Notes under the pieces: generated by a model
The model's input: the letters and a program-made list of their open reading frames with translations, nothing else
Database searches by the model: none
What the model was told of the DNA's origin: nothing
Position numbers and translations under genes: made by a program
Virus record (IMG/VR): IMGVR_UViG_2541047757_000012
Length of the DNA: 40,397 nucleotides
Reading direction: 5' to 3' (one strand)
From: a virus
Lineage: Duplodnaviria; Heunggongvirae; Uroviricota; Caudoviricetes
Part shown: piece after piece, positions 1 through 40,397 of the stretch
Layout of the letters: each line of letters begins with the position of its first letter
How positions within the stretch are numbered: position 1 is the first letter of the stretch

Positions 1-8977: not shown

Positions 8978-9418
8978 TTAAAACTCCCCGAGAACCTGGT
9001 CAATCTTGCCACAGTCAAACACCCACGGCATCGTATTACCGGTTTTAGCGTTGGCGTTATCCGGTTGCTTCTGGAACGCAACACTGCGTGCCGTGATGAT
9101 GTCGCCGCTGACCTTGTTGCGGATCACGATAACGTTATTCCCCCATGTGGCAGAAGACTGGCTCTGTGCGTTATACGCCAGCGACAATTTTTTATTTGTC
9201 GGTGATGTCTTCAGAAGGTTAACGGTAATCGTCCCGCTTTTATCTGCATGGAGACTGTGCATCACTTCGCCATCAGCACCGATGGTCATGGTGTTTTTAG
9301 GACCGCCCATCGCAACCACAATCCCCTCTTCAGAACTTGCCGAACCGTACCCGAGGTCAATCGAACCTGTCGGCCCGGTCAGCGTCGCAGTGACATCCAT
9401 AAAAGAATAGGTAGACAT
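8978..9418 (-). CDS. Tail tube protein
   Basis: 146-aa ORF directly after the sheath gene, the canonical sheath-tube-chaperone-tape measure order. Confidence 0.6.
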   Translation of the reverse strand: MSTYSFMDVTATLTGPTGSIDLGYGSASSEEGIVVAMGGPKNTMTIGADGEVMHSLHADKSGTITVNLLKTSPTNKKLSLAYNAQSQSSATWGNNVIVIRNKVSGDIITARSVAFQKQPDNANAKTGNTMPWVFDCGKIDQVLGEF

Positions 9419-9428
9419 TCACTTCCCC

Positions 9429-10574
9429 TTAGCGAACAACGTTAATCTGTACGTCAGCGTAATGAACCGCGCCTGCAAGTTTTATTGCAGCCTGAATCAC
9501 CGGAGCCTTACGGGCTTCACGTTCTGATTGTGCCTGTTCATCCAGCGGCTGGGCGTATACGTAATAACCTTTGGGCAGTGTGTCACCTGATGACAACTGA
9601 CCAAGGTCGCCCCCGTTCCATACGCCCGGAGCAATCAGTCCATTCTGAACGGCCTGATCCAGTGATTTTTCAACATTTGATAACAGTCGGGTAATACCGG
9701 CTTCAGTCTGGGGAACTTTCGTGGTGCTGGTATAAAGCAGGTTATAGAGGTTGGTCTGCACATAATTCTGTAACCAGTCCAGGCCGTGGCGTTCATCAAA
9801 GAAATCGCCGTTAGCCATCACTCCCTGCTGGAGGATAGCTGTATCATTCTGGTAGTACACGAACACATTGCAGTTTTTTGCATCAAGTGCCGATGCCTGG
9901 CTGACTGTCAGTGTTTCATACCCGACACCCGGCTCCTGCTTAAACTTGAGCGTAATCGCGGTATTACTGCCATTGAAATTAACCGTGAATGCCCGGCCAA
10001 ATGCAGATAACGCAGCGTATTTATTACCCGATGAATATTGAATAAAACTGCGTGAATATCCGGCGGTTTTCAGTTTTGATGCCAAATCATCGCTGGATGC
10101 AGTCTGCAGGCATTTCTCATCGCTTGTCGTAATCGCCAGAATACGGCTTACAGAAGAGGATTCGATCGCCGCAGCCACTTTCAGCCAGTCTGCATCCGGA
10201 ATATCTTCATCGTCTGCAATCCCCAGCCCATACCATGAAGTATAATCGAGCATGGCATTCACAGCCTGCTCCAGCGTCTCAGGCGTGGCCTGTTCGCTGT
10301 CTCCCTTCGTTTTCACCCAACGCCCAACAAAAACCTCCTGAGGTTTCGGTGATTGTGAGAAAAACACCTGCGCAGCCTTATATTCTGGTGATTCCACGCC
10401 AAAATCTTTTCCAATATCTTCCGCGGCAGAATAACGGCGAATGCGCTCACTTACCGGAATGATTGTGGACGGGCCGAGAATGAGTAATGCACCAAAATTT
10501 CGCCCTGATGCTGCACGCGGCGACATGATCACATCAACATTAACAACGTTTGATACAGGCAAGCCCTGTGCCAT
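9429..10574 (-). CDS. Tail sheath protein
   Basis: 381-aa ORF upstream of the tube gene; size and position fit a contractile tail sheath. Confidence 0.6.
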
Positions 10575-10577
10575 AGC

Positions 10578-11141
10578 TTAATCTCCGAAAAAGATGACTG
10601 GTGCTTCCACCAGCGATTTAATACCGTACTCGCGCACAACCTTCCGGCGCAGACGCACCGTCATATCGTAGCGGCGGACCCATTGCTGATTAATAAGTTC
10701 AGGGAAGGGAGTCAGACCTGTGTAATCGCCAAGAGACAGCCCCAGCGCATTCAGTGCTGCGTTGTTCTGCGGTACAGATATACCGTCACGAAACCGGGAC
10801 GCATACACCATCCCCGCCGGACCATAAAACGAAGCCATACACTCAATCGTTTCATGCCGCCAGAGCTGAGAGCCATCATCGGTCTGTCTGATGAATGCCG
10901 GACTGTCATCACCTGACCATCCGATAACCCCAAACGCACACCAGTTCGTTTCAGCCGGTAGCAGTGGCGGCTGCTCTTTCTGCCAGCGCGGACGAACCAT
11001 CCCGGCAGACAGACCGGAAACGTTACGCATCCACTGGCTTAACAGCCTGTCGAGCGCTTCGTCATAATCCGGATCGCCACTGGTTGGTATCAGCCATCCG
11101 CGCTCTGTGCTGGTGTTATTGCTCAACCGGAATTCCCCCAT
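10578..11141 (-). CDS. Hypothetical virion protein (head-tail joining region)
   Basis: ORF in the structural operon; start uncertain (ATG at 11186 or 11141, neither with a clear SD). Confidence 0.45.
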   Translation of the reverse strand: MGEFRLSNNTSTERGWLIPTSGDPDYDEALDRLLSQWMRNVSGLSAGMVRPRWQKEQPPLLPAETNWCAFGVIGWSGDDSPAFIRQTDDGSQLWRHETIECMASFYGPAGMVYASRFRDGISVPQNNAALNALGLSLGDYTGLTPFPELINQQWVRRYDMTVRLRRKVVREYGIKSLVEAPVIFFGD

Positions 11142-11505
11142 CAAACGGCAGCAACTCACAATGCGCCTGAACGAATCCGGCCCCATAAGCTGTATACGGG
11201 TCGACGAAGGTCACACGATAATCACGGTCCTGATACGTCACGATATCGGCATCAAGGCCAGTCTGTCCCTGCGTCAGTCGCTCAGTCGTCACAATCAGAA
11301 TTGCACCGCTGATTACCTGCCCTGCCTGCATACGGCGGTTTTCCAGAGAGCGATCAACAGTTACGACTCCGGCAAACTGCTTTTTAACTTCACTGTCGCT
11401 GCCGATCCCGTCCTCATCCACCGTTTGCACTCGGCGTGTTACCCACAAATTGAAGTCGCAAAAATCGGGGTCAAAAAGCACATCTGTTACATCAAGAGTC
11501 GGCAT
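11116..11505 (-). CDS. Hypothetical virion protein
   Basis: 129-aa ORF in the structural operon, overlapping neighbours. Confidence 0.5.
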   Translation of the reverse strand: MPTLDVTDVLFDPDFCDFNLWVTRRVQTVDEDGIGSDSEVKKQFAGVVTVDRSLENRRMQAGQVISGAILIVTTERLTQGQTGLDADIVTYQDRDYRVTFVDPYTAYGAGFVQAHCELLPFDGGIPVEQ

Positions 11506-12046
11506 CTTTATCCCTCACAACATGGGTAATAGCTCTGCGATATTGCCCGGTATCAATTAATGGTTTCGCCAGTTCGGTTCCCGGAGATTCGCCAGCAGCA
11601 CGCCGGGCAAGTTCCAGTGTTGCCCCCTTGCGCCCCCGACGAGCCCGGGCTTCAACAGTGCTGTCAGCAAGCGGCGTAAAGCCGGTAATGGTCATGTAAC
11701 GCCTGACGCCATTAGCGGCCAGCGTTCCGGCACGGTTGAGTGCGCGTTCTGCTCCCGCAGCATTACCATCAAGTGCAGCCTGCGCCGCGGCTTTGAGCTG
11801 CGGCACCGTCTGCTCTTCTGCCGATTTAACGCCGGGGACCAGGTGAGGTCGTGGCGGGATGTTCTGCTCTGGTGAGCCGTATTCGTTGAGGTAACCGATG
11901 CCCGCATTACCAAACGGAACATCATCCCGCCCGCTGTCTTCCGAAGGGATGCCGACCAGCACATCTTTTTTGGTTAACGACCTGAGCGCATCCAGAATGG
12001 CCTTAGCGTTATCCACCCTCGTTGTTACACCGCTTTTGAAACTCAT
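11492..12046 (-). CDS. Hypothetical virion / head completion protein
   Basis: 184-aa ORF, coupled, between capsid and tail genes. Confidence 0.5.
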
Positions 12047-12450
12047 AGCTGGCGACCGCCTGCACCGAACATCGTGATCAACTGATAAAATTCAGCGCCA
12101 TATCGGGTGTTATTCCAGAAGCCTGCATCAGGATTCAGCGTCGCGCTGATGTCATAACTGACACTTACCTTGTCAACGGACTTTGAGGACTGAACACCAT
12201 TGGTTGAGCCGCCAGGGCCACCAGCCAGCATCGCCCTGCTGTCAGCCGCCCAGAGCGTCATGTAGTGCGCAACGAACAATCCGGCAAAGTACGGAAACAA
12301 CTTTTTGCCGGTGACGTTTTCGCTCAGCAGTTCATCTGCCAGATTCAGACGAAACTGGATTTGCGCTTCGGGATATTTGGCAGGGTCAGCAAACTGCGGG
12401 AAGTCGCGGCGAAAATCACTTACCGCTGGCAGACTTTGATTCTTTGACAT
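12043..12450 (-). CDS. Hypothetical head-tail connector-region protein
   Basis: ATG at 12450 ([10 protein letters not shown]...); overlaps neighbours. Confidence 0.5.
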
Positions 12451-12784
12451 CTTTAGCCCCATTACCGCCAGTCCGGGCGGCAGTAATCTGCGCCTGCAGG
12501 CTGTCGTTCTGCTCCTGCAGTTTGAGCAATGCATCTTTAAGATCGGCAATCAGCTTATCTTTGTCGGCAATCTGCGCTTGCAGGCCGTCGATAATGGGTT
12601 GCAGATCATCGGTGTCGCTAATCACGCTTTCGGAAAGCTCAGAGTGCGCCTGGGTGAACCAGTGCGACGCGACCTCTTCCGGTACGTTATGCCGTCCCCG
12701 GCCAAACTCCTGTTTTGACTGATCGCCGAGCGTCAGCGTAAACGGGGTGTGAACATGGATGGTAACCAGCTTTTCTTTCGCCAT
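12416..12784 (-). CDS. Hypothetical coiled-coil protein
   Basis: Internal ATG at 12784 ([11 protein letters not shown]...) with AAGGA upstream; track ORF start at 13015 would overlap the capsid gene. Confidence 0.5.
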
Positions 12785-12824
12785 TTCAGTTTCCTTCAGG
12801 CCCCTTTCGGGGCCATTCTGGTTA

Positions 12825-13766
12825 TCAGATACCGTCCACATAGGACAGAGTTTCTTTATACACTGGCTCGACTGCACCCAGCTTGCCGTAGTAAGTGACG
12901 ATCTGATACAGGCCGCGATACTGCACCGGCACGCTCTGAAGCGGAACCAGCGGGTAGCGGACGTATTTTTTATCGTTGGTGTACGCAACCATGCGATCCT
13001 TATTCCCCACACCACGGCCTTTCAGCCATTTAACCGCGCGGATATTCAGCGGAACACCGTTCTGGTGATAGCTGATGGTGTTGGTCTGAAGGTACGTCAA
13101 CAGGGACTGGTTACCCGCAGATGAAACGATGATGCTGGACAACAGAGCAAACTGTTCAGGCGGGATCAGCAAATCACGCGGGACCACAGAGTAACCAGAA
13201 GCGGCCCACGCATCAGACAGCACCTGGTTAATGCTTGCGCGGATTTCGTCCGGTGTTGAGGTTGCCCACGTTTTGGCAGCGTTGTTGACAGGCACGCCGT
13301 CCAGGGTAACAAGGCCTTTCAGGTTTAATGCGGAATCGCCAACATATACCTGTTCATCGTTATCCATCTGCCATTTCAGTTGCATCCCGTCATACTTCTG
13401 CGTATCAATCGGGCGGCCGACCTGCTGAGCAGCCTGCAATTCTATGACCGTCCAGCCAAGTTCCATCCCCCACAGGTTCAGCGGGTTACCGGATTTGCCG
13501 GTATCCACGTTCACGCCAGCAATAGCGGTTGAGTCTTTGCCTACCCAGTTTTTGCCATTCGGATTTGCACCAGTACCCGCAGCGGCGAAGCTGGTATTCG
13601 TCCAGCTGGAAATGTCATCTGCGATGGAGACATCTTCACGCAGTTGGATATCGCGGGTCCAGGTGTACCCCACCAGTGGCAGGTTCAGCGTCTGGTCGAG
13701 TCGCTCCAGCTCCCCGATGAGAAAGGCACCAGAGCTGTCAACGGTTGCCTGATCAAAAGTAATCAT
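12825..13766 (-). CDS. Major capsid protein
   Basis: 313-aa ORF after the scaffold-like and small structural genes; size and position fit the major capsid protein. Confidence 0.6.
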   Translation of the reverse strand: MITFDQATVDSSGAFLIGELERLDQTLNLPLVGYTWTRDIQLREDVSIADDISSWTNTSFAAAGTGANPNGKNWVGKDSTAIAGVNVDTGKSGNPLNLWGMELGWTVIELQAAQQVGRPIDTQKYDGMQLKWQMDNDEQVYVGDSALNLKGLVTLDGVPVNNAAKTWATSTPDEIRASINQVLSDAWAASGYSVVPRDLLIPPEQFALLSSIIVSSAGNQSLLTYLQTNTISYHQNGVPLNIRAVKWLKGRGVGNKDRMVAYTNDKKYVRYPLVPLQSVPVQYRGLYQIVTYYGKLGAVEPVYKETLSYVDGI

Positions 13767-13777
13767 TCGTCTGTTCC

Positions 13778-14284
13778 TTAAATCTTCCAGGAAATTTCTG
13801 CATTGCCGTCAGCATCACCGGCACCTGTGAATTCAGCGTTGGTCAGCACCACGTTTTTGCCACTGACTGACGTGGCCATGAATCCACCCAGCGGCACTTT
13901 GATGGATTCATCAGTGGAGACGACAACGTATACCGGGTCGCCTTTTTTGATGGTGCTGGCATCAAAATCAGAACCGAGATTAACGGTCACGTAGCCACGC
14001 TTCATGGCGTCGCCCGGGAAGTTCTTGCCACTCCCCACCTGGCGAACCATGTCCGGCTGCGAAGTGGTCGGATAAGGGCGCACGTAGATCCCCTTCACCT
14101 TGTCTGCGGTATCACCATCTGCCAGCGGCACGAAAAAACCGTCATCATCGTATTTACCAGCCAGCCCATAGGCAGCGAAGGCGTTATCGGATTTAAGGAC
14201 CACCGGTTCGACGGTTAAGTCCTGCGGGCGAGAGACAGCCCCGGCAATGCCAACAGGCATCCGGTACAGAAATACATTATTCAT
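13778..14284 (-). CDS. Head structural protein (possible decoration/auxiliary)
   Basis: 168-aa ORF between scaffold-like and capsid genes. Confidence 0.45.
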   Translation of the reverse strand: MNNVFLYRMPVGIAGAVSRPQDLTVEPVVLKSDNAFAAYGLAGKYDDDGFFVPLADGDTADKVKGIYVRPYPTTSQPDMVRQVGSGKNFPGDAMKRGYVTVNLGSDFDASTIKKGDPVYVVVSTDESIKVPLGGFMATSVSGKNVVLTNAEFTGAGDADGNAEISWKI

Positions 14285-14287
14285 TTT

Positions 14288-15520
14288 TTACCCTTTACGG
14301 TTTGCCCAGAATTCAGCGTTTTGTTTGTTCAGGGAAGCGATACTGGTCATGCCCATGTTTAGGCGCTGTGCATCGCCGGTGGTGGCGCGGGTGTTTCGCC
14401 CTTTGGCAATCTCAGACACGGCATTAAACGCCATGTCGACCGATTGTTTCGGCAATTTGCGGATATCCGCATCACCGACTATCTGGCGAACCAGCGTTTT
14501 GTCAGCGGCGGACAGCACATCACGTTTGAACGCGGTCGGTTTCACCTTACGGCTCAGATCGATACCCGGAACGATAACTTCGGCACGATAAGCAGCGTCA
14601 CCGGTAATCGTGGTTTCCTCTTCGTCGTCCTCACCGTCGCCGGTAGGGTCTTTGTTATCTTTGCCGTCAGGCTTATCGTCGTTATCGCCCGTTGCAGTAC
14701 CTTCCAGCTTAGCCAGCAGGGCTTTGAGCAAGGTTTTGATATCGTCCTCGCCGTCGCCGGTTGGCTCTCCGCCCATTTCCGGCTTTTTGTCCGGCAATGG
14801 TTGTTGCGGTGAAAGATTAATGTTGAGGTTAACGCCGCTCGGCAGATCCCCTTCATCGCCCGTTACCGCCGCTGGCGCAGAGTCCAGCAGTTCGTTCATG
14901 GTGTCAGCATCACCCGTTTTGATGGCCGTGCGCATGCGGGTCCACCAGCTTTTCTTTTGATTTGCCATTGTGTCTTTGTCTCCAATTGCACAACGATTTC
15001 CGGCTCTGCCTTTAGGGACAAGAGCCACATGGTTTCCGGTAATATCGACCTGCTCGGCTTTTCCGGGTTCGGTCTGCTCGTACTCAGCGTCATAGCCGCA
15101 CGACACTTCGCGCAGACCATCTTCGATCAGCTGAATGGCGCTTTCGTCTTTGACGATAAGGTCAGCCAGCATCAAATCAGACTGATCACCAGTCCCGCGC
15201 CGAACGTTCTGAAGATGCCCGACCGCAAGCTCTTTCCAGTTCTCGGGGTTGACCAGCCGCACATTCCCGTTTTCATCTTCAGGATGCAGGATCGTGATGC
15301 TCATCCCTTCGAATGAGGCAAGCGTGGCCGGATGGAATACCTGCTCAGGAGAACGCGTGACGACTATTTCACCGAACTTATCGGGTTTCAGTTTTGGCAG
15401 GTCATCAGCACCATAGAGCTGCTTACCTGTTCGTCCTATCGGCACGTCTTTGCACAGCAACGAGCCGTCAGCCAGCTGATAGCGGGTTTCCCCCAGCCGG
15501 GTATTGAAAAAATATTTCAT
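14288..15520 (-). CDS. Putative prohead scaffold/protease-like protein
   Basis: 410-aa ORF after the MuF-like gene; C-terminal half acidic and low-complexity with repeated PTGDGEDD. Confidence 0.5.
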   Translation of the reverse strand: MKYFFNTRLGETRYQLADGSLLCKDVPIGRTGKQLYGADDLPKLKPDKFGEIVVTRSPEQVFHPATLASFEGMSITILHPEDENGNVRLVNPENWKELAVGHLQNVRRGTGDQSDLMLADLIVKDESAIQLIEDGLREVSCGYDAEYEQTEPGKAEQVDITGNHVALVPKGRAGNRCAIGDKDTMANQKKSWWTRMRTAIKTGDADTMNELLDSAPAAVTGDEGDLPSGVNLNINLSPQQPLPDKKPEMGGEPTGDGEDDIKTLLKALLAKLEGTATGDNDDKPDGKDNKDPTGDGEDDEEETTITGDAAYRAEVIVPGIDLSRKVKPTAFKRDVLSAADKTLVRQIVGDADIRKLPKQSVDMAFNAVSEIAKGRNTRATTGDAQRLNMGMTSIASLNKQNAEFWANRKG

Positions 15521-15534
15521 GGGTTACCTGCGAT

Positions 15535-16308
15535 TCAGGCGGGATAAGAATGGGAGGAGGGAAAAACGATTTCTTTATAACAACGACAATTCGGGAGCTC
15601 GCCAGCGTGACCGGTCATGCCGTCAAGCGTTGGAGGTTTGCCCCATTCGACAAATTTACCTTCCATTTCCCGATGAGAATGCCTGACGTCACCATCTTCG
15701 GCTGTACGCCAGATATAACCATTCGAACCAATTGACAGCGCACGCGCCTGATCCAGCGCGCCGGTTGCACGTCCAAGTTCAGTACGGGCAATCAGGTCAG
15801 CTCTGGACTTTGCTATATCACCCGATGCGGCTATTTCTTTAGCAAAATGTTCCGCTCTCCCACCGGTAACAACAGCTTCTATCGCCCGATTCTGGATGTC
15901 GTACACCCTGTCAGCCGCCTCGAGGGGTAGCGATTTGATGTACTTAACCTGTTCGGCAACGATGGATTTCATCACCTGCCCAGGCGGGGAACTGTTTACC
16001 AGATTGCGTAGCTCACGGCTGATGGTTTTGCTGTGTTTGCGCCACTGCTCATCATTCTTGCGCACAATGTCGGCGGTAAAGTTTTCCGCGACCTTTGTCG
16101 CCCAGGGGGTTATGATTTCACTGTAGCGCTCCAGCGCCTCAATAATTTCCGTGATACTGTCATTTGAACCATCGTAGTGACCATTTACGATGTCCCCGAC
16201 CGCCCGCGCTATCCTGCGTAGGCTGGTTCGATACCGGATTTCCGCCTGACGGTTCCTGCGGTTCGTCATCAGGTTCGCCGATGCCGGGCGGCGCTTCATC
16301 TTCGGCAT
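15535..16308 (-). CDS. Head morphogenesis protein, Mu F / SPP1 gp7-like
   Basis: 257-aa ORF directly after the portal gene, overlapping the portal 3' end by about 150 nt; C-terminus ...GELPNCRCY. Confidence 0.65.
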   Translation of the reverse strand: MPKMKRRPASANLMTNRRNRQAEIRYRTSLRRIARAVGDIVNGHYDGSNDSITEIIEALERYSEIITPWATKVAENFTADIVRKNDEQWRKHSKTISRELRNLVNSSPPGQVMKSIVAEQVKYIKSLPLEAADRVYDIQNRAIEAVVTGGRAEHFAKEIAASGDIAKSRADLIARTELGRATGALDQARALSIGSNGYIWRTAEDGDVRHSHREMEGKFVEWGKPPTLDGMTGHAGELPNCRCYKEIVFPSSHSYPA

Positions 16309-17626
16309 TCTCGATGTCCTCGTCGGTAATGGATGCCCCGATGCCGGTTACGTCAGAATTTTCGCGCAAATCAGTCATAGCGGCTTTCAGTGTCATCAGA
16401 CCATCACCCAGCGCTGTACTGATTGCGTTGGTGGTATTTAACGCCACCGTTGAACGATCGACATCAGACATTTGCCAGAGCGGGTTAAACTCAAACGTGA
16501 AATCATCCGGGAGCGGCTTGCCAAGTTCCGAACGATGCATGATGTCCAGTATCCGCCGCACCGGAAGACGTAAACGCCTCTCCTGCAATGAGCTTACCCG
16601 GTCGTAATAGTTGGCAAGATCTGCATCACCGGTAGAAAATCCTTTCGGGGACTGTCCGAACAACCGCACCAGTGGGATACCAACAGCGCCGCTAATCTGT
16701 TCTGCAAACTGCGAAAGGATGTCATCCAGACCACTGAAGTTGTACTGATGGGTTTCGAAGGTATCTTTGGCATCCATTAGCGTCATGCCTTCATTGCTCT
16801 GAAACTGTCGAATCAGATCAATGTTTTTCAGCAGCGCCTCGAATGCCTGGCCGCCCAGCGCAATAAGCTCACGAAGTTTTTCCACCTTGTAGGTCCGCAA
16901 ATGCGCCTTGTAGACCAGCTGCGCCGCGCCGACAGTAGCGCTGTCGAACGCGGTAAGACGATCCCAGATACGCTCTACAACCGACATTCCCCATTCGTTC
17001 TCGGTCATCTTCTGCTGGAATGGCAGCGTGACGCCATCAAAGCGAATCAGACGACTGTGATGAATGCGCCAGGCAGGAATTCCCGTTGCTGTGGTCACCA
17101 CATCGTAAAACTCAGGTTTACCCAGGTCCGGCCCCATATCTTTAATGCGGCGGGTCAGCACCGGGTTAATCATCCAGCGGTCGAGCGGGAGAATGCCCTT
17201 AAACTTGCCTTCTCCAATGGTTTCGAGCCGCAGCGGGGTCATTGGTGCCTGCCCCTCAATCATGATGAAACCCACCGCGCCGCCATAGAGGCGCGACCAT
17301 TTCAGCACGTCATTCAGCGCATCCCAGATTTGCAACTCATCCAGTTGTGATTCGAGAATGCCGCGATCTTTTGCATCAATTTCCGAAGTGATGCGAATGC
17401 CTTTGCGGGTCATATCATCCGGGATAGCATCGACCGCTTCGCCGATGATCCAGGACGAACGATAGGACCATTCCACCAGCATGCGGTTACGACTGGTGAA
17501 ATTAGCCCGGTAGGTGGATGCTGAGTGCTGGTTAGGTGTCTGCATCCCTACGCGGGCAATAAAATTCTCATAACCATCAGCTGTGGCCTGCGCAGTTCTT
17601 CGCAGGGCTTGCTTGTTTCGTGCCAT
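16160..17626 (-). CDS. Portal protein
   Basis: 488-aa ORF immediately after the large terminase (ATGA-type overlap at 17626), the canonical portal position. Confidence 0.7.
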   Translation of the reverse strand: MARNKQALRRTAQATADGYENFIARVGMQTPNQHSASTYRANFTSRNRMLVEWSYRSSWIIGEAVDAIPDDMTRKGIRITSEIDAKDRGILESQLDELQIWDALNDVLKWSRLYGGAVGFIMIEGQAPMTPLRLETIGEGKFKGILPLDRWMINPVLTRRIKDMGPDLGKPEFYDVVTTATGIPAWRIHHSRLIRFDGVTLPFQQKMTENEWGMSVVERIWDRLTAFDSATVGAAQLVYKAHLRTYKVEKLRELIALGGQAFEALLKNIDLIRQFQSNEGMTLMDAKDTFETHQYNFSGLDDILSQFAEQISGAVGIPLVRLFGQSPKGFSTGDADLANYYDRVSSLQERRLRLPVRRILDIMHRSELGKPLPDDFTFEFNPLWQMSDVDRSTVALNTTNAISTALGDGLMTLKAAMTDLRENSDVTGIGASITDEDIENAEDEAPPGIGEPDDEPQEPSGGNPVSNQPTQDSAGGRGHRKWSLRWFK

Positions 17627-19029
17627 CAGGCCTGTCTCCCCAGCTGTTCCCAGATATCCAGCGATGTATCAATTGGCGCGAAGGCCATAATGAATGCGTC
17701 AGCAACGTTTGGTGACGGTATCTCGCGTTTTGCGAGGTCTTTTTTACTTTCGACCATCACACGTCCGTTACGGTCGAAATCACGATGAGGTGTTGTCAGT
17801 TCCAGTTTCAGCTTTTCAAGCAACGGACAACGAGAATCTATGCTGATCAGCTCATCCACAGGATACTGTTCTCCGTTGTTAATGGCGTTAAACGTATTTC
17901 TGAAACGGTCAGCCACCAGCCACCATGCCTGAGCCTTAAGATTTGCGAAAAAGTCTTTGTTGGGGATGCCGTTGTATTCGTCATCTGGTTCATGCACACC
18001 AGCGCCGGCGTTAAACCTCTGGTAATTCACACGTCGCGCGTATGCATTCTCGCTCTTCCGGTCAGCGTTAATTTCAGAGAATTTAGCACCGGCAGAAGCA
18101 CCAACACCGATAGAGTCGTAAACAATATCTGCTTCACGCTCCAGCGCCGACTGATAAGTACGCTGGCAGCTCTTCAGTAATTCATCTTCTTTGGCCTTCC
18201 ATTCGTCGGCCCAGAAAACAACGGAACCGTGACGGTAAACGTTAGCGCACTTATCTGTACCACTGTCAGCCACGTCAAAGCCAATACGCTTTCTTCCACT
18301 GGGTTCGAAATTTAACGTTTTGTGCGCATCCACTGCGGCTTCTATCCAGGACAGTTTGATGATTGCCGCATCATCATCAGACTCCGGAACGCCCTCATAC
18401 ACATGTTTAAAACCATCCGGATCACGGCGTCGCGCCGCGTCGATAACCTTAAGCATGGTGTCAGACAGAAACGGATTTTCGTCATAGTTAATTTTGCGGA
18501 TGAGAGTGCCTTCAGGCGGATCAACAACGAAGTTACGCCAGACGAAATCAGTAACAAGTCCGGGGTTGAATATGAACCAGCATTCCGAACCCTCTTTACG
18601 GATCGTTGGCTCCAGAATTTTCCACTGGTATTCAGTCAGTGCGTGGGCTTCTTCCAGCCACAACACGTCGATCCCCTCCAGTGACTTAATTTCTTCGATG
18701 TTGCGCCATAATCCATAAAAAACAAATTCCGAGCCAGTAACCCGGTTAATGATTTTGTTGTTCAGAATCCGGAAACGGTGCCGCAGGCCAAACCTGTCTA
18801 TCTGAATTTTGAGCAGGGTATACACCGACTCTTCGATTTTATTCTGGATCTGACGGGCACAACAAAAACGCAGGGTGTATTTATTCGACAGAAATATGGC
18901 AATGCCAGCGGCATCCCATGATTTTGACGATGACCGGCCACCATAAAGCACTTTGTTACGTGCCCGCGTAGTCCAGAAACTACGTAAAGCCGGATTAAGC
19001 GTCGGTTTGGATGTCAGAATAGAAGTCAT
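17626..19029 (-). CDS. Terminase large subunit
   Basis: Walker A-like YGGRSSSKSW near the N-terminus and LWLEEAH / FIFNPG motifs; likely start is the internal ATG at 19029 (track start 19137 overlaps terS by 143 nt). Confidence 0.8.
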   Translation of the reverse strand: MTSILTSKPTLNPALRSFWTTRARNKVLYGGRSSSKSWDAAGIAIFLSNKYTLRFCCARQIQNKIEESVYTLLKIQIDRFGLRHRFRILNNKIINRVTGSEFVFYGLWRNIEEIKSLEGIDVLWLEEAHALTEYQWKILEPTIRKEGSECWFIFNPGLVTDFVWRNFVVDPPEGTLIRKINYDENPFLSDTMLKVIDAARRRDPDGFKHVYEGVPESDDDAAIIKLSWIEAAVDAHKTLNFEPSGRKRIGFDVADSGTDKCANVYRHGSVVFWADEWKAKEDELLKSCQRTYQSALEREADIVYDSIGVGASAGAKFSEINADRKSENAYARRVNYQRFNAGAGVHEPDDEYNGIPNKDFFANLKAQAWWLVADRFRNTFNAINNGEQYPVDELISIDSRCPLLEKLKLELTTPHRDFDRNGRVMVESKKDLAKREIPSPNVADAFIMAFAPIDTSLDIWEQLGRQA

Positions 19030-19744
19030 TGAGGTCACGCTCTCCATTGCCATCATCAATACCTGCATCACGGCGAAGACGATCAGCCTCCAGAGACACC
19101 TTATCAGTGGCGGCCTTGCGGTAGGCTGTATCAGCAAATATTTTTCCTACCGTCGCAAGCGTGCCAACGATGGACTCAATACGAACTGTATTGCGCATCA
19201 TTGCTTTCTCGGCGGCGCTGATATTTTCCATCAGCATCTTCCTTTCCTGGTCCCCATTAGCATCTTCCAGCGACACCAGCCACCGACCGATATTCTCTGC
19301 AGCGACAAGGTTGTTAGCACGAAGGCGAAATAATTCGTCCTCGAGCGTCAACGCTTTAGCGTCCTCTATCACCTCATCTTTGAGCAGAAGGCGACGGGCA
19401 TAACCACCGTGTTTTAATGCCTGTTGGTTACCGGGTTGGAATGGGTTAGTCGGGGGATCGGTACGCATTCCGCGTATCGGTTTCGTATCCAGTGTAGGTT
19501 CTGTTTTTAGTTGCGTACCTTTTTGTGTAAGGCCAGTAATGGCAGGCTTTCTGCTGGTACGCACTTTTCTTTTTTGCGTACCATTTTTGCAAACCTGCAT
19601 ACCGCCACTGCGTACCCAACCAAGCTTTTTGGCCCTCTTCCTGATAGCCCCTTCTGTAACGCCGTATTTCTCGCCTATATCACGGAGGCTAAGGACTCCG
19701 GCCCGGTATGCCGATTCGATGGCCTCCCAGTCCGGTTTTGCCAT
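18995..19744 (-). CDS. Terminase small subunit
   Basis: 249-aa ORF immediately upstream of terL; N-terminal HTH-like segment ...LSLRDIGEKYGVTEGAIRKRAKKLGW. Confidence 0.65.
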   Translation of the reverse strand: MAKPDWEAIESAYRAGVLSLRDIGEKYGVTEGAIRKRAKKLGWVRSGGMQVCKNGTQKRKVRTSRKPAITGLTQKGTQLKTEPTLDTKPIRGMRTDPPTNPFQPGNQQALKHGGYARRLLLKDEVIEDAKALTLEDELFRLRANNLVAAENIGRWLVSLEDANGDQERKMLMENISAAEKAMMRNTVRIESIVGTLATVGKIFADTAYRKAATDKVSLEADRLRRDAGIDDGNGERDLNDFYSDIQTDA

Positions 19745-19801
19745 GAATTTTTCCTCTTAGTGACATTATCGAAGCCCCTTATCAAAGGAGCTTCTGTAAT
19801 G

Positions 19802-19987
19802 TCAGTCCCGAACAAACGTAACCTTCGTGTTTGTCGCTCGCCTTACAAGGCGCGCCGCTTCGCGTTGCATTTCATCGATAACTTTTTGCGTCATCGGCTG
19901 ATGCGCATATTTACGTTCAATCTCTGCAAAAATCCCGTTCATCGTTTCGCTGTCTGGTGGGATAACTTCAACGTTTAATCGTGCCAT
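19802..19987 (-). CDS. Hypothetical small protein
   Basis: 61 aa from ATG at 19987 (track start at 20014 is TTG); lies between Rz1 and terS; weak SD. Confidence 0.3.
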   Translation of the reverse strand: MARLNVEVIPPDSETMNGIFAEIERKYAHQPMTQKVIDEMQREAARLVRRATNTKVTFVRD

Positions 19988-20246
19988 TGGTTTGTGCTGC
20001 CCTGTTTTTCTCAAAAGTCCTGATATCGGCCTTATCCCTGTTGCACTGTGCTAACGCTGACAACAACGCAACATTCAGGTTAAGGCTGGCTCCCCACGTA
20101 AACGGGTCGGGTAAATCTGGCTGGGGTGTTTCATCCGTCAGACTGGCTGGTAACGGAACGACCGGCACCGACACGTATACCGTTCGCGTATTCGTGCAAC
20201 CGCTTAACTGCGCCAGAAGGAACGATACGAACAGCACAATCATCAT
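19968..20246 (-). CDS. Rz1-like o-spanin (outer-membrane lipoprotein)
   Basis: Alternate frame overlapping the 3' end of Rz; N-terminus MMIVLFVSFLLAQLSGC with lipobox LSGC, then proline-rich mature region. Confidence 0.55.
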   Translation of the reverse strand: MMIVLFVSFLLAQLSGCTNTRTVYVSVPVVPLPASLTDETPQPDLPDPFTWGASLNLNVALLSALAQCNRDKADIRTFEKNRAAQTNGTIKR

Positions 20247-20523
20247 CCGCAACAGCCACTTTGATATCTTCCTGGGTTCTCTGTGACTCCAGTGCGATCT
20301 GCTGTTTTGCATGCTGGTTAGCCTCTATAACTGTATTGATGATTTGCAGTGATTGCAGGACGTTACTGGTAATGGCTGTTGCAGATTCAGCATTTCGTAC
20401 AGCCTCATCAGCACGCTCCTTTTCGTGTTGATATTTGCTGTAGTAATGCCCGGCAGACCAGATAAAAGAACCGATGACGGTAACAAAGAAGGCAACAATA
20501 ACCAGCTTATATCTCAGCTTCAT
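20131..20523 (-). CDS. Rz-like i-spanin
   Basis: 130-aa ORF with N-terminal TM helix and coiled-coil-like periplasmic domain; directly after the endolysin, overlapping its end. Confidence 0.7.
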   Translation of the reverse strand: MKLRYKLVIVAFFVTVIGSFIWSAGHYYSKYQHEKERADEAVRNAESATAITSNVLQSLQIINTVIEANQHAKQQIALESQRTQEDIKVAVADDDCAVRIVPSGAVKRLHEYANGIRVGAGRSVTSQSDG

Positions 20524-20983
20524 TTACCACCCCACCAGCTTCTTTAAATCGGGAAATCAGGTCACCGATTCTATGTTCATACTGACCGTAACCTGCACCA
20601 GGTAACGACGCCCAGATATTGCTGCAACGGTCGATTGCCTGACGAATATCGCCGCGGTCAATCATCGGTAAAGCGCCACGCTCTTTAATCTGCTGCAGCG
20701 CTACAGCATCCTGGCTTTCTGGAGAAAAATCTTTCAGACCAAGTTGCTTGCGGTAGGCATCCCACCAGCGTGAAAGAAGCTGGTAACGTCCGGCGGCTGT
20801 TGATTTGAGTTTCGGATTTAGCGTGACAAGTTTGCGAGGGTGATCGGAGTAATCAGTGAACAGTTCGCCACCAACAATAACATCATAACCGTGGTTACGT
20901 GTCGGTTGTCGCCCGTTATCCGTTCCTTCTGACCATGCCACCATATCAAGGAAAGCTTTACGCTGGGAATTAAGTGTCTGCAT
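20507..20983 (-). CDS. R: Endolysin, lambda R-type lytic transglycosylase
   Basis: 158-aa protein near-collinear with lambda R as I recall it (...NQRKAFLDMVAWSEGTDNGRQPTRNHGYDVIVGGELFTDYSDHPRKL...). Confidence 0.85.
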   Translation of the reverse strand: MQTLNSQRKAFLDMVAWSEGTDNGRQPTRNHGYDVIVGGELFTDYSDHPRKLVTLNPKLKSTAAGRYQLLSRWWDAYRKQLGLKDFSPESQDAVALQQIKERGALPMIDRGDIRQAIDRCSNIWASLPGAGYGQYEHRIGDLISRFKEAGGVVNEAEI

Positions 20984-20986
20984 TAA

Positions 20987-21328
20987 TTACTCCTTATGGG
21001 CACCGAACTTGTTACCGATGACCCTCATTGCCGCACCACGAATAGCATCAACACCAATCAGCCCCACCCCACCACCAATGGCAACAGAAAGTGATTTAGG
21101 CCATCCGACATACTCAAGCGCGGATGCAAAGGTCAGCGTCAGAGCACCACAAAGCAGAATCTCAAGCGTTTTTCGTTTCCAGCCGCCGCCACCGCCAAAA
21201 TAGGCAATGCGCAAACCAGCCATAATAATTGACATAACCACTGCACCCAGCGGCGTATCTCCACGCCACCAACTTTGTAAGAGTTCCAGTAAGTCAGGCC
21301 AGGAATGAGGGGCATTGTGCATTTTCAT
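20987..21328 (-). CDS. Holin with lambda-like dual start
   Basis: ATG-AAA-ATG (MKM) at 21328-21320 preceded by GAGGTGAGG; hydrophobic helices; immediately upstream of the endolysin. Confidence 0.65.
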   Translation of the reverse strand: MKMHNAPHSWPDLLELLQSWWRGDTPLGAVVMSIIMAGLRIAYFGGGGGWKRKTLEILLCGALTLTFASALEYVGWPKSLSVAIGGGVGLIGVDAIRGAAMRVIGNKFGAHKE

Positions 21329-21424
21329 AAGCCTCACCTCCGAGAGTTCGGATGGTGCTAAGTGTAAGATTCAGGCTCTCAGGCTTGCTAACAAGAAGTC
21401 GAGGATGTTTCCGGAGCCTAACAA

Positions 21425-21451
21425 CGAAAAAGCCCCGGGACATGCCGGGGC
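21425..21451 (-). terminator. Intrinsic terminator-like hairpin upstream of the holin
   Basis: Minus-strand stem GCCCCGG/CCGGGGC (21432-21451) followed by T5; lies between the moron gene and the holin start. Confidence 0.5.
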
Positions 21452-21545
21452 CAGATGGAGTGCCAGATTAAGCTTCTGGCGGTATATACTCGTGTTTGAT
21501 ATCGTTAAATCGCCAAAAGTAACAATTCAAACAAAGAGGAGTTTT

Positions 21546-21707
21546 ATGTCTGAAAAAAACAAGCCACAAGGTGAAAATAAACCTCAGCAACCCGTGGCAC
21601 CAAAACCAACTCCAACACAAAGTACTGCAGACTTTGCTACACGTCGTGTTTTTGTTGGAGATTCTGCCGACTCAGTCATTGAACATATAAAAAAACAGCC
21701 GAGATAA
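21546..21707 (+). CDS. Hypothetical small protein, 53 aa
   Basis: ATG at 21546 preceded by AAAGAGGAG at 5-nt spacing; Pro/Gln-rich N-terminus; 3' end overlaps the convergent minus-strand gene by 32 nt. Confidence 0.4.
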   Translation: MSEKNKPQGENKPQQPVAPKPTPTQSTADFATRRVFVGDSADSVIEHIKKQPR

Positions 21708-22245
21708 ACATCGCCGCTACCGGAGCAAGGATGGTATACATCCTTGCTTTATCGAGACTCGTGCGGATTTTCTCATTTTCCAACAGTAACTCTCTTGCTG
21801 TATCACTCAAGTCAACAAGGCGATACCTTCGTATAAGCGGCAATAACTTATCAGGTCCTAAATATCCTGCATCAGCGAATATTTTAAAGCTCGAGGGCTC
21901 CATATCCTTATATTTTTCATGATATAGATGATCAGGAGGGGCATTGATCAGGCCCCTAACCTTCACAGATAAACCAGTACATACCAAGTAAATGGCGCAC
22001 CATGTCCATAGTAATGTAAATGTGGTAATTCCGGCGGTGAGAAAATCGAAATTAGTTTTCTGTGTCAGCAATAAAAAAGATGAGCCAATTCCAACAATCT
22101 GAATGTTCAGAAGTTTGTATCCATTCTCAACATTGGTTTTGTTAGAAAGATGAATCTCTCGTATCGTCTCTTCCCCTTGTTTTTCAAGATAATCGACGAG
22201 CTCATCATCTACTCCTAAAAAATAAACTTTAGGTAGTTCTCTCAT
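21676..22245 (-). CDS. Hypothetical membrane protein (moron between late terminator and lysis genes)
   Basis: ATG at 22245 with GGAGGTGAG upstream; 189 aa with soluble N-terminus, central hydrophobic helices and a C-terminal TM; region is AT-rich. Confidence 0.6.
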   Translation of the reverse strand: MRELPKVYFLGVDDELVDYLEKQGEETIREIHLSNKTNVENGYKLLNIQIVGIGSSFLLLTQKTNFDFLTAGITTFTLLWTWCAIYLVCTGLSVKVRGLINAPPDHLYHEKYKDMEPSSFKIFADAGYLGPDKLLPLIRRYRLVDLSDTARELLLENEKIRTSLDKARMYTILAPVAAMFISAVFLYVQ

Positions 22246-22349
22246 CTCACCTCCACATCCTGTACTGAACACAATTTTACCAGAATGTCTCGATTCTAGG
22301 TATTCCGCCAGGAATCGCGCTCCAGAAATGAAACATCAGGTTCGCCAGT

Positions 22350-22383
22350 ACCAAAAACAACAAAACCCGCACAATGGCGGGTT
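22350..22383 (-). terminator. Candidate tR'-like terminator downstream of Q
   Basis: Minus-strand stem AACCCGC/GCGGGTT (22364-22383) followed by a T-rich tract, about 85 nt downstream of the Q stop. Confidence 0.45.
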
Positions 22384-22441
22384 CTGGTAAAGTTCATGCG
22401 CTTGGTTCGCCTCGCGATACAGCTTTGCGAAGCATACCGGA

Positions 22442-22470
22442 ATTGAAGCAGTTTATGCGTAAAAAATCAA
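22442..22470 (-). promoter_or_regulatory. Candidate late promoter (pR'-like)
   Basis: Minus-strand TTGATT (-35, 22470-22465), 17-nt spacer, TTCAAT (-10, 22447-22442); overlaps the Q stop; followed by the hairpin at 22350-22383. The -10 is weak. Confidence 0.3.
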
Positions 22471-23009
22471 GCTATTTTTTGAGCAAATGATTCTCGCATG
22501 GGAATATATAGGGCATACTCAGCAACAGCCAACCAATTAGCAATTCGCTTTTCGCATGTGCTAAAACACCACTCAGGATGTGCATCATTTAGCAATTCAG
22601 CCATTTTGCGCTTAGTCATCCCCCGTCCTTCATACCGTTGCCGGAGGACACTAATCAATCCAGGATGCTCTGCCAGCACCTCACTTATGACTCTATCAAT
22701 ACATAACGCCTCTGCATCAGTACAATGCGCCAGCCAGGTCTTTTGCTTGCCATTGATCATCTCTCGCAAAAACGCTTCCAGCTCAGGTTTCTCTATTCCC
22801 GCTTTTTTCATCCTGCGCAGGGCTTCATTGACGGCTGCTTTCGTCAATTTTTTGGATGCCAGCAACTGGTTGAACATATTCCCCGTCTTACCGCCGCCAA
22901 TATACGACCAGCGCCCCCACATACGCAGTTTCCCCTGAATCCAGACACTTTCCAGCGTTGCGAGACGAAGGTGCTCTCCGTTTTTTCCTGTATTCGTTGG
23001 ATAAATCAT
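22467..23009 (-). CDS. Antitermination protein Q-like
   Basis: ATG at 23009 (MIYPTNTG...) overlapping the upstream stop; motif LESVWIQGKLRMWGRWS; positioned immediately upstream of a promoter/terminator unit and the lysis cassette. Confidence 0.55.
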   Translation of the reverse strand: MIYPTNTGKNGEHLRLATLESVWIQGKLRMWGRWSYIGGGKTGNMFNQLLASKKLTKAAVNEALRRMKKAGIEKPELEAFLREMINGKQKTWLAHCTDAEALCIDRVISEVLAEHPGLISVLRQRYEGRGMTKRKMAELLNDAHPEWCFSTCEKRIANWLAVAEYALYIPMRESFAQKIA

Positions 23010-23296
23010 AAATAGCCTTCCTCTCTCCAGATTTCTTGTGTGCGAAAAACACCTTCTGCATGCATCAGGCGTAATTCTTCTTTGGTGTAATCGCTGGTTT
23101 TTACCCGCCCGTCGATTAAATCGTGGCATGAGCTACAGGCAATCGCTGCCTGCATATCGTGTGGCTTTATCGCCGTTCCGCACGTTCCCGTCAGCCGGTA
23201 ATGCGCCAGTACAGACGTTTCGGGATTGTGATTGCAGTAGCCAGGAATTCTGACGGTGCACATCTGCCCCCGCGCCGCTTTACGTAAATCCACCAT
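23006..23296 (-). CDS. YbcO-like cysteine-rich small protein (DUF1364-like)
   Basis: 96 aa; MVDLRKAARGQMCTVRIPGYCNHNPETSVLAHYRLTG...ACSSCHD; resembles the lambdoid nin-region ybcO family as I recall it. Confidence 0.55.
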   Translation of the reverse strand: MVDLRKAARGQMCTVRIPGYCNHNPETSVLAHYRLTGTCGTAIKPHDMQAAIACSSCHDLIDGRVKTSDYTKEELRLMHAEGVFRTQEIWREEGYL

Positions 23297-23895
23297 TACG
23301 CAAACTCCAGTAACTGTGCGGCCACATTTTCGACTTCCTCCGGAGAGGAAAATTTACGGAACAGGATCCAGTTCCACAGCACATTCAGTACAGATTTATA
23401 AACCTGCTGAAACTCGGTTTCGTCCATGTTCGCAAATGCGATAGATTTTGCCCTGCGCCCACGACTACCATCAGGATAAATATGCTCGGTGTAAAATCCT
23501 GCCTGAATGGTTACCCACTCGCGGAAAGCGTCAAACGACTTTAGCAATGCCGTATCCCGGGTTCTGCATGTCGCAACGGTATTAAGGTATTGCTCTGCGG
23601 CATCACTCAGGGTTGGAGTGTGTTCCCGACCTACTGATTCGCACAGGTAATCAACGAAGCCCGATACCAGTTTTCGTTCGCGAGGCGTGATCGCCCCACC
23701 GACCGGAGTCCAGTAATCGAATCCCAGTTGCAGGAGTTTGAAAAAACGCTTGTGGAATGCGTAGTTACGCACACGCTTAAAGTCTGCGTGTATCCACTCA
23801 CCTATTTTGATTTGATGCAAAAAATCGCAACTCTCCGGCGTCGCCGGGAGAAGTAATCCGGAAGAGGTTTGTTTGACCAGTTGTATATGCGCCAT
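23296..23895 (-). CDS. YbcN-like protein (DUF1367-like)
   Basis: 199 aa, coupled to the ybcO-like gene; position upstream of ybcO/Q as in lambdoid nin regions. Confidence 0.5.
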   Translation of the reverse strand: MAHIQLVKQTSSGLLLPATPESCDFLHQIKIGEWIHADFKRVRNYAFHKRFFKLLQLGFDYWTPVGGAITPRERKLVSGFVDYLCESVGREHTPTLSDAAEQYLNTVATCRTRDTALLKSFDAFREWVTIQAGFYTEHIYPDGSRGRRAKSIAFANMDETEFQQVYKSVLNVLWNWILFRKFSSPEEVENVAAQLLEFA

Positions 23896-23966
23896 CGTAG
23901 TTCTCCGCTGGCGCAGTAGAATGGGTGTTCAGCCCGTTATGTAGTATAACAGAATTAATGCCAATA

Positions 23967-24218
23967 CTAACAGGATGCTCTGACTCGCAATTCATCCAGC
24001 AGTTTATCATTTCCCATAATGTCACTTACCCTCATCGGTAAAAAAATTGCCTTTCGACCATTACGATACATCATTGATTTTGGGATTTCAGGGAAGTAAT
24101 CCATTTCGACTATAACTGACAGGTCATCACGACGTATGACTGCGTATTTGCTACTAAATAGTTTCTTTATTTTTTCCACGATGCCTCCAGGTTTATAAGT
24201 ACAAAAGGTTATATCCAC
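23967..24218 (-). CDS. Hypothetical small protein (GTG start, AT-rich island)
   Basis: 83-aa ORF starting with GTG at 24218 and no clear SD; region 24180-24330 is very AT-rich. Confidence 0.3.
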   Translation of the reverse strand: MDITFCTYKPGGIVEKIKKLFSSKYAVIRRDDLSVIVEMDYFPEIPKSMMYRNGRKAIFLPMRVSDIMGNDKLLDELRVRASC

Positions 24219-24360
24219 ATAGAGACAAAAATATTAATCTGAAAAATATTTATTTCACGCCGTATATTTGATTATTTAATGTGCAGGTACAATGACTTTT
24301 ATTTTGTGTTGTGTATATAATCAAATATATGGTTATTTTTCACCCTGCGTATTCAGCGCG

Positions 24361-24386
24361 CAACAAAAAACCCGCCGAAACGGGTT
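24361..24386 (-). terminator. hok mRNA terminator-like hairpin
   Basis: Minus-strand stem AACCCG/CGGGTT followed by T-rich tract, about 70 nt downstream of the hok stop; second hairpin at 24426-24447 in the 3' UTR. Confidence 0.4.
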
Positions 24387-24454
24387 AAGCGCGGGTGCGT
24401 TGAGGATGCCTGACTCATCAGAGGTGGCGAGGGATTTCTCCCTCGCCTGGTCTC

Positions 24455-24610
24455 TTACTCCTCAGGTTCGTAAGCTGTGAAGACAGCGACCTCCGTCTGG
24501 CCGGTTCGGATTCGTACCTCGCAGAGGTCTTTCCTCGTTACCAGTGCCGTCACTATGACGGTTAAACAGATGACGATCAGGGCGACTAACATCGCCTTTT
24601 GCTGCTTCAT
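24455..24610 (-). CDS. hok: Hok/Gef-family type I toxin
   Basis: 51 aa MKQQKAMLVALIVICLTVIVTALVTRKDLCEVRIRTGQTEVAVFTAYEPEE, near-identical to HokD/RelF as I recall it; SD AAGGAGAAG before the ATG at 24610. Confidence 0.8.
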   Translation of the reverse strand: MKQQKAMLVALIVICLTVIVTALVTRKDLCEVRIRTGQTEVAVFTAYEPEE

Positions 24611-24760
24611 AGCCTGCTTCTCCTTGCCTTTCGGCACGTAAGAGGCTAACCTAGATTTGCCGTTCATAGATTGAGCCTCAGATTAATGTTAAGCGTCTTG
24701 CCGGACGCGTAATGTTAACTGGGGCTTTTCTCTGTCTGCCTTACAGTGGCATGCCTGAGG
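24611..24760. promoter_or_regulatory. hok leader region, expected site of Sok-like antisense RNA and mok overlap
   Basis: Inverted repeat TCTGTCTGCC...GGCAGACAG at 24730-24770; in hok/sok loci the antisense RNA is encoded opposite the leader. Exact boundaries not determinable by eye. Confidence 0.35.
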
Positions 24761-24948
24761 CAGACAGCCTCAAGCACCCGCAGCAATCTTACCGACACCG
24801 ATAAGAAAACGCTATTTTTTATTGCCAGCACCTTCTATCCAGGCTAATTTATCTGCGTCAGAACGGCGCAATGCGCTCGCCTGAGATACGTTTACTTGCC
24901 ATGGTAACAACAGGTAACGGCAATTGTTGTTTCTGTTTTGTTTCCTTC

Positions 24949-24979
24949 AAAAACCCCGGACCATCAATCCGGGGTTTTT
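24949..24979. terminator. Bidirectional intrinsic terminator
   Basis: A5, stem CCCCGGA (24954-24960) / TCCGGGG (24968-24974), T5. Confidence 0.55.
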
Positions 24980-24984
24980 GTTTG

Positions 24985-25068
24985 TTAACCCCAACGGCAA
25001 ATCGAATACACCACCAGCGCCACCGCCATCACCATTCCTACCGTTGCGAATGCTTCAGGCCAAGTCAT
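24985..25068 (-). CDS. Hypothetical 27-aa hydrophobic peptide (absent from ORF track)
   Basis: ATGA start/stop overlap with upstream gene at 25065-25068; GGAGG 9 nt upstream; translation MTWPEAFATVGMVMAVALVVYSICRWG; terminator immediately downstream. Confidence 0.4.
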   Translation of the reverse strand: MTWPEAFATVGMVMAVALVVYSICRWG

Positions 25069-25889
25069 CGTAAAATATCCTCCACACCTACCAACCCGTT
25101 CTGCTTCAGATATTCCATCGCCTTATCAGGCAAGCTGCTTAAACTATTGGCGTACTTTAAGGAGTGAGCCAGACGCTTAACCCACATTGTTAATTCGCTA
25201 ACCTGGTTACCTGGCACTGGCGACGCTACTGTCTGTTCCAGAACGTCATCAGGTACTACCGGCTCTACTGCCAACTGACTGGCATATTTGTTAATGGTAA
25301 CGATAAGCTCTTGCTCGGCCTCATCCAGACAATCACCAACACCTCGCCTGTCACCGTCAAAATCATCGAAATCGGCACGAATCCTGGCAACCTCCCGGAT
25401 TGCGGACAACACTTCACCAGGAATTAGCGGAGAGTTGGTTGACGTTTCCGAAATTTCCCGAAAATTATTGGTTGACGAATCCTTGTTTTCCCGAAAGTTT
25501 CCTGACTGAAGCATGGCTTCGCGGCAATCGTTCCATCCTTCAGCATAATCACTATACGCAAGAGGCCAACCTCTTATGTATTCACGCGGCAACTTATCAG
25601 GCACTACCAGCGCTGGCGATGATGCATAAAGTGGTGTTATTTTTGCCCGAAAATCACCTACTTTATGCAGTCGCACCCACCGTTCGACTTCTGCTTTGTC
25701 AGAATACATAGCGGTGAACGTATTATATTCATGGTCAATTTGCGTGAAGGTTGCCTTCCACGCCACCGGCTCTGCTGCCAGTGAGGCCAGTGCAATCTGC
25801 GCCAGTTCCATTTGTTCGCCACGGGCAAGCCCGTTTTCAAGCGGATTTTTAATGAACAATTCAATACGTTCTTTGGTAATAGTGGTCAT
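25065..25889 (-). CDS. Hypothetical phage protein
   Basis: 274-aa ORF; contains an imperfect 33-bp tandem duplication at 25437-25502. Confidence 0.55.
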   Translation of the reverse strand: MTTITKERIELFIKNPLENGLARGEQMELAQIALASLAAEPVAWKATFTQIDHEYNTFTAMYSDKAEVERWVRLHKVGDFRAKITPLYASSPALVVPDKLPREYIRGWPLAYSDYAEGWNDCREAMLQSGNFRENKDSSTNNFREISETSTNSPLIPGEVLSAIREVARIRADFDDFDGDRRGVGDCLDEAEQELIVTINKYASQLAVEPVVPDDVLEQTVASPVPGNQVSELTMWVKRLAHSLKYANSLSSLPDKAMEYLKQNGLVGVEDILR

Positions 25890-25899
25890 GTGTTAATCC

Positions 25900-26163
25900 T
25901 TATCCTGCTGTGCTTTCAACTGATGAGGGGAATAAAATCTTTTCATCAAATCCGGCATTCATATCATGGACAGCAACACACCAATCCATTGACGAACGAT
26001 TATCAAGAGCCTCCATGATTTCATCCATGCGGCGTAGGTCATACAGGTAAATGCTTTTATCGCCAATGGTGTAAAAACCAATTTTTTTCGGTGACGGGCA
26101 GCGATCAAGAACGTTCTGTAATTCGCTCAACCATGCCTGTTCCTTTTTTGTCAAAGTTGCCAT
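25900..26163 (-). CDS. Hypothetical phage protein
   Basis: 87-aa ORF; start preceded by the conserved junction motif carrying an AAGGAGAG SD. Confidence 0.55.
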   Translation of the reverse strand: MATLTKKEQAWLSELQNVLDRCPSPKKIGFYTIGDKSIYLYDLRRMDEIMEALDNRSSMDWCVAVHDMNAGFDEKILFPSSVESTAG

Positions 26164-26164
26164 A

Positions 26165-26656
26165 TCACTCTCCTTTGATGCGAATGCCAGTGGTACTCAT
26201 TCTCCTGATTTCCCAGAGCACACGAGGAACACCACCGTTTCCGACCGGATCGCGTTTACTCCGCAAGGCGACGCTTGATTCCGCCCAGCTTTTTCTTGGA
26301 GGAAGCTCTTTCACACGAACAAAACCAGCTGCGCGAAGAGATGCTCCTGATTCATCTGCCTGGGTGTACGTAATACAACGTTGATAACCCATAGCTTTTG
26401 CTGCTCGCCAGACAGCACCATAAAGCGCGCTGTTAGCGTTGCGTTCTCCTGTGGTACATGTGCGATTTACTTCAAGCGTTAATCCATCGTCCAAATGTCG
26501 TGCAACAGGTCGACCAGCTGTCGCCACACCTATCAATTCTCCGGCATCATTTATCAGACCAATGCTGAATTTATGCCCAACAGGTGGTTTATTGTGTCGG
26601 TGATGTCTGGATATAAACGCCTTCGCAACACGAAGAGTAACCGGTGAAATTTGCAT
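26165..26656 (-). CDS. Hypothetical phage protein
   Basis: ATG at 26656 (MQISPVTLRV...) preceded by the junction motif; C-terminus ...GIRIKGE encoded by the next motif copy. Confidence 0.55.
   Translation of the reverse strand: MQISPVTLRVAKAFISRHHRHNKPPVGHKFSIGLINDAGELIGVATAGRPVARHLDDGLTLEVNRTCTTGERNANSALYGAVWRAAKAMGYQRCITYTQADESGASLRAAGFVRVKELPPRKSWAESSVALRSKRDPVGNGGVPRVLWEIRRMSTTGIRIKGE
26168..26186. repeat. Conserved gene-junction motif CTCTCCTTTGATGCGAATG, copy 1
   Basis: Identical 19-mer also at 26662-26680 and 27592-27610; on the minus strand it encodes IRIKGE-stop of the upstream gene and supplies AAGGAGAG as SD for the downstream gene. Confidence 0.8.
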
Positions 26657-26658
26657 TC

Positions 26659-27135
26659 TCACTCTCCTTTGATGCGAATGTTTACAGCCTGACAAGCCTC
26701 TTCGAGAACCCAGTCAACAGCGTCTTTCCATGCTCCGGTTTCGACTGGCGGATTTTCACGCTTAACCTGTTCATAGAAGCGCACCGCTTTAACCAGTCCT
26801 TCCGGCGCTGGCTGCCCTGTCTGCGCCCTGACCCACGCCACTCGTGCCGGATTCATATGGCACATGTTGTGCCCTCTTTCTTCATGGTAATGCTCTTTAC
26901 CCTCGTTAAACGGCAACGCCTCATTCAGCCCGGCACTTCTGAAATCAGCGTGTAATTGCTCCAGCGCTGCCTCACAGGGGGTACCAATTAATGTGAGATA
27001 ATCGAAAAGATTGGCGCATAAACCATAATTTTGAGAAAACACTCCGCCGGGTTTTGCCCCGTTCTTCAGCCACAAATCATAAGCAATATAAAACCCGTAA
27101 AGCTGTTGCCTGATATTTTCTTTGATTTCTTGCAT
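26659..27135 (-). CDS. Hypothetical phage protein
   Basis: 158-aa ORF; C-terminus ...NIRIKGE encoded by the junction motif. Confidence 0.55.
   Translation of the reverse strand: MQEIKENIRQQLYGFYIAYDLWLKNGAKPGGVFSQNYGLCANLFDYLTLIGTPCEAALEQLHADFRSAGLNEALPFNEGKEHYHEERGHNMCHMNPARVAWVRAQTGQPAPEGLVKAVRFYEQVKRENPPVETGAWKDAVDWVLEEACQAVNIRIKGE
26662..26680. repeat. Conserved gene-junction motif, copy 2
   Basis: Same 19-mer; precedes the ATG at 26656. Confidence 0.8.
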
Positions 27136-27230
27136 TATTTGTTACCGCCCTTTCGGGCGGCCTCCTGATGTTCTGAGGGTGCAGAAATCCCTCCGGTTAA
27201 GGATCGAATTTTTAACAGTGCTAAATTTAA

Positions 27231-27587
27231 TTATTCAGTTCTGGATTTTGTCACCCTGCGTATCCGCGCTTTCGCGTTACGCTCAATCTGAATTAACTTT
27301 TCTATATTTTTCCGTCTTTCCTGTTCCTCCTGGCGCAATAGCCTTACATCATCTGCCAGTCTGGTTTCTCTTTTCGCCACAGAGAGCATCCAGTCAAATG
27401 GCTCCACAACTGCACCGCAGATTTTACAGCGGACCTGACGCTCTTTTTCGTCAACCCGGACAGAAGCGTGATGGCAATATGGTCTTTCCGATGGCTCATA
27501 AAGAAAATTAACCTGATTACGAGGGTCATCCTCTTTTACCGGAAATAAAACGATATTGCTTAACTCATCTTCTGGTTTTATTTCCAT
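27231..27587 (-). CDS. Hypothetical zinc-ribbon protein
   Basis: ATG at 27587 (MEIKPEDE...) preceded by the junction motif; CHH...CKICG cysteine/histidine cluster. Confidence 0.5.
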   Translation of the reverse strand: MEIKPEDELSNIVLFPVKEDDPRNQVNFLYEPSERPYCHHASVRVDEKERQVRCKICGAVVEPFDWMLSVAKRETRLADDVRLLRQEEQERRKNIEKLIQIERNAKARIRRVTKSRTE

Positions 27588-27591
27588 GCTC

Positions 27592-27610
27592 CTCTCCTTT
27601 GATGCGAATG
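27592..27610. repeat. Conserved gene-junction motif, copy 3
   Basis: Same 19-mer (23-nt identity with copy 1 including downstream GCCAG); precedes the ATG at 27587; here it is a leader, not an upstream C-terminus. Confidence 0.8.
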
Positions 27611-27644
27611 CCAGCGGTAATTGAAGCCTGATAGCTAATTTCAC

Positions 27645-28067
27645 TCACAGTACCGCCTCCTGAAAATTACCCTGATAGAAAGCCAGTACACGCTGCATAA
27701 CCTCACTCTTCCGGCACTCGTGACAGATTATGTTCATACTCCTGTCGTAGCGACGTATTTCTCCGTCAGGTAATGACCAGATAAGGTCAGGATCAACCAC
27801 AGATGGTTTCTTCACCTTTGCCCTGGATAGTTTTTTGCGGGCATTTTGCCAGTCCTTACGAGCCTGTTCTGACGGGAATAACCCGTAGCCGGAGTTATAT
27901 ACGTCGCCACTGGCAACCAGCTCTCTGGCGAGAACGCTCATCAGATATCTTGTCGCACCTGTCTTGGCTTCCAGTTGCCGTAACGTCTCACGACCGCTCT
28001 GGCGCACGAGTTCAACCACCTGCCCTTTAATTTTTTCCCGCTCTTCTTGTGTAAATACTTTTGCCAT
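27645..28067 (-). CDS. Hypothetical phage protein
   Basis: ORF with likely start MAKVFTQEE at 28067; contains a CHEC cysteine pair. Confidence 0.45.
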   Translation of the reverse strand: MAKVFTQEEREKIKGQVVELVRQSGRETLRQLEAKTGATRYLMSVLARELVASGDVYNSGYGLFPSEQARKDWQNARKKLSRAKVKKPSVVDPDLIWSLPDGEIRRYDRSMNIICHECRKSEVMQRVLAFYQGNFQEAVL

Positions 28068-28082
28068 AAGCGCCTCCGGCAA

Positions 28083-28832
28083 TCACTTTTCCGATGCAAC
28101 ATGGCGGGAAGAATCAGTAATCTGTCGTACAATATCCCTGTGCTTGTTCAACTCACGCAGCGCGGCGCAGACACGCTCCCACTTCTGGACATGATTTTTC
28201 GCCCGACGCAGTTCGCGGTTTGCCATATGCAGTGATGGTAAAACCAGGTCATCCGCTCGCGTTTCAGTAAACGATGGCAGCGACTGCACAATGTCCGCCA
28301 CAGTTTCTGTTTTAATATCTTCCTGTGTTGCAGCTTCCTGTACTGGTAACGCAACACCTGCGGGCTGAGGAAAGGCCTTACCATCAGTTTCCGCTACCGA
28401 TGCTGCTTTCGGCTCTGCTGGTAAATTATCGCCCGGTATGCAGTAACGAAATTTACCGCCCTGATTTACGCGAATCAGACGACCTTTGCTGATTGCCATT
28501 GCCAGCGTTGAAGCCACTTTGCGTGATGTGGTACCAAACAATGTAGCCAGCTCATCAGCCGTTTGTGGTCCGCGTTGTTCAATCGTCGCGGTTAAATCGC
28601 TCTCCGAAATTTTTGTCACTGTTGCCGTAGTAGTTTCTTCCGGCGCTGGCTGTTCCTGCTGAACGTTGTTATCAGCCACACGCCAGGTGTACGCGCTTTT
28701 ATCAACAAAACCAGCCTTTTTCAGTTCCCATAGTTCGTTCAGCACTTCTTCACGACTGATATCAAGTCGCGCAGCAAGTTCTATGGATGTGGCTTTTCCC
28801 ATTGCTTTCAGTGCGTCAAAAACAGTCTCCAT
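28083..28832 (-). CDS. Putative DNA-binding protein (winged-helix-like)
   Basis: ATG at 28832 ([43 protein letters not shown]...) with GGGAGA SD; a second similar segment mid-protein. Confidence 0.45.
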
Positions 28833-28854
28833 TAAATTTTTCTCCCGGTAAAAA

Positions 28855-29601
28855 TTACTTCGCAATTCCTGGCTGGACGACATTCGGACGCCAGCTCTCC
28901 CAGTTAAAATTCACCCAACGCCCGCCGTTCATGGTCATGCGATCCATAATCCTCTCGCCGAGCAATGGTTTCATGGCCTCATAGTTCAGGTTTGTCAGCA
29001 TCCCCACGCTGCGCATCGACGCTGTCCGGCGATCAACAATCTGATGCAGCACCACCTGCTCGTTTTTTGTCTCGCGCTGAATGCCAATTTCATCAAGAAC
29101 CAGCAGATCCACTTCGCACAGTTCCCGCAAAAATTTTTCGCCTGATTGCCCGTCGTCATAGCTGGCGTGTAGAGCACTCATAACATCAGCCACGGTAACC
29201 ACAATCACTGTCTGACCATCTTTCAGCAGGCGATTCCCGATAGCCGCCGCCAGATGGTTTTTTCCGGTACCAGGTTTTCCGCTGAACGCAAAATTTGTAC
29301 ACCCGGTCATCAGTTCATCAGCGATAGATTTCGCCTGACTCAACGCGTATCGCTGGCCGTCGTTCTGCACCTGGTAATTCGCAAACGAGCATTTACGGTG
29401 CAACGGCTGGATGCCTGAGCGATTCAGAATTTTTTCCACCCGCAACTGGCGATTCAGGCGGTTGATCTCCTCGCTACGTTTCTGGCCTTCAGCAAGTTGC
29501 CACTCGCGCCACTCCGAAACCGTTCTGAATGGGGCGGTTACATGTGGTGGGGTCAGTCTGCGGATACGCTCCAGAACGCCTCCTGTCGCAATATTTTTCA
29601 T
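28855..29601 (-). CDS. DnaC-like replicative helicase loader (IstB-like ATPase)
   Basis: Walker [12 protein letters not shown] and Walker [10 protein letters not shown]; directly downstream of the replication initiation gene. Confidence 0.85.
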
Positions 29602-29607
29602 GGTCTG

Positions 29608-30396
29608 TTACCCCCTGAAGCCTGGCGGGATCGCACTATCCGGTAACGAAACGGTGTTAACCTGTCGGAGTAACGTCTCAGGTCGAACACCTTTCGGCGC
29701 GAACAAGCCCTGGTATTCATTGGCGATGCTGTGTCGAATCACCTGCTCAGGTGAAAAACCCTGCTGGCGGAATTTTTCCAGCTCCCGTATCGCCCCGTTA
29801 GCGCCCTGCTCCGTTCGAATCGGTTTTCGCAATGCCTGCCTGAACTGAACCCACTCATGCCAGAGTGTTTCCGGCAACCAGTCAGGCAGCTCGATAGCCT
29901 CCGGCTCGAATTTTTTAGACGCTCGTTTTTGGCGAGGGGGATTTAGGGGGAGATCAGTATTTATATCTTCCTCTTCCTCTTCCTCTGGTAACGCTTTTTG
30001 ATCCGTTTGTGTAACGCTGGCAGCGTTACCTTTTCGTTTCAGTTCGCGTATTTTTGTTACTCGCTCGTTTGTAACCGCCCGTTTTTTAGAGCTTTTCCCG
30101 TTATGACGTTCAAAGTTAGGTAGAGAAAGCCCACCGTCATTTTCGATCAGCCATCCAACCTGAATTAACGCATCAGCAAAACCAGCCATAAAAGTGATGC
30201 GATCTATTGCACTTTTTGTAACGCCGCGAGCGTTACAATCTGCATTACCGTCTATCATTTGTTGATCCGCCCATGCCCAGAAGCGAATAACCTTCCCTAA
30301 TGCGGCATCTGGATCAATATTCAGAATCTCAGCAAGCCTGAATATTTCCGGCTTATCCGGCGTAATAACCTCGAGCTTTATCCAGTTTGAAGCCAT
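29608..30396 (-). CDS. Replication initiation protein, YdaU-like
   Basis: 262-aa ORF upstream of the DnaC-like gene; acidic EEEEEED linker; position fits a Rac-type replication module. Confidence 0.55.
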   Translation of the reverse strand: MASNWIKLEVITPDKPEIFRLAEILNIDPDAALGKVIRFWAWADQQMIDGNADCNARGVTKSAIDRITFMAGFADALIQVGWLIENDGGLSLPNFERHNGKSSKKRAVTNERVTKIRELKRKGNAASVTQTDQKALPEEEEEEDINTDLPLNPPRQKRASKKFEPEAIELPDWLPETLWHEWVQFRQALRKPIRTEQGANGAIRELEKFRQQGFSPEQVIRHSIANEYQGLFAPKGVRPETLLRQVNTVSLPDSAIPPGFRG

Positions 30397-30473
30397 TTGT
30401 TTTCACCTTGTAACGCTCGCAGCGTTACATTTAACTGATACCGAACAAAACAATCCGGCACGATCAATTTCAA

Positions 30474-30896
30474 TCAATGCACTACGACAGAATCGCCGGG
30501 CGACCCACCACCGCTGAAATGTGCTTTCCGGTAAACGGCCTGGACTGCATCATCATGCGCATCAATTGCCGTACTCAACGCTTCCTGCGCCGCCAGTAAT
30601 GCACGGCGTTCCAGGGTATCGAAGATGCAGAGTCGGTGACGCAGCTCGCGCGGAAGAATTGCCAGAACCGCAGGGATCAGTTTCTGAATTTTTTCCCTTT
30701 GCGCTTTCGTTTCACCTTTCAACCAACGGTGATAGATATTCTGCTGATTGTTCCAGTCCTTGCCTGGTACAAGGGGCAATTCGCCGCCCCCCTGGCGCAG
30801 ATATTCTTCAGTAATTGCGTTAGCGACCCACGCCTGCCCTTTTTCGGCTGCCAGGGCTAACAACACTGATTCGATGTGCTCATGCCTGATTTTCAT
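30474..30896 (-). CDS. YdaT-like protein
   Basis: 140 aa, MKIRHEHI... to ...VVVH; size and position between the Cro-like and replication genes as in Rac. Confidence 0.45.
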   Translation of the reverse strand: MKIRHEHIESVLLALAAEKGQAWVANAITEEYLRQGGGELPLVPGKDWNNQQNIYHRWLKGETKAQREKIQKLIPAVLAILPRELRHRLCIFDTLERRALLAAQEALSTAIDAHDDAVQAVYRKAHFSGGGSPGDSVVVH

Positions 30897-31135
30897 GAAT
30901 CAACCGCTCCTATGCTGTTTTCGCTATGCTTACCGTCTGGGGGGAATACATCGTCAAGTCCACAATGAGCGCCAAGCCGATTAAGGGTAGAAACAATTTT
31001 TCTGCACTCCTCTAGTCCAGGGGTACGAAAATTTGCTTCGTAATTTGCCAGTCGGCTTTGTATCCACCCTAACTGAACAGCAAGTTGTCTTTGAGACAGC
31101 CCAAGCTGTTTTCGATATGTTGAAATTTTGTTCAT
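30893..31135 (-). CDS. Cro-like HTH regulator (XRE family)
   Basis: 80 aa with HTH LGLSQRQLAVQLGWIQSRLANYE; GGAGG SD; divergent from the repressor across an operator-rich region. Confidence 0.65.
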   Translation of the reverse strand: MNKISTYRKQLGLSQRQLAVQLGWIQSRLANYEANFRTPGLEECRKIVSTLNRLGAHCGLDDVFPPDGKHSENSIGAVDS

Positions 31136-31231
31136 TGAAAACCTCCGATGACAATTTTAAACACACCTTGTGTTATATGGTCAAGCTGTTTTGTGTTTTA
31201 TGTAAATCACGATTCGTGATACAAGGATGCA
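31136..31231. promoter_or_regulatory. Divergent promoter/operator region between cro-like and repressor genes
   Basis: Palindromes AACACAccTTGTGTT (31160-31174) and ATCACGAtTCGTGAT (31206-31220) plus a further TGTGTT half-site. Confidence 0.5.
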
Positions 31232-31651
31232 ATGGAAAAAGAAAACGAAAAAATTGCCGCTAGTAGGCTCAATGACAAAATTGCAATGCGTCTTAAAGAG
31301 CGCAGGCAGAAGCTTGGTTTATCTCAAGGAAAACTTGCTGAAATCTGCGGATGGACGCAATCGCGTATAGGTAACTATGAGGCGGGCAGCAGAAATGTTG
31401 GAGTGCATGACGCTGTCGTATTGGGAAAGGCACTTGGCATATCTCCTCCTGAGCTCCTATTTGGAGAACAGGAATCTTCTGAATTGTGGTTAAATGAATC
31501 CCAACGAAAACTTCTTGAGTTGTTTAACCAGCTACCTGGCTCAGAACAACAACGAATGATTGAGCTATTTGAAGTCCGGCTAAAAGAAATCGATGAGTAT
31601 GTAGAAAAATATTTGAGAGGCAGGCTTAAAGATAATCCCCCACCGGAGTAA
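31232..31651 (+). CDS. Prophage repressor (XRE-family HTH, no obvious S24 peptidase domain)
   Basis: 139 aa with HTH LGLSQGKLAEICGWTQSRIGNYE; divergent to the cro-like gene; terminator follows. Confidence 0.65.
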   Translation: MEKENEKIAASRLNDKIAMRLKERRQKLGLSQGKLAEICGWTQSRIGNYEAGSRNVGVHDAVVLGKALGISPPELLFGEQESSELWLNESQRKLLELFNQLPGSEQQRMIELFEVRLKEIDEYVEKYLRGRLKDNPPPE

Positions 31652-31681
31652 TGATCTTGCTATCACAGTAATATGCCAATC

Positions 31682-31706
31682 AGCCCGCTATCAGCGGGCT
31701 TTTTTG
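31682..31706 (+). terminator. Intrinsic terminator after the repressor gene
   Basis: Stem AGCCCGC/GCGGGCT with 5-nt loop followed by TTTTT. Confidence 0.55.
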
Positions 31707-31734
31707 TACCATCATCATATGACACTCACCACAA

Positions 31735-31776
31735 AACACATTTCGTGTTGACATAAGAAAACGCATTGTGTTTAAT
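31735..31776 (+). promoter_or_regulatory. pL-like early-left promoter with overlapping operator half-sites
   Basis: Perfect -35 TTGACA (31748-31753), 17-nt spacer, -10 TTTAAT (31771-31776); palindrome AACACAtttcGTGTT overlaps the -35 and a TGTGTT half-site overlaps the -10. Confidence 0.5.
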
Positions 31777-31950
31777 AAGCATATCCAAACAACGCCCCAC
31801 CAGAGAACGGCTGGACAATACCTCGAGTTATCCAGCCACTGAACAGGGCTAAGTAGCCAGCCTGAGGCATACGAACATGACGGCAGTTGTTGATTGATAC
31901 AAAGCGCAGTAGATAAAACGTTCCGCCACCCGGCGTTAAGGGGAAAAAAG

Positions 31951-32169
31951 ATGGTTGGTGAAGATCTGGTTGTTATTAACGGTCAATTGTGCAGCAAAGA
32001 TGTGGCAGCCATGCTTATTAGCAAGGTTCTTCCAACTGTGCTGGAGGTCATTGCAGAAAAAGTAAAGGCTGGTCGTCCAGACAAGGAAGTTGAAGAGGCG
32101 GCAAAAACAGTTGTTCATGCCGCTACAGAAGCAATTATTTTGAAGAGCCTAGTTTCGCCCAAGCCTTAA
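31951..32169 (+). CDS. Hypothetical small protein, first gene of the early-left operon
   Basis: ATG at 31951 preceded by AAGGGGAAAAAAG; 72 aa. Confidence 0.45.
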   Translation: MVGEDLVVINGQLCSKDVAAMLISKVLPTVLEVIAEKVKAGRPDKEVEEAAKTVVHAATEAIILKSLVSPKP

Positions 32170-32329
32170 GTGAATCGGCGCTTTTTTTAGCATCACGTTC
32201 ATTGAGTAGTGACAAAAACTCATTCTCAGCATTCTCGATTTCCGAGAAAAATTCTTGATGAGTTGTTTCTCGCTGCGATCTGATGCTGAAAGCTAAAGCA
32301 AGTAGCCAGGCTTTGTCTTTATTATCCAT
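32135..32329 (-). CDS. Hypothetical small protein (convergent)
   Basis: 64-aa ORF with ATG at 32329; overlaps the 3' end of the plus-strand gene; no strong SD. Confidence 0.25.
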   Translation of the reverse strand: MDNKDKAWLLALAFSIRSQRETTHQEFFSEIENAENEFLSLLNERDAKKSADSLKAWAKLGSSK

Positions 32330-32724
32330 CTGAATACCTTATTACTGGTTGTGTGAGAACTCCAGTATACCACCGAGCCTGAAGTGGTAAAAAGACAGGC
32401 GCACAACACGAAGGCGCATTTCCGGTATTCATAAAGAGTCGGTCTTGTCTGTTAAATTTAAATGGTGGGAGTGCGCCTCCGGTTGTAAATAACGACATTG
32501 CTATGTGTAGTCTTTGGCGGCATCAGTTCTACTCCGTGGCTGCCCTGCCGCCCCTTTTTAAAGTGAATTTTGTGATGCGGTGAATGCGGCTAAGCGCACG
32601 CGGCACAGTTAAAAGCATCAGTGTTATGGGTGGATTATCCGGCGTTAATTGTTAACTGGTTAACGTCACCTGGAGGCACCAGGCACCGCATCGACAAAAT
32701 TCATTTGTAAAAATGGAGATAATT

Positions 32725-32946
32725 ATGATTGCTCATCACTTCGGAACTGATGAAATACCACGTCAGTGTGTGACCCCTGGCGATTATGTTCTTCATGAAG
32801 GTCGGACATATATCGCCTCGGCAAACAATATTAAAAAGCGAAAACTTTATATTCGTAGCCTGACTACAAAAACATGCATTTCTGACTGCATGATTAGAGT
32901 CTTCCTCGGTCGTGATGGTTTACCTGTAAAGGCGGAGTCATGGTAA
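32725..32946 (+). CDS. Hypothetical protein
   Basis: ORF with GGAG upstream of ATG at 32725 (track start 32713). Confidence 0.4.
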
Positions 32947-33116
32947 TGACTAAGAAAATAAAATGTGCTTATCACCTTTGCAATAAAGAAATTGAAGAAA
33001 GCAAAATCATTACAAGACCACTTCATTTCATGCGTGGAGTTATACCAACGACGGAAATGAAAAAATATTGTAGTGAAATCTGTGCCGAAAAAGACCAGAT
33101 GGCACACGAACTTTAA
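32946..33116 (+). CDS. Hypothetical zinc-ribbon-like small protein, 56 aa (absent from ORF track)
   Basis: ATG overlaps the upstream TAA; translation [56 protein letters not shown] with two Cys pairs. Confidence 0.3.
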   Translation: MTKKIKCAYHLCNKEIEESKIITRPLHFMRGVIPTTEMKKYCSEICAEKDQMAHEL

Positions 33117-33190
33117 TTAACTGACTATCCGAAACTGAATTTATGCCAGCAATGGCAGGGATTCGCTCAACCTTAATTAAGGAGAAAAAC

Positions 33191-33466
33191 ATGATTACCA
33201 GTTATGAAGCCACTGTTGTTACTACTGATGACATTGTTCACGAAGTTACCCTGGAAGGAAAGCGTATTGGCTACGTGATTAAGACAGAAAATAAAGAAAC
33301 CCCATTCACTGTGGTTGATATCGACGGTCCATCAGGCAACGTTAAAACACTTAACGATGGTGTTAAAAAAATGTGTCTGGTGCACATAGGAAAGAATCTG
33401 CCCGCAGAAAAAAAAGCCGAATTTCTGGCAACTCTGATTGCAATGAAATTAAAAGGTGAAATCTGA
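33191..33466 (+). CDS. Hypothetical protein
   Basis: ATG at 33191 preceded by AAGGAGAAAAAC; 91 aa. Confidence 0.45.
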   Translation: MITSYEATVVTTDDIVHEVTLEGKRIGYVIKTENKETPFTVVDIDGPSGNVKTLNDGVKKMCLVHIGKNLPAEKKAEFLATLIAMKLKGEI

Positions 33467-33565
33467 AAAAAAGAAAGCCTGCACACTGTGCAGGCCTGAG
33501 TGAAGAACCTGGGACATTTATTCATCACTCGCATTAATTTTAATCTGAGTTGAGGTTAAAAAACA

Positions 33566-36500
33566 ATGAGCACCGATAAACAAGTTTACCCACTGTATTA
33601 CGAAGCAAAAAATGACAAAGTAAGAAAACGTCTCGGTATTAAAGGCGGTTTCTACTGGGCTGAAGCGAAAAAATTATCCATTGCCATCTCCCGTGGTGCT
33701 GTTGCGATTGACGATGCTGGCTACGATGAAGATGACTTTAAAAAACCTGTTCGCGTCAATTTGCCCGTTGTTGATGACCTTCCACCAGAAGGCGTATTTG
33801 ATACGGAATTCTGCAACCGTTACGAAAAAGGCGGGGAAGATGGCATCACAATGGTATTTATCGCGCCCTCATCCTCTGCGCAGGACAAACCAGCCAGCAC
33901 TGACAATACCAATGTTAATGGCGAAGACATGACGGAGATTGAGGAGAATATGCTACTCCCGATTTCCGGTCAGGAGCTGCCCATTCGCTGGCTTGCTCAA
34001 CACGGCAGCGAAAAACCGGTAACGCACGTTTCACGCGACGAACTACAGGCATTACACATTGCACGAGCTGAAGAACTACCAGCAGTTACTGCCCTGGCTA
34101 TTTCGCACAAAACCAGCCTGCTCGACCCACTGGAACTTCGCGACCTCCACAAACTGGTTCGCGACACTGACAAAGTTTTCCCTAATCCCGTTAATTCCAG
34201 TCTGGGATTAATGACTGCTTTTTTCGAAGCATACCTGGACGCTGACTACACCGATCGCGGCCTGCTGACAAAAGAGTGGATGAAAGGAAATCGTGTTTCA
34301 CGCATCACCCGCACGGCTTCCGGTGCTAATGCTGGCGGTGGGAACAAAACCGATCGCAATCCGAATTTAGTACACACCCTCGACACACTGGATGTGGAGA
34401 TTGCAGCAGCCACACTTCCGATGGATTTTAATATTTATGAAATTCCGGGCAGCGTTTATCGTCGCGCAAAAGAAGTAGTCCTGAACAAAGAAAGTCCGTT
34501 CAAAGAATGGTCCGCAGCACTTCGTGCAACCCCGGGTATTCTGGACTATTCCCGCGCCGCTATTTTTGCACTTATCCGAAGCGCACACCCTGAATTTTAT
34601 CACTACCCGGGACGCCTTCAGGGGTATATCAACGCCTATTTGACGGAAACTGATCACGAGAACCCCAGCAAGGAAACTCTCACAGCTGCCCGGCATACGC
34701 CGGAAAAAGATATCCTGGAAGAAATTAACCGCGAGGTGGTTACTGAGCGTGAAACAGAAGAAGAAAAACCACAACCATCTGACGCAATGGCAGGTGAACA
34801 GGCAACAACTGAAACAATGGAACCGGATACAACTGAACATGGCCAGAACGCGCAGTCGCTGGATGCTCAGTCGCAGGTGAGTTCCGCTAACCAAGTAAAA
34901 GTCACCGCTGACGAAGTAAACAAAATTATGCAGGCAGCCAATATCAGCCAGCCTGACGCCGATAAGTTACTTGCTGTATCGCGTGGTGAATTTGTTGAGG
35001 GGATTAGCGACCCTAATGATCCGAAATGGGTCAAGGGGATCCAGACTCGCGATTCTGTGAACCAGAACCAGCATGAATCGGAACGGAACGACCAAAAAGC
35101 GGAACAAAACAGCCCAAATGCGCGACAAAATGAACCAGAAGCGCAACAGGAACCGGAAAAAGTCTGCGCCGCCTGCGGTCAGACTGACGGGGATAACTGC
35201 CCTGACTGTGGTGCGGTAATGGGCGACGCAACATACCAGGAAACATTCGATGAAGAGAATCAGGTTGAAGCTAAGGAAAATGATCCGGAGGAAATGGAAG
35301 GCGCTGAACATCCGCACAAGGAGAACGCTGGCAACCATCCGCATCACGATTACAGTGATGAAACTGGTGAAGCGTCAGCTCCTGTAGCAACTGAAATCAT
35401 GTGGCCGTCATATTTCGAGCCAGGCCGCTATGAAAACCTCCCGAACGAGGTTTATCACTCCGCCAACGGAATAAGCAGCACGATGCTGAAGGATGCCCGT
35501 ATCAGCCTGATGTATTACCACGGGCGGCACATTGCCGGAACTATTCCGAACGAGGAAAGTGATGCACTGCTGCGTGGGCGGATCATTCACAGTTATGTTC
35601 TGGAAACGGATAAATTCGCTGATGAATATGTCATTCCGGTACCGGTTCCTGAATATGTGGTTACTACTTCTAACGAACTGATCGCCATCATTAAAAAACA
35701 CAATGCCAGTCTGCCAGCACTGATGACACCAGAGCAGATGAAAGAGTGGATCGAAAGCTACAACAGCACTCTTATACAGCCACTGTCTGTAAGTGCTGGG
35801 GGCGAAGAAACAGGCATCCTTTACGGTTCGCTTCCGGTGGAATTTCGGCGTATTCCTGAGGGGGAAAAACATACAGCATCAGCAATGAAAGCCTGTATTA
35901 AAGAATACAACGCAAGCCTCCCTCCTCTGTTGAAAACCAGTGGAGCACGGGAGCAGCTTCTGGATCAAATTGAAACTGTAGACCCAGAACTGGCAAAAAA
36001 AGAACGTGCTAAATCTTTGCCTTACAACATCAGTGGCACAAAAGAGCAATTAACCGAAATCGCACGGAAAATTCGCCCGGAACTGGTGACACTGGAGGAC
36101 TGGCAAAAACGCCAGCAAGAAGAAAACGCCGGGAAAACGTTTATCAGTCTGGATATGTATGAACAGGCAAAAAATATTCACGCGGCACTGCAAAACAATA
36201 CCGATGCAGCAAGGCTACTCAACCACCCGGATCGCAAATCTGAAATCAGCTATTTCGGGTTTGATGAAGAAACCGGGCTGGAAATCAGGGTCCGTCCTGA
36301 TATCGAAATCCGGCTGCCATACGAAAGCATTTGCGCTGACGTGAAGTCAGTCAGCCTCGGTTATGTGCGGCAGGAACGACTTAAAGATCGCCTGCACCGT
36401 GAAATTATTGAGCGTGATTATCACCTCAGCGCCGCAATGTATTGCGATGTGGCAAACCTGGACAAATTTTTCTGGATCTTCGTCAACAAAGATGCTGGCT

Positions 36501-36691
36501 ATCACTGGGTGGCTGTCGTGGAAGCCTCGCAGGAACTCCTGGAACTTGGTCGACAGGAGTATCGCCGGACGCTACGCCAGATAAACGAAGCCCTAGAGAC
36601 AAACAACTGGCCAGCACCGATTACCGAAAGTTATACCGACGAATTAAACGACTTTGATCTTCGTCGTCTTGAAGCACTGCATCTGGCTTAA
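33566..36691 (+). CDS. RecE-like exonuclease with long N-terminal extension
   Basis: 1041 aa; C-terminal third has PD-(D/E)xK-like features (...RVRPDIEIRLPYESICADVKSV...); followed by a coupled annealing-protein gene; internal Cys4 cluster CAACGQTDGDNCPDCG and acidic low-complexity region. Confidence 0.55.
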   Translation: MSTDKQVYPLYYEAKNDKVRKRLGIKGGFYWAEAKKLSIAISRGAVAIDDAGYDEDDFKKPVRVNLPVVDDLPPEGVFDTEFCNRYEKGGEDGITMVFIAPSSSAQDKPASTDNTNVNGEDMTEIEENMLLPISGQELPIRWLAQHGSEKPVTHVSRDELQALHIARAEELPAVTALAISHKTSLLDPLELRDLHKLVRDTDKVFPNPVNSSLGLMTAFFEAYLDADYTDRGLLTKEWMKGNRVSRITRTASGANAGGGNKTDRNPNLVHTLDTLDVEIAAATLPMDFNIYEIPGSVYRRAKEVVLNKESPFKEWSAALRATPGILDYSRAAIFALIRSAHPEFYHYPGRLQGYINAYLTETDHENPSKETLTAARHTPEKDILEEINREVVTERETEEEKPQPSDAMAGEQATTETMEPDTTEHGQNAQSLDAQSQVSSANQVKVTADEVNKIMQAANISQPDADKLLAVSRGEFVEGISDPNDPKWVKGIQTRDSVNQNQHESERNDQKAEQNSPNARQNEPEAQQEPEKVCAACGQTDGDNCPDCGAVMGDATYQETFDEENQVEAKENDPEEMEGAEHPHKENAGNHPHHDYSDETGEASAPVATEIMWPSYFEPGRYENLPNEVYHSANGISSTMLKDARISLMYYHGRHIAGTIPNEESDALLRGRIIHSYVLETDKFADEYVIPVPVPEYVVTTSNELIAIIKKHNASLPALMTPEQMKEWIESYNSTLIQPLSVSAGGEETGILYGSLPVEFRRIPEGEKHTASAMKACIKEYNASLPPLLKTSGAREQLLDQIETVDPELAKKERAKSLPYNISGTKEQLTEIARKIRPELVTLEDWQKRQQEENAGKTFISLDMYEQAKNIHAALQNNTDAARLLNHPDRKSEISYFGFDEETGLEIRVRPDIEIRLPYESICADVKSVSLGYVRQERLKDRLHREIIERDYHLSAAMYCDVANLDKFFWIFVNKDAGYHWVAVVEASQELLELGRQEYRRTLRQINEALETNNWPAPITESYTDELNDFDLRRLEALHLA

Positions 36692-37794
36692 TGGAGAACC
36701 TGACCATGCAAAATACCAATATCATCACGACAGAGCAGACACCAAATACCATTTCTGCCAGTAACACTATTTTTAACGTTCAGGCGTTGACGCAACTTCA
36801 GGCAGTAGCCGGGTTGATGTCACAGGCCACCGTCACAGTTCCCGATCACCTTCGCGGAAATCCTGCCGATTGCATGGCAATCATCATGCAAGCCATGCAA
36901 TGGGGCATGAACCCCTACGCTGTGGCTCAGAAAACACACCTGGTAAACGGAGTTCTGGGTTATGAAGCACAACTGGTTAACGCTGTGATCTCTAGCTCAA
37001 GTGCAATTGTAGGCCGCTTCCATTACAAGTACGAGGGAGACTGGGAGAAATGCTCTCGCACCCGAGTGGAGACCGTTAAGAAAACGGCCAAAGGAGGCGG
37101 AATCTATGAGAAAAAAGAAACGATCCCATGTTGGACCAGTGAAGATGAGTATGGTCTCTCAGTTCGAGTTGGTGCAGTTCTTCGCGGTGAAAGTGAGATT
37201 ACCTGGGGAGAACCGGTGTTTCTTTCCAGCGTGATTACGCGTAATTCTCCTTTATGGACCTCAAACCCGAAACAACAGCTCGCCTATCTGGCGTTGAAAT
37301 ACTGGGCTCGCCTTTATTGTCCTGACGTCATCCTGGGCGTGTATACCCCGGACGAACTGGAAGAGCCACAGGAAAAAATCATCAATCCTGTGCCGGTACA
37401 GAATTATAGCGAGGTAAGCGAGCAGCGAACAGAAACCATCGAACAGCGTATTGACGAAGCGTGGATTGATGAATTCCGGCAGCGTGTCGAAAGCGCGGCC
37501 ACGACTGAGGAAACCACTGCATTACGCCAAGAGATAGAGGATCAGAAAAACCAGATCGGCGAATTCTTTGCCGAGCTTAAAGGAAAAGTGGTTCGGCGTC
37601 ATCACCGTCTCAATGCTATTGCCAGTATCGAGAAGATGATAAATGACCTTCCTTCATCAGGTGATCCAGAAGCAGAACAAAAATTTACTGCTCTGGAAAA
37701 TACGCTGAATGCTGCCCGGCCACATCTGGGTGAATTATATGAGGCGTATAAAACGACACTGACAGATATGAAACCAGAATATATCGGCTCCTGA
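36691..37794 (+). CDS. Putative single-strand annealing protein (RecT/Red-beta-like)
   Basis: 367-aa ORF coupled (TAATG overlap) to the exonuclease gene; assignment is mainly by position. Confidence 0.45.
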   Translation: MENLTMQNTNIITTEQTPNTISASNTIFNVQALTQLQAVAGLMSQATVTVPDHLRGNPADCMAIIMQAMQWGMNPYAVAQKTHLVNGVLGYEAQLVNAVISSSSAIVGRFHYKYEGDWEKCSRTRVETVKKTAKGGGIYEKKETIPCWTSEDEYGLSVRVGAVLRGESEITWGEPVFLSSVITRNSPLWTSNPKQQLAYLALKYWARLYCPDVILGVYTPDELEEPQEKIINPVPVQNYSEVSEQRTETIEQRIDEAWIDEFRQRVESAATTEETTALRQEIEDQKNQIGEFFAELKGKVVRRHHRLNAIASIEKMINDLPSSGDPEAEQKFTALENTLNAARPHLGELYEAYKTTLTDMKPEYIGS

Positions 37795-37857
37795 TATTGA
37801 CTTTGGCGGTGTAGCCTCACCGCCATCACAAAATTTTATTATATGAGAGAAAAGACA

Positions 37858-38052
37858 ATGCGGTATGAAAAAGTCAAACCATGCCCTTTTTGTGGTTGTC
37901 CATCAGTAACGGTGAAAGCCATTTCAGGATATTACCGCGCGAAGTGTAACGGATGCGAATCCCGAACCGGCTATGGTGGAAGTGAAAAAGAAGCACTCGA
38001 ACGATGGAATAAACGAACCACTGGAAATAATAATGGAGGTGTTCATGTATAA
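37858..38052 (+). CDS. ralR: Restriction alleviation protein Lar / RalR toxin
   Basis: 64 aa MRYEKVKPCPFCGCPSVTVKAISGYYRAKCNGCESRTGYGGSEKEALERWNKRTTGNNNGGVHV, closely matching Rac Lar/RalR as I recall it; SD GAGAG before the ATG at 37858. Confidence 0.8.
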   Translation: MRYEKVKPCPFCGCPSVTVKAISGYYRAKCNGCESRTGYGGSEKEALERWNKRTTGNNNGGVHV

Positions 38053-38233
38053 AATTACCGCCACTATTGAAAAGGAAGGTGGCACTCCTACTAACTGGAC
38101 AAGGTACTCAAAAACAAAGTTAACCAAATCGGAATGCGAAAAAATGCTCTCGGGGAAAAAAGAAGCAGGCGTTTCCAGAGAGCAGAAAGTAAAGCTGATA
38201 AATTTTAATTGCGAGAAACTTCTGCCCTCGTGA
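38045..38233 (+). CDS. Hypothetical small protein
   Basis: ATG at 38045 preceded by GGAGG; overlaps the lar stop by 8 nt; 62 aa. Confidence 0.4.
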   Translation: MYKITATIEKEGGTPTNWTRYSKTKLTKSECEKMLSGKKEAGVSREQKVKLINFNCEKLLPS

Positions 38234-38333
38234 GTTGCATTATATCCAAATTATAACTTCATAGCTGATTATTAAAAATCAATCACGTCCGCCAGTATTC
38301 TGTATATTTACTGGCGGTCATATCGTAAGAGGT

Positions 38334-38621
38334 ATGGCAATGAATCTTGTGACACTCAAAACGTGGGGAAAACTCAGATATCCGGATAACCCACCATCAA
38401 TATCAACGCTGAGACGATGGGCAAGGAATGGAAACATTTATCCTGCACCTGAACTACACGGGAGGAGTTACAGGGTGGTTCCGGAGGCTTTCTATATCAA
38501 CCCAAATAAGGTTGATACCGATATAACACACCATCAGCCTAATGGGCGACAAGGGAGAGACAGTCCGTTACTGGAGAAGTTAAAACATGCAGCGGAAAAA
38601 ATACGATCCCAATTTGCCTAG
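38334..38621 (+). CDS. xis: Excisionase, lambda Xis-like
   Basis: N-terminal ...VTLKTWGKLRYPDNPPSISTLRRWARNGNIYPAPELHGRSYRVV... parallels lambda Xis; 3' end overlaps int. Second ATG at 38340 has better SD spacing. Confidence 0.7.
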   Translation: MAMNLVTLKTWGKLRYPDNPPSISTLRRWARNGNIYPAPELHGRSYRVVPEAFYINPNKVDTDITHHQPNGRQGRDSPLLEKLKHAAEKIRSQFA

Positions 38622-39663
38622 GAACTTAACATATCGAAGGAGGGACAAAGCATATTACTGGCGCAACCCTCTGACGAAAGAAGAATTTACACTAGGTAAA
38701 ATTTCAAGAAGAGATGCAATCGCGCAGGCAATTGAAGCAAATCATTATATATACAAAAACTACTCTCCTGCTGCCTTAATTGAAAAACTTAAAGGGTTCG
38801 ACTCATTTACTATGGCAGACTGGATTGAACGTTACAAAACGATTCTTATAAGGAGAAAAGTGTCCAGAAATACTTATAAAATTCGGGTAAATCAACTGGA
38901 GACAATAAAAGAAAAATTGGGAGAGATTTTACTGACAGAAATAACCACTCGCCATATTGCCGAGTTTCTTGATTTGTGGATTGAAGGAGGGAAAAACACA
39001 ATGGCAGGATCAATGCGTTCTGTGTTGTCTGATATGTTTCGTGAGGCCATTGTTGAAGGACGTATATCTCAAAATCCAGTAACGCCAACAAGAGCACCGA
39101 AAATAGTAGTTACAAGAGAACGACTGAAACTAAAGACATACAACTGCATCAGGGAGGCAGCAGATCAACTTCCGGCATGGTTCCCATTAGCTATGGATTT
39201 AGCCCTTGTAACAGGACAACGTCGCGAAGACATAACGAATATGCGGTTTAGTGATATTTATGATGATCGTCTCCACATCAGGCAAATTAAGACAGGAATG
39301 ATGATTGCTATCCCCCTGTCACTCAGCCTTCCTGTCGCTGGTCTACGGCTTGGTACAGTAGTTGAACAGTGCCGCCTGGTAAGCCGGGGAGATTATCTAA
39401 TCAGTGCCGGGATTAGAAAAAACAGCCCTGACGGCAGCATTCACCCGGATGGCCTGACAAAAAAATTTGTCGCAGCCAGAAAATTAACAGGTATCCAGTT
39501 CAGTGAAAACCCACCAACTTTTCACGAGATCAGAAGCCTGGCTGGACGATTGTACAAAGAAACATGTGGAGAAGAATTTGCTCAGCGTCTACTTGGCCAC
39601 ACATCGGAGAAGACAACAAAAATGTATCTTGATGAGAGAGAAAAAACGTACTTACTGCTCTGA
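38587..39663 (+). CDS. int: Integrase, lambda-family tyrosine recombinase
   Basis: 358 aa; C-terminal catalytic region ...[11 protein letters not shown]...[18 protein letters not shown] with conserved Tyr; overlaps xis; adjacent to the att region. Confidence 0.9.
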
Positions 39664-39740
39664 TTTTAACGTAAATGGATTGTTAAATGTATTTTGGTTG
39701 TGATATAACCAAAAAAGACCGGAATACAGAAATTCGAGTA

Positions 39741-39760
39741 AATTTCGGGGAATTTCGGGG
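39741..39760. repeat. Perfect tandem 10-bp repeat AATTTCGGGG x2 in the int-proximal att arm
   Basis: Read directly; possible arm-type Int/accessory-factor site. Confidence 0.5.
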
Positions 39761-39794
39761 AGACGCTTGCAACTGATTGATTTTAAATACAATT

Positions 39795-39897
39795 AAAAAA
39801 AGACCGAATACGATTCCTGTATTCGGTCCAGGGAAATGGCTCTTGGGAGAGAGCCGTGCGCTAAAAGTTGGCATTAATGCAGGCTTAGTTGCCTTGC
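39795..39897 (-). ncRNA. sdsR: sRNA SdsR (RyeB)-like host gene
   Basis: Minus-strand sequence GCAAGGCAACTAAGCCTGCATTAATGCC...GACCGAATACAGGAATCGTATTCGGTC + T7 matches my recollection of SdsR; sigma-S-like -10 CTATTCT upstream (about 39905-39911); terminal hairpin 39802-39828. Confidence 0.55.
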
Positions 39898-39984
39898 CCT
39901 TTAAGAATAGATGACGACGCCAGGTTTTCCAGTTTGCGTGCAAAATGGTCAATAAAAAGCGTGGTGGTCATCAGCTGAAATGTT

Positions 39985-40026
39985 AAAAACCGCCCGTTCT
40001 GGTGAAAGAACTGAGGCGGTTTTTTT
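39985..40026. terminator. Bidirectional intrinsic terminator downstream of yebY
   Basis: A5, stem CCGCC...GGCGG (39990-40019), T7. Confidence 0.55.
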
Positions 40027-40055
40027 ATTGGAAATCAAAAGGCTATTTTAGGTAA

Positions 40056-40397
40056 TTAACAGAGTTTTTCAGCTCGTTCTATAAACGGTGCCAGACTCAT
40101 TTTTTCGCCGGGATTGTTAGGATCATCAATCTGAATCACCGAAATGGGTTGGGCTTTAGTCTTCCCACTGGCAACTTCCTTTTGTGCGATATCGTTTAAA
40201 GGATACTGCACGAGGGTACTTGGGTTGATGACATACAAAGCATTACCCGGTCGGCAAGTCAGCATCACCTCTTCGCGATTAAACGCCCATTTGTCTTTAC
40301 CCACTTCAAAACGGCTGACGGTAATCACCTGCGGTGCAGCCAGCGCCGCTGCAGAACTGGTGAGTAACAGAAACGCCAGAATACTTTTTTTCATCAT
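40056..40397 (-). CDS. yebY: Host periplasmic protein YebY-like (signal peptide)
   Basis: 113-aa ORF ending exactly at the window edge; [37 protein letters not shown]... matches my recollection of E. coli YebY; not phage-like. Confidence 0.55.

Follow-up and report, generated by a model that had tools for sequence, protein, structure and literature searches.

The E. coli prophage sequence analyzed here, a stretch of 40,397 nucleotides hereafter called the window, was found to carry an accessory gene pair between the late-gene switch (Q) and the lysis genes. The pair consists of a gene for a 189-aa predicted membrane protein and, convergent on it with overlapping 3′ ends, a gene for a 53-aa protein (the large and the small gene below). 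We infer, at a probability of roughly four in ten, that the two form a toxin-antitoxin-like membrane effector module for abortive infection or phage exclusion. The points counted toward this reading are that the pair is optional cargo, that the small ORF is an obligate partner and a coding gene, and that a strand-specific hairpin and candidate −10 elements accompany the two genes; further points are the toxin-antitoxin and CI neighbors of remote relatives, a weak similarity to PycTM and 2TM effectors, and disruptions of the large gene beside an intact small gene. Against it, the large protein itself matched no defence or toxin model, and universal co-occurrence of the two genes fits any obligate two-component function and not a toxin-antitoxin system alone.

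Boundaries of the cassette

The prophage bearing the pair is a Rac-like lambdoid prophage, and the cassette lies just downstream of its late terminator tR′. The upstream border of the slot is formed by a Q-like late antiterminator gene (DUF1133/Phage_antitermQ; RefSeq CDS coordinates 22467..23009, minus strand), which matched Pfam DUF1133 at E = 2e-107 and PF06530 at E = 5e-6, and the downstream border by a lambda-family holin S gene (20987..21337, minus strand; Pfam Phage_holin_3_1, E = 2e-27). Between these, a terminator scan located two intrinsic terminators on the minus strand, a tR′-like one downstream of Q (22361..22386) and a second one, T2, which ends the cassette on the late strand before the holin (21431..21452). 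Both had been anticipated in the first-pass annotation of this DNA, which placed a terminator after the Q-like gene and another at 21425-21451. The two-gene cassette itself spans about 21431-22360 (~0.93 kb) and appears to be a self-contained, horizontally mobile unit. The AT-richness ascribed to the large gene at that first reading was confirmed: GC content was 39.1% in the large gene and 41.5% across the cassette, versus 48.9% in the window.

A hairpin followed by a T run was present at the position of T2 in 7 of 9 aligned cassettes; a stricter scan, in which G-T pairs were disallowed, recovered it in 13 of 38, a figure that under-counts T2 relative to the aligned cassettes. Between T2 and the predicted small-gene promoter lies a further hairpin or palindrome with no strand assigned, H1 (GCCAGA-N7-TCTGGC, 21462..21480), whose position was conserved, two Trabulsiella loci carrying other self-complementary sequences at the site (GCCGCC..GGCGGC and GCCGC..GCGGC). 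Scanning the cassette for Rfam families and tRNAs gave no match.

The large gene and its predicted membrane protein

The large gene occupies 21676..22245 on the minus strand, with its ATG at 22245 and its stop codon at 21676-21678, and is preceded by the Shine-Dalgarno sequence GGAGGTGA at 22254-22247; in RefSeq it is annotated as WP_001208722.1. Its homologues fell into 104 clusters, all of ~189 aa. Hydrophobic helices, already suspected in the first-pass annotation, were found both by hydropathy analysis, in which residues 71-100 and 167-189 were strongly and residues 45-62 moderately hydrophobic, and in an AF2 model (pLDDT 83) that displayed three long helices. The predicted layout comprises a cytoplasmic acidic N-terminal helix, TM1 at ~45-62, TM2 at ~68-92, a loop at 93-133, and a long C-terminal helix at 134-188, the end of which would form TM3. 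The product is thus predicted to be an inner-membrane protein having two to three TM helices plus a small helical domain in the cytoplasm. Hydropathy analysis revealed neither a signal peptide nor a lipobox and indicated that the protein is mostly cytoplasm-facing.

For the large gene, the predicted promoter is the −10-like (extended −10) element TGGTAAAAT at 22274..22282 (minus strand), 28 nt upstream of the ATG. Of 40 upstream regions that were distinct and otherwise divergent, 35 contained an element of the form TA[AGT][AG]AT, such as TAAAAT, 18-35 nt (mostly 28-35 nt) before the ATG, and a terminator hairpin lay upstream of it in most of these regions. A generic promoter scan called neither this promoter nor that of the small gene, both predictions being drawn solely from conserved −10-like motifs. 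Damaged copies of the large gene beside an intact small gene were also encountered; in E. coli the gene was interrupted by an inserted IS3 element, and in Leclercia by a frameshift.

Neither the large nor the small protein matched Pfam, NCBIfam, or PADLOC, in keeping with the lack of recognizable homology reported for the large protein in the first-pass annotation, which had also suggested the search of defence models that PADLOC provides; no domain match was obtained for the small protein. The PHROG assignments were phrog_11870 and phrog_14506, both function-unknown groups. When the PDB was searched by sequence and by profile, alignments A1 and A2 returned nothing meaningful, and the broad profile A2, run against a collection of 5.8 billion proteins, retrieved no member with a relevant Pfam domain. 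The only domain-bearing A2 match in that collection was a phage-capsid fusion. No paper on either gene was found in the literature.

The small gene and its promoter module

The small gene (21546..21707, plus strand) runs toward the large gene so that the 3′ ends of the two share 32 nt (21676-21707), and its Shine-Dalgarno sequence, GAGGAG, lies at 21536-21541, 4 nt ahead of the ATG. The coordinates and strands of both ORFs, the overlap, and the strong Shine-Dalgarno sequence, as first noted, were all confirmed. In the RefSeq annotation of the small gene (WP_071779784.1), the start is placed 54 nt further upstream. The encoded protein is hydrophilic and basic, rich in Pro, Lys, Gln, and Ser, with the alignment consensus MS..KPQ..KP.P..DF...R..VGDSA...K. 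Its AF2 model consisted of an unstructured N-terminal stretch of 26 aa followed by two short C-terminal helices, and a cytoplasmic, largely disordered, basic, and proline-rich protein is predicted.

The small ORF was intact in all 42 distinct cassettes compared, which came from several genera of Enterobacterales; pairwise dN/dS values ranged from 0.07 to 0.54 with synonymous sites near saturation, and every indel was in frame. The low-complexity N-terminal half evolves fast, and the DF...R..VGDSA motif is conserved and lies outside the overlap with the large gene. These comparisons argue that the small ORF is a real protein-coding gene under purifying selection.

Upstream of the small gene, a predicted promoter and leader (21497..21523, plus strand), delineated by motif conservation, comprise an extended −10, TGATATCGT (21497-21505), and a conserved 5′UTR, TAAATCGCCAAAAGTAAC (21506-21523). 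The motif TGnTAyyGT was found 37-44 nt before the ATG in 29 of 35 distinct sequences, and the exact 19-mer of this promoter/leader occurred in 84 viral contigs ahead of at least six different cargo ORFs. The predicted promoter and 5′UTR form a portable module common to unrelated cargo. Since the module also appears to drive such cargo, some of the apparent regulatory layout may be a property of the slot and not of the pair. This portable antisense module would aid in finding further lysogen-expressed cargo directed against the late operon.

A conserved hairpin within the coding sequence of the large gene

At 21723..21749 (plus strand), 16 nt past the stop codon of the small gene, its transcript would contain a conserved 10-bp stem-loop, the site of which corresponds to the large-gene codons for A-R-M-Y-T-I-L-A. 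In this stem-loop, 96.3% of cells were paired, with compensatory changes at 4 pairs, as against 42-53% in slid controls. G-U pairs numbered 34 on the small-gene strand versus 2 on the other. Furthermore, the codon of Arg168 in the large protein was AGG or AGA in 42 of 42 cassettes, whereas AGR accounted for 36-62% at five other conserved Arg columns; AGG and AGA are rare arginine codons in E. coli genes. This pattern indicates an RNA-level constraint acting on the small-gene strand, by which the stem-loop locks the Arg168 codon of the opposite gene, and the pair illustrates clearly how an RNA hairpin of the opposite strand can constrain a coding sequence. The structure is terminator-like with a weak U tract, 2-6 T being present within the next 9 nt. 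The possibility of antisense or paired regulation, raised at first reading from the overlap, was strongly borne out by this 3′ hairpin embedded in the large gene, together with the universal conservation of the partner and the purifying selection acting on it.

Distribution and remote relatives

The cassette was present in 223 of 5426 complete E. coli genomes (~4%), while 1748 matched a stretch made up of the 3′ portion of Q plus the sequence that follows it. Judging by the organism names of the sources, the pair also resides in prophages of Klebsiella, Citrobacter, Serratia, Yersinia, Pantoea, Proteus, and others. Related prophages with the same Q carried tRNA-Ile/Arg/Arg, TerB, DUF3927, a SASA esterase, or a TolA-like gene in the same slot, which upholds the initial comparison of the site with the cargo slot of Stx phages. 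Homology to these other-cargo prophages ended at the base of tR′, within query positions 105-117 and in most cases at 117 (22362 of the window), or, alternatively, further upstream at query position 156-163. The same pair was moreover found behind three unrelated Q families (PF06530, PF03589, and DUF1133) and ahead of different holins. By all these comparisons, the pair is optional, horizontally mobile cargo.

Remote relatives of the large protein (~20-35% identity), located in other prophage slots, had a convergent, 3′-overlapping small ORF in 9 of 9 cases examined, and in 8 of the 9 this ORF was Pro/Lys/Gln-rich. Both genes were intact in 42 of 42 distinct cassettes. The small ORF is an obligate partner of the large gene, and the pair belongs to a wider superfamily spread over several prophage slots. 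Those relatives with the convergent small ORF were situated in the immunity region, a tail operon, and a plasmid-like context, away from the lysis genes, and their neighbors were CI repressors or BrnTA, HicB, PemK, and HigBA modules; these slots are the ones used by prophage defence and toxin-antitoxin genes. One relative, P0115, is flanked by the tail chaperone gene T on one side and the tape-measure gene on the other, an interval that we take to be the slot of the gp15 moron on the HK97 map. Homology to HK97 gp15, suspected from this position, was discarded after tblastn gave no match in HK97.

Proposed mechanism

In the mechanism that we propose for a toxin-antitoxin-like membrane effector module, each gene would be transcribed from its own predicted −10 element. 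The small transcript would end at the conserved stem-loop, ~45 nt inside the large gene, and the large transcript would reach T2, beyond the small-gene promoter. With T2 as the late-strand end of the cassette, transcription starting at the promoter of the large gene would cross the whole small gene in antisense; if the predicted map is right, the two RNAs would be complementary over ~250 nt.

The large protein would be a harmful, membrane-perturbing effector that the small gene restrains in the lysogen through antisense pairing and convergent transcription, and the small protein would probably act in addition as an antitoxin-like binder of its cytoplasmic domain. Strong late-strand transcription would tip the balance toward the membrane protein. 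Likewise, upon shutdown of host expression by another phage, the labile small partner would be lost and the membrane protein would prevail. In either case, the cell would be depolarized or permeabilized.

Alternative explanations

Non-toxic superinfection exclusion, in which the inner-membrane protein would block the entry of incoming phage DNA and the small gene would only tune its level, is in our judgment unlikely. Exclusion proteins that block phage DNA entry include HK97 gp15, P22 SieA, and T4 Imm. A prophage moron furnished with a promoter-like element and terminators, whose product is predicted to lie in the inner membrane, would suit such a role, as would the place of P0115 between the T and tape-measure genes and of other relatives next to CI. 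However, a tblastn search with the large protein and P0115 against 50,697 phage records gave no match in HK97 or any other characterized exclusion gene, the Pfam exclusion families did not match the large protein, and so elaborate and universally conserved an antisense partner is unusual among known exclusion proteins.

The position of the pair raises a role in lysis, namely that a membrane protein made from the late transcript modulates when the holin acts, whether in the manner of an antiholin, of a pinholin-like protein, or of a lysis inhibitor, and that the small antisense gene silences it in the lysogen. In all core-family loci, the pair was kept directly upstream of the holin with the large gene co-oriented with the late operon, where Q-modified polymerase would transcribe it. 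The first-pass annotation had named a conserved lysis accessory protein present in all relatives as the contrary case; the cassette was instead missing from most prophages sharing the same Q or holin and was combined with several unrelated holin families. Considering also that the remote relatives occupy the immunity region, a tail operon, and a plasmid-like context, and that holin and antiholin families gave no match to the large protein, we regard this role as improbable.

About as improbable is a Pycsar (PycTM) or CBASS 2TM type of function, in which the large protein would be an orphan effector gated by cyclic nucleotides, either triggered by those that the host makes or serving as a decoy. 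The lead came from one relative, P0129, which matched the PADLOC PycTM model PDLC02364 at E = 1.5e-8 over residues 17-182 and the full model length; the relatives P0127, P0187, and P0204 gave weak, colinear matches (E = 0.011-0.046), and the CBASS 2TM effector model PDLC00700 matched P0129 (E = 4e-5) and P0193 (E = 0.0022), the size and helix layout being similar as well. In Pfam, however, P0129 scored 16.1 bits against PycTM (PF18967), below the 27.2-bit cut-off, and since P0129 has a high content of I, L, N, and K, part of its score may be compositional. The large protein itself matched neither the PycTM nor the 2TM models of Pfam and PADLOC, and no cyclase adjoined family members in the neighborhoods examined. 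With the lead below the Pfam threshold, membership in PycTM was rejected, and the relation was retained as a resemblance only.

A lysogenic-conversion or fitness factor outside phage conflict, acting on the envelope or on stress tolerance as Bor or Lom do for the host, would be in line with a type of slot that holds Stx and other host-directed cargo, with the membrane location, and with the lack of a match to defence models. We consider it quite improbable, inasmuch as the protein lacks both a signal peptide and a lipobox and faces mostly the cytoplasm, while the predicted tight antisense control and the neighboring toxin-antitoxin modules argue for a harmful product. Finally, that the 53-aa ORF is an untranslated by-product of a non-coding antisense RNA, as its RNA-level hairpin, long sense/antisense overlap, and fast-evolving N-terminal half might suggest, is very improbable given its intactness in 42 of 42 cassettes, its dN/dS of 0.07-0.54, the conserved DF...R..VGDSA, and the strong Shine-Dalgarno sequence in the window.

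Beyond the toxin-antitoxin-like membrane effector module proposed for this prophage, we raise a broader proposal, tentative and somewhat doubtful in its full extent, that such pairs make up a widespread, previously unrecognized prophage class. Its members would combine a three-helix effector with a convergent dual-function gene, which would yield an RNA pairing with the 3′ portion of the effector mRNA and a disordered, proline-rich, antitoxin-like peptide; the arrangement would be of sufficient age to persist in relatives at ~20% identity and in at least four prophage slots, and the portable promoter/5′UTR TGATATCGTTAAATCGCCA... would be reused for at least six unrelated cargo genes directed against the late operon.

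Comparison with known systems

A moron, in the concept of Hendrix and Juhala, is an additional gene, equipped with a promoter and a terminator of its own, that lies between two conserved genes of a phage, and the lambdoid Q-S slot holds the Shiga toxin (stx) genes in Stx phages and also tRNAs or nanS-p. The moron reading of the large gene in the first-pass annotation was well supported: like lambdoid morons, the cassette is AT-rich relative to its flanks, is bracketed by terminators, has its own conserved −10-like element, and is present or absent in similar prophages (223 of 5426 genomes) with alternative cargo in the slot. It differs from them in comprising two genes with a convergent, overlapping partner and in moving among Q and holin types. 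As the Q-holin slot carries Shiga toxin and other host-changing cargo, its uncharacterized occupants are worth knowing, and neither gene of this pair belongs to a curated family despite its occurrence in ~4% of complete E. coli genomes.

Membrane exclusion and abortive-infection proteins of prophages include lambda RexB, SieB of lambda and P22, and HK97 gp15. The large protein resembles them in being a small, predicted inner-membrane protein whose gene occupies an accessory slot of a temperate phage, which for some remote relatives is the cI-adjacent immunity region, whereas no sequence similarity to them was detected and the partner gene is of another kind. With Pycsar PycTM and CBASS 2TM proteins, it shares a length of ~160-190 aa, the helix layout, and weak colinear HMM matches confined to a few distant relatives; PycTM is thought to kill through membrane disruption (PMC11224242). 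In place of the nucleotide-signalling partner of those systems, however, a small antisense partner is found here.

Among toxin-antitoxin systems, type II modules, in which toxin and antitoxin share one operon and the antitoxin has a DNA-binding fold, are set apart by gene arrangement and partner, since the genes here converge, and the small protein has no domain match and is mostly unstructured in the AF2 model. Parallels are the convergent, 3′-overlapping type I pairs txpA/RatA and bsrG/SR4 of Bacillus prophages, and hok/sok is an example from enterobacterial prophages. The likeness extends to a membrane-protein gene, a short opposite transcript (predicted here), the 3′ overlap, a stem-loop, and the prophage location. 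On the other hand, type I toxins are small hydrophobic peptides, typically shorter than 60 aa, whereas the putative toxin here has 189 aa and three helices, and the type I antitoxin is non-coding, whereas the predicted antisense transcript of this pair encodes a protein that appears to be under purifying selection. Should the membrane protein prove to be a restrained toxin or an exclusion factor, the combination of an antisense RNA with a proline-rich peptide would represent a new effector-regulator architecture for prophage defence.

Organization of the convergent pair

The window was recognized as an E. coli prophage of the Rac-like lambdoid type, the minus strand carrying its late genes. 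On this strand, the Q-like antiterminator gene (23009-22467; DUF1133, E=2e-107, together with a weak Phage_antitermQ match) is followed by a terminator-like hairpin (tR'-like, 22386-22361), the 189-aa ORF of the membrane protein (the large gene, 22245-21676), a second terminator-like hairpin (T2, 21452-21431), both hairpins being detected by a terminator scan, and then the genes for a lambda-family holin, a GH104 endolysin and Rz. A 53-aa ORF on the plus strand (the small gene, 21546-21707), with the Shine-Dalgarno sequence GAGGAG 4 nt 5' of its ATG, converges on the large gene and overlaps its last 32 nt. The GC content was 39.1% in the large gene and 41.5% in the cassette formed by the two genes, against 48.9% in the window. 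The ORFs, overlap, terminators and AT-rich composition were all found where the first-pass annotation had placed them.

The large protein gave no match in Pfam, NCBIfam or PADLOC, and was assigned to phrog_11870, the function of which is not annotated. A search of 5.8 billion proteins yielded 104 homologous clusters, all named hypothetical, with intact members of about 189 aa, identities down to ~42% and 24 invariant residues in the alignment. All but one of the homologues with an organism name were from Enterobacterales, the host genera including Klebsiella, Citrobacter, Serratia, Pantoea, Yersinia, Proteus, Morganella, Providencia and Sodalis. A confident AlphaFold2 model (pLDDT 83) comprised a cytoplasmic helix running on into TM1 (residues 14-62), TM2 (68-92), a loop with short helices (93-133) and a helix ending in TM3 (134-188); by hydropathy, residues 71-100 and 167-189 were strongly and 45-62 moderately hydrophobic. 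Fold searches returned generic helical bundles only, none of the solved structures was sequence-related to the large protein, and no paper in the library searched mentioned either protein. The pair represents an uncharacterised family whose anatomy is unusual and well supported, and its function can only be inferred.

Conservation of the small gene

Eighty viral contigs carrying the large gene encoded 42 distinct large proteins; in 42/42, the convergent ORF was intact, measured 47-68 aa and overlapped the large gene's 3' end by 20-35 nt. Across ten divergent cassettes, the pairwise dN/dS of this ORF was 0.07-0.54, with synonymous sites near saturation, and the indels were all in frame. The small proteins share the consensus MS..KPQ..KP.P..DF...R..VGDSA...K, and K, P, Q and S account for 46% of the residues; since the conserved DF...R..VGDSA motif falls outside the overlap, it does not merely reflect constraint on the large gene. 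AlphaFold2 modelling of a single small-protein sequence (pLDDT 69) gave 26 unstructured N-terminal residues followed by two short helices. RefSeq and phrog_14506 lengthen the ORF to 71 aa; the 53-aa call was preferred because the homologues begin at its ATG, the Shine-Dalgarno sequence in the window is strong, and a conserved -10 element falls within the proposed extension. By these sequence comparisons, the small ORF is a genuine gene and the large gene's obligate partner.

Natural variants were also observed. In E. coli KFu019 (L122 1273-2435), an IS3 element has interrupted the large gene at its 3' end, removing the last transmembrane helix and separating the two genes while leaving the small gene intact. 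In some clinical E. coli isolates (e.g. strain 98202; L121), a 1-nt deletion within the 32-nt overlap (window 21696) alters both C-termini, lengthening the small protein by ~27 aa and changing the last residues of the large protein.

Conserved non-coding elements

Upstream of the large gene, a -10-like TAAAAT was common to otherwise unalignable sequences (35 of 40 distinct upstream regions), lying 28-35 nt from the ATG in nearly all of those 35 and preceded by a terminator hairpin in most of them; in the window the predicted element is TGGTAAAAT (22282-22274, minus strand). An extended -10, TGnTAyyGT, was found 37-44 nt 5' of the small-gene ATG in 29 of 35 distinct sequences (window 21497-21505, plus strand); the conserved leader TAAATCGCCAAAAGTAAC comes after it, and hairpin H1 (21462-21480) lies before it, with T2 on the opposite strand.

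Sixteen nucleotides past the small stop codon, a 10-bp stem-loop (21723-21749, plus strand) falls in the large-gene codons for A-R-M-Y-T-I-L-A. Among 32 distinct sequences, 96.3% of the cells were paired, against 42-53% when the 3' partners were slid by 1-3 columns, and four stem pairs carried compensatory changes. The small-gene strand had 34 G-U pairs and 96% pairing, against 2 and 86% on the opposite strand, and this excess therefore indicates that the structure is selected in the small-gene RNA. Arg168 of the large protein was encoded by AGG or AGA in 42/42 cassettes, while AGR served the five other conserved Arg residues in only 36-62% of the same sequences, a bias that is the visible footprint of the hairpin on the large protein. 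Because the U tract after it is weak, the hairpin is here termed a 3' stem-loop that is terminator-like or stabilising. The paired regulation hinted at by the first-pass annotation gains support from the partner in 42/42 cassettes and from selection of the hairpin on the small-gene strand.

Remote relatives and a portable promoter module

A core-family profile run against 1.84 billion representative proteins recovered 104 sequences at E<=1e-3, most of the full-length members having 160-200 aa and sharing the helix layout of the core family. Nine remote members (~20-35% identity) were inspected. P0129, P0157 and P0139 lie in the immunity region beside a CI-type repressor, P0115 between the tail chaperone gene T and the tape-measure gene, and P0174 5' of HNH endonuclease and terminase genes and near BrnTA and HicB; P0185 adjoins HigBA on a plasmid-like contig, P0147 adjoins a restriction-like gene, and P0165 and P0127 are on short contigs with context too scant for placement. 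A convergent small ORF overlapped the 3' end of the membrane-protein gene in 9/9, and was basic and Pro/Lys/Gln-rich in 8/9 (e.g. MSNKKEKSPPPPPPPPPQK... and MPPSEKQPPTIPQPQP...). Given the recurrence of this arrangement, the pairing is ancestral to the superfamily and independent of the Q-S slot between Q and the holin.

The stretch 21425-21530 comprises T2, H1, the extended -10 and the leader. The exact 19-mer TGATATCGTTAAATCGCCA occurred in 84 viral contigs of IMG/VR (viral loci L126-L203), where, as a predicted promoter, it precedes a proline-rich small ORF in ~50 and one of five unrelated cargo genes in ~28; in the remainder, the automatic first-ATG pick gave no usable ORF. The cargo comprises a 92-94-aa protein ('MASFTVRVELVG...') that has a convergent partner of its own (61-76 aa), a 67-aa protein carrying two CxxC pairs, and three larger proteins (145-148, 163-165 and 170 aa). 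Wherever the flank was inspected, a late-strand terminator lay just 5' of this stretch, so its genes point against the late operon. The T2-H1-promoter-leader stretch is thus a portable module, and since it also stands before unrelated cargo, part of the regulatory design may belong to this shared expression module rather than to the pair alone. In the same slot of E. coli PK8241 (L124), a different convergent pair was observed, with the module at L124 2470-2600, a 92-aa gene behind the same predicted promoter (2594-2872, plus strand), a 76-aa late-strand gene (2858-3088, minus strand) overlapping it by 15 nt, and an adjoining ORF6N-domain gene; neither protein had a sequence relative in the PDB.

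Mobility of the cassette and other cargo

The complete 908-bp cassette interior was present in 223 of 5426 complete E. coli genomes, and the stretch just upstream (3' part of the Q gene and downstream flank) gave matches in 1748 E. coli genomes. The homology of cassette-free prophages to the window broke off within positions 105-117 of the query, in most cases at 117 (the foot of the tR'-like hairpin, window 22362), or else at 156-163, farther upstream. Past the break were tRNA-Ile/Arg/Arg with TerB, DUF3927 and SASA esterase, an order typical of Stx phages; four tRNAs with a TolA-like gene; or a TolA-like gene split by IS5. With the cassette in some related prophages only and other cargo in the same slot, the moron reading of the first-pass annotation is borne out, and the cassette is therefore not a lysis accessory common to all relatives, the contrary case it had named.

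The core-family large gene always had a late antiterminator on one side and the lysis genes on the other (Serratia, Pantoea, Citrobacter, further E. coli and an 'Actinobacillus phage' record). The adjacent antiterminators come from three families that are unrelated to each other (PF06530, PF03589 and DUF1133) and the holins differ as well, so the cassette moves between phages as a unit. The copy in 'Actinobacillus phage vB_Apl-pPE4' (L024, PP818812.1) is 52% identical; this record shares the Q tail, tR' and a hok gene with E. coli prophages, and its stated Pasteurellaceae host looks surprising given the enterobacterial-type late region.

A type I toxin gene of the Hok/Gef type (24455-24667, minus strand), annotated as hokD in RefSeq relatives, lies ~1.3 kb upstream of Q. 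Just before it is a second AT-rich patch (23950-24400, GC ~35%), where an 83-aa minus-strand ORF (23967-24218) is a candidate for another moron. From the replication genes to hok (24700-27200), the window holds one gene each of the XF1762 family and of DUF551, along with hypothetical genes. A match to at least 80% of the 3.3-kb stretch 23900-27200 was found in only 7 E. coli genomes, and related prophages carry a 'beta family protein' and 'sce7726 family protein' pair at 24700-27200 instead, so this region is regarded as a second variable cargo slot.

Proposed function

A plus-strand RNA of ~240 nt (~21512 to ~21750) and a minus-strand mRNA that starts at the promoter proper to the large gene and ends at T2 (21431) are predicted, and would be complementary across ~250 nt; Q-modified polymerase arriving from upstream would pass both terminators and collide with small-gene transcription. 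We take as firm ground the mobile two-gene unit, the membrane protein, its translated conserved partner, the strand-specific RNA structure and the conserved -10 elements. Our tentative proposal, given a probability of roughly 0.4, is that a harmful membrane protein is held down by the small gene for abortive infection or exclusion. The restraint would come from the antisense RNA, from the small protein or from the two combined. Late or early lytic transcription sweeping the cassette, or the shut-off of host expression by an infecting phage, would upset the balance, and the cell would then be depolarised. A harmful effector is suggested by the large gene never being seen intact without its partner, by the toxin-antitoxin and immunity-region genes adjoining its relatives, by disrupted large genes with the small gene intact (the IS3 insertion and a Leclercia frameshift), and by the weak resemblance of a few distant relatives to membrane-disrupting Pycsar/CBASS effectors.

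Entry exclusion without toxicity would likewise suit a membrane protein with relatives in immunity regions; no similarity to the SieB, Rex or HK97 gp15 exclusion proteins was found, and we consider it unlikely. Control of lysis by the pair would agree with the constant position of the core family beside lysis genes, and is improbable in view of the remote members placed elsewhere. An equally slim chance is given to the large protein being an orphan cyclic-nucleotide effector: P0129 (L028 5001-5567) matched PF18967 (PycTM, the Pycsar membrane effector) in hmmscan at E=0.016 and 16 bits, under the gathering score, at odds with a precomputed Pfam table that lists this match without a weak mark. 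PycTM membership was rejected, as the query had no match, the best relative was under the Pfam threshold and no cyclase was adjacent in the neighbourhoods inspected. A host-directed conversion factor, which the Stx-type cargo of the same slot might recall, is a shade less credible still beside the toxin-antitoxin neighbours of the relatives. That the small ORF, for all the RNA structure selected on its strand, is not translated is largely excluded by its dN/dS and in-frame indels.

Comparison with known systems

The cassette fits a moron in its presence and absence, terminators and base composition, its promoter being a prediction only. Unlike type II toxin-antitoxin systems, the pair is not an operon. 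It departs from the type I systems in two defining features, the length of the putative toxin (189 aa) and the conserved protein encoded by the antisense transcript, but resembles those with convergent, 3'-overlapping transcripts; if our proposal of a harmful protein restrained by the small gene is true, this phage has, besides hok, another membrane toxin under antisense control.

Follow-up and report, generated by a model that had tools for sequence, protein, structure and literature searches.

The DNA directly behind a Q-like gene in a Caudoviricetes genome of the IMG/VR collection (record IMGVR_UViG_2541047757_000012) raises the question of how the late genes of this phage are switched on. 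The whole stretch analyzed, which we refer to as the window, is 40,397 nt long, and all positions are those of the whole stretch; the region behind the Q-like gene and the neighboring genes all lie on the minus strand, and the holin, endolysin, Rz, and terminase genes are downstream on this same strand. A first-pass annotation made from the sequence alone proposed a Q-dependent late promoter and terminator here. On sequence evidence, we consider it likely that the region switches on the late genes of a Rac-like lambdoid prophage and is arranged as in the pR' cassette of phage 21. The assignment as a pR'/QBE/SDPE/tR' cassette draws on a conserved layout, the form of the pause hexamer, the homology of the Q-like protein to Q21, and the covariation of a Q helix with a spacer hexamer, each of which is described below. 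That a promoter, a sigma-dependent pause signal, and a terminator should be arranged in this way is textbook lambdoid biology and unsurprising; the DUF1133 version is an uncharacterized member of the Q-dependent late-promoter kind. It is also common, in that the sequence of 22340-22480 is matched in 1464 of 5426 complete E. coli genomes, O157:H7 prophages among them, where the Q gene is annotated merely as a 'DUF1133 family protein.'

The Q-like ORF (23009..22467, minus strand) encodes 180 aa, and its ATG overlaps the stop codon of ybcO; an alternative ORF of 220 aa from an upstream ATG is present, and homologues are mostly 176 to 192 aa long. The protein belongs to DUF1133 in a Pfam scan (1e-107), and its PHROG match is PHROG 753, 'anti-termination protein Q-like.' It also matches PF06530 at 27.9 bits, just over the Pfam cutoff of 26, and PF06530 has been equated with the Q21/Q933W family in a structural paper on Q21 (bioRxiv 10.1101/651190). 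No match to the lambda-Q (PF03589) or Q82 (PF06323) families was found in the Pfam scan at an E value of 0.01. A single-sequence search of the PDB with the Q-like protein reaches Q21 only at an E value of 0.67, and a family profile was required; with a profile of 20 diverse DUF1133 proteins, the sole significant matches are the Q21 structures 6P18 and 6JNX (E value 1.7e-7), and hhalign of DUF1133 against Q21 gives a probability of 96.6% and an E value of 6e-10. The alignment spans the N-terminal W..G.L..WG.W motif and the helix-turn-helix region, and in the profile and hhalign alignments the DUF1133 proteins are missing the 13-residue loop with which Q21 contacts the minor groove. These profile comparisons make the DUF1133 protein a homologue of Q21 at the level of remote similarity, in agreement with the earlier call of a Q-like gene upstream of the promoter. 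An AlphaFold2 model of the Q-like protein, with a mean pLDDT of 51 from an alignment of 18 sequences, was set aside.

The sigma-70 promoter proposed to overlap the end of the Q gene has its elements where they had been placed: the Q stop codon TGA (22469-22467) sits within a -35 element TTGATT (22470-22465), which is followed by a spacer of exactly 17 nt (22464-22448) and then by TTCAAT (22447-22442), all on the minus strand. Taken alone, this match is weak and no better than chance. The -10 has T, and not the near-universal A, at position 2, which is why a consensus promoter scan left TTGATT-17-TTCAAT unlisted, and promoter-like sites are not enriched in the region, with eight found versus 13.1 expected from shuffled sequences. 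It is comparison with related loci that makes the promoter convincing. The -10 is of the extended type (22450-22442), with a TG at 22450-22449, absent from the earlier description, separated by a single c from TTCAAT; this TG offsets the poor hexamer. The composite pattern TTG-N17-TGnTTnAAT-N5-TAnGCT has one match in the 40-kb window, at 22431-22470, where 0.02 would be expected; there is some circularity in this figure, since the DUF1133 family itself contributed to the pattern.

For this comparison, we gathered 25 genomic loci (Q identity of 51 to 95%), four phage loci, and 243 viral-contig loci; the first scan of the viral contigs yielded close relatives only, and divergent queries were added in later scans. 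The arrangement TTGnnn-N17-N6-N5-TAnGCT adjoins the Q stop in 255 of the 266 loci with a recognizable Q (identity of 51 to 100%), where the presence of TTG and TAnGCT is by construction because both were imposed by the search pattern, all remaining positions being free. At these free positions, TG occurs at offsets 20-21 in 86 of the 90 unique promoter strings, and TTnAAT at offsets 23-28 is near-invariant, with its third base alone free; the third base of TAnGCT is also free across the 90 strings. The substitutions seen among the window's 78 close relatives are located in the spacer, in the 5 nt between hexamers, and at hexamer third positions. The spacer holds a conserved AAAcTGc (22454-22448), and the full TTGATT is constant throughout the 78 relatives and in each of the 33 sequence variants of this class, although this constancy may partly reflect coding, since the hexamer overlaps the Q stop codon. 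The geometry itself is not a coding by-product, because it is identical whether the Q stop lies in the -35, as in the 180-aa class that includes the window, or in the -10, as in the 192-aa class. The proposed promoter thus gains from its relatives the support that the two hexamers do not provide by themselves.

Downstream of the predicted promoter, a terminator scan identifies the hairpin CAGAACCCGC-CATTGT-GCGGGTTTTG at 22386..22361 (minus strand; 10 pairs, six of them GC), with the T-run TTGTTTTTGG (22360-22351) directly after it. The GC hairpin and T-tract reported in the first-pass annotation are therefore present on the same strand, 56 to 91 nt after the -10, and form a tR'-like intrinsic terminator (22386-22351). 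The second terminator that had been noted ahead of the holin gene was likewise recovered, at 21452-21421, as a hairpin at 21452..21431 (minus strand; eight pairs, seven of them GC) and then TTTTCGTTGT; the lambda-family holin gene S (PF05106, 2e-27) follows at 21328..20987. Both hairpin regions fold better than shuffled sequences, with z-scores of -2.3 for the first and -2.5 for the second. A strict intrinsic terminator lies within 200 nt in 254 of 255 loci, built from 42 distinct stems, and the predicted terminators are conserved in structure and not in sequence. In one locus (L186), the tR' hairpin has a tandem expansion of (CCCCG), about five repeats, between its arms.

Five nucleotides past the -10 lies TATGCT (22436-22431, minus strand), a -10-like hexamer unmentioned by the first-pass annotation, which we regard as a candidate sigma-dependent pause element (SDPE). 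Within the window's class it varies at the third base only, a variation that the search pattern did not impose. The curated annotation of the phage 21 genome (OL657228) provides a point of reference: pR' is given with a -35 of TTGACA, a -10 of AACACT, a 17-nt spacer, a transcription start, and a terminator, together with QBEu ATTGAGCA, QBEd AATGAGCA, and an SDPE 'TAAGCTG' beginning 1 nt after the transcription start. The TAnGCT of the DUF1133 loci therefore has the form of the phage 21 pause element. The distance from the candidate Q-binding hexamer (see below) to the pause element is 26 bp, equal to that from QBEu to the SDPE in phage 21. From the usual -10-to-start spacing and the phage 21 annotation, transcription would most likely start at about 22435, an A that is 7 nt past the -10, within a predicted start zone of 22438-22433 on the minus strand.

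R127 and R128 of Q21 contact bases of the QBE, and the Q21 subsite is TGAGCA (PMC6606751); the phage 21 QBE consists of two direct TGAGCA repeats 8 bp apart. In the window, the candidate Q-binding hexamer is TTACGC (22462-22457, offset 8-13, in the spacer), which had also passed unmentioned. In the 255 loci, the spacer hexamer changes without exception in step with the helix residues that align to Q21 R127/R128: an RR helix goes with TGAGC[A/C] (92 loci, plus one with a TGAACC variant), E[S/N/T] helices, together with one VS locus, go with TTGCG or TTGCA (80 loci), and the EK helix of the window goes with TTACG (82 loci). In the DUF1133 class whose helix reads TCRRR (TCRRE in Q21), TGAGCA or TGAGCC stands at offset 8-13, 26 bp before TAnGCT. 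The rule also held in two copies outside the 255 loci, with TTACGC accompanying TCEKRIAGW in the O157:H7 copy and TCEKRISNW in Rac-SA53. The promoter and pause hexamers of the O157 copy are TTGCTT-17-TTGAAT-5-TAAGCT.

Part of this association could be simple linkage, as the two motifs are only ~80 to 100 bp apart. Nonetheless, the types of transcribed region, which lie ~25 bp past the hexamer, have been reassorted among the helix classes, with type I found with both RR and ES/ET, and type II with EK and one RR locus; the link between helix and hexamer has thus survived recombination nearby. A second, directly repeated Q-binding subsite, such as phage 21 has, is not evident. Other classes carry a TGAGCA within their transcribed region that could be taken for a second Q site; it is better read as the 3' arm of the 5' hairpin (see below), because it is found with both the RR and the ES classes. 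The correspondence of two helix residues with a spacer hexamer amounts to a testable recognition code for Q21-type antiterminators.

Several other readings of this region warrant consideration. Taken alone, TATGCT is a better -10 than TTCAAT, and it could be the real one, with transcription starting near 22424 to give an RNA of ~70 nt, and TTGATT/TTCAAT being either inactive or a second, tandem promoter. At every locus, TAnGCT carries the critical A (position 2) and T (position 6), a combination that TTnAAT does not have, and in most other classes TGn precedes it (of the 90 unique strings, 74 have T at offset 31 and 87 have G at offset 32). The 5 nt before TATGCT in the window are without this TG, however, the immediately preceding bases being CGG, and there is no -35-like hexamer 16 to 18 nt upstream of TAnGCT in any class. 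Moreover, the TAAGCT of phage 21 is annotated as a pause element 1 nt past the start (for the mechanism, see PMC6606751), and the 26-bp distance from the candidate Q hexamer to TATGCT is that of phage 21, such that we consider a start from TATGCT unlikely. We regard as very improbable that the true start is instead directed from within the Q gene by TTGGCT-18-TATATT (22532-22503, minus strand), with the promoter at the stop codon being incidental: although it scores best among the sigma-70 matches close to the stop (nine of 12 consensus positions, and a position-weight score of 11.6 versus 8.2 for the promoter at the stop codon), it lies in conserved A-L-Y-I codons and is missing from other classes, and relatives erode it by synonymous changes (TACATT, TATCTA, and TTAGCT), so its conservation is that of coding only. 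The least probable alternative is that there is no promoter here at all, and that the hairpin ends the early or Q operon, with the late genes being reached by readthrough from upstream. Neither the geometry of TTG-N17-TGnTTnAAT-N5-TAnGCT, coding or not, nor the covariation of Q helix and spacer is explained in this way, even though a hairpin 80 nt past the Q stop would halt upstream transcription too, and the promoter match alone is statistically nonsignificant.

A rather different proposition is that selection acts mainly on the short RNA, as a trans- or cis-acting sRNA similar to StxS or IsrK that is constitutive in lysogens, with antitermination being secondary. The predicted RNA is ~80 nt in the window and 64 to 113 nt (median 74 nt) in the 255-locus set. 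Its first ~30 transcribed nt are near-invariant in the 78 close relatives, and all transcript types fold into the typical shape of an sRNA, in which a 5' hairpin starting from the pause element's GCU is joined by an A-rich linker to a U-tailed terminator; in the window, the predicted 5' hairpin is GCUUCGC...GCGAGGC (22433-22409, minus strand). There are sRNA precedents at the same genomic position in StxS (PMC7547250) and IsrK (PMC4825925). Against this, the short RNA matches no Rfam family, with no match in the switch region at gathering thresholds, and a permissive search of 21380-22560 returning chance-level matches only (E value above 2). We view this proposition as possible but doubtful as the main function, and note that an sRNA role is compatible with the late switch and not opposed to it. 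In close relatives, similarity to the window is lost ~65 nt past the start of the -35, where there are alternative terminators. The short RNA was also considered as a possible copy of HnrS, a 66-nt multicopy sRNA of EHEC prophages with reported complementarity to the 3' end of mazF (PMC13502914), but an identity with HnrS finds no support; no such complementarity to the mazF 3' end was apparent in the window or O157 transcripts.

The late-switch explanation, which we favor, would operate as follows. Host sigma-70 RNA polymerase would start at ~22435 from the extended -10 promoter, TTGATT-N17 with TGc abutting TTCAAT, and sigma region 2 would re-bind TATGCT at the transcript start, pausing the polymerase after roughly 12 to 17 nt. 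Without Q, the polymerase would resume and terminate at the hairpin and T-run (22386-22351), releasing the ~80-nt RNA. With Q present, the DUF1133 protein would bind the spacer at or near TTACGC, which begins 26 bp before the pause hexamer, and load onto the paused polymerase, rendering it terminator-resistant; transcription would then continue across tR', the cargo gene, and the terminator at 21452-21421 into the holin, endolysin, Rz, and terminase genes. A joint reading that goes well beyond the switch itself, and that we hold to be less likely than not, is that DUF1133 proteins would be a distinct branch of the Q21 superfamily that loads from a single hexamer 26 bp upstream of TAnGCT, without a minor-groove loop or a repeated subsite; that the branch would include at least three natural, orthogonal pairs (RR/TGAGCA, E[S/T/N]/TTGCGC, and EK/TTACGC); and that a constitutive pR' RNA of ~65 to 85 nt with a conserved 5' hairpin would act as a regulatory sRNA in lysogens.

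Between tR' and the lysis genes, the window carries an ORF of 189 aa (22245..21676, minus strand). It is apparently a membrane protein, from hydrophobic stretches judged by eye, and corresponds to phrog_11870, a PHROG without assigned function; it has no Pfam, PADLOC, or NCBIfam match. Homology among relatives breaks just past the start of the transcribed region, and the cargo ahead of the lysis genes differs from one relative to another: Rac-SA53 has the pertussis-like toxin genes eplBA, 683R6 has tRNAs, and O157:H7 has a methyltransferase with tRNAs. It is because relatives carry such differing cargo in the same slot that the earlier suggestion of a moron gene in a position analogous to that of stx holds. 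Homology to the holin modules of other phages starts only past the second terminator, at ~21368, and this terminator thus closes the cargo cassette. The holin S begins Met-Lys-Met (21328-21322, minus strand), a dual-start motif; in lambda, the dual start of S gives holin and antiholin. Holin S would be the first late gene reached by a Q-modified polymerase. The predicted positions of the switch, the pause site, and the Q site help to predict the timing of expression of the cargo, such as a toxin.

Two further features of the cargo region are of note. An extended -10-like TGgTAAAAT (22274-22282, minus strand), without a good -35, lies ~30 nt upstream of the ribosome-binding site and ATG (22245) of the cargo gene, and may allow the cargo gene to be expressed in lysogens from a promoter of its own. 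Convergent with the cargo gene is an ORF of 53 aa (21546-21707, plus strand), which has an ATG with a good ribosome-binding site and overlaps the 3' end of the cargo ORF; RefSeq has a 71-aa version of it in FDAARGOS_497, and it matches phrog_14506, also a PHROG without function. Neither of the two cargo-region ORFs has a match in PADLOC or NCBIfam. The position of this ORF corresponds to the site of moron insertion beyond PR' for which Tree et al. 2014 (PMC4104026) describe convergent sRNAs.

Of the known systems, the window is most usefully compared with phage 21, with which it shares a homologous Q, a promoter within a few bases of the Q stop, a 17-nt spacer, the form of the pause hexamer (TAAGCT in phage 21 and TATGCT in the window), a (here candidate) Q hexamer 26 bp upstream of the pause element, and a terminator within 100 nt with lysis genes downstream; the RR-helix sister class even uses the phage 21 hexamer, TGAGCA. 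There are, however, several differences. The window protein is only remotely similar to Q21, falls within DUF1133 in Pfam, and is without the 13-residue loop; its recognition residues are EK and its hexamer is TTACGC, with no obvious direct repeat. In addition, the pause element is 5 nt past the -10 in the window and 7 nt past it in phage 21, the window -10 is of the extended TGn type, and the annotated phage 21 terminator begins just inside the SDPE, whereas that of the window is separate from the pause element.

The other precedents are similar in logic or position. In the pR'-tR' region of lambda, the promoter behind Q is constitutive, the transcript starts with a -10-like pause element, and readthrough depends on Q (PMC9388147). 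The window shares this logic, with a short terminated RNA as in lambda 6S and predicted readthrough into S, R, and Rz, although the Q-lambda family (PF03589) is unrelated to the window Q. The lambda pR' RNA (6S) is 194 nt long. In Stx phages, the pR'-tR' region also gives a short terminated RNA in lysogens, with StxS having a 258-nt precursor and a 74-nt processed form (PMC7547250). The cargo slot between tR' and the lysis genes is common to both, and the Rac-SA53 relative carries toxin genes (eplBA) in it; the window differs in having an apparent membrane protein as its cargo and a predicted RNA of ~80 nt, and there is no sequence or Rfam similarity between StxS and the window RNA. Finally, at the antQ-isrK locus of Gifsy-1, a short terminated RNA is encoded right behind a Q-like gene, and some transcription reads through into the genes beyond (PMC4825925), and the short-RNA position right after the Q-like gene is the same in the window; there is no match to the Rfam isrK family in the window, and Gifsy phage records contain no protein matching the window Q at an E value of 1e-3. 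A paper comparing pR' regions (PMC6266700) contains nothing on the DUF1133 type of Q.

A few loci depart from these patterns or are otherwise unusual. A separate class with a 184-aa Q (L004, L007, L008, and L010; helix TCCSR) has a much stronger promoter, TTGACT-18-TATATT, overlapping the Q stop, no TAnGCT, and a CAAAAT ~13 nt into the predicted transcript. By analogy, the pause element of this class may lie further downstream, as does that of phage 82. In L002 (SerU-LTIIb), a truncated remnant at 2460-2851, flanked by duplicated holin genes, retains an intact promoter, pause element, and terminator together with the 3' portion of a DUF1133 Q gene; this shows that the cassette is mobile as a whole. 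Two sequences have host or bin assignments that look doubtful: L011, a metagenome-assembled contig labeled 'Candidatus Nanosynbacter,' has an E. coli-type Q (93% amino acid identity), and L004, labeled 'Actinobacillus phage vB_Apl-pPE4,' has an E. coli-type Q (~86% identity) with hok-like, DUF1367, and ybcO neighbors that are also of E. coli type. Elsewhere in the window, Rfam matches are found to RalA (38051-38229, minus strand), sok (24605-24779, minus strand), DicF (32502-32553, plus strand), and the SraC/RyeA-SdsR pair (39791-39935, both strands), the last being a chromosomal sRNA locus situated toward an end of the window; these matches mark a Rac-like lambdoid prophage.

Follow-up and report, generated by a model that had tools for sequence, protein, structure and literature searches.

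Known hok loci in plasmids, prophages and chromosomes

The hok/mok/sok locus of plasmid R1 (parB) is a plasmid-borne toxin-antitoxin system with proven post-segregational killing. Its mRNA carries the pairing elements tac, fbi, ucb and dcb as well as a mok reading frame that overlaps hok, and it is opposed by a cis-encoded antisense RNA, Sok, with a free 5' tail. Throughout the hok/mok/sok family, translation of hok relies on translation of the overlapping mok frame. According to the R1 switch model, the nascent hok mRNA takes the form of a metastable tac hairpin (PMC9841398).

The only prophage copy studied experimentally is hokW-sokW, which is found with mokW in Stx2 phage 933W/Sakai prophage 5 (AF125520), the latter called Sp5 here. 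[quoted passage not shown] Upon RecA-dependent induction of Sp5, SokW disappears and HokW appears; when hokW-sokW is deleted, growth arrest comes about 40 min later and half as many phages are released (PMC8621323).

Other relatives reside in the E. coli chromosome. For instance, hokD (relF) of K-12 is part of the cryptic prophage Qin, has relE-relB directly upstream, and is among the previously characterised toxic control sequences (bioRxiv 10.1101/2025.08.07.668861). Loci of the hokC (gef)/mokC/sokC type occupy a fixed chromosomal position and are not carried by a prophage. Work cited in the same preprint found neither post-segregational killing nor rifampicin activation for the intact chromosomal hokA, hokB and hokC loci (bioRxiv 10.1101/2025.08.07.668861), so that, as far as this citation goes, an intact sequence is no guarantee of R1-like behaviour.

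Here, a hok locus is described from a viral DNA of 40,397 nucleotides (IMG/VR record IMGVR_UViG_2541047757_000012), referred to as the window. It is very probably an intact, R1-like hok/mok/sok RNA switch that combines a toxin of the HokD type with a leader resembling that of hokW. The cassette extends over about 24365-24791 from its terminator to its -10 box, with hok on the minus strand. An initial annotation, made from the letters of the DNA, had boxed it at 24361-24760; this interval holds most of the cassette but leaves out 19 nt at the 5' end of the mRNA, including tac (24779-24768), and the -10 box. Cassettes of this kind are already known, ordinary and routinely annotated, with PGAP naming the toxin HokD.

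The toxin gene and the overlapping mok frame

The hok gene (24455..24610, minus strand) encodes a 51-aa peptide, MKQQKAMLVALIVICLTVIVTALVTRKDLCEVRIRTGQTEVAVFTAYEPEE, that matches the Pfam family PF01848 (HOK_GEF) over residues 6-47 with an E-value of 7.2e-24 and 83.6 bits (cutoff 22). Its scores against the NCBIfam Hok and HokA models are below the cutoffs of those models. As the initial annotation had recognised, the protein is HokD/RelF-like: it aligns to K-12 HokD at 50 of 51 residues, the sole change being V9 for I9, and the coding sequences agree at 155 of 156 nt. The exact peptide occurs on at least 998 public contigs, where it is named 'type I toxin-antitoxin system toxin HokD'. Identity to HokW of 933W is 90% for the protein and 94.2% for the coding sequence, and the C-termini differ (VFTAYEPEE in the window, VFVDYESEK in HokW). 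Hok of R1 is more distant at about 53% identity (29/55 columns in a pairwise alignment).

A Shine-Dalgarno sequence of its own, also claimed at the outset, can be read as AGGAG at 24620..24624, 9 nt before the hok ATG, and AAGGAG is conserved at this site in the hok-locus alignment. In the list of open reading frames, hok lies within a longer frame of 70 codons, mok (24455..24667, minus strand), which starts at an ATG at 24667, adds 19 codons upstream of hok, is in frame with it and ends at the same stop codon. A putative mok Shine-Dalgarno, GAGG (24676..24679), stands 8 nt before the mok ATG and is invariant in the alignment. The exact 70-aa Mok sequence is found on 42 public contigs, and the layout is that of the annotated mokW and hokW of 933W. 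An open, overlapping mok frame with its own ribosome site is what the family leads one to expect, and suggests that hok would be translated by coupling to mok here too. A supposed difference from R1, in which mok would be out of frame with hok by the numbering of PMC9841398, was dropped; an R1-type plasmid copy has an in-frame ATG 57 nt upstream.

The coding sequence also contains a candidate site for A-to-I editing by TadA. The motif TACG at Tyr47 (24469..24472, minus strand) would, on editing of the A at 24471, specify Cys in place of Tyr. The longer motif TACGAA does not vary among the 41 aligned loci and is shared with hokC-type loci, and the predicted fold of the full-length mRNA leaves the motif unpaired. 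A genetically encoded Cys30, predicted to be periplasmic, stands opposite the TAC of Tyr47 with its following G, a combination characteristic of TadA-edited hok mRNAs. In K-12, TadA edits the equivalent Tyr position to Cys in hokC, hokD and hokE (PMC5630033, PMC12214031), at about 6% in the case of hokD (PMC12214031). The edited Cys of HokB takes part in a disulfide that is required for full toxicity (PMC5630033, PMC12214031).

The hok mRNA and its predicted switch

The full-length hok/mok mRNA is predicted to span about 415 nt (24365..24779, minus strand), with inferred ends: the 5' end follows from where the Rfam model begins, together with the conserved GGGUGCUUGAGG, and the 3' end from the terminator. 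The latter (24365..24386) was located by a terminator scan as a stem at 24386-24369 followed by a T-run, which bears out the downstream terminator of the initial annotation. The leader matches the Rfam family RF01794 ('sok') at 24779-24605 on the minus strand, at 112 bits (gathering score 59) and an E-value of 7e-25. The match covers the model in full (positions 1-157), lies on the strand of hok and ends in the hok AUG, which indicates that the model describes the hok mRNA leader and that Sok is its partial complement. An Rfam search for Sok on the opposite strand had been proposed as a check; the family was indeed found, but on the hok strand, with Sok as a 71-nt complement on the plus strand.

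Transcription of hok would start from a putative promoter with the -10 box TAAGAT (24786..24791, minus strand), which precedes the mRNA 5' end by 6 nt. Other hok loci have TAGAAT, TACAAT and TATAAT in the same register, and no recognisable -35 element accompanies the box. A generic scan with the sigma-70 consensus missed the hok promoter as well as that of Sok. Both were therefore placed by alignment with 933W and R1 and by a published sokW promoter mutation. Upstream of about -12 of hok, the window and 933W are unrelated in sequence.

The missing -35 and the unlike upstream sequence would fit a locus that is intact but physiologically silent, transcribed weakly at most, with a toxin that is never released and a cassette that hitch-hikes on recombining lambdoid prophages. 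The inactivity reported for the intact hokA, hokB and hokC loci, as cited above, points the same way. This reading is nevertheless quite unlikely, given that every regulatory pairing has been kept, with compensatory changes across genera (see below), and that hokW-sokW, the nearest locus to have been characterised and one whose Sok body and promoter match exactly, functions in the prophage where it naturally occurs (PMC8621323).

The fold of the transcript bears out the long inverted repeats that had been noticed in the leader, in line with the Rfam match. The full-length RNA (24779-24366, 414 nt) has a predicted energy of -173 kcal/mol (z = -6.3), and none of 100 shuffled sequences folds as well. 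In its minimum free energy (MFE) structure, the translational activator tac (GGGUGCUUGAGG, 24768..24779) pairs with the fold-back inhibition element fbi (CCUCAACGCACCC, 24393..24405), and the ucb or anti-SD box AGCCCC (24721..24726) covers the mok Shine-Dalgarno. The downstream complementary box, dcb (GCCUC, 24642..24646), pairs with the mok Shine-Dalgarno region in the centroid of a truncated RNA and in the Rfam consensus. Between the hok stop codon and fbi, a GC-rich hairpin of 22 nt (GGCGAGGGAGAAAUCCCUCGCC, 24426..24447) forms in the full-length and truncated folds alike. By analogy with R1 (PMC9841398), it is likely to be the stem that protects the 3' end of the processed mRNA. All of these elements are on the minus strand.

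For the truncated RNA, the last 48 nt were removed, mimicking the 3' processing known for R1. Its centroid contains the tac/ucb and mokSD/dcb pairings; tac/ucb is likewise found in the Rfam consensus and in the fold of an 80-nt 5' fragment. In the MFE structure of the truncated RNA, the textbook tac/ucb pairing is absent and tac instead forms a hairpin with the sequence directly downstream, the form ascribed to nascent R1 hok mRNA. The apical mokSD/dcb stem includes pairs that are non-canonical relative to the Rfam consensus and is 54-66% paired across the family. Taken as models, these folds place the family's alternative tac/ucb and mokSD/dcb pairings at the window locus.

The same elements recur in the described relatives. 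The tac sequence is identical in 12 E. coli-type loci, both tac and fbi are identical in 933W, and the leader as a whole is 89.7% identical to that of hokW. The 3' UTR and terminator are 79.6% identical between the window and 933W. R1 shares tac, fbi, ucb and dcb with the window, together with the overlapping mok frame and an antisense Sok, encoded in cis, whose 5' tail is free. The sokT hairpin of the window, in contrast, is much longer than that of R1, with about 16 nt extra relative to the Rfam consensus. Loci of the hokC type belong to the same family and have the same tac sequence; their sokT hairpin is 18-20 alignment columns shorter than that of the window, and they carry an fbi variant, UCUUCAACGCACCC, that uses G-U pairs.

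Covariation across related loci

From GTDB species representatives, 59 related loci were collected, and 41 apparently intact ones were aligned, among them the window, 933W and a phage fragment of the Rac type. The aligned loci come from Escherichia, Kluyvera, Photorhabdus, Pantoea, Citrobacter and others. Degenerate or relE-fused loci were left out (L008, L009, L022, L033, L050, L052, L054 and L061), and their inclusion would lower the percentages of pairing given here.

When the fold of the window is projected onto the 41 loci, 85.6% of cells pair, against 39-46% with slid partners, although the first figure is inflated by the use of the window's own MFE structure as the reference. The counts of compensatory change are less affected by this choice: 40 pairs are changed on both sides, compared with 14-23 for slid partners, and the observed covariation score was reached by none of 500 shuffles. 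The tac-fbi helix (12 pairs) is 91.9% paired across the alignment and has four pairs changed on both sides. At its fourth pair, 28 loci have U-A and 11, mainly from Photorhabdus, have C-G; compensation is also seen at three other pairs. The 3'-UTR hairpin (helix 14) is 97.6% paired, with three pairs changed on both sides.

Other parts of the switch do not vary. The tac-ucb helix is 99.7% paired, invariant and without covariation, as would be anticipated where one segment has to pair with either of two others, and the base of the mokSD/dcb helix is invariant across the 41 loci. Overall, the compensatory changes across genera argue for selection on the RNA switch.

The Sok antisense RNA

Sok was located by transfer of the annotated sokW of 933W (offset 21382, without indels), which places a predicted 71-nt RNA at 24659..24729 on the plus strand. 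It is complementary to the mok Shine-Dalgarno, the mok start codon and the sokT hairpin, and its predicted fold consists of a 14-nt single-stranded 5' tail, a long hairpin and a U-tail (-29.9 kcal/mol, z = -4.9). The putative Sok promoter (24624..24652, plus strand) has a -35 box TTGCCT (24624-24629), a 17-nt spacer and a -10 box TAACCT (24647-24652), in register with TTGCGC-17-TATCCT of R1. Both boxes and Sok nt 11-71 are identical to those of sokW in 933W and Sp5. The -10 box is the element that Takada et al. destroyed in making their 'pro-less' sokW (primers YO-421 and YO-422; PMC8621323). With its promoter, free tail, hairpin and U-tail over the mok initiation region, the predicted RNA has the make-up of a cis-antisense Sok. 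Inspection by eye of the predicted target loop showed no convincing YUNR U-turn motif.

The first 10 nt of Sok, GCCGUUCAUA in the window and GUUCAGCAUG in sokW, coincide with mok codons 1-3 plus one base and lie in its hypervariable tail. As 61 of the 71 nt are identical between the variants, a role of the tail as a specificity code is inseparable from a lack of constraint.

These results also bear on whether the locus might be a pseudo-locus, that is, a Hok frame whose leader or antisense gene is disrupted, leaving it unregulated or dead in the manner of K-12 hokD. Such remnants do exist: the nearest protein relative is one of them, and degenerate copies occur among the related loci (L008, L054, L061). 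The initial annotation had named a disrupted leader as the sign to look for. Alignment and folds show instead that tac, ucb, dcb, fbi, mok and the Sok promoter are intact. The mok frame is open, the pairing elements all find their partners, the Rfam leader match is full length at nearly twice its cutoff, and the Sok promoter and nt 11-71 equal those of a functional sokW. A pseudo-locus is thus highly improbable.

The comparison with K-12 hokD shows what such a remnant looks like. In the 3' UTR, where fbi and the terminator are found, it shares 91% identity with the window, and it lies at the equivalent position of a lambdoid prophage, between the immunity/early region and Q. Upstream, its homology to the window gives way to relE 17 nt ahead of the ATG. 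It follows that K-12 hokD has kept the toxin, fbi and the terminator, while tac, ucb, sokT, mok and sok are all missing from it. The module is thus seen intact in the window and as a remnant in K-12 hokD.

Distribution and prophage setting

The block from the -10 box to the terminator (about 24362-24789) is common to thousands of E. coli genomes and to 78 phage records. Matches to the cassette were found in 4716 of 5426 complete E. coli genomes, and genomes with any match have a median of two hok-matching places and up to nine. This abundance fits the selfish spread expected of a silent, hitch-hiking locus. An identical 45-mer that covers the -10 box and 5' tail of Sok together with the start of mok is, however, present in 1627 of the 5426 genomes, and this exact conservation speaks against silence.

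The window is a Rac/Qin-like lambdoid prophage of E. coli with int/xis at its end, adjoining yebY and the RyeA/SdsR locus. Upstream of hok lie replication genes of the ydaU/ydaV type, and 3' of it follow genes for a NinB/Orf-like DUF1367 protein, a DUF1364/HNH protein and a Q-like antiterminator, all on the strand of hok. The nin-like placement given in the initial annotation agrees with this gene order. An 83-aa ORF at 23967-24218 was considered as Rem, by comparison with Qin, and rejected, as tblastn with K-12 Rem gave no match; its sole match is phrog_1813. The same prophage encodes ralR/ralA and thus has two type I toxin-antitoxin systems.

Homologues of relE and relB were sought by tblastn in the whole window and none was found (best E-values 0.21 and 0.40), consistent with the earlier remark that relBE-like genes are not adjacent. 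The locus does not belong to a relBE-hokD (relBEF) operon of the K-12 kind; the hok leader and sok fill the position of relBE. With all regulatory elements present at the level of sequence, the proposal of a stand-alone hok/sok cassette holds, and the locus is a self-contained hok/mok/sok module within the nin region of a lambdoid prophage that resembles Rac and Qin.

The position of the cassette is shared by several phages and prophages. In all of the nine contexts examined, hok points the same way as the early genes on either side of it; in eight it lies between replication genes and Q, 933W being the exception. Equal placement and orientation were seen in strain CE0021a, the Rac fragment and K-12 Qin, and in phages Tritos, vB_EcoS-640R1, HannyBb and pPE4. 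In 933W, the three-gene layout is the same, with mok in frame with hok, and the cassette is likewise co-oriented with its neighbours; it is found near attR, downstream of int across attP, whereas that of the window is in the nin region. In the excised 933W circle, in which attL and attR are joined, hok follows int on the same strand at a distance of about 3 kb. A hydrophobic 27-aa ORF just upstream of the cassette is conserved between the two, with a terminator hairpin and about 150 nt separating it from hok in the window that are absent in 933W.

Predicted mechanism and possible roles

By analogy with R1 and hokW, a weak promoter would give rise to a stable hok mRNA of about 415 nt. On the nascent RNA, the 5' tac would pair with the sequence just downstream, and in the full-length RNA it would pair with fbi, with ucb lying over the mok Shine-Dalgarno, such that neither translation nor Sok binding could take place. 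Slow 3' trimming would then remove fbi and release tac to ucb, presenting the mok ribosome site on the mokSD/dcb hairpin. As long as it is made, the short-lived 71-nt Sok would pair through its free 5' tail with the mok region, and the duplex would be destroyed by RNase III, with help from Hfq as in hokW. Once the supply of Sok stops, mok would be translated and hok with it by coupling, and the 51-aa Hok would insert into the inner membrane and collapse it. Editing of Tyr47 to Cys by TadA may add a step that tunes toxicity.

What would trigger this sequence of events can be approached through hokW-sokW. As the most likely role, the cassette is tentatively suggested to be silent in the lysogen and to be activated on prophage induction, speeding lysis and phage release in the way of hokW-sokW. 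The initial annotation had offered prophage stabilisation or phage exclusion as functions of such loci. The Sp5 experiments, the only ones on a prophage copy, point to help with lysis and release, not to either of these (PMC8621323).

A somewhat less probable, indeed rather unlikely, possibility is that the cassette is active for defence or addiction, with Sok decaying either once an infecting lytic phage shuts down host transcription, which would give abortive infection, or once the prophage is lost, which would give post-segregational killing that stabilises it. R1 itself differs from the window in being a plasmid system; in work cited in PMC8621323, its hok/sok cut the efficiency of plating of T4 by 42% and shrank its plaques by about 85%. 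In addition, hok is about four-fold enriched in prophages (bioRxiv 10.1101/2025.08.07.668861), and a stable mRNA paired with an unstable antisense RNA suits any trigger that stops transcription. Against this, hok is not enriched beside defence systems (bioRxiv 10.1101/2025.08.07.668861), and PADLOC returned zero matches for Hok or its neighbouring genes. In Sp5, the deletion of hokW-sokW altered lysis timing and phage output, and no stabilisation role was reported (PMC8621323).

For the suggested activation on induction, the position of the cassette may supply the wiring, although this is more doubtful than the role itself and, taken alone, unlikely. Antiterminated early transcription would run through the cassette and head-on into the Sok promoter. 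Co-orientation with the early genes would allow such read-through on induction, from pR in the window and from pL across attP in 933W and Sp5. If true, read-through would act as transcriptional interference that shuts off Sok, accounting for the RecA- and induction-dependent loss of SokW, and Hok would be a built-in early lysis timer.

Significance

As a textbook type I toxin-antitoxin system, the locus has small significance beyond its correct annotation. Nevertheless, the intact module clarifies that the relBE-hokD 'operon' of K-12 is a secondary fusion. The presence of hok/sok and ralR/ralA in one prophage makes for a convenient natural system in which to study the function of type I systems in temperate phages, and the constant co-orientation of hok with early transcription offers a cheap, testable account of how Sok may be switched off on induction.

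Prophage setting and insertion site

The hok-bearing prophage is a composite whose individual modules are common. Against complete RefSeq E. coli genomes, the top match of a 10-kb stretch of the window was 97.5%, and the mosaic as a whole (1-40397) was missing from this genome set. The overlapping sRNA genes SraC/RyeA (+ strand) and SdsR/RyeB (- strand), at 39791-39935, adjoin yebY and lie directly outside the int/xis end, and the prophage has therefore integrated next to a core-genome sRNA locus.

Other regulatory RNAs are encoded within the prophage. A full-length RalA antitoxin RNA (38051-38229, - strand; Rfam RF02694, 217 bits) adjoins ralR, as annotated in homologous genomes, which makes this a second type I toxin-antitoxin system alongside hok. 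The antisense sRNA DicF (32502-32553, + strand; Rfam RF00039, 61 bits) is located in the leftward early operon, as it is in the Qin prophage of K-12.

Related hok loci in other genomes

In K-12 Qin, the 3' end of relE abuts the Shine-Dalgarno sequence of hokD, and the hok leader and sok are missing. Among related hok loci from GTDB species representatives, this fusion was found in two E. coli loci (L009 and L061) and in Kluyvera sp. CHPC 1.2972 (L033). The Kluyvera Hok protein is quite different, with 68% identity to that of the window, and the upstream sequence on the relE side is almost identical to that of K-12. The relBE-hok junction may thus have spread or been recombined.

E. coli-type hok cassettes were also found under unexpected host names. 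Two lie on tiny contigs in non-enterobacterial assemblies, those of Acinetobacter idrijaensis (L024, 275 bp) and Xanthomonas pisi (L029, 431 bp), with a protein identity of 93-98%. Another is carried by 'Actinobacillus phage vB_Apl-pPE4' (H36/L069; recorded host Actinobacillus), where the H36 DNA is 95% identical and the nin region is syntenic with that of the window. All three probably reflect contamination or mislabelling.

Variable and conserved parts of the cassette and its upstream flank

Across 12 E. coli-type loci, no part of the cassette varies more than the stretch complementary to the 5' tail of Sok (24659-24672, + strand; mRNA positions 108-121), which has a mean pairwise identity of 0.65 and a minimum of 0.29. 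It comprises codons 1-3 of mok, the frame overlapping hok, and the 6 nt preceding the mok ATG. By the same measure, the neighbouring sokT hairpin reaches 0.97 and the CDS 0.95. Such variability could insulate co-resident hok/sok paralogues from one another, or the segment could simply be unconstrained.

Upstream of the hok promoter, a symmetrical, terminator-like hairpin, CAAAAACCCCGG...CCGGGGTTTTTG (24948-24980, both strands), separates the cassette from a small ORF. It resembles a nin-region terminator and would shield hok from early read-through unless antiterminated. The Stx2 phage 933W, which carries hokW-mokW-sokW (PMC8621323), has at the equivalent place neither this hairpin nor some 150 nt of additional sequence present in the window.

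The small ORF (24985-25068, - strand) encodes a hydrophobic 27-aa product, MTWPEAFATVGMVMAVALVVYSICRWG, and carries no PGAP annotation; its start codon and the stop codon of the preceding gene overlap in an ATGA. It is kept directly 5' of hok in 933W, L001, L007/L012 and L029 (88-100% at the amino-acid level), and the genes preceding it in 933W and in the window are unrelated (blastp E 2.4). The published pBAD18-hokW-sokW insert (primer YO-432) also took in this ORF, which may be a fourth, unrecognised component of a mobile hok cassette.

Follow-up and report, generated by a model that had tools for sequence, protein, structure and literature searches.

A 27-codon open reading frame (ORF) on the minus strand of a lambda-like prophage is very probably a real protein-coding gene, as judged from sequence comparison among phage loci. 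The DNA in which we analyzed it, here called the window, is the complete 40,397-nucleotide stretch of IMG/VR record IMGVR_UViG_2541047757_000012. Our best explanation for this microgene, namely that it codes for a real early membrane microprotein that is translationally coupled to the preceding gene, is oriented N-out/C-in and functions by helix packing, has as a whole a probability of roughly 0.55. The comparisons described below establish purifying selection on the protein, modularity, coupling, an early-gene setting and a wide family. The last component of this explanation, that the microprotein is a modulator that would act through packing of its helix, is a tentative one and may well prove incorrect. 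The features of the window that are relevant to this analysis are as follows.

24985..25068, minus strand: 27-codon microprotein gene encoding MTWPEAFATVGMVMAVALVVYSICRWG, with stop TAA; assigned from the ORF, its conservation and dN/dS
25079..25083, minus strand: Shine-Dalgarno sequence GGAGG, inside the last codons of the upstream gene and 10 nt before the ATG
25065..25068, minus strand: ATGA start/stop overlap (translational coupling), with the ATG at 25068-25066 and the upstream TGA at 25067-25065
25065..25889, minus strand: upstream 274-aa mosaic Ea-type gene (phrog_5117 / phrog_14306 / phrog_660), a coupled partner that is not fixed
24949..24979, no single strand: bidirectional intrinsic terminator with A5, a 7-bp GC stem, a 7-nt loop and T5
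24455..24779, minus strand: neighbouring hok/sok locus, a separate unit, with hok at 24455-24610, a mok-like frame to 24667 and sok at 24605-24779

The initial annotation of this region had described a small ORF coupled to the upstream gene by an ATGA overlap, a single predicted transmembrane helix and a 7-bp GC stem with T5 after the ORF, all of which are present. Specifically, the overlap is at 25068-25065 (-), mean Kyte-Doolittle hydropathy is 2.26 over residues 7-24, and the stem, which is flanked by A5 as well as T5, is at 24949-24979. It had also described the ORF as unannotated, and indeed nothing is annotated over it in the identical prophages of seven E. coli genomes. The only numerical correction concerns the GGAGG sequence, placed 9 nt upstream of the ATG, for which the actual distance is 10 nt (25083-25079). 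A scan of the window revealed that 6 of 197 ATG-initiated ORFs of 20-40 aa are equally hydrophobic, so the ORF alone is not beyond chance, and the evidence for a real gene comes from comparison with other loci rather than from the ORF itself. The nearest promoter-like site is at 25362-25390 (-), ~300 nt upstream of the microgene and within the upstream gene.

The terminator hairpin begins five bases past the TAA of the microgene and is composed of A5 (24979-24975), CCCCGGA (24974-24968), the loop ttgatgg, TCCGGGG (24960-24954) and T5 (24953-24949). It has a folding energy of -23.7 kcal/mol (z = -3.9) that is equaled by 0 of 200 shuffled sequences, and a fold of the whole region gave no robust RNA structure except this one. 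Because an A-run precedes the stem the terminator works on both strands, and it was also listed on the plus strand by the terminator scan. In the window it ends the operon and insulates the hok/sok locus.

The initial annotation had named a lack of conservation of the reading frame in related phages as part of what would refute it, and the frame is conserved in 95 phage records. These were recovered by tblastn with 59-89% identity to the peptide (coverage of at least 80% in 92 of them) and include 933W, VT2-Sakai, VT1-Sakai, ArgO145 and PhiR12, as well as the virulent Vequintavirinae Av-05 and 18-1-2. When nine annotated phage records were opened, the ORF was found to start on the stop of the preceding gene in all nine and to be annotated in none. 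A 161-nt query matched 1253 of 5426 complete E. coli genomes (at least 23%), and among the K-12 prophages the two examined, e14 and Rac, contain no copy of the microgene. A DNA pattern for the first seven codons added 120 IMG/VR loci, for 131 loci in all, among which the ORF is exactly 27 codons long in 122; there are 56 distinct DNA sequences that code for 32 distinct peptides. With one genome searched per species, the strict 27-codon pattern ending in ...RWG* was found only in E. coli and Shigella. A protein database search with the 45-aa in-frame translation from the window added Salmonella and E. albertii, and yielded only sporadic 'hypothetical protein' calls.

Changes among these loci follow the reading frame. 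Pooled Nei-Gojobori dN/dS is 0.27 in frame versus 0.99 and 1.93 in the other two sense frames, and nucleotide diversity is 0.34 at third codon positions versus 0.15 at first and 0.10 at second positions. Residues G11, A15, A17 and R25 are each kept through four synonymous codons and G27 through three, and in-frame insertions (repeats) in the helix give rise to 29- and 31-aa variants. Note that the exact codon-antisense frame has a dN/dS of 0.26, the same as the sense frame (0.27), so dN/dS is unable to pick the strand because the antisense frame mirrors the sense value. The conserved ATG, Shine-Dalgarno sequence, stop and length are what identify the sense frame as the one presumably translated. 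Plus strand antisense ORFs of 98 aa and 49 aa, which extend into the unrelated flanks, were considered and rejected as shadow frames, given that their starts and stops are not conserved and that a low dN/dS in them is a reflection of the sense strand value.

Several loci deviate from the 27-codon form. In the Shigella phage POCJ13 (L011, 1501-1584) codon 3 is changed from TGG to a TAG stop, a 40-aa form has an in-frame upstream ATG that gives MKIEYQDAAGGES followed by the 27 aa, and other variants read through into unrelated C-terminal tails (these variants are from L011, L022, L025 and similar loci, and from proteins P0029-P0031, P0014, P0016 and P0024). The POCJ13 stop, together with the existence of truncated and extended copies, implies that the microgene is dispensable. 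In Av-05 (L006) and 18-1-2 (L007), an EaA-like gene is followed by the coupled microgene at 1501-1584 with 81% peptide identity, so the module has passed between virulent and temperate phages.

The microgene is a compact unit at a mosaic joint. Homology between loci is confined to a stretch that starts at the Shine-Dalgarno sequence, ~15 nt before the ATG, and runs as far as the stop codon. On the upstream side, the proteins that precede the microgene fall into 28 clusters across the 131 loci, and include DUF551 proteins ending in ...WMPLPEPPQEVN, proteins ending in ...NGLISVEDILR (as in the window), the 933W coiled-coil protein, a clamp-like 189-aa protein, a DNA polymerase and others. Most upstream genes of the E. 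coli group have one of two endings, ...WMPLPEPPQEV(N/K/R) or ...NGLISVEDILR. Despite this variety of partners, the great majority of 48 upstream sequence classes have GGAGG or GGAGGTG at an equal distance from the start. The ATGA overlap is present at 105 of the 131 loci and a one-base TGATG overlap, which places the two genes in a different relative frame, at a further 17, for 122 coupled loci together. A programmed -1 frameshift that would fuse the microprotein to the upstream protein was rejected since there is no slippery sequence and the 17 TGATG loci use a different relative frame. As a side observation, the 933W gene at 2034-2504 that precedes the microgene (L003), and its relative in L018, have annotated N-termini that begin with a frame-shifted 3' remnant of DUF551 (..TLDAATRTAAGGE..), and the annotated starts of both genes are probably too far upstream.

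On the downstream side the DNA diverges right past the microgene stop into 44 classes. The hok gene is located within 600 nt downstream in 47 of the 131 loci (36%), including 933W and the window, and other downstream neighbours are a DUF4222 gene followed by xis/int, an opposite-strand toxin-antitoxin pair and other genes. The initial annotation had pointed out that the ORF sits next to a hok locus. This association is frequent, and the two units do adjoin in the window, but it is not obligatory and in the window the terminator separates them; with hok near only 36% of loci, an obligatory regulatory link to hok was rejected. A terminator is found within 70 nt past the stop in 15 of the 131 homologous loci, which places the window terminator with the arrangement of this prophage rather than with the module, because so few loci have one nearby.

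In the window the microgene is located in the nin region of a lambda-like prophage, between P and Q, and by this position it would be transcribed with the delayed-early genes. DNA that is 99.9% identical is present in E. coli QA-1986 630, where the order is replication protein P, several small genes, the microgene locus, hokD, DUF968, RusA, Q and tRNAs. A 98.9% identical prophage of E. coli AVS0790 has DUF1367 and DUF1364 genes after hokD, and the window likewise has DUF1367 and DUF1364 genes before its Q gene. In 933W-type phages the gene array that contains the microgene forms the distal part of the leftward operon. The 274-aa ORF that precedes the microgene in the window (25065-25889) matches three PHROG families of unknown function, with phrog_5117 at its N-terminus, phrog_14306 in the middle and phrog_660/924 at its C-terminus. 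PGAP calls it two pseudogene fragments, one of them DUF551, in the identical prophages. The ORF is intact in the window and may be a functional chimera that was wrongly flagged as a pseudogene.

The hok/sok locus is complete, with an Rfam sok match of 112 bits (E = 3e-26) at 24605-24779, and hokD is annotated in the identical prophages. Several additional observations were made around it. A sub-threshold match to isrK, a Salmonella prophage sRNA, is located directly after hok at 24365-24446 (-) (26.9 bits versus a gathering score of 50, E = 0.0025) and ends at a terminator at 24386-24369. Weak plus strand matches to sRNA families at 24878-24985 all end at the bidirectional terminator and probably reflect the hairpin alone; a short plus strand transcript that ends at this terminator, such as sok read-through, is possible. 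Between the terminator and the hok transcript start there is also a TTG-initiated ORF of 30 codons, MKETKQKQQLPLPVVTMASKRISGERIAPF, at 24858-24950 (-), that matches no family, and this same stretch should contain the hok promoter. Elsewhere in the window, the 19-nt sequence CATTCGCATCAAAGGAGAG is present at the gene ends at ~26679 and ~26185 and just upstream of the gene start at ~27609 (minus strand). It encodes ..IRIKGE, includes the Shine-Dalgarno sequence of the next gene, and resembles the type of repeated boundary sequence that permits recombination of lambdoid modules.

The microgene also probably belongs to a wider phage family, a conclusion that we hold with good though not full confidence. 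The pattern for the first seven codons also matched short hydrophobic ORFs with quite different helices, and for this reason IMG/VR was also scanned with the other three proline codons of the motif. Outside of the E. coli group, 71 of 304 matches mark the start of an 18-40-codon ORF that includes a transmembrane-grade stretch, versus 0 of 51 for a decoy motif in which Pro and Glu were swapped (Fisher p = 6e-6), and 2.0% of random ATGA sites in the same contigs start such ORFs. This divergent set comprises 57 distinct peptides from contigs of 29-70% GC, as compared with 32 peptides in the core set. We propose to define the family by an M-x-W-P-E/D-A-hydrophobic N-terminus, one helix and a length of 21-38 aa, a definition into which the window peptide falls. 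Conservation of the motif is partly a matter of ascertainment, since the search patterns fixed residues 1-7; positions 15, 17, 21 and 25 were unconstrained by the search. At these positions the divergent set has C, A or S at 15 in 41 of 57 peptides, A at 17 in 27 of 57, W at 21 in 19 of 56 and R or K at 25 in 24 of 50. The window peptide, with A15, A17, Y21 and R25, exhibits the same register of small, small, aromatic and basic residues. Mean net charge in the divergent set is -0.95 over the first eight residues and +0.70 over the last eight. In two pairs of divergent members, synonymous changes outnumber non-synonymous codon changes by 8 versus 4 and by 4 versus 1, with flanks that are unrelated.

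Genes with Pfam names that neighbour members of the wider family are RecT, YqaJ, DUF669, AAA_24, DNA polymerase III alpha, ligase, Q, an excisionase-type HTH protein, DUF551, Ea22 and a Tad2-like protein, and these Pfam-named neighbours are genes for early functions, replication or recombination, with no lysis or virion/structural gene among them. In an Achromobacter-type prophage, a member lies just upstream (~230 nt) of the gene for an integrase with 87-92% identity to those of Achromobacter. The microgene occupies the same position, before xis/int, in VT1-Sakai, which is suggestive of common descent. A tblastn search of cultured phages with two divergent peptides and one consensus gave nothing, for which low-complexity masking is a possible cause. 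Overall, common descent of the family members appears likely from these sequence patterns, with peptides that are too short for significant profile scores. That these genes constitute a large unrecognised family of phage membrane microproteins, with 21-38 residues and a near-invariant M-x-W-P-E/D-A start, which is carried in early operons of temperate and virulent phages (including 933W and the Sakai phages) of hosts ranging from 29 to 70% GC, is a somewhat better than even proposition in our estimate.

With regard to function, our best explanation runs as follows. The microgene would be the final cistron in the transcript of an array of delayed-early accessory genes, and its translation would proceed by termination-reinitiation coupling to the Ea-type gene in front of it, whichever that is. 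Its product is predicted to be a 27-residue single-pass protein that inserts into the inner membrane, with a short acidic cap, M-T-W-P-E-A, on the periplasmic side, an 18-residue helix from F7 to C24 and a basic and aromatic cytoplasmic anchor formed by R25-W26-G27. We infer this N-out/C-in topology from the distribution of charge and from analogy to the Pf3 coat protein; it would place the W-P cap and E5 at the outer face of the membrane and R25-W26 at the inner face. The small-residue face of the helix (G11, A15, A17) and the conserved termini suggest that the helix may pack against a membrane partner, which could be a host or a phage protein, early in infection. The setting would likely be host takeover, exclusion or anti-defence. 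The initial annotation had also proposed a membrane modulator, and such a role may apply. A role as a holin was rejected, as the position of the microgene between P and Q puts it ahead of the late region, family neighbours are early only and the C-terminal tail is just three residues.

Several other explanations for the microgene deserve to be weighed against this one. The initial annotation had raised the possibility of a second small type I toxin, meaning a membrane-damaging product that is kept in check by an antisense RNA and thus a second killer beside hok. The product is small and hydrophobic with a single helix (27 aa, hydropathy of 2.26), 47 of 131 loci have hok no more than 600 nt downstream, and some family members have weak sub-threshold matches to Hok/MokW profiles. 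These profile matches reflect hydrophobicity only. The window peptide has no Pfam match to HOK_GEF (PF01848), for which the best value, from one relative, is E = 0.37, and the window has its true hok in a different ORF, at 24455-24610. A search for a nearby antisense RNA, as had been recommended, found neither a plus strand promoter-like site suited to reading across the ORF nor an RNA family over it, with sok, which belongs to hok, the sole RNA found; note that the promoter scan is insensitive and missed the sok promoter as well. The stronger point is that flanks are not conserved between loci. Because the loci share no DNA past the stop or beyond ~15 nt before the ATG, no conserved antisense gene is possible. 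The microgene furthermore combines a good Shine-Dalgarno sequence with coupling inside an operon, without a promoter of its own or a sequestered leader, and in the window it is separated from hok by the terminator. Ala, Val and Gly are abundant in its helix, where particular positions are conserved, and the conserved small-residue face and termini would argue against unspecific membrane damage. Finally, it is kept in virulent phages where prophage stabilisation is meaningless. With no place for a conserved antisense RNA, no promoter of its own and retention in virulent phages, the type I toxin reading is improbable.

A second reading that we regard as about equally improbable is that the conserved 84 nt are a DNA or RNA boundary element, either a recombination linker or a device that retains ribosomes up to the operon end. 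The location of the ORF exactly at a mosaic joint would fit with such an element, as would recurrence of the ...PPQEVN 3' end before different genes and the presence of CATTCGCATCAAAGGAGAG at three gene ends or starts in the window, short repeated junctions being common in this region. This reading conflicts with variation that is concentrated at third codon positions, with the use of 3-4 synonymous codons at invariant residues, with a length fixed at 27 codons and indels that are in frame, and with the same protein pattern being present in phages of 29-70% GC that have unalignable DNA. The microprotein could also be a dedicated membrane anchor or subunit of the upstream Ea/DUF551-type protein, with coupling serving to match their amounts. 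Such a role is compatible with overlap of the start with the upstream stop in 122 of 131 loci, with the predominance of two C-terminal types among upstream genes of the E. coli group and with one divergent member that follows a DUF551/Ea22 protein. It is hard to reconcile with 28 unrelated upstream clusters that include the 933W coiled-coil protein, the clamp-like 189-aa protein and a DNA polymerase, with DUF551 being present in only 1 of 46 upstream proteins of the wider family, or with upstream homology that ends ~15 nt before the ATG, and we therefore consider it unlikely. A more specific proposal is that of an early membrane protein for superinfection exclusion, or for countering a membrane-bound host defence effector. 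T4 Imm and HK97 gp15 are small early membrane proteins with roles of the exclusion or counter-defence type. The microgene is located among early accessory genes and, in the wider family, one of the neighbouring genes is Tad2-like, which is a domain that counters Thoeris defence, but neither the peptide nor its neighbours have PADLOC matches. Taken by itself we see this as a rather unlikely outcome, and it is a sub-case of our best explanation, in which the helix binds a membrane partner, not a true alternative.

Neither the peptide nor any of ten relatives has a significant match in Pfam, NCBIfam, PHROG or PADLOC, in scans that also took in the neighbours. Two family members align end to end with positions 33-55 of phrog_4612, a 57-position profile of unknown function, with E values of 0.22 and 0.45 that are not significant; this alignment is what is expected if that PHROG contains N-terminally over-extended calls of the same ORF, such as 45-aa calls. 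A literature search for the peptide strings, or for 'WPEA' together with phage, found neither, and the Sakai ribosome-profiling and Enterobacteriaceae microproteome papers do not list the peptide in their supplements. The sporadic gene calls that do exist frequently carry a false N-terminal extension; they are labelled 'hypothetical protein', 'bacteriophage protein' or, in error, 'DUF551 domain-containing protein, partial'. Genome annotation systematically overlooks small membrane proteins, and this microgene is unannotated in the reference Shiga-toxin phages 933W, VT2-Sakai and VT1-Sakai, as it is in roughly one in four complete E. coli genomes. A rule based on the motif would recover such genes, and would correct the calls that are extended or misnamed 'DUF551 domain-containing protein, partial'. 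If the wider family is real, then it represents a compact, selected module among the early genes of phages with very different hosts, which would point to a common membrane target for takeover, exclusion or anti-defence. Conservation of both helix ends over a 29-70% GC range would then imply either a membrane target that is both specific and widely conserved or a mechanism of insertion or recognition that is shared. With 27 residues, the microprotein is also a tractable object for mutagenesis.

Small single-pass membrane proteins are a known kind of protein, while this family and its N-terminal motif appear to be undescribed. The type I toxins Hok/Gef, TisB, IbsC and ShoB resemble the microprotein in being very small, with one hydrophobic helix, and are often located in prophages. 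The microprotein differs from them in being a coupled cistron with position-specific conservation (G11, A15, A17, R25 and the N-terminal WPEA) for which no antisense RNA or folded leader was found. KdpF, AcrZ, MgtS and CydX are likewise single small helices, and the packing that our best explanation proposes would be like that of KdpF, AcrZ or MgtS. These four are 25-50-residue proteins with small-residue packing faces that bind a larger membrane protein. KdpF (TIGR02115) is the sole NCBIfam model with a weak match, covering 12 hydrophobic residues (E = 0.029, 14.4 bits versus a cut-off of 26.85), and identity with KdpF was rejected on the basis of this score below cut-off and a context that is a prophage and not a kdp operon. 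Unlike all four of these proteins, the microprotein is phage-encoded, has its own invariant N-terminal motif and exhibits no homology to them.

The Pf3 coat protein resembles the microprotein in layout, with a short acidic N-tail, one helix and a basic residue followed by Trp after the helix. It is an N-out protein with a single span that is inserted in a YidC-dependent manner, and it has ..GIRWIK at this point as compared with ..ICRWG in the window peptide. The microprotein differs in that it is not structural, is located among early genes and has no sequence relationship to the coat protein. Phages are also known to encode single-span proteins that act on host membrane machinery, such as T4 Imm, SPO1 gp56, phi29 p1 and p16.7 and phiX174 E, the last of which is comparable in its transmembrane domain. 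These are larger than the microprotein (~80-130 aa), have soluble domains and show no sequence similarity to it, and phiX174 E, again unlike the microprotein, is a lysis protein that is not an early gene.

Follow-up and report, generated by a model that had tools for sequence, protein, structure and literature searches.

A conserved 31-nucleotide gene-junction linker of lambdoid prophages as a probable ribosome-binding site and crossover point

Whether phage mosaicism arises by homologous exchange targeted to linkers or by illegitimate joining followed by selection has been debated since 1978. Linker or boundary sequences were proposed by Susskind & Botstein (1978), Botstein (1980) and, for HK620, Clark et al. 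(2001), as these works are cited in passages of PMC3233612, PMC3029335 and PMC2839356. Here we describe a repeat in a stretch of 40,397 nucleotides (the window) from an E. coli Rac-like prophage which has the properties of such a sequence: it is short, conserved and placed at gene boundaries, its flanks are non-homologous, and it is proposed as a site of homologous exchange. It belongs to the Botstein/Clark class, of which it is a well-resolved instance: reassortment is quantified here (48 pairings, breakpoints within about 10 nt, both early operons, P7 and 57% of E. coli genomes), and the linker proves to be coding in part and to include a ribosome-binding site (RBS). The first-pass annotation had called conserved junctions of this type a hallmark of modular exchange in lambdoid phages. 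That description suits the present instance but not mosaic joints at large, as conserved boundary sequences are not found at most of them (PMC3029335, PMC3233612); the linker is thus a good exception, not the rule. We consider it probable that the repeat is a conserved inter-gene linker in accessory-gene regions of lambdoid prophages, acting both as RBS and as crossover point.

Three other systems resemble it in part. The promoter-early stem-loop (PeSL) elements of T4-type phages are mobile regulatory cassettes (Arbiol et al. 2010, PMC2839356). In these, too, repeated regulatory sequences flank small accessory ORFs, link modules and supply expression signals, but a PeSL carries a promoter and a terminator stem-loop and isolates each cassette transcriptionally, whereas the linker has no promoter, terminator or structure, overlaps coding sequence and works within a polycistronic early operon through a Shine-Dalgarno (SD) sequence and a stop-start junction. 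With integron attC sites it shares promoter-less single-gene cassettes, co-oriented arrays and a recurring boundary site. Unlike attC, it shows no integrase dependence, imperfect inverted repeats or folded single-strand site, and exchange would presumably be homologous; folded inverted repeats with an associated integrase were not found at the linker, and the sole integrase in the window is a lambda-type Int (38587-39663). Start-associated sequences (SAS), reportedly described by Pope et al. in 2011 in cluster K mycobacteriophages, are said to be short, asymmetric and RBS-containing and to lie upstream of many starts. Each genome has many of them, between its genes, and their proposed role is in translation. 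SAS resemble the linker as conserved short RBS-bearing sequences directly upstream of start codons; they are known neither at mosaic joints nor as encoding a shared C-terminus.

The three exact copies reported by the first-pass annotation were recovered in a scan of the window. The 19-mer CTCTCCTTTGATGCGAATG matches at 26168-26186, 26662-26680 and 27592-27610, the count remains three when up to 3 mismatches are allowed (0.01 expected), and none of 100 shuffles reached three. In a repeat search it came first among the direct-repeat families of its region, the copies standing 494 and 930 nt apart. The exact overlap amounts to 22 nt between copies 1 and 2 (CATTCGCATCAAAGGAGAGTGA), 23 nt between copies 1 and 3 (27 of 28 with one mismatch) and 19 nt between copies 2 and 3. 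No further degenerate copy was found in the window at up to 10 mismatches in 31. On the minus strand, which is the coding strand, the motif reads as ...(A)GIRIKGE together with an AAGGAG Shine-Dalgarno sequence and TGA-N-ATG, and all three copies span a stop/start junction.

The wider consensus is GCTGGC-ATTCGCATCAAAGGAGAG-TGA(T/G)ATG, 31 nt in length and spelled GCTGGC ATTCGC ATC AAA GGA GAG TGA N ATG. It is limited by the last codons of the upstream gene on one side and the downstream ATG on the other, extends to 37 nt in some genes (with CGCGCC added), and conservation drops steeply beyond the 31-mer. Copy 1 (ACTGGC-ATTCGCATCAAAGGAGAG-TGATATG, 26161..26191, minus strand) differs from the consensus at one position. 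It encodes the end (...TTGIRIKGE, then stop) of a 163-aa XF1762/Mom-like DNA-modification protein (26165..26656, minus strand) and passes through the SD AAGGAG, TGA and 1 nt (T) to the ATG of an 87-aa gene (25900..26163, minus strand; phrog_1714), a downstream family (R1) that is joined to 5 upstream families and is represented in the pL compartment as well as in pR. In copy 2 (GTAAAC-ATTCGCATCAAAGGAGAG-TGAGAATG, 26654..26685, minus strand), homology to the consensus begins only at ATTCGC; in most relatives the copy is ATTGGC (1 mismatch). This copy ends a 158-aa protein of no Pfam family (26659..27135, minus strand) in ...VNIRIKGE and stop, followed through the SD, TGA and 2 nt (GA) by the ATG of the XF1762 gene, which thus forms a 494-bp cassette between copies 2 and 1. 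Beyond lygF in the pR operon, the three copies bound two cassettes, this one-gene unit and another of two genes. Both junctions agree with the earlier description of the motif as the C-terminus IRIKGE-stop of one gene and the SD of the next, AAGGAG standing 6-7 nt before the ATG and the stop 1-2 nt from it. That two unrelated proteins would share an identical C-terminal hexapeptide also proved correct, BLASTP aligning only the last 6 residues (IRIKGE) of the 158-aa and 163-aa proteins (E=0.22).

Copy 3 (GCTGGC-ATTCGCATCAAAGGAGAG-GAGCATG, 27585..27615, minus strand) lies 35 nt past the stop of lygF/DUF977 (27645..28082, minus strand), the last conserved gene of the replication module and the left anchor of the cassette region of the pR operon. 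The next gene (27231..27587, minus strand; phrog_1621) encodes a 118-aa zinc-ribbon protein; its ATG (27587) follows the motif at a distance of 4 nt, and copy 3 supplies this ATG and the SD, with no stop after its GAG. The zinc-ribbon gene (downstream family R0) pairs with 6 upstream families; the copy-3 variant precedes it in nearly all of 79 loci picked by the gene alone, and its junction with lygF is invariant in 23/23 loci. Copy 3 is housed in a 27-codon mini-ORF (MSEISYQASITAGIRIKGEEHGNKTRR, then stop; 27565..27648, minus strand), whose GTG runs into the lygF stop (as GTGA) and is preceded at 7 nt by AGGAGG. The mini-ORF overlaps the zinc-ribbon start, as do upstream genes that read through the copy-3 variant in other genomes. 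Because substitutions among relatives look mostly non-synonymous (the flanks being judged by eye, uncounted), it probably survives as a relic of the 3’ end of a gene since lost. Thus, of the first-pass view of this copy as only a leader with an SD, the SD stands but the pure leader does not.

In a single unit, the linker combines the codons that end the upstream gene (..AGIRIKGE) with a strong SD (AAGGAG) and a stop near the next ATG. Of 19 downstream families, 17 have TGA-N-ATG, and 14 of 15 upstream families use the same reading frame through the linker. We therefore propose that the linker may serve as the RBS of the downstream gene and, judging from junction geometry, may be set for translational coupling by termination-reinitiation; given this placement of the RBS, any gene dropped behind the linker could be expressed from the early operon without a promoter of its own. 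The cassette region has only one weak promoter-like site on the coding strand, and a moron model, in which cassettes bring their own promoters and terminators, was rejected as site counts were not above those in shuffles. The linker always lies on the transcribed strand, degenerate copies included, with none on the opposite strand.

We asked whether it is the peptide that is conserved. The (A)GIRIKGE end could itself be functional, as an interaction, localisation or degradation tag, with conservation of the nucleotides secondary; the common frame of the 14 upstream families favours this, and so does the report that Ea22 proteins all end in +GE (PMC7093339). Conservation was examined in 79 loci chosen through the downstream gene or protein alone (the best 80 loci being 97-100% identical). 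ATCAAAGGAGAG is invariant across them, while the peptide-coding part undergoes R-to-H and I-to-V changes; an R-to-G variant is also seen among relatives. An SD 12-mer that is fixed while peptide-coding codons vary points to selection on the SD or the DNA, not on the peptide, and against the peptide stands also that synonymous positions are fixed. Moreover, gp36 of Pectobacterium ZF40, a 76%-identical homolog outside the phage group, stops at LWEVRR where the XF1762 protein of the window adds the 11-aa MSTTGIRIKGE. The tail lies outside the Pfam and NCBIfam domain models, and the linker also occurs in the relic mini-ORF context at lygF and before a dead start in lambda. A functional peptide is thus very unlikely. 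For the 31-mer in its entirety, these 79 near-identical loci give no sign of additional purifying selection, since linker diversity in them (0.076) is no lower than that at third-codon positions of the adjacent gene (0.074).

The probable source of the tail is suggested by the upstream genes of other loci, 7/10 of which belong to PF13935 (Ead_Ea22), the domain ending far before the tail. In lambda, ea22 ends in ...MMSDAGIRIKGE and stop, giving the Ea22 terminus DAGIRIKGE, and a dead start follows. On the evidence of these sequences, the linker occurs chiefly as the 3’ terminus of ead/ea22-type genes, which would be its native home, and is also grafted onto unrelated genes. Neither window protein ending in the motif contains the PF13935 domain, so that the 158-aa and 163-aa genes have a 3’ tail of Ea22 type although they do not belong to that family; the last ~147 nt of the 158-aa gene are common to an ead/Ea22-like gene of another genome (BLAST match H169). 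The ‘+GE’ tripeptide at the end of all Ea22 proteins has been described as of ‘significance unknown’ (Dydecka et al. 2020, PMC7093339), and Ea22 C-terminal domains are mosaic (PMC10834534). This end is explained by the fact that the K-G-E codons AAA GGA GAG contain the AAGGAG Shine-Dalgarno sequence of the next gene. The feature is the same at the protein level, but in those papers it figures as a motif of a single protein family, whereas the linker described here is a junction at the DNA/RNA level, which extends to genes other than Ea22 and to a context that is relic or non-coding. On unrelated proteins the IRIKGE tail would be a passenger peptide of the junction, which annotators should not take for a domain.

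The first-pass annotation had proposed modular exchange at the junction, and comparison among relatives supports it. Among 118 IMG/VR junctions, 16 unrelated upstream families and 19 unrelated downstream families occur in 48 distinct pairings. Breakpoints were compared between family combinations, with distances measured from the 18-nt core. For combinations with the same left and different right genes, each represented by one junction pair, the shared side extends 91 to >=150 nt, and homology ends 0-10 nt after GGAGAG in 79/83, with a mode of 7, i.e. TGAnATG. For pairs with the same right and different left genes, it ends 0-13 nt before ATTCGC in 73/76. Altogether, breakpoints fall within those ranges of the core in 152/159 comparisons, so that alignment of the flanking genes places mosaic breakpoints exactly at the motif, as that annotation had anticipated. 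BLAST matches H150 and H169 likewise have a boundary at the linker. A deletion between copies of the window, which would join lygF to the 87-aa or the XF1762 gene, was found in none of the 118 junctions.

These data bear on another explanation of mosaicism, that of Hendrix, under which the linker would be the inherited 3’ end and RBS of an old ead/ea22 family, kept by selection for the SD, with joints made by illegitimate recombination and filtered for intact genes. Consistent with it, most upstream genes are Ead_Ea22 members, linker diversity equals the synonymous diversity of the neighbouring gene, the repeats within the window are only 19-23 nt long, a neighbouring mosaic joint (27132-27143) is without any linker, and most phage joints are without conserved sequences (PMC3029335). 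But illegitimate joining would not recreate the 31-mer at 48 pairings with breakpoints within ~10 nt on each side, and the linker is found on at least four non-Ea22 genes (XF1762, the 158-aa protein, Lc3 and Lc7), in two operons and in one phage-plasmid. We regard this explanation as unlikely. We propose instead that the linker serves as a crossover, because the same ~31 bp separates unrelated genes in thousands of prophages; homologous recombination there, by phage RecET or Red or by RecA, would reassort upstream and downstream genes. The prophage has its own short-homology recombination system (33566..37794), RecE (exonuclease VIII, 33566-36691, plus strand) and RecT (36691-37794, plus strand), which may catalyse the exchange. 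Efficient pairing needs at least 23-27 bp with Red-beta and 31-34 bp with RecA (PMC3945230); the consensus of 31-37 nt is close to these published minima, while the exact identity of the window copies, 19-23 nt, is at or below them.

A dedicated factor, namely a site-specific recombinase of integron-like type, a homing nuclease or an RNA- or protein-binding translational regulator, might also recognise the motif, and both its high sequence constancy and the cassette-like organisation would fit. However, no dyad symmetry or inverted repeat was found at the motif. When the 80-86 nt surrounding each copy were folded as RNA, the z-scores were -0.14, +1.26 and +0.85, none significant, and no copy had an Rfam match at E up to 1, so that an RNA element, including a structured cis-regulatory one, was rejected; an unstructured linker is as expected for an open RBS. 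There is also no conserved neighbouring enzyme, the contexts differ among pL, pR and P7, and join points vary inside the linker, as expected for homologous and not for site-specific exchange. A dedicated factor is therefore exceedingly improbable. A Chi site was rejected on inspection, as GCTGGCAT is not GCTGGTGG.

More tentatively, and with the odds in our view somewhat against it, the 31-bp linker may constitute a recombinase-driven, integrase-free cassette exchange network which spans both early operons of lambdoid prophages, at the ea/exo-xis region of pL and the post-replication region of pR, and P1/P7-type phage-plasmids across E. coli, Shigella and Salmonella, and is selected for evolvability. 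If so, an in-frame fusion to the linker would give any ORF an RBS and a coupling signal and make it exchangeable, second-order selection would act on the evolvability of accessory genes (for example, those for DNA modification or anti-defence), and the hypervariable C-terminal domains of Ea22 and their ‘+GE’ end would be explained. On the preferred reading as RBS and crossover point, lambdoid prophages keep accessory genes that are open to exchange, those for Mom-like and DpdA-like DNA modification among them, in slots marked by the linker. The linker is abundant, sharply bounded and experimentally tractable. Since it is present in lambda, adjoins Red or RecET and is near the minimal pairing length, both models of mosaicism are directly testable in lambda-by-prophage crosses.

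A search across genomes, as had been suggested, shows that the motif is shared with many others: it is present in at least 120 IMG/VR contigs, 427 phage records and 3087/5426 complete E. coli genomes (57%), where it occupies 6795 places. Phages carrying it include lambda (at the ea22 3’ end), HK620 (at hkaG|hkaF), Stx phages and P7. It occupies two early-operon compartments, pR (lygF..hok) and pL (exo/abc2..xis), which have gene families in common. A literature search gave no match for IRIKGE, and for the nucleotide motif only unrelated primers, in a body of text to which Clark et al. 2001 did not belong. In a scan of GTDB species representatives, 32 of 42 matches were lambda control-DNA contamination, and the genuine matches came from Escherichia, Shigella and Shimwellia only.

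The 19-mer CTCTCCTTTGATGCGAATG has exactly three matches in the window, at 26168-26186, 26662-26680 and 27592-27610 (copies 1, 2 and 3), and no further copy was found there even at 3 mismatches. Against an expectation of 0.01, a count of three was reached in 0/100 dinucleotide shuffles, and in an independent repeat search no direct-repeat family of the region ranked above the 19-mer, whose copies are 494 and 930 nt apart. The three exact copies claimed by the first-pass annotation are thereby borne out. The window is an E. coli Rac-like lambdoid prophage, its segment around the copies being 99.9% identical to E. coli strain QA-1986 630. The minus strand carries every gene of the region, in the order ydaU-like, ydaV/DnaC-like and ydaW/DUF1627 genes, lygF/DUF977 (27645-28082), copy 3, a 118-aa zinc-ribbon gene (27231-27587), a 158-aa gene (26659-27135), copy 2, a 163-aa XF1762/Mom-like gene (26165-26656), copy 1, an 87-aa gene (25900-26163), a 274-aa gene and hok/sok. 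All three copies are found in this one arrangement in only 7 genomes, and IMG/VR loci mostly have a single copy.

Read on the coding strand, the motif is ATT CGC ATC AAA GGA GAG, i.e. IRIKGE. Copies 1 and 2 continue with TGA, the next ATG lying 1-2 nt further on and 6-7 nt after AAGGAG. Reading these two copies confirms the earlier claim of a C-terminus that doubles as the next gene's Shine-Dalgarno sequence (SD), and protein comparison confirms that the two proteins sharing the hexapeptide have no relation apart from this tail. Copy 3 had been described as only a leader with an SD. It does lie past the lygF stop, but within a GTG-initiated 27-codon mini-ORF (27565-27648) overlapping that stop. 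By inspection, changes in this mini-ORF among relatives are mostly amino-acid changes, so that it resembles the remnant 3’ end of a gene since lost.

We then asked how the flanking genes are combined. An exact IMG/VR scan with an 18-mer retrieved at least 120 contigs; among the matches listed, 125 junctions were aligned, and the 118 with sufficient flank on both sides were clustered using 200 nt per side. These 118 listed junctions comprise 16 unrelated upstream and 19 unrelated downstream families in 48 distinct pairings. Where the upstream family is the same and the downstream family differs, the common side extends 91 to at least 150 nt and homology ends 0-10 nt past GGAGAG in 79/83 comparisons, with a mode of 7 (TGAnATG). 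Where the downstream family is the same and the upstream family differs, homology ends 0-13 nt before ATTCGC in 73/76 comparisons. With one representative per family, high conservation is confined to the 31 nt GCTGGC-ATTCGCATCAAAGGAGAG-TGA(T/G)ATG, beside which five families have an extra CGCGCC in common. Together, these pairings, breakpoints and conservation limits indicate that the motif, hereafter the linker, is a sharply bounded junction where genes were reassorted. Exact-match searching across phages and flank alignment find it widespread, with mosaic breakpoints at the motif; the feature is real, and its interpretation as a module-exchange junction is supported. The lygF-to-zinc-ribbon junction is constant (23/23 among the matches listed), and no deletion products between window copies were seen in the 118 junctions listed. 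Separately, the 95-nt gap between the zinc-ribbon and 158-aa genes (27132-27230) contains a GC hairpin (GGCCGCCCGAAAGGGCGGT) without a T-run. In many relatives homology breaks at 27132-27143 (query 2558-2569), coinciding with this hairpin region, which makes it a mosaic joint independent of the linker.

Is the peptide or the nucleic acid under constraint? In an unbiased sample of 79 closely related loci, picked solely via the downstream zinc-ribbon protein, the linker was present in 79/79 and the 12-mer ATCAAAGGAGAG was invariant, while R-to-H and I-to-V changes were tolerated in the peptide-coding part; relatives of copy 2 include an R-to-G variant, and synonymous positions of the linker are fixed. 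These observations argue that constraint acts on DNA or RNA (SD and junction), not on the peptide. A reading of the tail as a peptide tag is not supported, given amino-acid variants against an invariant 12-mer in the 79 loci. Within this closely related sample the linker shows no extra conservation (0.076 versus 0.074 at third-codon positions). Ea22 proteins all end in ‘+GE’, the significance of which was unknown to Dydecka et al. (PMC7093339). The next gene's SD, contained in the codons AAA GGA GAG, explains this ending and settles that small open point.

Seven of 10 other upstream ORFs are Ead_Ea22 (PF13935), with the Pfam domain ending far short of the tail, which points to the 3’ end of ead/ea22-type genes as the native home of the linker. 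It also ends unrelated genes: the XF1762/Mom-like gene, the 158-aa gene and two more families without a Pfam match. Pectobacterium phage ZF40 gp36 (L124:352-759), 76% identical to the XF1762/Mom-like protein, ends ...LWEVRR-TAG; the window's gene has an ATG at the position of this TAG and continues as MSTTGIRIKGE, an 11-aa extension (26165-26197, minus strand). The tail is thus a visible graft, and might derive from a downstream mini-gene that collapsed and became joined in frame.

The linker is present in 427 phage records; carriers are many Stx phages, Salmonella phages, HK620 (at hkaG|hkaF) and phage lambda, where ea22 ends ...MMSDAGIRIKGE* followed by a decayed start, TGAGATC. It occurs in 3087/5426 complete E. 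coli genomes (median 2, maximum 11 places), with 439 E. coli places on plasmids. The phage-plasmid P7 (P1-family; AF503408 88328-89531; L247:1847-3050) has a perfect 37/37 consensus linker between the Ead-like gene upf88.3 and upf89.0, in a C1-controlled operon. P7 and the plasmid places imply that lambdoid phages have exchanged DNA with P1-like elements; for recent mosaics, De Paepe et al. (2014) detected no such exchange. By marker genes, the matches listed fall into a pR compartment between lygF and hok/Q (about 48 loci) and a pL ‘ea/exo-xis’ compartment from exo or abc2 to ea8.5/xis/int (about 45 loci). Junctions of both are co-oriented with early transcription, many flank families are common to both, and degenerate copies all lie on the same strand as the exact copy. 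Among GTDB species representatives (L125-L166), 32/42 exact matches, in unrelated taxa such as Streptomyces, Bacillus, Shewanella and Prevotella, are 99-100% phage lambda DNA. They sit on low-coverage contigs that are either tiny or ~48.5 kb long, and are lambda control-DNA contamination of public assemblies.

How might the linker work? SD, stop and start lie inside about 16 nt. The linker would serve as the downstream gene's ribosome-binding site, arranged for termination-reinitiation coupling, so that a promoter-less ORF behind it would be expressed from the early operon. From the pattern of breakpoints, the common 31-37 bp would also be a crossover site for homologous recombination. Published values for the shortest segment that pairs efficiently are close to this length (23-27 bp for Red-beta, 31-34 bp for RecA; PMC3945230); the window's own copies are identical over only 19-23 nt. 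RecE and RecT are encoded in the window, and linker-carrying phages have Red or RecET. The second crossover might lie in conserved neighbours (Ea22 coiled-coil, lygF, exo, xis) or, as with the XF1762 cassette here, in a further copy of the linker.

The linker belongs to a known kind, the lambdoid ‘linker’ (Susskind and Botstein) or ‘boundary’ (Clark et al. 2001, HK620) sequences reviewed in PMC3233612, PMC3029335 and PMC2839356, according to which such sequences are not found at most phage mosaic joints. As an example of these sequences it is very clean, abundant and testable. No description of the peptide or nucleotide motif was found in the literature searched, Clark et al. (2001) aside; since HK620 carries the motif, they may have listed it already. 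Folding gave no secondary structure at the linker copies, and the cassette region has no promoter or terminator enrichment. An integron-type site is not supported by the fold test and repeat search at the linker, nor a structured RNA by the fold test and Rfam search. The start-associated sequences of cluster K mycobacteriophages are a functional analogue. So are the PeSL cassettes of T4-type phages (PMC2839356). Unlike both, the linker lacks a promoter, a terminator and a fold, is coding in part and has the start codon at its end.

Several neighbouring features were also noted. Three copies of a 20-24 bp palindrome, TGTAACGC-N4-GCGTTACA (30010-30033, 30217-30240 and 30409-30432), spaced by about 200 bp within and directly upstream of the ydaU (O-like) replication gene, have the appearance of iterons or operators. 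The cassette region is followed directly downstream by a hok/sok type I toxin-antitoxin module (24455-24779, minus strand), made up of a Hok-family ORF (24455-24667) and sok antisense RNA (RF01794, 24605-24779, 112 bits); in related loci the right-hand landmark of the pR cassette region is usually hok. Directly downstream of hok, the isrK family of Hfq-binding sRNAs gives a weak match below threshold (24365-24446, minus strand), with 26.9 bits where the gathering score is 50 (E=0.012). The 274-aa ORF (25065-25889, minus strand) is intact here, and the RefSeq genome of 99.9% identity has it annotated as two fragments of a pseudogene (DUF551); separate segments match several PHROGs, and its N-terminus, MTTITKERIELF...ALASLAAEPV, is common to several linker-following genes in other loci. 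Finally, one of the genes that change places at the linker, downstream flank family R6 (L016, L020, L060, L062), encodes a 251-aa DpdA-like queuine tRNA-ribosyltransferase homolog (phrog_887, E=2e-103) which, with the Mom-like gene, suggests that linker slots often hold DNA-modification or anti-restriction functions.

Follow-up and report, generated by a model that had tools for sequence, protein, structure and literature searches.

In lambda, 434 and P22, the repressor and cro genes are divergently oriented around three pseudo-palindromic operators of 15-17 bp, which lie about 23-24 bp apart over PR and PRM with the middle site at about -42 of PRM, and related operators are found at pL, past the repressor gene. 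The operators of RacR, in the Rac prophage of E. coli K-12, are likewise three copies of a 6-3-6 inverted repeat (TTAGGC-n3-GCCTAA; PMC9638921), and in CP-933P, the operators of which are GTTTAGTAA repeats, PaaR2 and YdaS footprint on overlapping sites and form a bistable switch (PMC8630535). Three sites of the family xxCACR-N3-YGTGxx, 23-24 bp apart, are found in mEp213 and the Stx1 phage VT1-Sakai (annotated as "putative operator" in the GenBank record of the latter), both of which encode a lambda-type cII and a cI protein that has an S24 autocleavage domain and a length of about 213 aa. The repressors GtgR, GfoR and GfhR of the Gifsy prophages and DicA of Qin are shorter proteins (about 135-140 aa) with the C-terminal motif LL-LFNQLP-xE, and they are controlled by antirepressors (GftA, GfoA, GfhA, FsoA and Rem). 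The Gifsy repressors remain uncleaved and lose their activity to small antirepressors, which have their genes between dinI and irsA, downstream of a LexA box (PMC3121763), and DicA is relieved by Rem (PMC10448788).

The stretch of DNA analysed here (hereafter the window; 40,397 nt) is a Rac-type lambdoid prophage from E. coli, which shares with K-12 Rac and CP-933P its backbone (a YdaT that is 95% identical to that of K-12, the replication genes and recE) as well as the switch logic. Two divergent HTH genes are separated by a short gap of 96 bp (31136-31231). On the minus strand, the gene for a Cro-like protein (30893-31135; 80 aa, HTH_3) opens a series of genes that runs from 31135 to 28855 and continues with YdaT, the cII analogue (30474-30896; PMC9986795, PMC11879457), and with O-like and DnaC-like replication genes. 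On the plus strand, the repressor gene (31232-31651) is followed by an intrinsic terminator (31682-31700) and a leftward operon, the last gene of which codes for a RecE-like exonuclease VIII. The repressor itself is a 139-aa protein in which an HTH_3 N-terminal domain precedes a two-helix C-terminal module (LLELFNQLPGSEQ...). Despite the common backbone, it shows no detectable similarity to K-12 RacR (BLASTP E = 2.0), and the Cro-like protein gives no BLASTP alignment with K-12 YdaS, so that the immunity cassette must be considered heteroimmune within a Rac backbone and the K-12 pair was dropped as a reference. The operators also differ in sequence from those of K-12 Rac and CP-933P, and no toxin-antitoxin genes follow the repressor gene here; what this locus has in common with the K-12 Rac immunity type comes down to the 6-3-6 geometry and the YdaT backbone. 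The 1.6-kb immunity region is present at ≥99% identity in 124 complete E. coli genomes. Among 5,426 such genomes, about 153 carry the cassette, O157:H7, O145 and O55:H7 strains being represented, and relatives of the cassette are found across Enterobacterales.

Other parts of the window bear further marks of the prophage. A RalA antitoxin sRNA (Rfam, 216.7 bits) at 38051-38229 on the minus strand lies opposite an 86-aa ORF (37973-38233, plus strand), the two corresponding to RalR/RalA, a type I toxin-antitoxin pair of Rac. The host sRNA pair SraC/RyeA and SdsR/RyeB is found at 39791-39935, just past a 358-aa ORF (38587-39663) that is possibly an integrase, and probably marks the prophage's right-hand end and the chromosomal insertion site.

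Two different palindromes had been reported in the 96-bp gap by a first-pass annotation of this DNA, and both are present as perfect 6-3-6 repeats: AACACAcctTGTGTT at 31160-31174 and ATCACGattCGTGAT at 31206-31220, designated below OR1 and OR3. An extra TGTGTT half-site, also recorded there and located at 31192-31197, is the good half of a site of the same length, OR2 (AAGCTGtttTGTGTT, 31183-31197). The three sites thus begin at 31160, 31183 and 31206, in exact 23-bp steps. The half-site search that the annotation had recommended likewise bore out the recurrence of AACACA/TGTGTT at pL, where two related sites are found past the repressor gene: OL2 (AACACAtttCGTGTT, 31735-31749; one mismatch) and OL1 (AAAACGcatTGTGTT, 31758-31772; two mismatches), with starts again 23 bp apart. 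All belong to a common 15-bp family, NNCACR-N3-YGTGNN, with the consensus A-[A/T]-CAC-[A/G]-N3-[C/T]-GTG-[A/T]-T, OR2 and OL1 being half-sites only. The 8-position core of the family, NNCACRNNNYGTGNN, has four matches in the whole window, against about 2.5 expected. The sole match outside OR and OL, GGCACAtgtTGTGCC at 26859-26873, is situated within a coding region (26659-27135), has flanks that depart from the consensus and is most likely a chance match. A further perfect palindrome, AACGCT-N3-AGCGTT, occurs twice, within the O-like replication gene (30013-30027) and in the ydaT-O gap just 5' of the ribosome-binding site of the O gene (30412-30426); it fits neither these operators nor the YdaT box described below, and could be a site for the replication protein or for a regulator.

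The sites are closely interlocked with putative promoters, which we assigned by eye and by conservation; a consensus promoter scan called none of PR, PRM and pL, as the tool needs an A at the second position of the -10 hexamer, which these lack. Two hits that the scan did return in the region are not conserved and were set aside. PR (minus strand) has the -35 hexamer TTGACC (31179-31184), read from the sequence, and a 17-nt spacer in front of an inferred -10-like hexamer, TTTAAA (31156-31161), beyond which come a GGAGG Shine-Dalgarno sequence and the cro ATG. OR1 occupies the spacer and extends into the -10 hexamer, and OR2 abuts and overlaps the -35. The pL-like promoter (31748-31776, plus strand) has the same geometry, with TTGACA at 31748-31753, 17 nt and TTTAAT at 31771-31776; OL2 is fused to its -35 (GTGTTGACA) and the half-degenerate OL1 lies between -35 and -10. 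Written in the sense of transcription, PR reads AACACAaaaCAGCTT GACC atat AACACAaggTGTGTT TAAAAT and pL reads AACACAtttCGTGTT GACA taag AAAACGcatTGTGTT TAATAA. The two promoters are paralogous: in each of them the -35 (TTGACC or TTGACA) is fused to one site, and the second fills the 17-nt spacer and runs into the -10 (TTTAAA or TTTAAT). The proposal of an operator shared with the pL-like promoter is supported, an AACACA/TGTGTT-type site being located at TTGACA-17-TTTAAT. This promoter would drive the leftward operon, including recE and a homologue of the sRNA DicF. The latter is matched at 32502-32553 on the plus strand, 3' of the promoter (Rfam, 60.9 bits; gathering score 48); as the match lies inside the leftward operon, the repressor would control a DicF homologue here, as DicA does in Qin.

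For the repressor gene, we propose a promoter PRM (plus strand) composed of a weak -35 (TTATGT, 31198-31203; TTGAGT or TTGCGT in relatives) and an extended -10 (TGaTACAAG, 31217-31225). OR3 lies in its spacer and contributes, through its right arm, the TG of the extended -10, and the centre of OR2 (31190) is found at -42 relative to the repressor ATG. Only 6 nt separate the extended -10 from the A of this ATG at 31232. The arrangement TGnTAxAAx-6 nt-ATG, with no conserved Shine-Dalgarno sequence, recurs in nine of ten compared loci (the distance is 7 nt in pPE4), and it predicts a leaderless repressor mRNA, for which lambda cI, RacR and PaaR2 provide precedents (PMC8630535, PMC9638921). A Shine-Dalgarno-like AAGGA before the repressor ATG in the window is a mild argument against a strictly leaderless transcript. 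In mEp213 (L011, 1498) and VT1-Sakai (L012, 1501), the annotated cI starts do not coincide with the ATG that lies at a fixed distance from OR3 and aligns with the repressor starts of all the other members, so that they may have been placed a few codons away from the true start.

The repressor is one of many short (about 125-141 aa), HTH-only proteins that make up a large family in Enterobacterales. A scan of contigs with an alignment of two repressors yielded no confirmed relative, and loci were taken instead through proteins recovered by homology search. We compared nine relatives, which are not phylogenetically independent: seven short-repressor loci with 84% to 58% protein identity, from Salmonella, Serratia, Klebsiella (two), E. 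coli, Yersinia and phage vB_Apl-pPE4, and the two phages with S24-type cI, mEp213 and VT1-Sakai. Gene order is constant among the short-repressor loci, with a gap of 94-108 bp, the Yersinia locus being devoid of a YdaT gene. The same holds for the layout of OR, in which two palindromes, at OR1 and OR3, flank a half-conserved middle site; the exception is Yersinia, which has half-sites only at the OR1 and OR3 positions and keeps the right arm alone at OR3. Overall, the half-conserved OR2-position site is found in all relatives and a full-core palindrome at the OR3 position in eight of the nine. A full OL-type site is found 84-118 bp past the repressor stop codon in seven of the nine (it is absent from Yersinia and VT1-Sakai), and position 31763, within OL1, is an A in three relatives, nearer to the consensus. 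The promoters follow the same trend: among the ten aligned sequences the PR -35 retains GTCAA in seven and TCAA in the other three, and the pL layout is common to the window and to Salmonella, Serratia, Klebsiella and E. coli loci (with TTGACT in the last), TTGACA standing upstream of a full OL site in Kpn L010 and in pPE4.

In the comparison with the Salmonella locus, the coding DNA of which is about 30% diverged, all 17 intergenic substitutions fall outside the OR1 and OR3 arms and OR2 (P = 4.5e-5), OR2 shows no change at any of its 15 positions, and changes within OR1 and OR3 are confined to the 3-bp spacers. When E. coli alleles are considered as well, the OR1 arms are again invariant and the spacer alone varies. 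The operator type moreover covaries with the recognition helix of the protein encoded next to it, AACAC being associated with GW[TA]QSR and TTCAC or CTCAC with GWSG[SA]SR, and the OL flanks agree with the OR type of the same phage (AACAC versus TTCAC/CTCAC). Such concordance within genomes and covariation between protein and DNA are expected of operators for the encoded repressor. One of the relatives deserves a comment: pPE4 (L003, PP818812.1, 3425-4154) was deposited as "Actinobacillus phage vB_Apl-pPE4", yet is E. coli Rac-like. Its Cro is 100% identical to that of the window, and the two sequences diverge right after the cro start codon into other operators and a 60%-identical repressor. 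The cro/operator boundary is thus a recombination joint, and the same allele is found on E. coli chromosomes (L014).

Are there then two kinds of operator in the gap, as the first-pass annotation had assumed in setting the palindromes apart and in proposing the second as the site of the Cro-like protein? Both are predicted to be real operators, but they are not separate motifs: they agree in the CAC-N5-GTG core, in length and in the 23-bp register, and the CAC half-site positions are invariant in OR1 and OR3 across nine loci. At pL, OL2 is a hybrid of the arms of both (AACACA / CGTGTT). In addition, the HTH domains of the repressor and the Cro-like protein are 45% identical (E 2e-10) and have the recognition region GW-QSR--NYEA in common. 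Taken together, the common core, the hybrid pL site and the similar HTHs argue for one operator family used by both proteins, and the repressor and the Cro-like protein probably both read all the sites; in the closest studied systems, too, both proteins protect overlapping sites (PMC8630535). We therefore consider it unlikely that AACACA-N3-TGTGTT is dedicated to the repressor and ATCACG-N3-CGTGAT used only or mainly by the Cro-like protein, even if OR1 and OR3 differ systematically across relatives at the innermost base of the arms. Among 18 half-sites each, this base is A in 14 and G in 4 at OR1, and G in 15, A in 2 and T in 1 at OR3 (Fisher P = 1.3e-4, in lineages that are non-independent). 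A protein-specific division could likewise be read into pPE4, which combines the identical Cro and the 60%-identical repressor with operators that are all T-type at position 2, like OR3 of the window (the right arm CGTGAT is identical in both phages). The same Cro, however, is associated with an AACACA-type OR1 in the window and a TTCACA-type OR1 in pPE4, which argues that Cro reads the core and not one subtype. With a single operator family, discrimination between the two proteins is likely to lie in the innermost base of the arm (A in OR1, G in OR3), the distribution of which fits graded affinities of opposite order, with OR3 as the first target of Cro. The idea of a Cro site at the second palindrome thus survives in an altered form, there being probably no Cro-only motif but a systematic difference between OR1 and OR3 at one base and a position of OR3 on the promoter of the repressor. 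Experimental work on this operator type, binding included, was not found in the searchable literature.

Two further readings dispense with a repressor operator at one or both palindromes. The sequences might be chance occurrences or RNA hairpins without an operator role, to which we attach a negligible probability. The window admittedly has 15 perfect 6-3-6 palindromes, roughly one in every 3 kb, and Markov simulations predict 11.6 +/- 3.6, so that a single one is not significant, but two inside 96 bp (P about 4e-4) and three core matches within 640 bp (P about 1e-5) constitute clustering. Arms that are conserved next to variable spacers across genera, and a fixed register with conserved promoter hexamers, also speak against chance. 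As for hairpins, transcripts of PR or PRM would include neither palindrome if they begin at the inferred start sites, stems of 6 bp with 3-nt loops are weak, and an RNA hairpin or terminator was ruled out on geometry. It is also very improbable that OR3 serves another regulator, such as YdaT (the cII analogue) or a host factor. K-12 YdaT does protect the racR-ydaS intergenic region in vitro (PMC11879457); in the window, however, the YdaT box TTGATT-N6-AATCAA is intact elsewhere, OR3 has the core and register of the operators, and OR3-type sites are present in mEp213 and VT1-Sakai, which have a lambda-type cII and no YdaT. YdaT was accordingly discarded as the OR3 binder on motif grounds. Its box, TTGATTcatgaaAATCAg at 30886-30903 on the minus strand, lies over the ydaT start codon, is distinct from the operators, and matches the site footprinted in K-12 and CP-933P (ATGATT/TTGATT-N6-AATCAA; motif from PMC11879457).

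The absence of an obvious S24 domain from the repressor, for which the first-pass annotation had advised a domain search, is borne out by several approaches. Only HTH families are recovered in Pfam, the AlphaFold model of the 139-aa protein is all-alpha (pLDDT 87), and fold hits are confined to the HTH, so that no S24 (LexA-like) autocleavage domain was found. The model consists of a five-helix HTH, the fold of which is closest to P22 c2, the 434 repressor and Cro, and C.AhdI, followed by a linker, a helix at residues 89-99 and a long helix at 103-134. Searching with the fold of the C-terminal module gave HTH matches only, a match to SinR (105 columns, 7.9 A rmsd) being taken as an analogy and nothing more. 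At the sequence level, the C-terminal motif LLELFNQLPGSEQ... has counterparts that align in DicA (29% identity overall), GtgR of Gifsy-2 (E 1e-6) and gp47 of SPN3UB, the HTH of which is otherwise different. By its length, its C-terminal helical module and the lack of a cleavage motif, the protein falls among the short (about 130-150 aa) repressors of the Gifsy/DicA type; GtgR and DicA themselves have an unrelated N-terminal domain and unrelated operators.

The reverse relationship is seen with mEp213 and VT1-Sakai. These phages share the operator family, the spacing, the placement of the PR -35 and a related Cro, and the N-terminal domains of their cI proteins are 58% and 49% identical, respectively, to residues 12-80 of the repressor, but the S24 domain is replaced here by the short helical module. 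The same N-terminal and operator module joined to another C-terminal domain points to a domain swap. Judged by sequence, the window falls into the mEp213/VT1-Sakai specificity group, and its DNA-binding and operator module is already a known kind. From lambda, 434 and P22, the locus is likewise set apart by a repressor that lacks the S24 (LexA-like) domain, and also by operators of another sequence, two recognisable OL sites in place of three, and a cII function provided by YdaT.

A repressor of this constitution could be expected to be induced through an antirepressor or by another route, as had been suggested. The suggestion agrees with the homology of the C-terminal part to GtgR and DicA; it falls short in that no LexA box was found and that the only candidate is positional. 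This speculative candidate is a 70-aa ORF of the family phrog_1813 (23967-24179, minus strand), with a GTG start after GGAGG, situated directly upstream of the irsA/DUF1367 homologue (23296-23895). A Rac/Gifsy-like early region with recE, and a small ORF at this very place that opens with a non-canonical start codon, are features shared with the Gifsy phages. Homologues of the candidate are found in 10 of 50,697 phage records, and five of these ten coincide with the five records in which the full-length repressor homologues are the closest, a co-occurrence that shared backbone ancestry could explain. In Chris1, pAEv1818 and SPN3UB, the homologue has dinI on one side and the DUF1367 gene on the other, and canonical LexA boxes lie upstream of it; a LexA box is also found upstream of the homologue in Kp4865-4 (unannotated) and upstream of dinI in Gifsy-2.

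By contrast, dinI and the LexA box are absent from the window, and a hok/sok type I toxin-antitoxin cassette (24455-24779, minus strand; Pfam HOK_GEF; Rfam sok, 112 bits) with a terminator (24386-24369, minus strand) precedes the ORF, in the place that dinI and the LexA box occupy in related phages. The window contains no LexA box CTGT-N8-ACAG at 0 mismatches and no match to the 20-mer LexA consensus at up to 3 mismatches; at 1 mismatch the core gives fewer hits than expected by chance, none of them near the candidate. Homologues of Rem, GftA and DinI were not detected in the window by tblastn, and the candidate itself has no detectable homology to Rem or GftA (hhalign probabilities of 0.9% and 0.2%), the PHROG families being different. 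The region upstream of the candidate is 99% identical in pPE4, and this comparison was hence uninformative. Position, size and the non-canonical start codon nevertheless make it plausible, with a confidence lying between doubtful and evenly balanced, that the ORF encodes a Gifsy-type antirepressor, the SOS control of which has been replaced in this prophage.

Taken as a whole, 31136-31231 is very probably a tripartite OR of the lambdoid type, accompanied by a bipartite OL at pL. Sequence, geometry, conservation, covariation and domain content support this reading, and from them we infer binding, affinities, start sites, activation and the route of induction. Repressor dimers would bind OR1, between the -35 and -10 of PR, and be helped onto the half-degenerate OR2 abutting the -35, thereby blocking the operon of the cro-like gene, ydaT and the replication genes. 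From OR2, at -42 of PRM, which is where lambda CI binds to activate its own promoter, the repressor may also activate PRM. OR3 fills the PRM spacer and overlaps the extended -10, and its occupation, by Cro early on or by surplus repressor, would turn repressor synthesis off. OL2 and OL1, with the geometry of OR2 and OR1, would control the strong pL-like promoter past the repressor gene. The homology of their recognition regions leads us to expect that the repressor and the Cro-like protein compete for the same sites, presumably with opposite orders of preference. Since the repressor combines a C-terminal module of the GtgR/DicA type with the lack of an autocleavage domain, derepression would most likely proceed via a small antirepressor and/or spontaneous, Cro-driven bistable switching, and not via RecA-stimulated cleavage. 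The first-pass annotation was therefore right in outline, and the correction to be made is that the sites constitute one lambda-like tripartite OR, with a bipartite OL, and not two unrelated palindromes.

More tentatively, and with considerable doubt, the locus may be viewed as an assembly of two independently exchangeable modules, one comprising the DNA-binding domain, the operators and Cro, and the other the helical C-terminal tail, which would travel with phrog_1813 (SPN3UB gp59-like), SOS control having been lost to hok/sok both here and in pPE4. If this is true, induction would not require SOS, or else would need antirepressors that co-resident prophages provide in trans, and phrog_1813 would be a previously unannotated family of small proteins in the Gifsy antirepressor slot; it is in any case a testable candidate for a new antirepressor family. 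Only the C-terminal swap and this candidate add to the textbook picture, and the understanding of lambdoid switches is not overturned. Knowledge of the operators should make immunity groups predictable, and show in which prophages the leftward operon (DicF homologue, RecE) and the YdaT/replication operon are held silent. The occurrence of the same DNA-binding domain and operators with either an S24 or a Gifsy/DicA-type tail would, finally, provide a natural test of a switch in which the mode of induction has been exchanged and the DNA specificity left untouched.

Follow-up and report, generated by a model that had tools for sequence, protein, structure and literature searches.

Positions 31682–31780 of the viral contig IMGVR_UViG_2541047757_000012 (40,397 nt; hereafter the window) very probably carry the leftward promoter and left operators (pL/OL) of a Rac-like lambdoid prophage with a short repressor of the DicA/RacR type. 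The window as a whole is a Rac-like lambdoid prophage with its replication genes on the minus strand, and among annotated sequences it is closest to phages and prophages of the Rac type with dicA/dicC-like regulators, kil and recE. Judged by sequence, the region is of the lambda type and is closest to DicA–dicBp of Qin and to the leftward promoter of Rac. The OL–pL design known from lambda, Qin and Rac is repeated here, and what is new is the operator specificity, AACACA-n3-TGTGTT. The parts of the region are:

31682–31705, plus strand: intrinsic terminator of repressor transcription (stem 31682–31700, T-run 31700–31705; terminator scan)
31735–31749: distal operator OL2, AACACAtttCGTGTT, an exact match to AACACN5GTGTT, in repeat family D1 with an OR site
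31748–31753, plus strand: -35 hexamer TTGACA (direct reading)
31758–31772: proximal operator OL1, AAAACGcatTGTGTT, a one-mismatch match to AWCACN5GTGWT, also in family D1
31771–31776, plus strand: -10 hexamer TTTAAT, 17 nt spacer from the -35

The first-pass annotation had described a terminator, TTGACA, a 17 nt spacer, TTTAAT, a palindrome and a TGTGTT half-site, and direct reading and string location found every one of these where it had been placed. The terminator has eight pairs, six of them G-C, and a 3 nt loop followed by the T-run. The -35 begins 97 bp past the repressor stop codon, co-oriented with the repressor gene and reading away from it, in a stretch (31652–31893) that holds no ORF of 40 aa or more on either strand. 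When both strands of the window were scanned with a sigma-70 weight matrix, using base frequencies of the classical promoter compilations, TTGACA-17-TTTAAT at 31748 ranked second of 564,998 configurations. The promoter had been called consensus-like, which holds for the perfect TTGACA and the 17 nt spacing but not for TTTAAT, which carries T at -11, where A is near-invariant. As the consensus promoter scan requires A at this second position of the -10, it did not list pL; it listed no other plus-strand promoter candidate from 31600 to the end of the window. The TT of TTTAAT is supplied by the operator arm TGTGTT, a feature also seen in pR (TTTAAA) and in the Citrobacter promoters described below, and most other immunity types, from our reading of promoter zones in viral contigs, have A at -11 and a spacing of 16–18 nt. 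An alternative -10, TAATAA at 31773–31778 with a 19 nt spacer, ranked only 636th in the weight-matrix scan. With either -10, transcription would start near 31783, in CATATCC (31780–31786). A candidate antisense promoter, TTGGCA-17-GATCAT (31679–31651, minus strand; 9/12 matches in the promoter scan), lies directly past the repressor stop codon and, as it points back into the repressor gene, antisense transcription of that gene is possible.

The motif that overlaps pL recurs on the other side of the repressor gene, where the features are:

30474–30896, minus strand: YdaT/cII-like gene
30893–31135, minus strand: Cro-like gene, 80 aa (Pfam HTH_3)
31154–31184, minus strand: pR-type promoter of the cro-like gene, TTGACC at 31184–31179, weight-matrix rank 1
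31160–31220: right operator region, three 15 bp sites 23 bp apart
31160–31174: OR site AACACAcctTGTGTT, a perfect palindrome
31183–31197: OR site AAGCTGtttTGTGTT
31206–31220: OR site ATCACGattCGTGAT, a perfect palindrome
31232–31651, plus strand: repressor gene, 139 aa, with an N-terminal Pfam HTH_3 match (49 bits)

OL2, which string location also gave as AACACATTTCGTGTT, covers the first two bases of the -35. OL1 starts exactly 23 bp from OL2 and occupies the spacer and the first two bases of the -10. The TGTGTT half-site that had been noted on the -10 is thus present, but it is the perfect right arm (31767–31772) of a complete second operator, whose left arm is degenerate (4/6). On the minus strand, pR reads AACACAaaaCAGCTTGACC-N17-TTTAAA, and its -10 is either TTTAAA at 17 nt (31161–31156) or TAAAAT at 19 nt (31159–31154). 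One operator covers two bases of the -35 of pR, and the spacer is taken up by a perfect palindrome that extends two bases into the -10. Operator placement on pL is therefore identical to that on pR, with 23 bp spacing in both regions. No sigma-70 match in the window scored higher than these two promoters in the weight-matrix scan, and when anchored on one another they are alike at 40/85 positions. OL and OR are 575 bp apart. There are two operators at OL versus three at OR; a third OL operator was sought in register at 31712–31726 and 31781–31795, with no match at either.

The motif is concentrated in the immunity region. Two copies of AACACN5GTGTT are present in the 40.4 kb window, at 31160 and 31735, versus 0.06 expected. 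All three exact matches to the looser AWCACN5GTGWT fall in the immunity region, as do four of the six matches found when up to one mismatch was allowed (31160, 31206, 31735 and 31758). An unbiased repeat search of 31120–31800 returned as its first family 31159–31174, 31734–31749 and 31757–31772. ATCACGattCGTGAT ends 11 bp ahead of the repressor start codon (31232), and near 31206–31231 we saw no good sigma-70 match that could serve as a repressor maintenance promoter; such a promoter may be weak, leaderless or dependent on activation, as the literature describes for dicA and racR. Further to the left, CTGATTTTCATGAATCAA at 30886–30903 has one mismatch to the published YdaT box TTGATT-N6-AATCAA and sits where the cro-like stop codon meets the ydaT-like start codon, which would fit a cII/pRE-like arrangement.

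The C-terminal part of the 139 aa repressor is short and of the DicA/RacR type. Its alignment to the NCBIfam DicA model NF007257 is full length, spanning residues 15–133, and scores 57.2 bits, which is below the curated cut-off of 101. PDB matches (434 repressor, P22 C2 and lambda cI) cover the helix-turn-helix (HTH) only, and no S24 peptidase domain was detected with Pfam or NCBIfam. The Cro-like protein is 45% identical to the repressor over 42 residues of the HTH, and the two have a common recognition helix, GW(T/I)QSR(I/L)xNYEA (WIQSRLANYE in the Cro-like protein), as is expected if both use the same sites. Among relatives the helix tracks the operator: WTQSRIGNYE and WAQSRIGNYE occur with AACACA, WATASRVGNYE with GACAC and WSGSSRIANYE with CTCAC.

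Comparison with these relatives revealed that operators at OR and OL change together, and with the repressor. In Citrobacter relatives, where the repressor is 64–66% identical, AACACA-type operators are found in the same promoter layout. Their OR is AACACAcaaTGTGTT, and their pL, past a terminator of its own, is AACACAtgcTGTGTTGACT-N17-TTTAAA plus a second and a third AACACA site in 23 bp steps, with AACACAtttAGAGTT at the OL1 position. An Enterobacter relative with a 57% identical repressor has GACACR-n3-YGTGTC at OR and OL alike. Other types have (C/T)TCACR-n3-YGTGAG (loci L001 and L009) or a GTAC-containing motif (L002 and L003), again at both OR and OL. In all, five or more further repressor types show a joint change of the OR and OL motifs. 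One of them is RacR, for which a footprinted consensus of TAGGC-n3-GCCTA is published (PMC9638921). Loci of the K-12 RacR type were identified via the O3 string quoted in that report. Five such loci (L131, L125, L033, L084 and L043) carry the RacR consensus at OR and again twice, 25 bp apart, over TTGACA-17-TATAGT at the pL position. The RacR consensus (T/A)TAGGC-n3-GCCTA(T/A) is absent from both OR (31136–31231) and pL (31700–31790) of the window. L002 (NZ_CM135829.1), which is labelled E. coli DH5alpha, was considered as a source of K-12 Rac and set aside, as its operators depart from the consensus published for RacR; the label of this record or its strain identity may be wrong. No pL-type region was found downstream of the repressor homologues in L006 (Raoultella) and L008 (Phytobacter).

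The layout is also found in many other immunity types. Scanning viral contigs for a conserved box in the leader that follows pL yielded at least 120 loci, among which 82 promoter zones were distinct. By our own reading these loci include more than a dozen operator types, in the order terminator, palindromes on a TTGAC-type promoter, leader, and each heteroimmune relative has its own hairpin and T-run at the terminator position. A sister type (L038 and L085) also has TTTAAT. Similarity between the window and prophages with other repressors starts directly past the -10, at 31777–31780, which puts the end of the immunity module precisely at the promoter. This mosaic junction coincides with the position of the third operator in the Citrobacter relatives.

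Within the window's own immunity type, the pL region was found in 194/5426 complete E. coli genomes (153 at a coverage of at least 80%), and the carriers include O157:H7, O145:H28 and O55:H7 strains. The operator specificity and OL/pL layout described here are those of an immunity type present in about 150/5426 complete genomes of this species. Twelve distinct pL variants were collected from genomes and viral contigs, and 9–12 of them entered the variation test. Between 31735 and 31776, only 1/28 positions in the 5 bp operator arms and promoter hexamers is variable, compared with 8/14 of the remaining positions (in the centres of the operators, in the gap just past the -35 and at base six of the weak arm; Fisher p=1.9e-4). 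One of the twelve variants has TTGACG in place of TTGACA, and TTTAAT is unchanged in all of them. The arms of OL2 are invariant while its centre varies, and two changes, C to T at 31744 and G to A at 31763, approach the palindromic consensus.

The first-pass reading of a pL-type promoter occluded by the repressor is borne out, as far as sequence can do so, by the motif and geometry shared with OR, the conservation of arms and hexamers, and the change of operator with repressor type. From these observations we infer how the switch would work, from repressor binding to induction. In a lysogen, dimers of the 139 aa repressor would sit on the two 15 bp operators (consensus AACACA-n3-TGTGTT, 23 bp centre to centre). 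Between them, OL2 and OL1 take in the -35, the spacer and the first bases of the -10, and their occupation would exclude RNA polymerase, with the terminator at 31682–31705 insulating pL from transcription of the repressor gene. Once the repressor is inactivated, pL would fire from about 31783. As a self-cleaving peptidase domain was not detected, inactivation is presumed to go via an antirepressor or a similar route. The transcript would comprise a leader of about 170 nt, a 72 aa ORF, the DicF small RNA and kil, and reading through the DicF terminator would extend it to recE, recT, xis and int. At a later stage these operators are probably also bound by the Cro-like protein.

Other readings of the region account for little of the probability. 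It could be an inactive relic, a paralogous copy of pR/OR that lacks promoter function, with the leftward genes expressed from elsewhere or not at all. The -10 lacks the A at -11 and fails consensus promoter criteria, many Rac-like prophages are cryptic, and pL resembles pR when the two are anchored (40/85 positions). However, the hexamers and operator arms have been held in twelve variants while neighbouring bases changed, the layout has been retained in Citrobacter despite different flanks, and the consensus scan gave no other plus-strand promoter candidate between pL and int. As the sister type has TTTAAT too, this hexamer appears to be maintained rather than decaying, and we consider a relic improbable. 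That palindromes with A/T-rich arms of just 5–6 bp, lying upstream of the predicted start, are RNA hairpins of an attenuator or terminator is the least credible proposal, together with the idea that the whole match is due to chance. Inverted repeats can form hairpins and A/T-rich intergenic DNA does give promoter-like strings, but a motif enriched only in the immunity region (0.06 copies expected), a promoter ranked second of 564,998 and sites in 23 bp register in two regions leave very little room for either.

Only marginally more probable than a relic, and still unlikely, is a real promoter whose sites are mainly bound by another protein (the Cro-like or the YdaT/cII-like one) or whose control is mainly exerted after initiation, by the leader, Rho or the DicF terminator. 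The recognition helix of the Cro-like protein is nearly the same as that of the repressor, a long, conserved and C-rich leader does lie past the promoter, and Rho-dependent termination limits kil expression in K-12 Rac (PMC4150792). Against another main binder, the operator motif changes along with the HTH type of the repressor in relatives, the placement of the sites on both promoter hexamers is classic for occlusion, and in Qin dicBp is derepressed by deletion of dicA but not of dicC. Control after initiation would come on top of repression and not take its place.

The region can be compared with four known systems, of which Qin and K-12 Rac give functional precedent. In lambda, pL lies downstream of the repressor gene and is co-oriented with it, its operators share the OR motif and sit on the -35 and -10 about 23–24 bp apart, and the leftward operon ends in recombination, xis and int genes. 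The window is alike in that pL follows the repressor gene, OR-type operators lie over the -35 and -10, and recombination, xis and int genes end the operon. As the operators are 23 bp apart on the -35 and -10 at both pR and pL, the design mirrors that of lambda. It differs from lambda in having two operators at OL rather than three, a 139 aa repressor with no S24 peptidase match, and a conserved leader in place of an N gene or a recognizable nut site. The operator sequence is unrelated to that of lambda, and in the window a distance of 575 bp separates OL from OR.

In Qin, dicBp follows dicA, is repressed 22-fold by DicA and has been called an analogue of PL with lambda-like operators (PMC10448788). 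The window and Qin have in common a short DicA-type repressor, a divergent Cro-like protein (DicC in Qin), a promoter directly past the repressor gene, operators that resemble those at the divergent promoter and DicF in the operon, and the leader element of the window is shared with dicB-type phages. Repression by DicA, which lacks a site for RecA cleavage, is lifted by the antirepressor Rem (PMC10448788), and this makes an antirepressor route plausible for the repressor of the window too. However, the window's repressor is only distantly DicA-like, its operators are AACACA-n3-TGTGTT rather than the Qin Oc operator TTGTTAGTCATAACTAACAA (PMC3441716), and its downstream genes are kil-recET-xis-int, as in Rac, and not ydfABC-dicB.

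In K-12, silencing racR derepresses ydaG, kilR, ydaE, racC, recE, recT, ralR, xisR and intR (bioRxiv 10.64898/2026.09.06.749655). The gene order of K-12 Rac is that of the window (ydaT-like, cro-like, repressor, leader, kil, ydaE, racC, recE, recT, xis, int), and RacR operator motifs lie on TTGACA-17-TATAGT at the same position. The RacR sites are TAGGC-n3-GCCTA, versus AACACA-n3-TGTGTT in the window, the first ORF is different and DicF is present in the window. The PaaR2/YdaS/YdaT switch of CP-933P in E. coli O157:H7 also has equally spaced palindromic operators (PMC8630535) and likewise combines, in a lambdoid immunity region, a short HTH repressor with the Cro-like YdaS and the cII-like YdaT. 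There, PaaR2 is followed by a toxin-antitoxin pair, the operators (consensus half GTTTAGTAA) are unrelated to those described here, and the published PaaR2 work concerns the OR side and not a pL.

From pL to int, the plus strand is wholly co-oriented. The genes are:

31951–32169, plus strand: first ORF, 72 aa, a hypothetical protein in the annotation of L001
32502–32553, plus strand: DicF small RNA with its terminator (Rfam RF00039, full length, 60.9 bits versus a gathering score of 48)
32713–32946, plus strand: kil (NCBIfam Kil NF008465, 159 bits)
after kil, plus strand: ydaE-like and racC-like genes
33566–36691, plus strand: recE (Pfam Exonuc_VIII)
36691–37794, plus strand: recT (Pfam RecT)
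between recT and xis, plus strand: DUF1187 gene
38334–38621, plus strand: xis (Pfam Exc)
38587–39663, plus strand: int (Pfam Phage_integrase)

The first ORF has no family match in Pfam or NCBIfam, and it is not YdfC, to which it has no similarity. DicF lies between this ORF and kil, within the pL transcription unit, and its terminator is the hairpin at 32536–32551. An STnc100-like stretch on the plus strand at 32543–32732 scores 44.3 versus a gathering score of 47. The RecE-like and RecT-like proteins (33566–37794) are 1041 and 367 aa. Those of K-12 Rac are shorter, at 866 and 269 aa. The promoter had been said to drive the recombination/xis/int operon, and gene order and co-orientation agree with this; however, recET-xis-int are 1.8–7.9 kb further on, behind the DicF terminator, so that transcription to reach them must cross 32536–32551 and further terminators. 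No antiterminator was identified in the pL operon. Neither an N gene nor a nutL site was recognized past the promoter, where the first ORF has no family match and the leader no Rfam match. DicF, the FtsZ inhibitor Kil, recombination by RecET and excision of the prophage would all be under the control of pL, which makes it the place to look should the prophage affect cell division, recombination or excision.

The promoter is conventional, and the part of the region that might yield something new is the leader. Homology to heteroimmune prophages begins at about 31780, extends as far as the start codon (31951) and is lost again at the variable first gene. The features of the leader are:

31780–31950, plus strand: conserved untranslated leader of the pL transcript, about 170 nt (heteroimmune homology)
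31780–31808, plus strand: C-rich 5' part
31809–31815 paired with 31831–31837, plus strand: hairpin with covariation
31816–31830, plus strand: invariant 15 nt loop, CAATAC(C/T)NNGAGTTA
31851–31875, plus strand: invariant box AAGTAGCCAGCCTGAGGCATACGAA, in at least 120 viral contigs
31877–31897, plus strand: mini-ORF of six codons (MTAVVD)
31924–31935, plus strand: G-C hairpin

The leader has been kept across many heteroimmune Rac/Qin-type prophages despite differing immunity regions and first genes, and it is also found in dicB-type phages such as Tritos and 689R5. In 16 distinct variants, 6/7 pairs of the first hairpin have changed on both sides (for example GGCTGGA/TCCAGCC, CACGAAG/CTTCGTG, AACAGGG/CCTTGTT and CAGA/TCTG). 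The covariation score is 0.458, compared with 0.179 +/- 0.032 for shuffles, 0/500 of which reach 0.458, and at most 0.20 for slid controls; as the 16 variants were picked by hand, this is indicative rather than rigorous. The consensus fold of the whole leader is weak (-8.7 kcal/mol, no covariation term) and only the first hairpin is supported. The box ends in a Shine-Dalgarno-like GAGG, and an ATG 9 nt further on is kept in the lambdoid versions. In relatives the mini-ORF has 18 codons or runs into ydfA, and its frame is thus not conserved.

Searching with the leader also returned T7-like phages, in which the hairpin and box (AAGTAGC..GGCATACGAA) lie about 30–90 nt past the first host-type early promoter. 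Five such loci were read (L017, positions 1266–1400, and L140–L143), from Klebsiella (two), Enterobacter, Serratia and Yersinia. The hairpin is present in all five and the box is intact in four, being shortened in Yersinia L143. T7-like phages of Citrobacter and Salmonella were matched as well. T7 itself (L019) keeps only a 19 nt remnant, GGATAAGTAGACAGCCTGA, at +51 to +69 of the A1 transcript (199–217).

The leader was compared with known RNAs: there is no Rfam match at E≤1, there is no similarity to the genome of HK022, which carries put sites and would have pointed to a put-like antiterminator, and the anti-sRNAs AgvB and AsxR map downstream of pR'. Strings from the leader were matched in the literature only as T7 A1 templates. 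We tentatively suggest that the leader could be an undescribed cis-acting RNA common to the N-less leftward operons of Rac/Qin-type prophages and the A1-type leaders of T7-like phages. Such an element may shield early transcripts from Rho-dependent or intrinsic termination, or recruit a host factor. The T7-like versions lack the ATG, and after the hairpin they carry GCGGTAG, a sequence similar to the ops (RfaH) core and absent from the version in the window.

Follow-up and report, generated by a model that had tools for sequence, protein, structure and literature searches.

The gap 5' of kil in a Rac-like prophage

The window, by which we mean the whole stretch of viral DNA analysed (40,397 nucleotides), is a Rac-like prophage, and the gap of roughly 380 bp studied here (32330-32712) lies immediately 5' of kil, the first gene of the early-left operon. 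On the same strand and 3' of kil come genes for a YdaE-family zinc protein, a RacC-position ORF, RecE and RecT, with RalA and then the chromosomal ryeA/ryeB locus further downstream; upstream of the gap are genes for a 139-aa HTH repressor (31232-31651) with a strong terminator at 31682-31700, a divergent Cro/YdaS-like HTH protein and YdaT. The sequence-only reading of this DNA had placed the gap in the early-left operon, correctly so because of this gene order. It had also called the gap free of ORFs, which holds in the useful sense: the ORF listing has only short ones (one of 58 aa on the minus strand; two, of 26 and 29 aa, on the plus strand), and RefSeq annotates no gene in the gap of an identical prophage (locus L001). 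The features that frame the gap are:

32329-32135, minus strand: divergent 64-aa ORF (phrog_22868), faced by the promoter-like site at 32364-32391
32364-32391, minus strand: sigma-70-like promoter from the promoter scan (TTTACC, 16-nt spacer, TG, TATACT), of putative function
32725-32946, plus strand: kil, encoding the FtsZ/septation inhibitor Kil (phrog_294, E = 8e-36; RefSeq annotation of the identical prophage)

A block of the minus-strand promoter-like site, TACCACCGAGCCTGAAGTGG, occupies the same relative place in seven fetched loci. As judged by alignment, the region as a whole is the counterpart of the kilS-kilR intergenic region in the Rac prophage of K-12. With good confidence, we read it as the region controlling the early-left kil-ydaE-recE-recT operon and carrying a DicF/KilS small RNA (sRNA) followed by a structured leader, an element of a type already known, in a mosaic form that appears to be undescribed. 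The sequence-only reading contained neither the DicF/KilS homology, nor a promoter belonging to the sRNA itself, nor a covarying leader that reaches the kil ribosome-binding site (RBS).

A small RNA of the DicF/KilS family

The left part of this control region comprises the following features:

32450-32458, plus strand: extended −10 (TGn) of the candidate sRNA/kil promoter, TGTTAAATT, read from the sequence
32465-32559, plus strand: sRNA of 95 nt, from alignments to K-12 KilS and DicF and from its fold
32497-32515, plus strand: single-stranded stretch AUUGCUAUGUGUAGUCUUU, 5' of the terminator hairpin
32502-32553, plus strand: match to DicF (RF00039; cmscan, 60.9 bits, gathering score 48, E = 4e-11, full length over model positions 1-52)
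32516-32552, plus strand: terminator hairpin (7 + 4 bp, 11-nt loop containing ACUCCG)
32555-32559, plus strand: U-tract TTTTT (five U), in a terminator also found by the terminator scan

The GC stem singled out earlier is real: GGCGGCA (32516-32522) and TGCCGCC (32546-32552) lie 23 nt apart and are followed by CCTTTTTA (32553-32560). The figure of 23 nt is right as a spacing and wrong as the size of an open loop, given that the Rfam DicF structure has a 4-bp inner helix (CAGU/GCUG) that leaves a loop of 11 nt. The terminator and the small RNA that had been offered as alternative roles for this structure both apply, since the hairpin and its U-tract are an intrinsic terminator and the same hairpin closes an sRNA of the DicF/KilS family. 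The Rfam scan that had been proposed as a check thus returned DicF well above its gathering score, with an E value, computed over the whole window, that puts the match beyond chance, and with zero non-canonical pairs on the DicF structure line at the terminator hairpin.

K-12 MG1655 annotates an ncRNA, kilS (b4833, 98 nt), between sieB and kilR, and the window can be aligned to this intergenic region from 32401 through to kil. Position 32465, the predicted transcription start, aligns with the annotated 5' end of kilS (1418502), and the 3' end of KilS corresponds to the U-tract ending at 32559. The two sequences are near-identical from about −65 to about +48, after which the window is DicF-like through the hairpin. 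The Rfam DicF model scores K-12 DicF at 76.7 bits, the window sRNA at 60.9 and K-12 KilS at 39.1 (E = 1e-5), and KilS is therefore a diverged relative of DicF and the window allele a mosaic of both.

With KilS the window sRNA shares the locus (the kil 5' UTR), the promoter region, the first ~48 nt (one base is substituted), and both the leader and the operon that follow. It differs in the hairpin: where K-12 has GGCGGCAUCAGUUUUUUUCUUGAAGUUCGGCUGAUGUCCGCC, the window carries the DicF-type GGCGGCAUCAGUUCUACUCCGUGGCUGCCCUGCCGCC, four substitutions away from the hairpin of DicF itself; K-12 KilS lacks the loop complementary to the ftsZ Shine-Dalgarno sequence, and its DicF score falls below the gathering score. 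Identity to KilS is accordingly partial, and megablast matches in K-12-type genomes cover only nt 1-64 of the query. With DicF of the Qin prophage it shares the terminator hairpin (identical at 33 of 37 positions, among them those of ACUCCG in the loop, which pairs with the ftsZ RBS), a downstream leader that is ~90% identical, and a place directly 5' of a cell-division inhibitor gene, although that gene is dicB in Qin and kil here. Of the 14 unpaired model positions in the DicF seed, UUUCUGGUGACGUUU, just six are identical in the window, which has UAUGUGUAGUCUUU instead. Nor does the DicF route of biogenesis, from the ydfABC-dicF-dicB transcript by RNase E or RNase III, appear to apply, as the window sRNA would have its own KilS-type promoter. 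The sequence 5' of the hairpin is unrelated to its Qin counterpart, as would be expected if DicF is cut out of the ydfABC-dicF-dicB transcript, whereas 3' of the U-tract the leader is ~90% identical in all three of window/kil, Rac/kilR and Qin/dicB. Since the DicF seed and biogenesis and full-length identity to KilS all fail, the sRNA is best described as a mosaic DicF/KilS member: from the alignments, it is a natural mosaic of a KilS-type promoter, 5' hairpins and single-stranded stretch with a DicF-type terminator hairpin.

Its secondary structure is preserved among relatives. The 5' hairpin GUUGU-AAAUA-ACGAC is maintained through a U·G to U-A change, and the terminator stem covaries, being GGCGG/CCGCC here and GGUGG/CCACC in two fetched loci (L140 and L197). 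The fold of the sRNA alone is not better than that of shuffled sequences (z = −0.86), which is common among short sRNAs. In K-12, KilS was first a RIL-seq prediction and was then verified by northern blotting; it builds up in stationary phase, disappears in an hfq mutant, forms RIL-seq chimeras with yncL and has its own independent transcription start site, according to Bar et al. 2021 (PMC8175672), a paper that makes no mention of DicF. The exact sRNA sequences were absent from the literature searched.

We infer from this homology that the promoter is active in the strain carrying the window and that the sRNA depends on Hfq. The extended −10 lies 6 nt 5' of the predicted start and has no good −35 partner; the consensus scan, which requires both hexamers, made no call there. 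Operator control of this promoter by the immunity repressor was considered and rejected: the prophage repressor is unrelated to RacR (E = 2) though the promoter region is conserved, which favours termination over operator control as the means of regulation, and repressor-type repeated operators are lacking, the one inverted repeat found being a 7-bp repeat that brackets the promoter.

The window sRNA is predicted to repress ftsZ translation as DicF does, because its hairpin loop and 3' arm carry the anti-Shine-Dalgarno sequence. The duplex computed between its nt 63-86 and ftsZ positions −37 to −3, a stretch that takes in the Shine-Dalgarno sequence, has an energy of −25.2 kcal/mol, compared to −22.9 for K-12 DicF (K-12 ftsZ sequence; the host ftsZ lies outside the window). 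Duplexes were computed in sliding windows of 24-26 nt (24 nt for the ftsZ result), whole-molecule RNAduplex having given unrealistic giant loops, and the margin over chance is modest, with shuffles equal or better in 2/40 cases for the window sRNA and 5/40 for K-12 DicF. K-12 KilS gave no pairing with the ftsZ Shine-Dalgarno sequence in the same duplex test. In DicF, pairing of the 3' region with the ftsZ RBS has been shown by compensatory mutants, and the 5' end pairs with xylR and pykA and represses both (PMC5069750). With six of 14 DicF seed positions, targeting of the xylR/pykA type is therefore not expected of the window sRNA, whose distinct 5' stretch should recognise targets other than those of DicF. 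Within the window, the only site complementary to this seed is the sRNA gene itself.

These data bear on a simpler account, in which the hairpin is a cis-acting promoter-proximal terminator, or attenuator, that silences kil and recET, and the short RNA is a by-product without function in trans. The terminator does stand between the promoter and the toxic gene, terminator hairpins vary widely among alleles, as expected if only termination matters, and a single RIL-seq target of KilS, yncL, is named in the accessible part of PMC8175672. However, KilS accumulates in an Hfq-dependent manner and forms RIL-seq chimeras (PMC8175672), DicF with the same type of hairpin is a proven trans-acting regulator (PMC5069750), and the ftsZ-pairing DicF-type loop is kept here and in many phages, where a terminator would tolerate any loop. 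We consider the attenuator account unlikely and favour a terminator that also defines a regulatory sRNA.

A core-genome sRNA, RprA, shares with the window sRNA a block identical at 19 of 20 nt, AUUGCU[A/G]UGUGUAGUCUUUG, which lies immediately 5' of the terminator in both. Elsewhere the two are unrelated, and the RprA model gives 31.5 bits, far from its gathering score of 70. The block corresponds to RprA nt 60-79 and lies downstream of the characterised RprA seed, a stem-loop ~nt 31 from the 5' end (PMC5861431). Mimicry of RprA was rejected, the block being outside the RprA seed, RprA-like pairing with the rpoS leader being absent and the match having E = 0.075 in a genome-sized search space. 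The block shared by KilS and RprA can pair with the 3' end of yncL, and the window allele has a G-to-A change inside it.

An STnc100-class leader in front of kil

Between the sRNA and kil lies a structured element with the following parts:

32543-32732, plus strand: match to STnc100 (RF02076; permissive scan, 44.3 bits, gathering score 47, E = 6.5e-08, model positions 1-206)
32552-32717, plus strand: structured kil leader of ~165 nt running into the kil RBS, from the STnc100-class match, fold and covariation
32552-32560 with 32707-32716, plus strand: extension of P1, in the window sequence
32561-32582 with 32684-32706, plus strand: closing helix P1, from the alignment of homologues
32586-32601, plus strand: P2, from the alignment of homologues
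32641-32667, plus strand: P4, from the alignment of homologues
32669-32683, plus strand: P5, CCUGG-AGGCA-CCAGG
32715-32718, plus strand: kil Shine-Dalgarno sequence GGAG; in the extended P1, CC 32552-32553 is the predicted partner of two of its G's (base-pair probabilities)

Structure prediction and a covariance search across related prophages, both suggested by the sequence-only reading, bear the structure out. The transcript 32465-32730 folds with an MFE z of −3.3 into a long closing helix that runs from the U-tract region to the 5' flank of kil and encloses several hairpins. For covariation we took 30 non-redundant sequences from the GGUGAAUGCGGCU subfamily, aligned them with MAFFT and scored P1, P2, P4 and P5. 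Over 42 pairs in these 30 homologues, 87.3% of cells were paired, against 34-42% when partners were slid by 1-3 columns; 24 of the 42 pairs were changed on both sides; and the covariation score was 0.303 versus ~0.07 on sliding, with none of 500 shuffles reaching the observed values. RNAalifold independently recovered P1, P2 and P5. The structure also accounts for ATGCGG, earlier described as a repeated unit around 32573-32590. Two copies are present (32575-32580 and 32584-32589); the first, in the 5' arm of P1, varies among homologues, and the second is the invariant P2 stem; the repeat is not kept in homologues, and we reject it as a unit in its own right.

The STnc100 gathering score is not reached by the window (44.3 bits), by Qin (34.4) or by K-12 Rac (28.0). 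The leader nevertheless has the multi-helix architecture of STnc100/PasD (RF02076; Zhu, Shabalina & Storz 2026 preprint), namely a closing helix that encloses hairpins together with the boxes GGUGAAU and CACCNGGAGGCACCNGGCAC, and these features covary, making it a sub-threshold, structurally clear member of the STnc100 class. It differs from STnc100/PasD in P2, which is GCGGCUAAGCGCACGC here and CCCCCU..GGGG there, and in its setting: here it forms the leader of the kil mRNA and not, as there, the 5' domain of an sRNA that ends at a terminator. Identity with the PasD locus was rejected, the described STnc100 and PasD copies lying in late regions near Q, LpxR or stx.

The class is widespread. 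The P5 motif CACCNGGAGGCACCNGGCAC occurs at no fewer than 120 loci in species-representative genomes, nearly all from Enterobacterales with a few GC-rich chance matches elsewhere, and in at least 120 viral contigs, often with two or three copies per locus. The genes downstream of the subfamily vary and include dicB, kil and genes for a 119-aa protein, YdaE-like proteins and acidic proteins of 93-96 aa. Among 207 unique class members, ~109 have a terminator within 150 nt and are sRNA-like, and ~55 have a Shine-Dalgarno sequence and an ORF and are leader-like; the class is therefore used in two ways.

Part of the leader has been annotated as coding. A 29-aa ORF (32621-32710, phrog_24763, function unknown) is the sole short ORF with any match (E = 5e-13), its frame through a conserved core (SPGGTRH) is open in 30/30 homologues, and some phage records carry a 'hypothetical protein' there, so that the right half of the gap might be taken to encode a small protein. 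The same 30 homologues, however, have no conserved start codon, Shine-Dalgarno sequence or N-terminal part, the open frame ranging from 15 to 65 codons; the substitutions are compensatory base-pair changes that would alter a protein radically, indels come in lengths not divisible by three, and RefSeq calls no gene. A small protein has very little chance of being what is conserved here, and the conservation of the ORF is that of the RNA.

The covarying RNA might instead act on transcription. The position is equivalent to nutL and would suit a lambda-type nut site, made up of boxA and boxB, or some other site at which a protein brings about antitermination in the early-left operon, and P5, with a 5-bp stem and a pentaloop, has a superficially boxB-like geometry. 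The antitermination site put forward in the sequence-only reading nevertheless finds no counterpart: inside 32330-32712 there is no boxA-like sequence (CGCUCUUUA-like, at most one mismatch) and no match to an Rfam antitermination family, and the absence of an N-like protein that the same reading had remarked on is upheld, no N-like gene having been found and the first gene after the leader being kil. P5, moreover, sits in a multi-helix domain that elsewhere directly precedes a terminator (~109 cases) and is found within sRNA-like units and late regions as well, a distribution out of keeping with nut sites. Without boxA and an N-like gene a lambda-type nut site is therefore not supported, and we regard this whole explanation as highly improbable.

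Somewhat less remote, and still very unlikely, is a put-like role, in which the STnc100-like leader would act in cis on RNA polymerase, as in HK022, to suppress downstream termination and so replace N. These prophages are devoid of N but must still read through terminators, and the leader is a conserved covarying RNA just 3' of the early promoter. Yet the leader resembles no Rfam antitermination family and lies downstream of the promoter-proximal terminator, not before it, and about half of the class members are followed at once by an intrinsic terminator, evidently marking the 3' end of an sRNA. Silencing of K-12 kilR through NusG/Rho function (PMC5793797) further argues against built-in antitermination.

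We favour a leader that acts on translation of the gene that follows. In the window, K-12 Rac and Qin, outward extension of P1 is predicted to pair the C-rich terminator flank and the U-tract with an A-run and the first G's of the Shine-Dalgarno sequence, and these G's are paired in the ensemble for kil, K-12 kilR and dicB. Several further members of the leader class show no such occlusion, which is a feature of the kil and dicB versions only and therefore not a general function of the class. DicF has two alternative 3' ends: termination gives an RNA of 53 nt, and RNase III one of 72 nt (PMC5069750). Mapped in K-12 coordinates, the 72-nt end lies 19 nt past the 53-nt RNA and inside the 5' arm of P1, which supports the helix forming in vivo as an RNase III substrate.

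We propose that the promoter with the extended −10 would start transcripts at ~32465, most of which would end at the intrinsic terminator (32516-32559) to yield an Hfq-type sRNA of ~95 nt, and that this sRNA would repress ftsZ in DicF-like manner through the terminator loop and 3' arm. Transcripts that read through would fold into the ~165-nt multi-helix leader, whose closing helix of 22-30 bp would cover part of the kil Shine-Dalgarno sequence and keep the toxic kil untranslated. By extension from work on K-12 Rac and not from the sequence analysed here, the untranslated kil message may then be exposed to Rho, which would fit the NusG/Rho dependence described for kilR silencing (PMC5793797; reportedly also Cardinale et al. 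2008). By extension from work on Qin, likewise independent of this sequence, RNase III cleavage in P1, with a predicted cut after ~32573, could part the sRNA from the mRNA and free the RBS; given the RNase III end in the homologous Qin helix, the duplex here is probably cut or opened, releasing translation.

Allele mosaicism and comparison with known systems

In a megablast panel of 5426 complete E. coli genomes, the region (383 bp) has a match in 4624 (~85%), with at least 80% coverage in 1774. The KilS-type 5' half is present in ~1500 of the 5426 and full-length K-12 KilS in 1455, while the window allele is found at full length in 86, which include O157:H7, O55:H7 and O111 strains; it is thus a minority mosaic, and one that is unannotated in RefSeq. 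Strains FDAARGOS_1289 and 2013C-4974 match it at 100%. EHEC reportedly carries four copies of dicF. In O157:H7 strain 2571, a Rha-family gene lies between a window-type sRNA and kilR. The loci fetched with the leader motif combine seeds and hairpins in many ways, for example:

E. albertii L009: DicF seed with the short hairpin GGCGGAAACGGAUAUCCGCC, of which viral contig L189 has a one-base variant
L125: DicF seed with a KilS-like hairpin
L140 and L197: Qin-type upstream region with the CAUGUGUAGUCUUUGG seed and the DicF loop
L011, L127, L129 and L198: CAUGUGUAGUCUUUGG seed after an STnc100-like domain

Such mosaicism is a hallmark of lambdoid phages, and here it is found at sub-gene scale. It leads us to a wider idea that we put forward tentatively, as possible and still doubtful: DicF and KilS might form one modular prophage sRNA family, in which recombination would shuffle the 5' domain, seed and loop and an STnc100-class leader would couple each sRNA to a toxic small gene (kil, dicB or others). 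The window allele would be a natural swap of seed and loop, and the leader a general translation gate on prophage toxins, which would open once RNase III cuts the duplex or the duplex unfolds. If so, the ftsZ-silencing loop of DicF is now expressed from the KilS promoter. In K-12 this promoter works in stationary phase, and it apparently escapes control by the immunity repressor, because the repressors differ while the promoter is conserved; lysogens with the window allele would then make less FtsZ even while the prophage stays uninduced.

A stretch that lacks annotation, versions of which occur in ~85% of complete E. coli genomes, now has named parts. They link DicF and KilS, handled as separate sRNAs in the literature searched, provide a natural example of module swapping in prophage sRNAs, and indicate that elements of the Rfam class STnc100 serve as mRNA leaders besides being sRNA domains. 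The allele of the 86 genomes should join ftsZ repression to a different seed, and so bears on how prophages tune host cell division. In the literature searched, the relationship between DicF and KilS, the recombinant allele and an STnc100-class RNA as leader of a division inhibitor gene all appear to be undescribed.

Two other phage systems invite comparison. The lambda pL leader, which carries nutL and an RNase III-sensitive hairpin before N (reportedly Kameyama 1991; Wilson 2002), is alike in outline, with a long duplex next to the RBS of the first gene. It differs in having no sequence homology to the region described here, which has no boxA/boxB and no N protein, and in which a terminator-defined sRNA precedes the duplex. 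StxS, produced by early termination at tR' in Stx phages (PMC7547250), has the same logic of a promoter-proximal terminator that yields a regulatory Hfq sRNA while the downstream genes are off, but it arises from the late pR' promoter, has another sequence and gives way to Q-dependent read-through, whereas no antiterminator is known for the kil locus.

Exchange of the repressor gene and sequences around the divergent promoters

Upstream of kil lie the repressor gene and a terminator:

31232-31651, prophage repressor, a 139-aa HTH protein
31682-31700 (+), strong intrinsic terminator (AGCCCGCTATCAGCGGGCT followed by a T-run), directly after the repressor gene

The 139-aa repressor is unrelated to RacR, the repressor of the K-12 Rac prophage (racR, L002 6766-7242; BLASTP E = 2), whereas the kil promoter and sRNA region of K-12 Rac are almost identical to those of the window. 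The control region of kil and the immunity module have been swapped independently of each other. The terminator at 31682-31700 keeps transcription of the repressor gene apart from the kil promoter region; a weak Rfam match to 'Trp_leader' (31621-31707) is explained by this terminator hairpin. In the Rac-like prophage of E. coli O157:H7 strain 2571 (L248 2501-3898) the window sRNA allele is present with 96.8% identity, but the sRNA/leader region and kilR are separated by an inserted gene for a Rha-family regulator.

The sRNA promoter is flanked, at about -53 and +8, by the copies of a perfect 7-bp inverted repeat (AGGCGCA at 32412-32418 and TGCGCCT at 32472-32478; 12-nt arms, 83% complementary), which is kept in K-12 Rac and may act as a site for a regulator or pair as a stem in the RNA of read-in transcripts. 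A 26-nt direct repeat (CCACC..G..AAGNGG.AAAAAGA; 77% identical) occurs at 31926-31951, directly before the start of a 72-aa ORF, and at 32370-32395, within the divergent promoter block, possibly by chance.

The leader and STnc100-class domains elsewhere

An ORF lies over the leader upstream of kil:

32621-32710 (+), 29-aa ORF spanning leader helices P4 and P5

Its product matches phrog_24763 (E 5e-13). Because neither its start nor its N-terminal part is conserved among the 30 homologues compared, phrog_24763 probably consists of ORF calls placed on top of the conserved leader RNA. Among the loci retrieved by the leader-motif search (L007-L246), structured domains of the STnc100 class (GGUGAAUCCCCCU...CACCGGGAGGCACCCGGCAC) occur widely in genomes of Enterobacterales and in prophages (for example, L012, L030, L046, L056, L080 and L137), frequently as two to three copies per locus, 250-650 bp apart. 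Roughly half form sRNA-like units, in which a short variable stretch and then a terminator come after the domain; in about a quarter a Shine-Dalgarno sequence and an ORF come next.

Other RNAs and the insertion site

Further RNAs in the window, matched at the Rfam gathering score, are listed with the integrase-like ORF:

24605-24779 (-), sok antitoxin RNA (hok/sok-type module)
38051-38229 (-), RalA, antitoxin of RalR
38587-39663, integrase-like ORF
39791-39935 (+/-), chromosomal SraC/RyeA-SdsR/RyeB pair

The last pair marks the insertion of the prophage next to the ryeA/ryeB locus.

An RprA-like block in the sRNA

Nucleotides 33-52 of the sRNA (window 32497-32516) are identical at 19 of 20 positions to nucleotides 60-79 of RprA (AUUGCUGUGUGUAGUCUUUG), a core-genome sRNA. 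This block does not coincide with the characterised seed of RprA. Its 'UGUGUAGUC(U)UUGG' stretch also occurs in other prophage sRNA-like units, those of L011, L127, L140, L197 and L206. In both RprA and the window sRNA the common block lies directly 5' of the terminator, and in K-12 KilS its identity is 16/16.

Follow-up and report, generated by a model that had tools for sequence, protein, structure and literature searches.

The long RecE of a Rac-like lambdoid prophage: a predicted canonical N-terminus and an insert-lengthened nuclease

The 1041-aa open reading frame at positions 33566..36691 is a known gene, recE (exodeoxyribonuclease VIII), and is a member of the described Gifsy-1-like RecE subtype. 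The window, that is, the whole stretch of DNA that was analysed, is a 40,397-nucleotide virus sequence of the Caudoviricetes (IMG/VR record IMGVR_UViG_2541047757_000012), and all features described here lie on its plus strand. Taken as a whole, the gene is very probably an ordinary recE of a Rac-like lambdoid prophage adjoining yebY, with the canonical N-terminus and a nuclease that has been lengthened by an insert. The protein consists of three separable modules: a folded region (aa 1-394), a disordered acidic linker containing a Cys knuckle (aa 395-610), and the nuclease.

The identity of the gene is supported by several independent assignments. The single ORF scores 1336.5 bits with the exonuclease VIII equivalog profile NCBIfam NF007259, the cutoff of which is 1269, and aa 1-1038 align with profile positions 1-873 of 877. 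Pfam recognises Exonuc_VIII in the N-terminal part and DUF3799 in the C-terminal part, and the ORF is assigned to PHROG 607. The RefSeq recE WP_000102207.1 is 96% identical, and its prophage setting, at yebY/copD, is the same. The early-left gene order, kilR-ydaE-(racC position)-recE-recT-ralR-xis-int, is that of the annotated Rac-like prophage, and membership in RecE is borne out by the recT gene downstream in the prophage early-left operon. RecE of the K-12 Rac prophage (866 aa; nuclease structure 3H4R) occupies the equivalent place in a prophage of this kind, with recT directly downstream. Some observations would fit a long ORF that does not make a functional protein, having arisen from faulty annotation or assembly or being a fusion that decays in a defective prophage: defectiveness is common among Rac-like prophages, the gene is split into ORFs of 285 and 711 aa at a related locus (L014), and numerous partial entries exist in the databases. 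However, the frame runs through without interruption, 83 complete E. coli genomes conserve the full-length form, none of the catalytic residues is missing, AlphaFold2 is confident for both folded parts, and an intact recT follows immediately. Conservation and the intact motifs speak against an artefact or a pseudogene, and the probability left to such a reading is very small.

The folded N-terminal region (aa 1-394, 33566..34747) is the standard RecE N-terminus and has an orphan fold. Judged by sequence, this region and the acidic linker that follows it are the canonical RecE N-terminus rather than an addition. Pfam Exonuc_VIII (PF06630) covers aa 52-189 (33719..34132) with E = 1.9e-37. In a domain census across an 81-sequence alignment, made by local phmmer mapping, the most widely conserved N-terminal core is aa 226-400 (34241..34765), a segment with a match in almost every one of the 80 long cluster representatives. 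BLASTP aligns aa 58 to about 750 with residues 50-734 of K-12 RecE at 53% identity, with some blocks above 90%, and the alignment spans both the Cys motif and the acidic tract. The two proteins share an N-terminus with Exonuc_VIII, an acidic tract and a CxxCx7CxxC motif, as well as a nuclease site composed of PD...DxK and His. They differ in that the first ~57 residues of the 1041-aa protein fall outside the BLASTP alignment and that its aa ~250-390 are far more divergent than the remainder. Copies of the N-terminal part with more than 91% identity are found in thousands of E. coli prophage proteins, and about 87% of complete E. coli genomes carry the RecE N-terminal module.

These comparisons change the picture given in an earlier note on this DNA, which attributed the unusual length of the protein to an N-terminal extension. 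This region of ~600 residues is also found in K-12 RecE, and the additional ~175 residues (1041 vs 866 aa) come mainly from an insertion in the nuclease domain. The note had named as its refutation an alignment that places the N-terminal region in a conserved, already characterised RecE domain. The region is conserved, as follows from the K-12 alignment, PF06630, the end-to-end match to NF007259 and the copies in thousands of proteins; it can be called characterised in a weak sense. Two 2023 reviews describe the RecE N-terminus as non-catalytic and of unknown or unclear function (PMC11611040, PMC11610958). In the AlphaFold2 model, aa 1-390 are confidently folded, with helical domains that come after a small alpha/beta unit (aa 1-100). 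A Foldseek search of the full-length model against the PDB gave matches confined to the nuclease domain and none for the N-terminal fold. The BFVD search gave no match below E = 0.3, and none for this fold either.

The linker (aa 395-610, 34748..35395) is Gln/Asn-rich, acidic and disordered as judged by composition and pLDDT. It contains 49 D/E and 15 K/R residues, which gives a net charge of -34 and a pI of 4.2. Disorder is predicted by AlphaFold2 at aa 395-447, 490-536 and 548-610, where the pLDDT is below 50, and a conserved island is present inside the linker at aa ~448-497. The 3' end of the linker is about 90% identical to K-12 RecE. The acidic low-complexity stretch noticed earlier is confirmed. 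Near the end of the linker lies a CxxCx7CxxC motif, CAACGQTDGDNCPDC (aa 534-548, 35165..35209), with the form CxxCG...CPDCG of rubredoxin-type knuckles. It holds four of the eight Cys residues of the protein within 15 residues, a pattern matched in 1 of 20,000 trials when eight Cys were placed at random. K-12 RecE has the motif too; among 149 cluster representatives only 14 carry it, and these include both nuclease types. The motif is possibly a small zinc site inside the disordered linker, although the AlphaFold2 model is of low confidence at this position (pLDDT <50). A Cys4 cluster had been proposed before, and the motif is indeed there, but its conservation is not strict: among 120 close relatives, taken across all architectures, 16 have Ser (14 cases) or Phe in place of the first Cys. 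The closest RefSeq RecE has Phe in this place. The first Cys is dispensable among close relatives.

The N-terminus is not tied to one kind of nuclease. The same 605-aa N-terminus, with more than 91% identity, occurs in proteins of 813 aa (DEDD), 890 aa and 1047 aa, and the 890-aa form joins it to a short RecE nuclease. DNA matches to these forms end at nt 1805-1821 of the gene, where the linker meets the nuclease. The 813-aa exonuclease of E. coli is 91-96% identical over its first ~605 residues and occupies the same early-left operon position, whereas its C-terminal part is an unrelated Rv2179c-like 3'-5' DEDD exonuclease (PF16473). In the aligned example of this form (L002), Ser stands at the first Cys position of the motif. 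No annealase gene was found near the 813-aa DEDD fusions, and Pfam gave no informative domain in ten N-terminus-bearing representatives that have no recognisable nuclease. Lambdoid Rec modules have already been described as containing RecE of the Rac and the Gifsy-1 type, DnaQ-like nucleases, and "RecE-2" proteins that lack a nuclease (PMC12315714). The structure predictions show the widespread RecE N-terminus as an orphan domain, folded with confidence, and a disordered acidic linker; together these are shuffled between nucleases of opposite polarity.

The earlier note suggested that the extra domains may bind other proteins, for example in anti-defence or in the modulation of host recombination. 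Separability of this kind, in which the N-terminus is fused to nucleases of either polarity or occurs without a nuclease ("RecE-2", PMC12315714), is also what one would see if the N-terminal ~600 aa served anti-defence or host modulation on their own, with the nuclease as no more than a carrier. The acidic tract could then mimic DNA and block RecBCD or restriction enzymes, or a host factor could be recruited by the folded domain. The DEDD fusions without a nearby annealase, the linker charge of -34 and the orphan fold are consistent with this idea; because the fold is an orphan, no function is excluded for the N-terminus. However, none of the three parts of the protein matched a PADLOC family at E <= 0.1, and no functional-family match was found. 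There is no experimental or structural sign of DNA mimicry, and the identity of the acidic tract is explained equally well by recent recombination as by selection. Enhancement of linear-linear recombination is the sole phenotype reported for the K-12 N-terminus (PMC11611040, PMC11610958). An autonomous module that is merely carried along is therefore very unlikely. We also regard as unlikely an autonomous, portable module that would engage a host target instead of serving recombination chemistry, either a DNA mimic or scaffold that neutralises RecBCD, a host nuclease or a defence system, or a tether of two DNA ends. Such a module, if real, would explain why the N-terminus is grafted onto 5'-3' or 3'-5' nucleases or carried without a nuclease. 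The reading we prefer remains that of a canonical RecE N-terminus.

By homology, aa 611-1041 (35396..36688) form a predicted RecE-type PD-(D/E)xK 5'-3' exonuclease domain of the Gifsy-1-like kind, with an intact His...PD...DxK site. The earlier recognition of a RecE-like protein with a C-terminal PD-(D/E)xK exonuclease is upheld by DUF3799, by NF007259 and by 3H4R in both sequence and fold. The domain is larger than the C-terminal third that had been suggested, as it makes up 41% of the protein. PDB 3H4R (RecE) is a sequence match and also the top Foldseek match (E = 6e-8), and AlphaFold2 folds the nuclease domain confidently. RecE of the Salmonella Gifsy-1 prophage is 52% identical to the domain at 98% coverage. 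Identity to the K-12 RecE nuclease is about 30% in one BLASTP-aligned core block (39/133), and the C-terminal segment is 26% identical to K-12 RecE in a MAFFT alignment. The BLASTP alignment and the translation place His675 (35588..35590) at K-12 His-652, the role of which is described in PMC11611040. The catalytic PD...DxK motif, RPD(912)...AD(925)VK(927) (36293..36346), is aligned with RPD...MDVK of K-12, and its R, P and D columns are invariant in the alignment. H675, D912, D925 and K927 thus align with the catalytic His652, PD and DxK of K-12 RecE.

K-12 RecE is an ATP-independent, processive 5'-3' dsDNA exonuclease that forms a toroidal tetramer (PMC11611040), and from it we infer, by analogy, the polarity, the oligomeric state and the RecT coupling of the 1041-aa RecE. 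As in the RecE family, the nuclease toroid would start at a double-strand end and digest the 5' strand, and the resulting 3' tail would be passed to the downstream RecT for single-strand annealing. Lambda Exo (Red-alpha) is among the Foldseek matches of the model. It belongs to the same PD-(D/E)xK superfamily and carries out 5'-3' resection for a partner annealase (PMC11611040). In contrast to the 1041-aa protein, lambda Exo is a single domain of 226 aa with no N-terminal region and has PD-ExK instead of PD-DxK; it is a trimer, as opposed to the tetramer of RecE (PMC11611040).

The feature that defines the Gifsy-1-like nuclease subtype is an all-helical insertion at aa ~688-861 (35627..36148), seen as a gap between two stretches that match 3H4R and modelled as helices of high pLDDT. 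Unlike K-12 RecE, the 1041-aa protein has here a net insertion of about 140 residues, which takes the place of the K-12 loop 665-698. In a global alignment with K-12 RecE, every large gap falls within K-12 residues 675-691. The insert carries three I-x-E-Y/H-N-A-x-L-P motifs as well as KTSGxRxxLL and SGTKxxL. The ~165-residue helical insert with I-x-E-Y/H-N-A-x-L-P and KTSGxR motifs that marks Gifsy-1-like RecE is present. Conservation extends over 12 aligned homologues, with 16 invariant columns and Lys/Arg among the conserved residues; the insert has a net charge of -3 and is not basic. Gifsy-1 RecE and the relatives from Klebsiella, Citrobacter and Ewingella share the insert-bearing nuclease, the insert motifs and a long RecT partner with the 1041-aa protein, but their N-terminal regions differ. 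In the Klebsiella (469 aa) and Ewingella (564 aa) relatives, a RecE-type N-terminus is absent and there is just a short leader. A DNA-binding motif of the SAP/HeH (helix-extended loop-helix) kind is a mere possibility for the insert. In two homologues the insert gave sub-threshold Pfam matches to SAP (E = 0.02-0.04), SAP_new25 (0.005), and Ish1 and Thymopoietin (0.2). The SAP/HeH profiles gave no match in the insert of the 1041-aa protein itself, and a PDB profile search with the insert returned nothing below E = 0.1. The K-12 loop 665-698 is disordered in the RecE crystal structure and lies at the rim of the DNA channel.

The partner of this nuclease is a long-type annealase of 367 aa (recT, 36691..37794), with Pfam RecT at aa 41-227. 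It is a different, longer type than the RecT of the K-12 Rac system, and BLASTP found no similarity between it and K-12 RecT. In Ewingella, the RecT encoded behind the insert-bearing nuclease shares 45% identity with this annealase. RecTs of 350-385 aa come directly after insert-bearing nucleases at five loci in four genera, E. coli, Ewingella and Salmonella Gifsy-1 included, and a short RecE nuclease is followed by a RecT of 269 aa. The Gifsy-1-like nuclease and the long RecT travel as one cassette. For the mining of RecET pairs for recombineering, it is relevant that a channel-rim insertion sets the long RecE forms apart from K-12 RecE and that such forms are co-inherited with a long RecT.

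The insertion may either grip the incoming duplex or dock the extended C-terminal domain of the cognate RecT. A docking platform for the long RecT, in place of a DNA-binding element, is a tentative proposal that we rate as somewhat less probable than its opposite. Co-occurrence of the insert with 350-385-aa RecTs is strict at the five loci, the 269-aa RecT goes with the short nuclease, and only aa 41-227 of the 367-aa partner belong to the Pfam RecT core. Exonuclease-annealase pairs are partner-specific, and the C-terminal domain of lambda Red-beta binds lambda Exo (PMC11611040). The lack of basic character in the insert is also in favour of docking, and a docking role, if true, would account for the partner specificity of the pair. 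However, this is a correlation, and linkage within a cassette yields the same pattern without contact. The equivalent K-12 loop is thought to capture dsDNA (PMC11611040), and the conserved Lys/Arg of the insert are also compatible with DNA contact. As for the start of recT, the ATG at 36706 is likelier than a start at 36691, and a GGAG at 36693-36696 precedes it.

The recE gene (33566..36691, plus strand) is a single ORF of 1041 aa; both the gene and its subtype are already known. Its product passes the curated NCBI equivalog model for exodeoxyribonuclease VIII over its full length (1336.5 bits vs. a cutoff of 1269). At both DNA and protein level it shares 96% identity with the annotated recE WP_000102207.1 (1047 aa). 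That recE sits in a Rac-like prophage of E. coli FDAARGOS_1059 at the same yebY/copD site as in the window, and kilR, ydaE, recT, ralR, xis and int flank both copies. On the 3' side of recE lie a RecT-family gene, a Lar/RalR-like gene, an excisionase, an integrase and chromosomal yebY. The C-terminus matches DUF3799, a PD-(D/E)xK family, and the solved RecE nuclease domain 3H4R. By homology, the product is a RecE-family nuclease that is paired with a RecT and whose active site is intact. Directly upstream, in the racC position, is a 107-aa ORF (33143-33466) with only a weak DUF2969 match (E = 0.02), whose annotated homologue is a shorter hypothetical protein. Just downstream of recT, a 69-aa ORF (37843-38052) matches Pfam Lar_restr_allev (restriction alleviation, RalR-like; E = 4e-14) and has its own CxxC...CxxC pairs.

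The Cys motif, acidic stretch and C-terminal PD-(D/E)xK match listed in the earlier note all exist, but its "unusual N-terminal extension" is wrong, because the region aligns with the N-terminus of K-12 RecE. BLASTP aligned residues 58-~750 with residues 50-734 of K-12 RecE (866 aa); identity is 53% overall and exceeds 90% in long blocks. The acidic tract and the CxxCx7CxxC motif fall inside this alignment. Pfam Exonuc_VIII matches aa 52-189 (plus strand). The alignment and the Pfam match show that K-12 RecE also has about 600 residues ahead of its nuclease domain. Judged by alignment, the N-terminal part is a canonical RecE N-terminus. Two 2023 reviews describe the function of this region as unknown or unclear; it is not needed for nuclease activity, and linear-linear recombination is enhanced with the full-length protein (PMC11611040, PMC11610958). 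The RecE N-terminus is non-catalytic and portable. The idea of the earlier note that it may be an anti-defence or host-modulator element found no positive support, and a search of the PADLOC models with the window RecE gave no match.

A full-length AlphaFold2 model, built on an 81-sequence alignment, had a mean pLDDT of 80.7, with values above 90 at aa ~11-100, ~131-380 and 621-1010. Disorder is predicted at aa 395-447, 490-536 and 548-610, and the Cys motif falls in the disordered part. An N-terminal-only model reached pLDDT 83, with only 36-57 at aa 104-180, which leaves aa 1-100 and ~190-385 as the parts of high confidence in the two models alike. A structure search with the full model returned nuclease-domain structures only (RecE 3H4R first, then MGME1, Cas4, lambda Exo and the RecB nuclease) and nothing for other parts.

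By alignment, the extra length of the window RecE stems from an insert in the nuclease domain. The stretches matching 3H4R (aa 628-739 and 891-1021) lie ~150 residues apart, all large gaps in a global alignment of nuclease domains fall within K-12 residues 675-691, and the anchor GKT(F/V)I(S/T) closes the insert on both sides. Together these show that window aa ~688-861 replace the K-12 loop 665-698, which is disordered in the RecE crystal structure. AlphaFold2 confidently predicts an all-helical unit, and homologues conserve three I-x-E-Y/H-N-A-x-L-P motifs, KTSGxRxxLL and SGTKxxL. Its resemblance to SAP/HeH consists of sub-threshold matches only. The catalytic residues are intact (His675; RPD(912)...AD(925)VK(927)). 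Over 98% of its length, the insert-bearing domain shares 52% identity with the Salmonella Gifsy-1 prophage RecE and with Klebsiella, Citrobacter and Ewingella proteins; this nuclease is a known, widespread subtype.

The adjoining recT (36691-37794, plus strand) encodes a long-type RecT of 362-367 aa, of which the Pfam RecT core spans only aa 41-227. The recE stop TAA (36689-36691) shares one base with the ATG at 36691. The likelier start, judging from the sequence, is the ATG at 36706, after GGAG at 36693-36696; in the closest annotated genome, RecT starts 12 nt past recE. BLASTP found no similarity between the window RecT and K-12 RecT. The window RecT is 45% identical to the RecT adjoining the insert-bearing nuclease in Ewingella. 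Every insert-bearing nuclease examined precedes a RecT of 350-385 aa (E. coli, Ewingella, Salmonella Gifsy-1 and a fifth locus). The Ewingella and Klebsiella insert-bearing proteins differ in being without the RecE N-terminus. The constant long RecT and this absence indicate that nuclease domain and annealase travel as a cassette.

By analogy with the family, a toroidal RecE oligomer would resect double-strand ends 5'-3', and the 3' tail would pass from RecE to RecT for single-strand annealing. From its position at the channel rim, the insert may help to hold the duplex or may dock the extended C-terminal part of the long RecT. Docking is favoured because the insert and the long RecT co-vary, and DNA contact is allowed by where the insert lies and by the Lys/Arg conserved in it.

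Three E. coli architectures share the first 605 residues at >91% identity. An 813-aa form joins them to a Rv2179c-like DEDD 3'-5' exonuclease, an 890-aa form to the K-12-type short nuclease with a 269-aa RecT, and a ~1047-aa form, the same as in the window, to the insert-bearing nuclease with the long RecT. At the DNA level, the other two forms stop matching at nt 1805-1821 of the gene, the linker/nuclease junction. Of 5426 complete E. coli genomes, 4736 match some part of the gene, and the full-length form is present in only 83. The proteins lacking the N-terminus and its sharing across architectures make it a separable accessory. The 813-aa DEDD fusions (L002 5001-7442; L007-L010 4001-6442) are very common E. 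coli prophage proteins with 91-96% identity in the RecE N-terminus, placed between dicB/DUF1482 and DUF4224/int; no annealase gene was found near them. At another related locus (L014 2598-5636), the RecE gene lies in two ORFs, 285 aa (Exonuc_VIII) and 711 aa (DUF3799), and is probably a frameshift or decaying copy.

Across 262 clusters formed at 50% identity, aa 226-400 is the most widely kept segment. The C-terminal partners are a short or long PD-(D/E)xK nuclease, a DEDD exonuclease, or nothing recognisable. This range fits the published account of "RecE-2" proteins and DnaQ-like nucleases in lambdoid Rec modules (PMC12315714). Seven cluster representatives of 670-790 aa (P0314, P0316, P0324, P0352, P0357, P0380, P0386) carry the RecE N-terminal core, corresponding to window aa 226-400, at ~residue 200-380; a Pfam search found no recognisable nuclease domain in them, and they are probably these "RecE-2" proteins.

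The acidic region (aa 395-610) has 49 Asp/Glu vs. 15 Lys/Arg (net -34, pI 4.2). The Cys motif, CAACGQTDGDNCPDC (aa 534-548, plus strand), holds four of the eight cysteines of the protein, and its K-12 version is CNACGQTGGDNCPDC. When eight Cys were placed at random, a CxxC-x(4-20)-CxxC pattern arose in 1 of 20,000 trials. The CxxCG...CPxCG signature resembles that of rubredoxin-type knuckles, and zinc binding is plausible from the sequence but apparently not essential. Support for the importance of the motif is mixed. K-12 RecE retains it, as do 14 of 149 representatives, which carry one or the other nuclease type; in 16 of 120 close relatives, among them the closest RefSeq RecE (L001), Ser or Phe takes the place of its first Cys. 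In L001 RecE, Phe replaces Cys534, and the acidic tract has a 7-residue insertion, TKQSEPV, relative to window 35150-35170 (aa ~526-534). The 3' part of the window acidic tract is closer to K-12 RecE than to this closest relative, which suggests mosaic recombination inside the low-complexity region.
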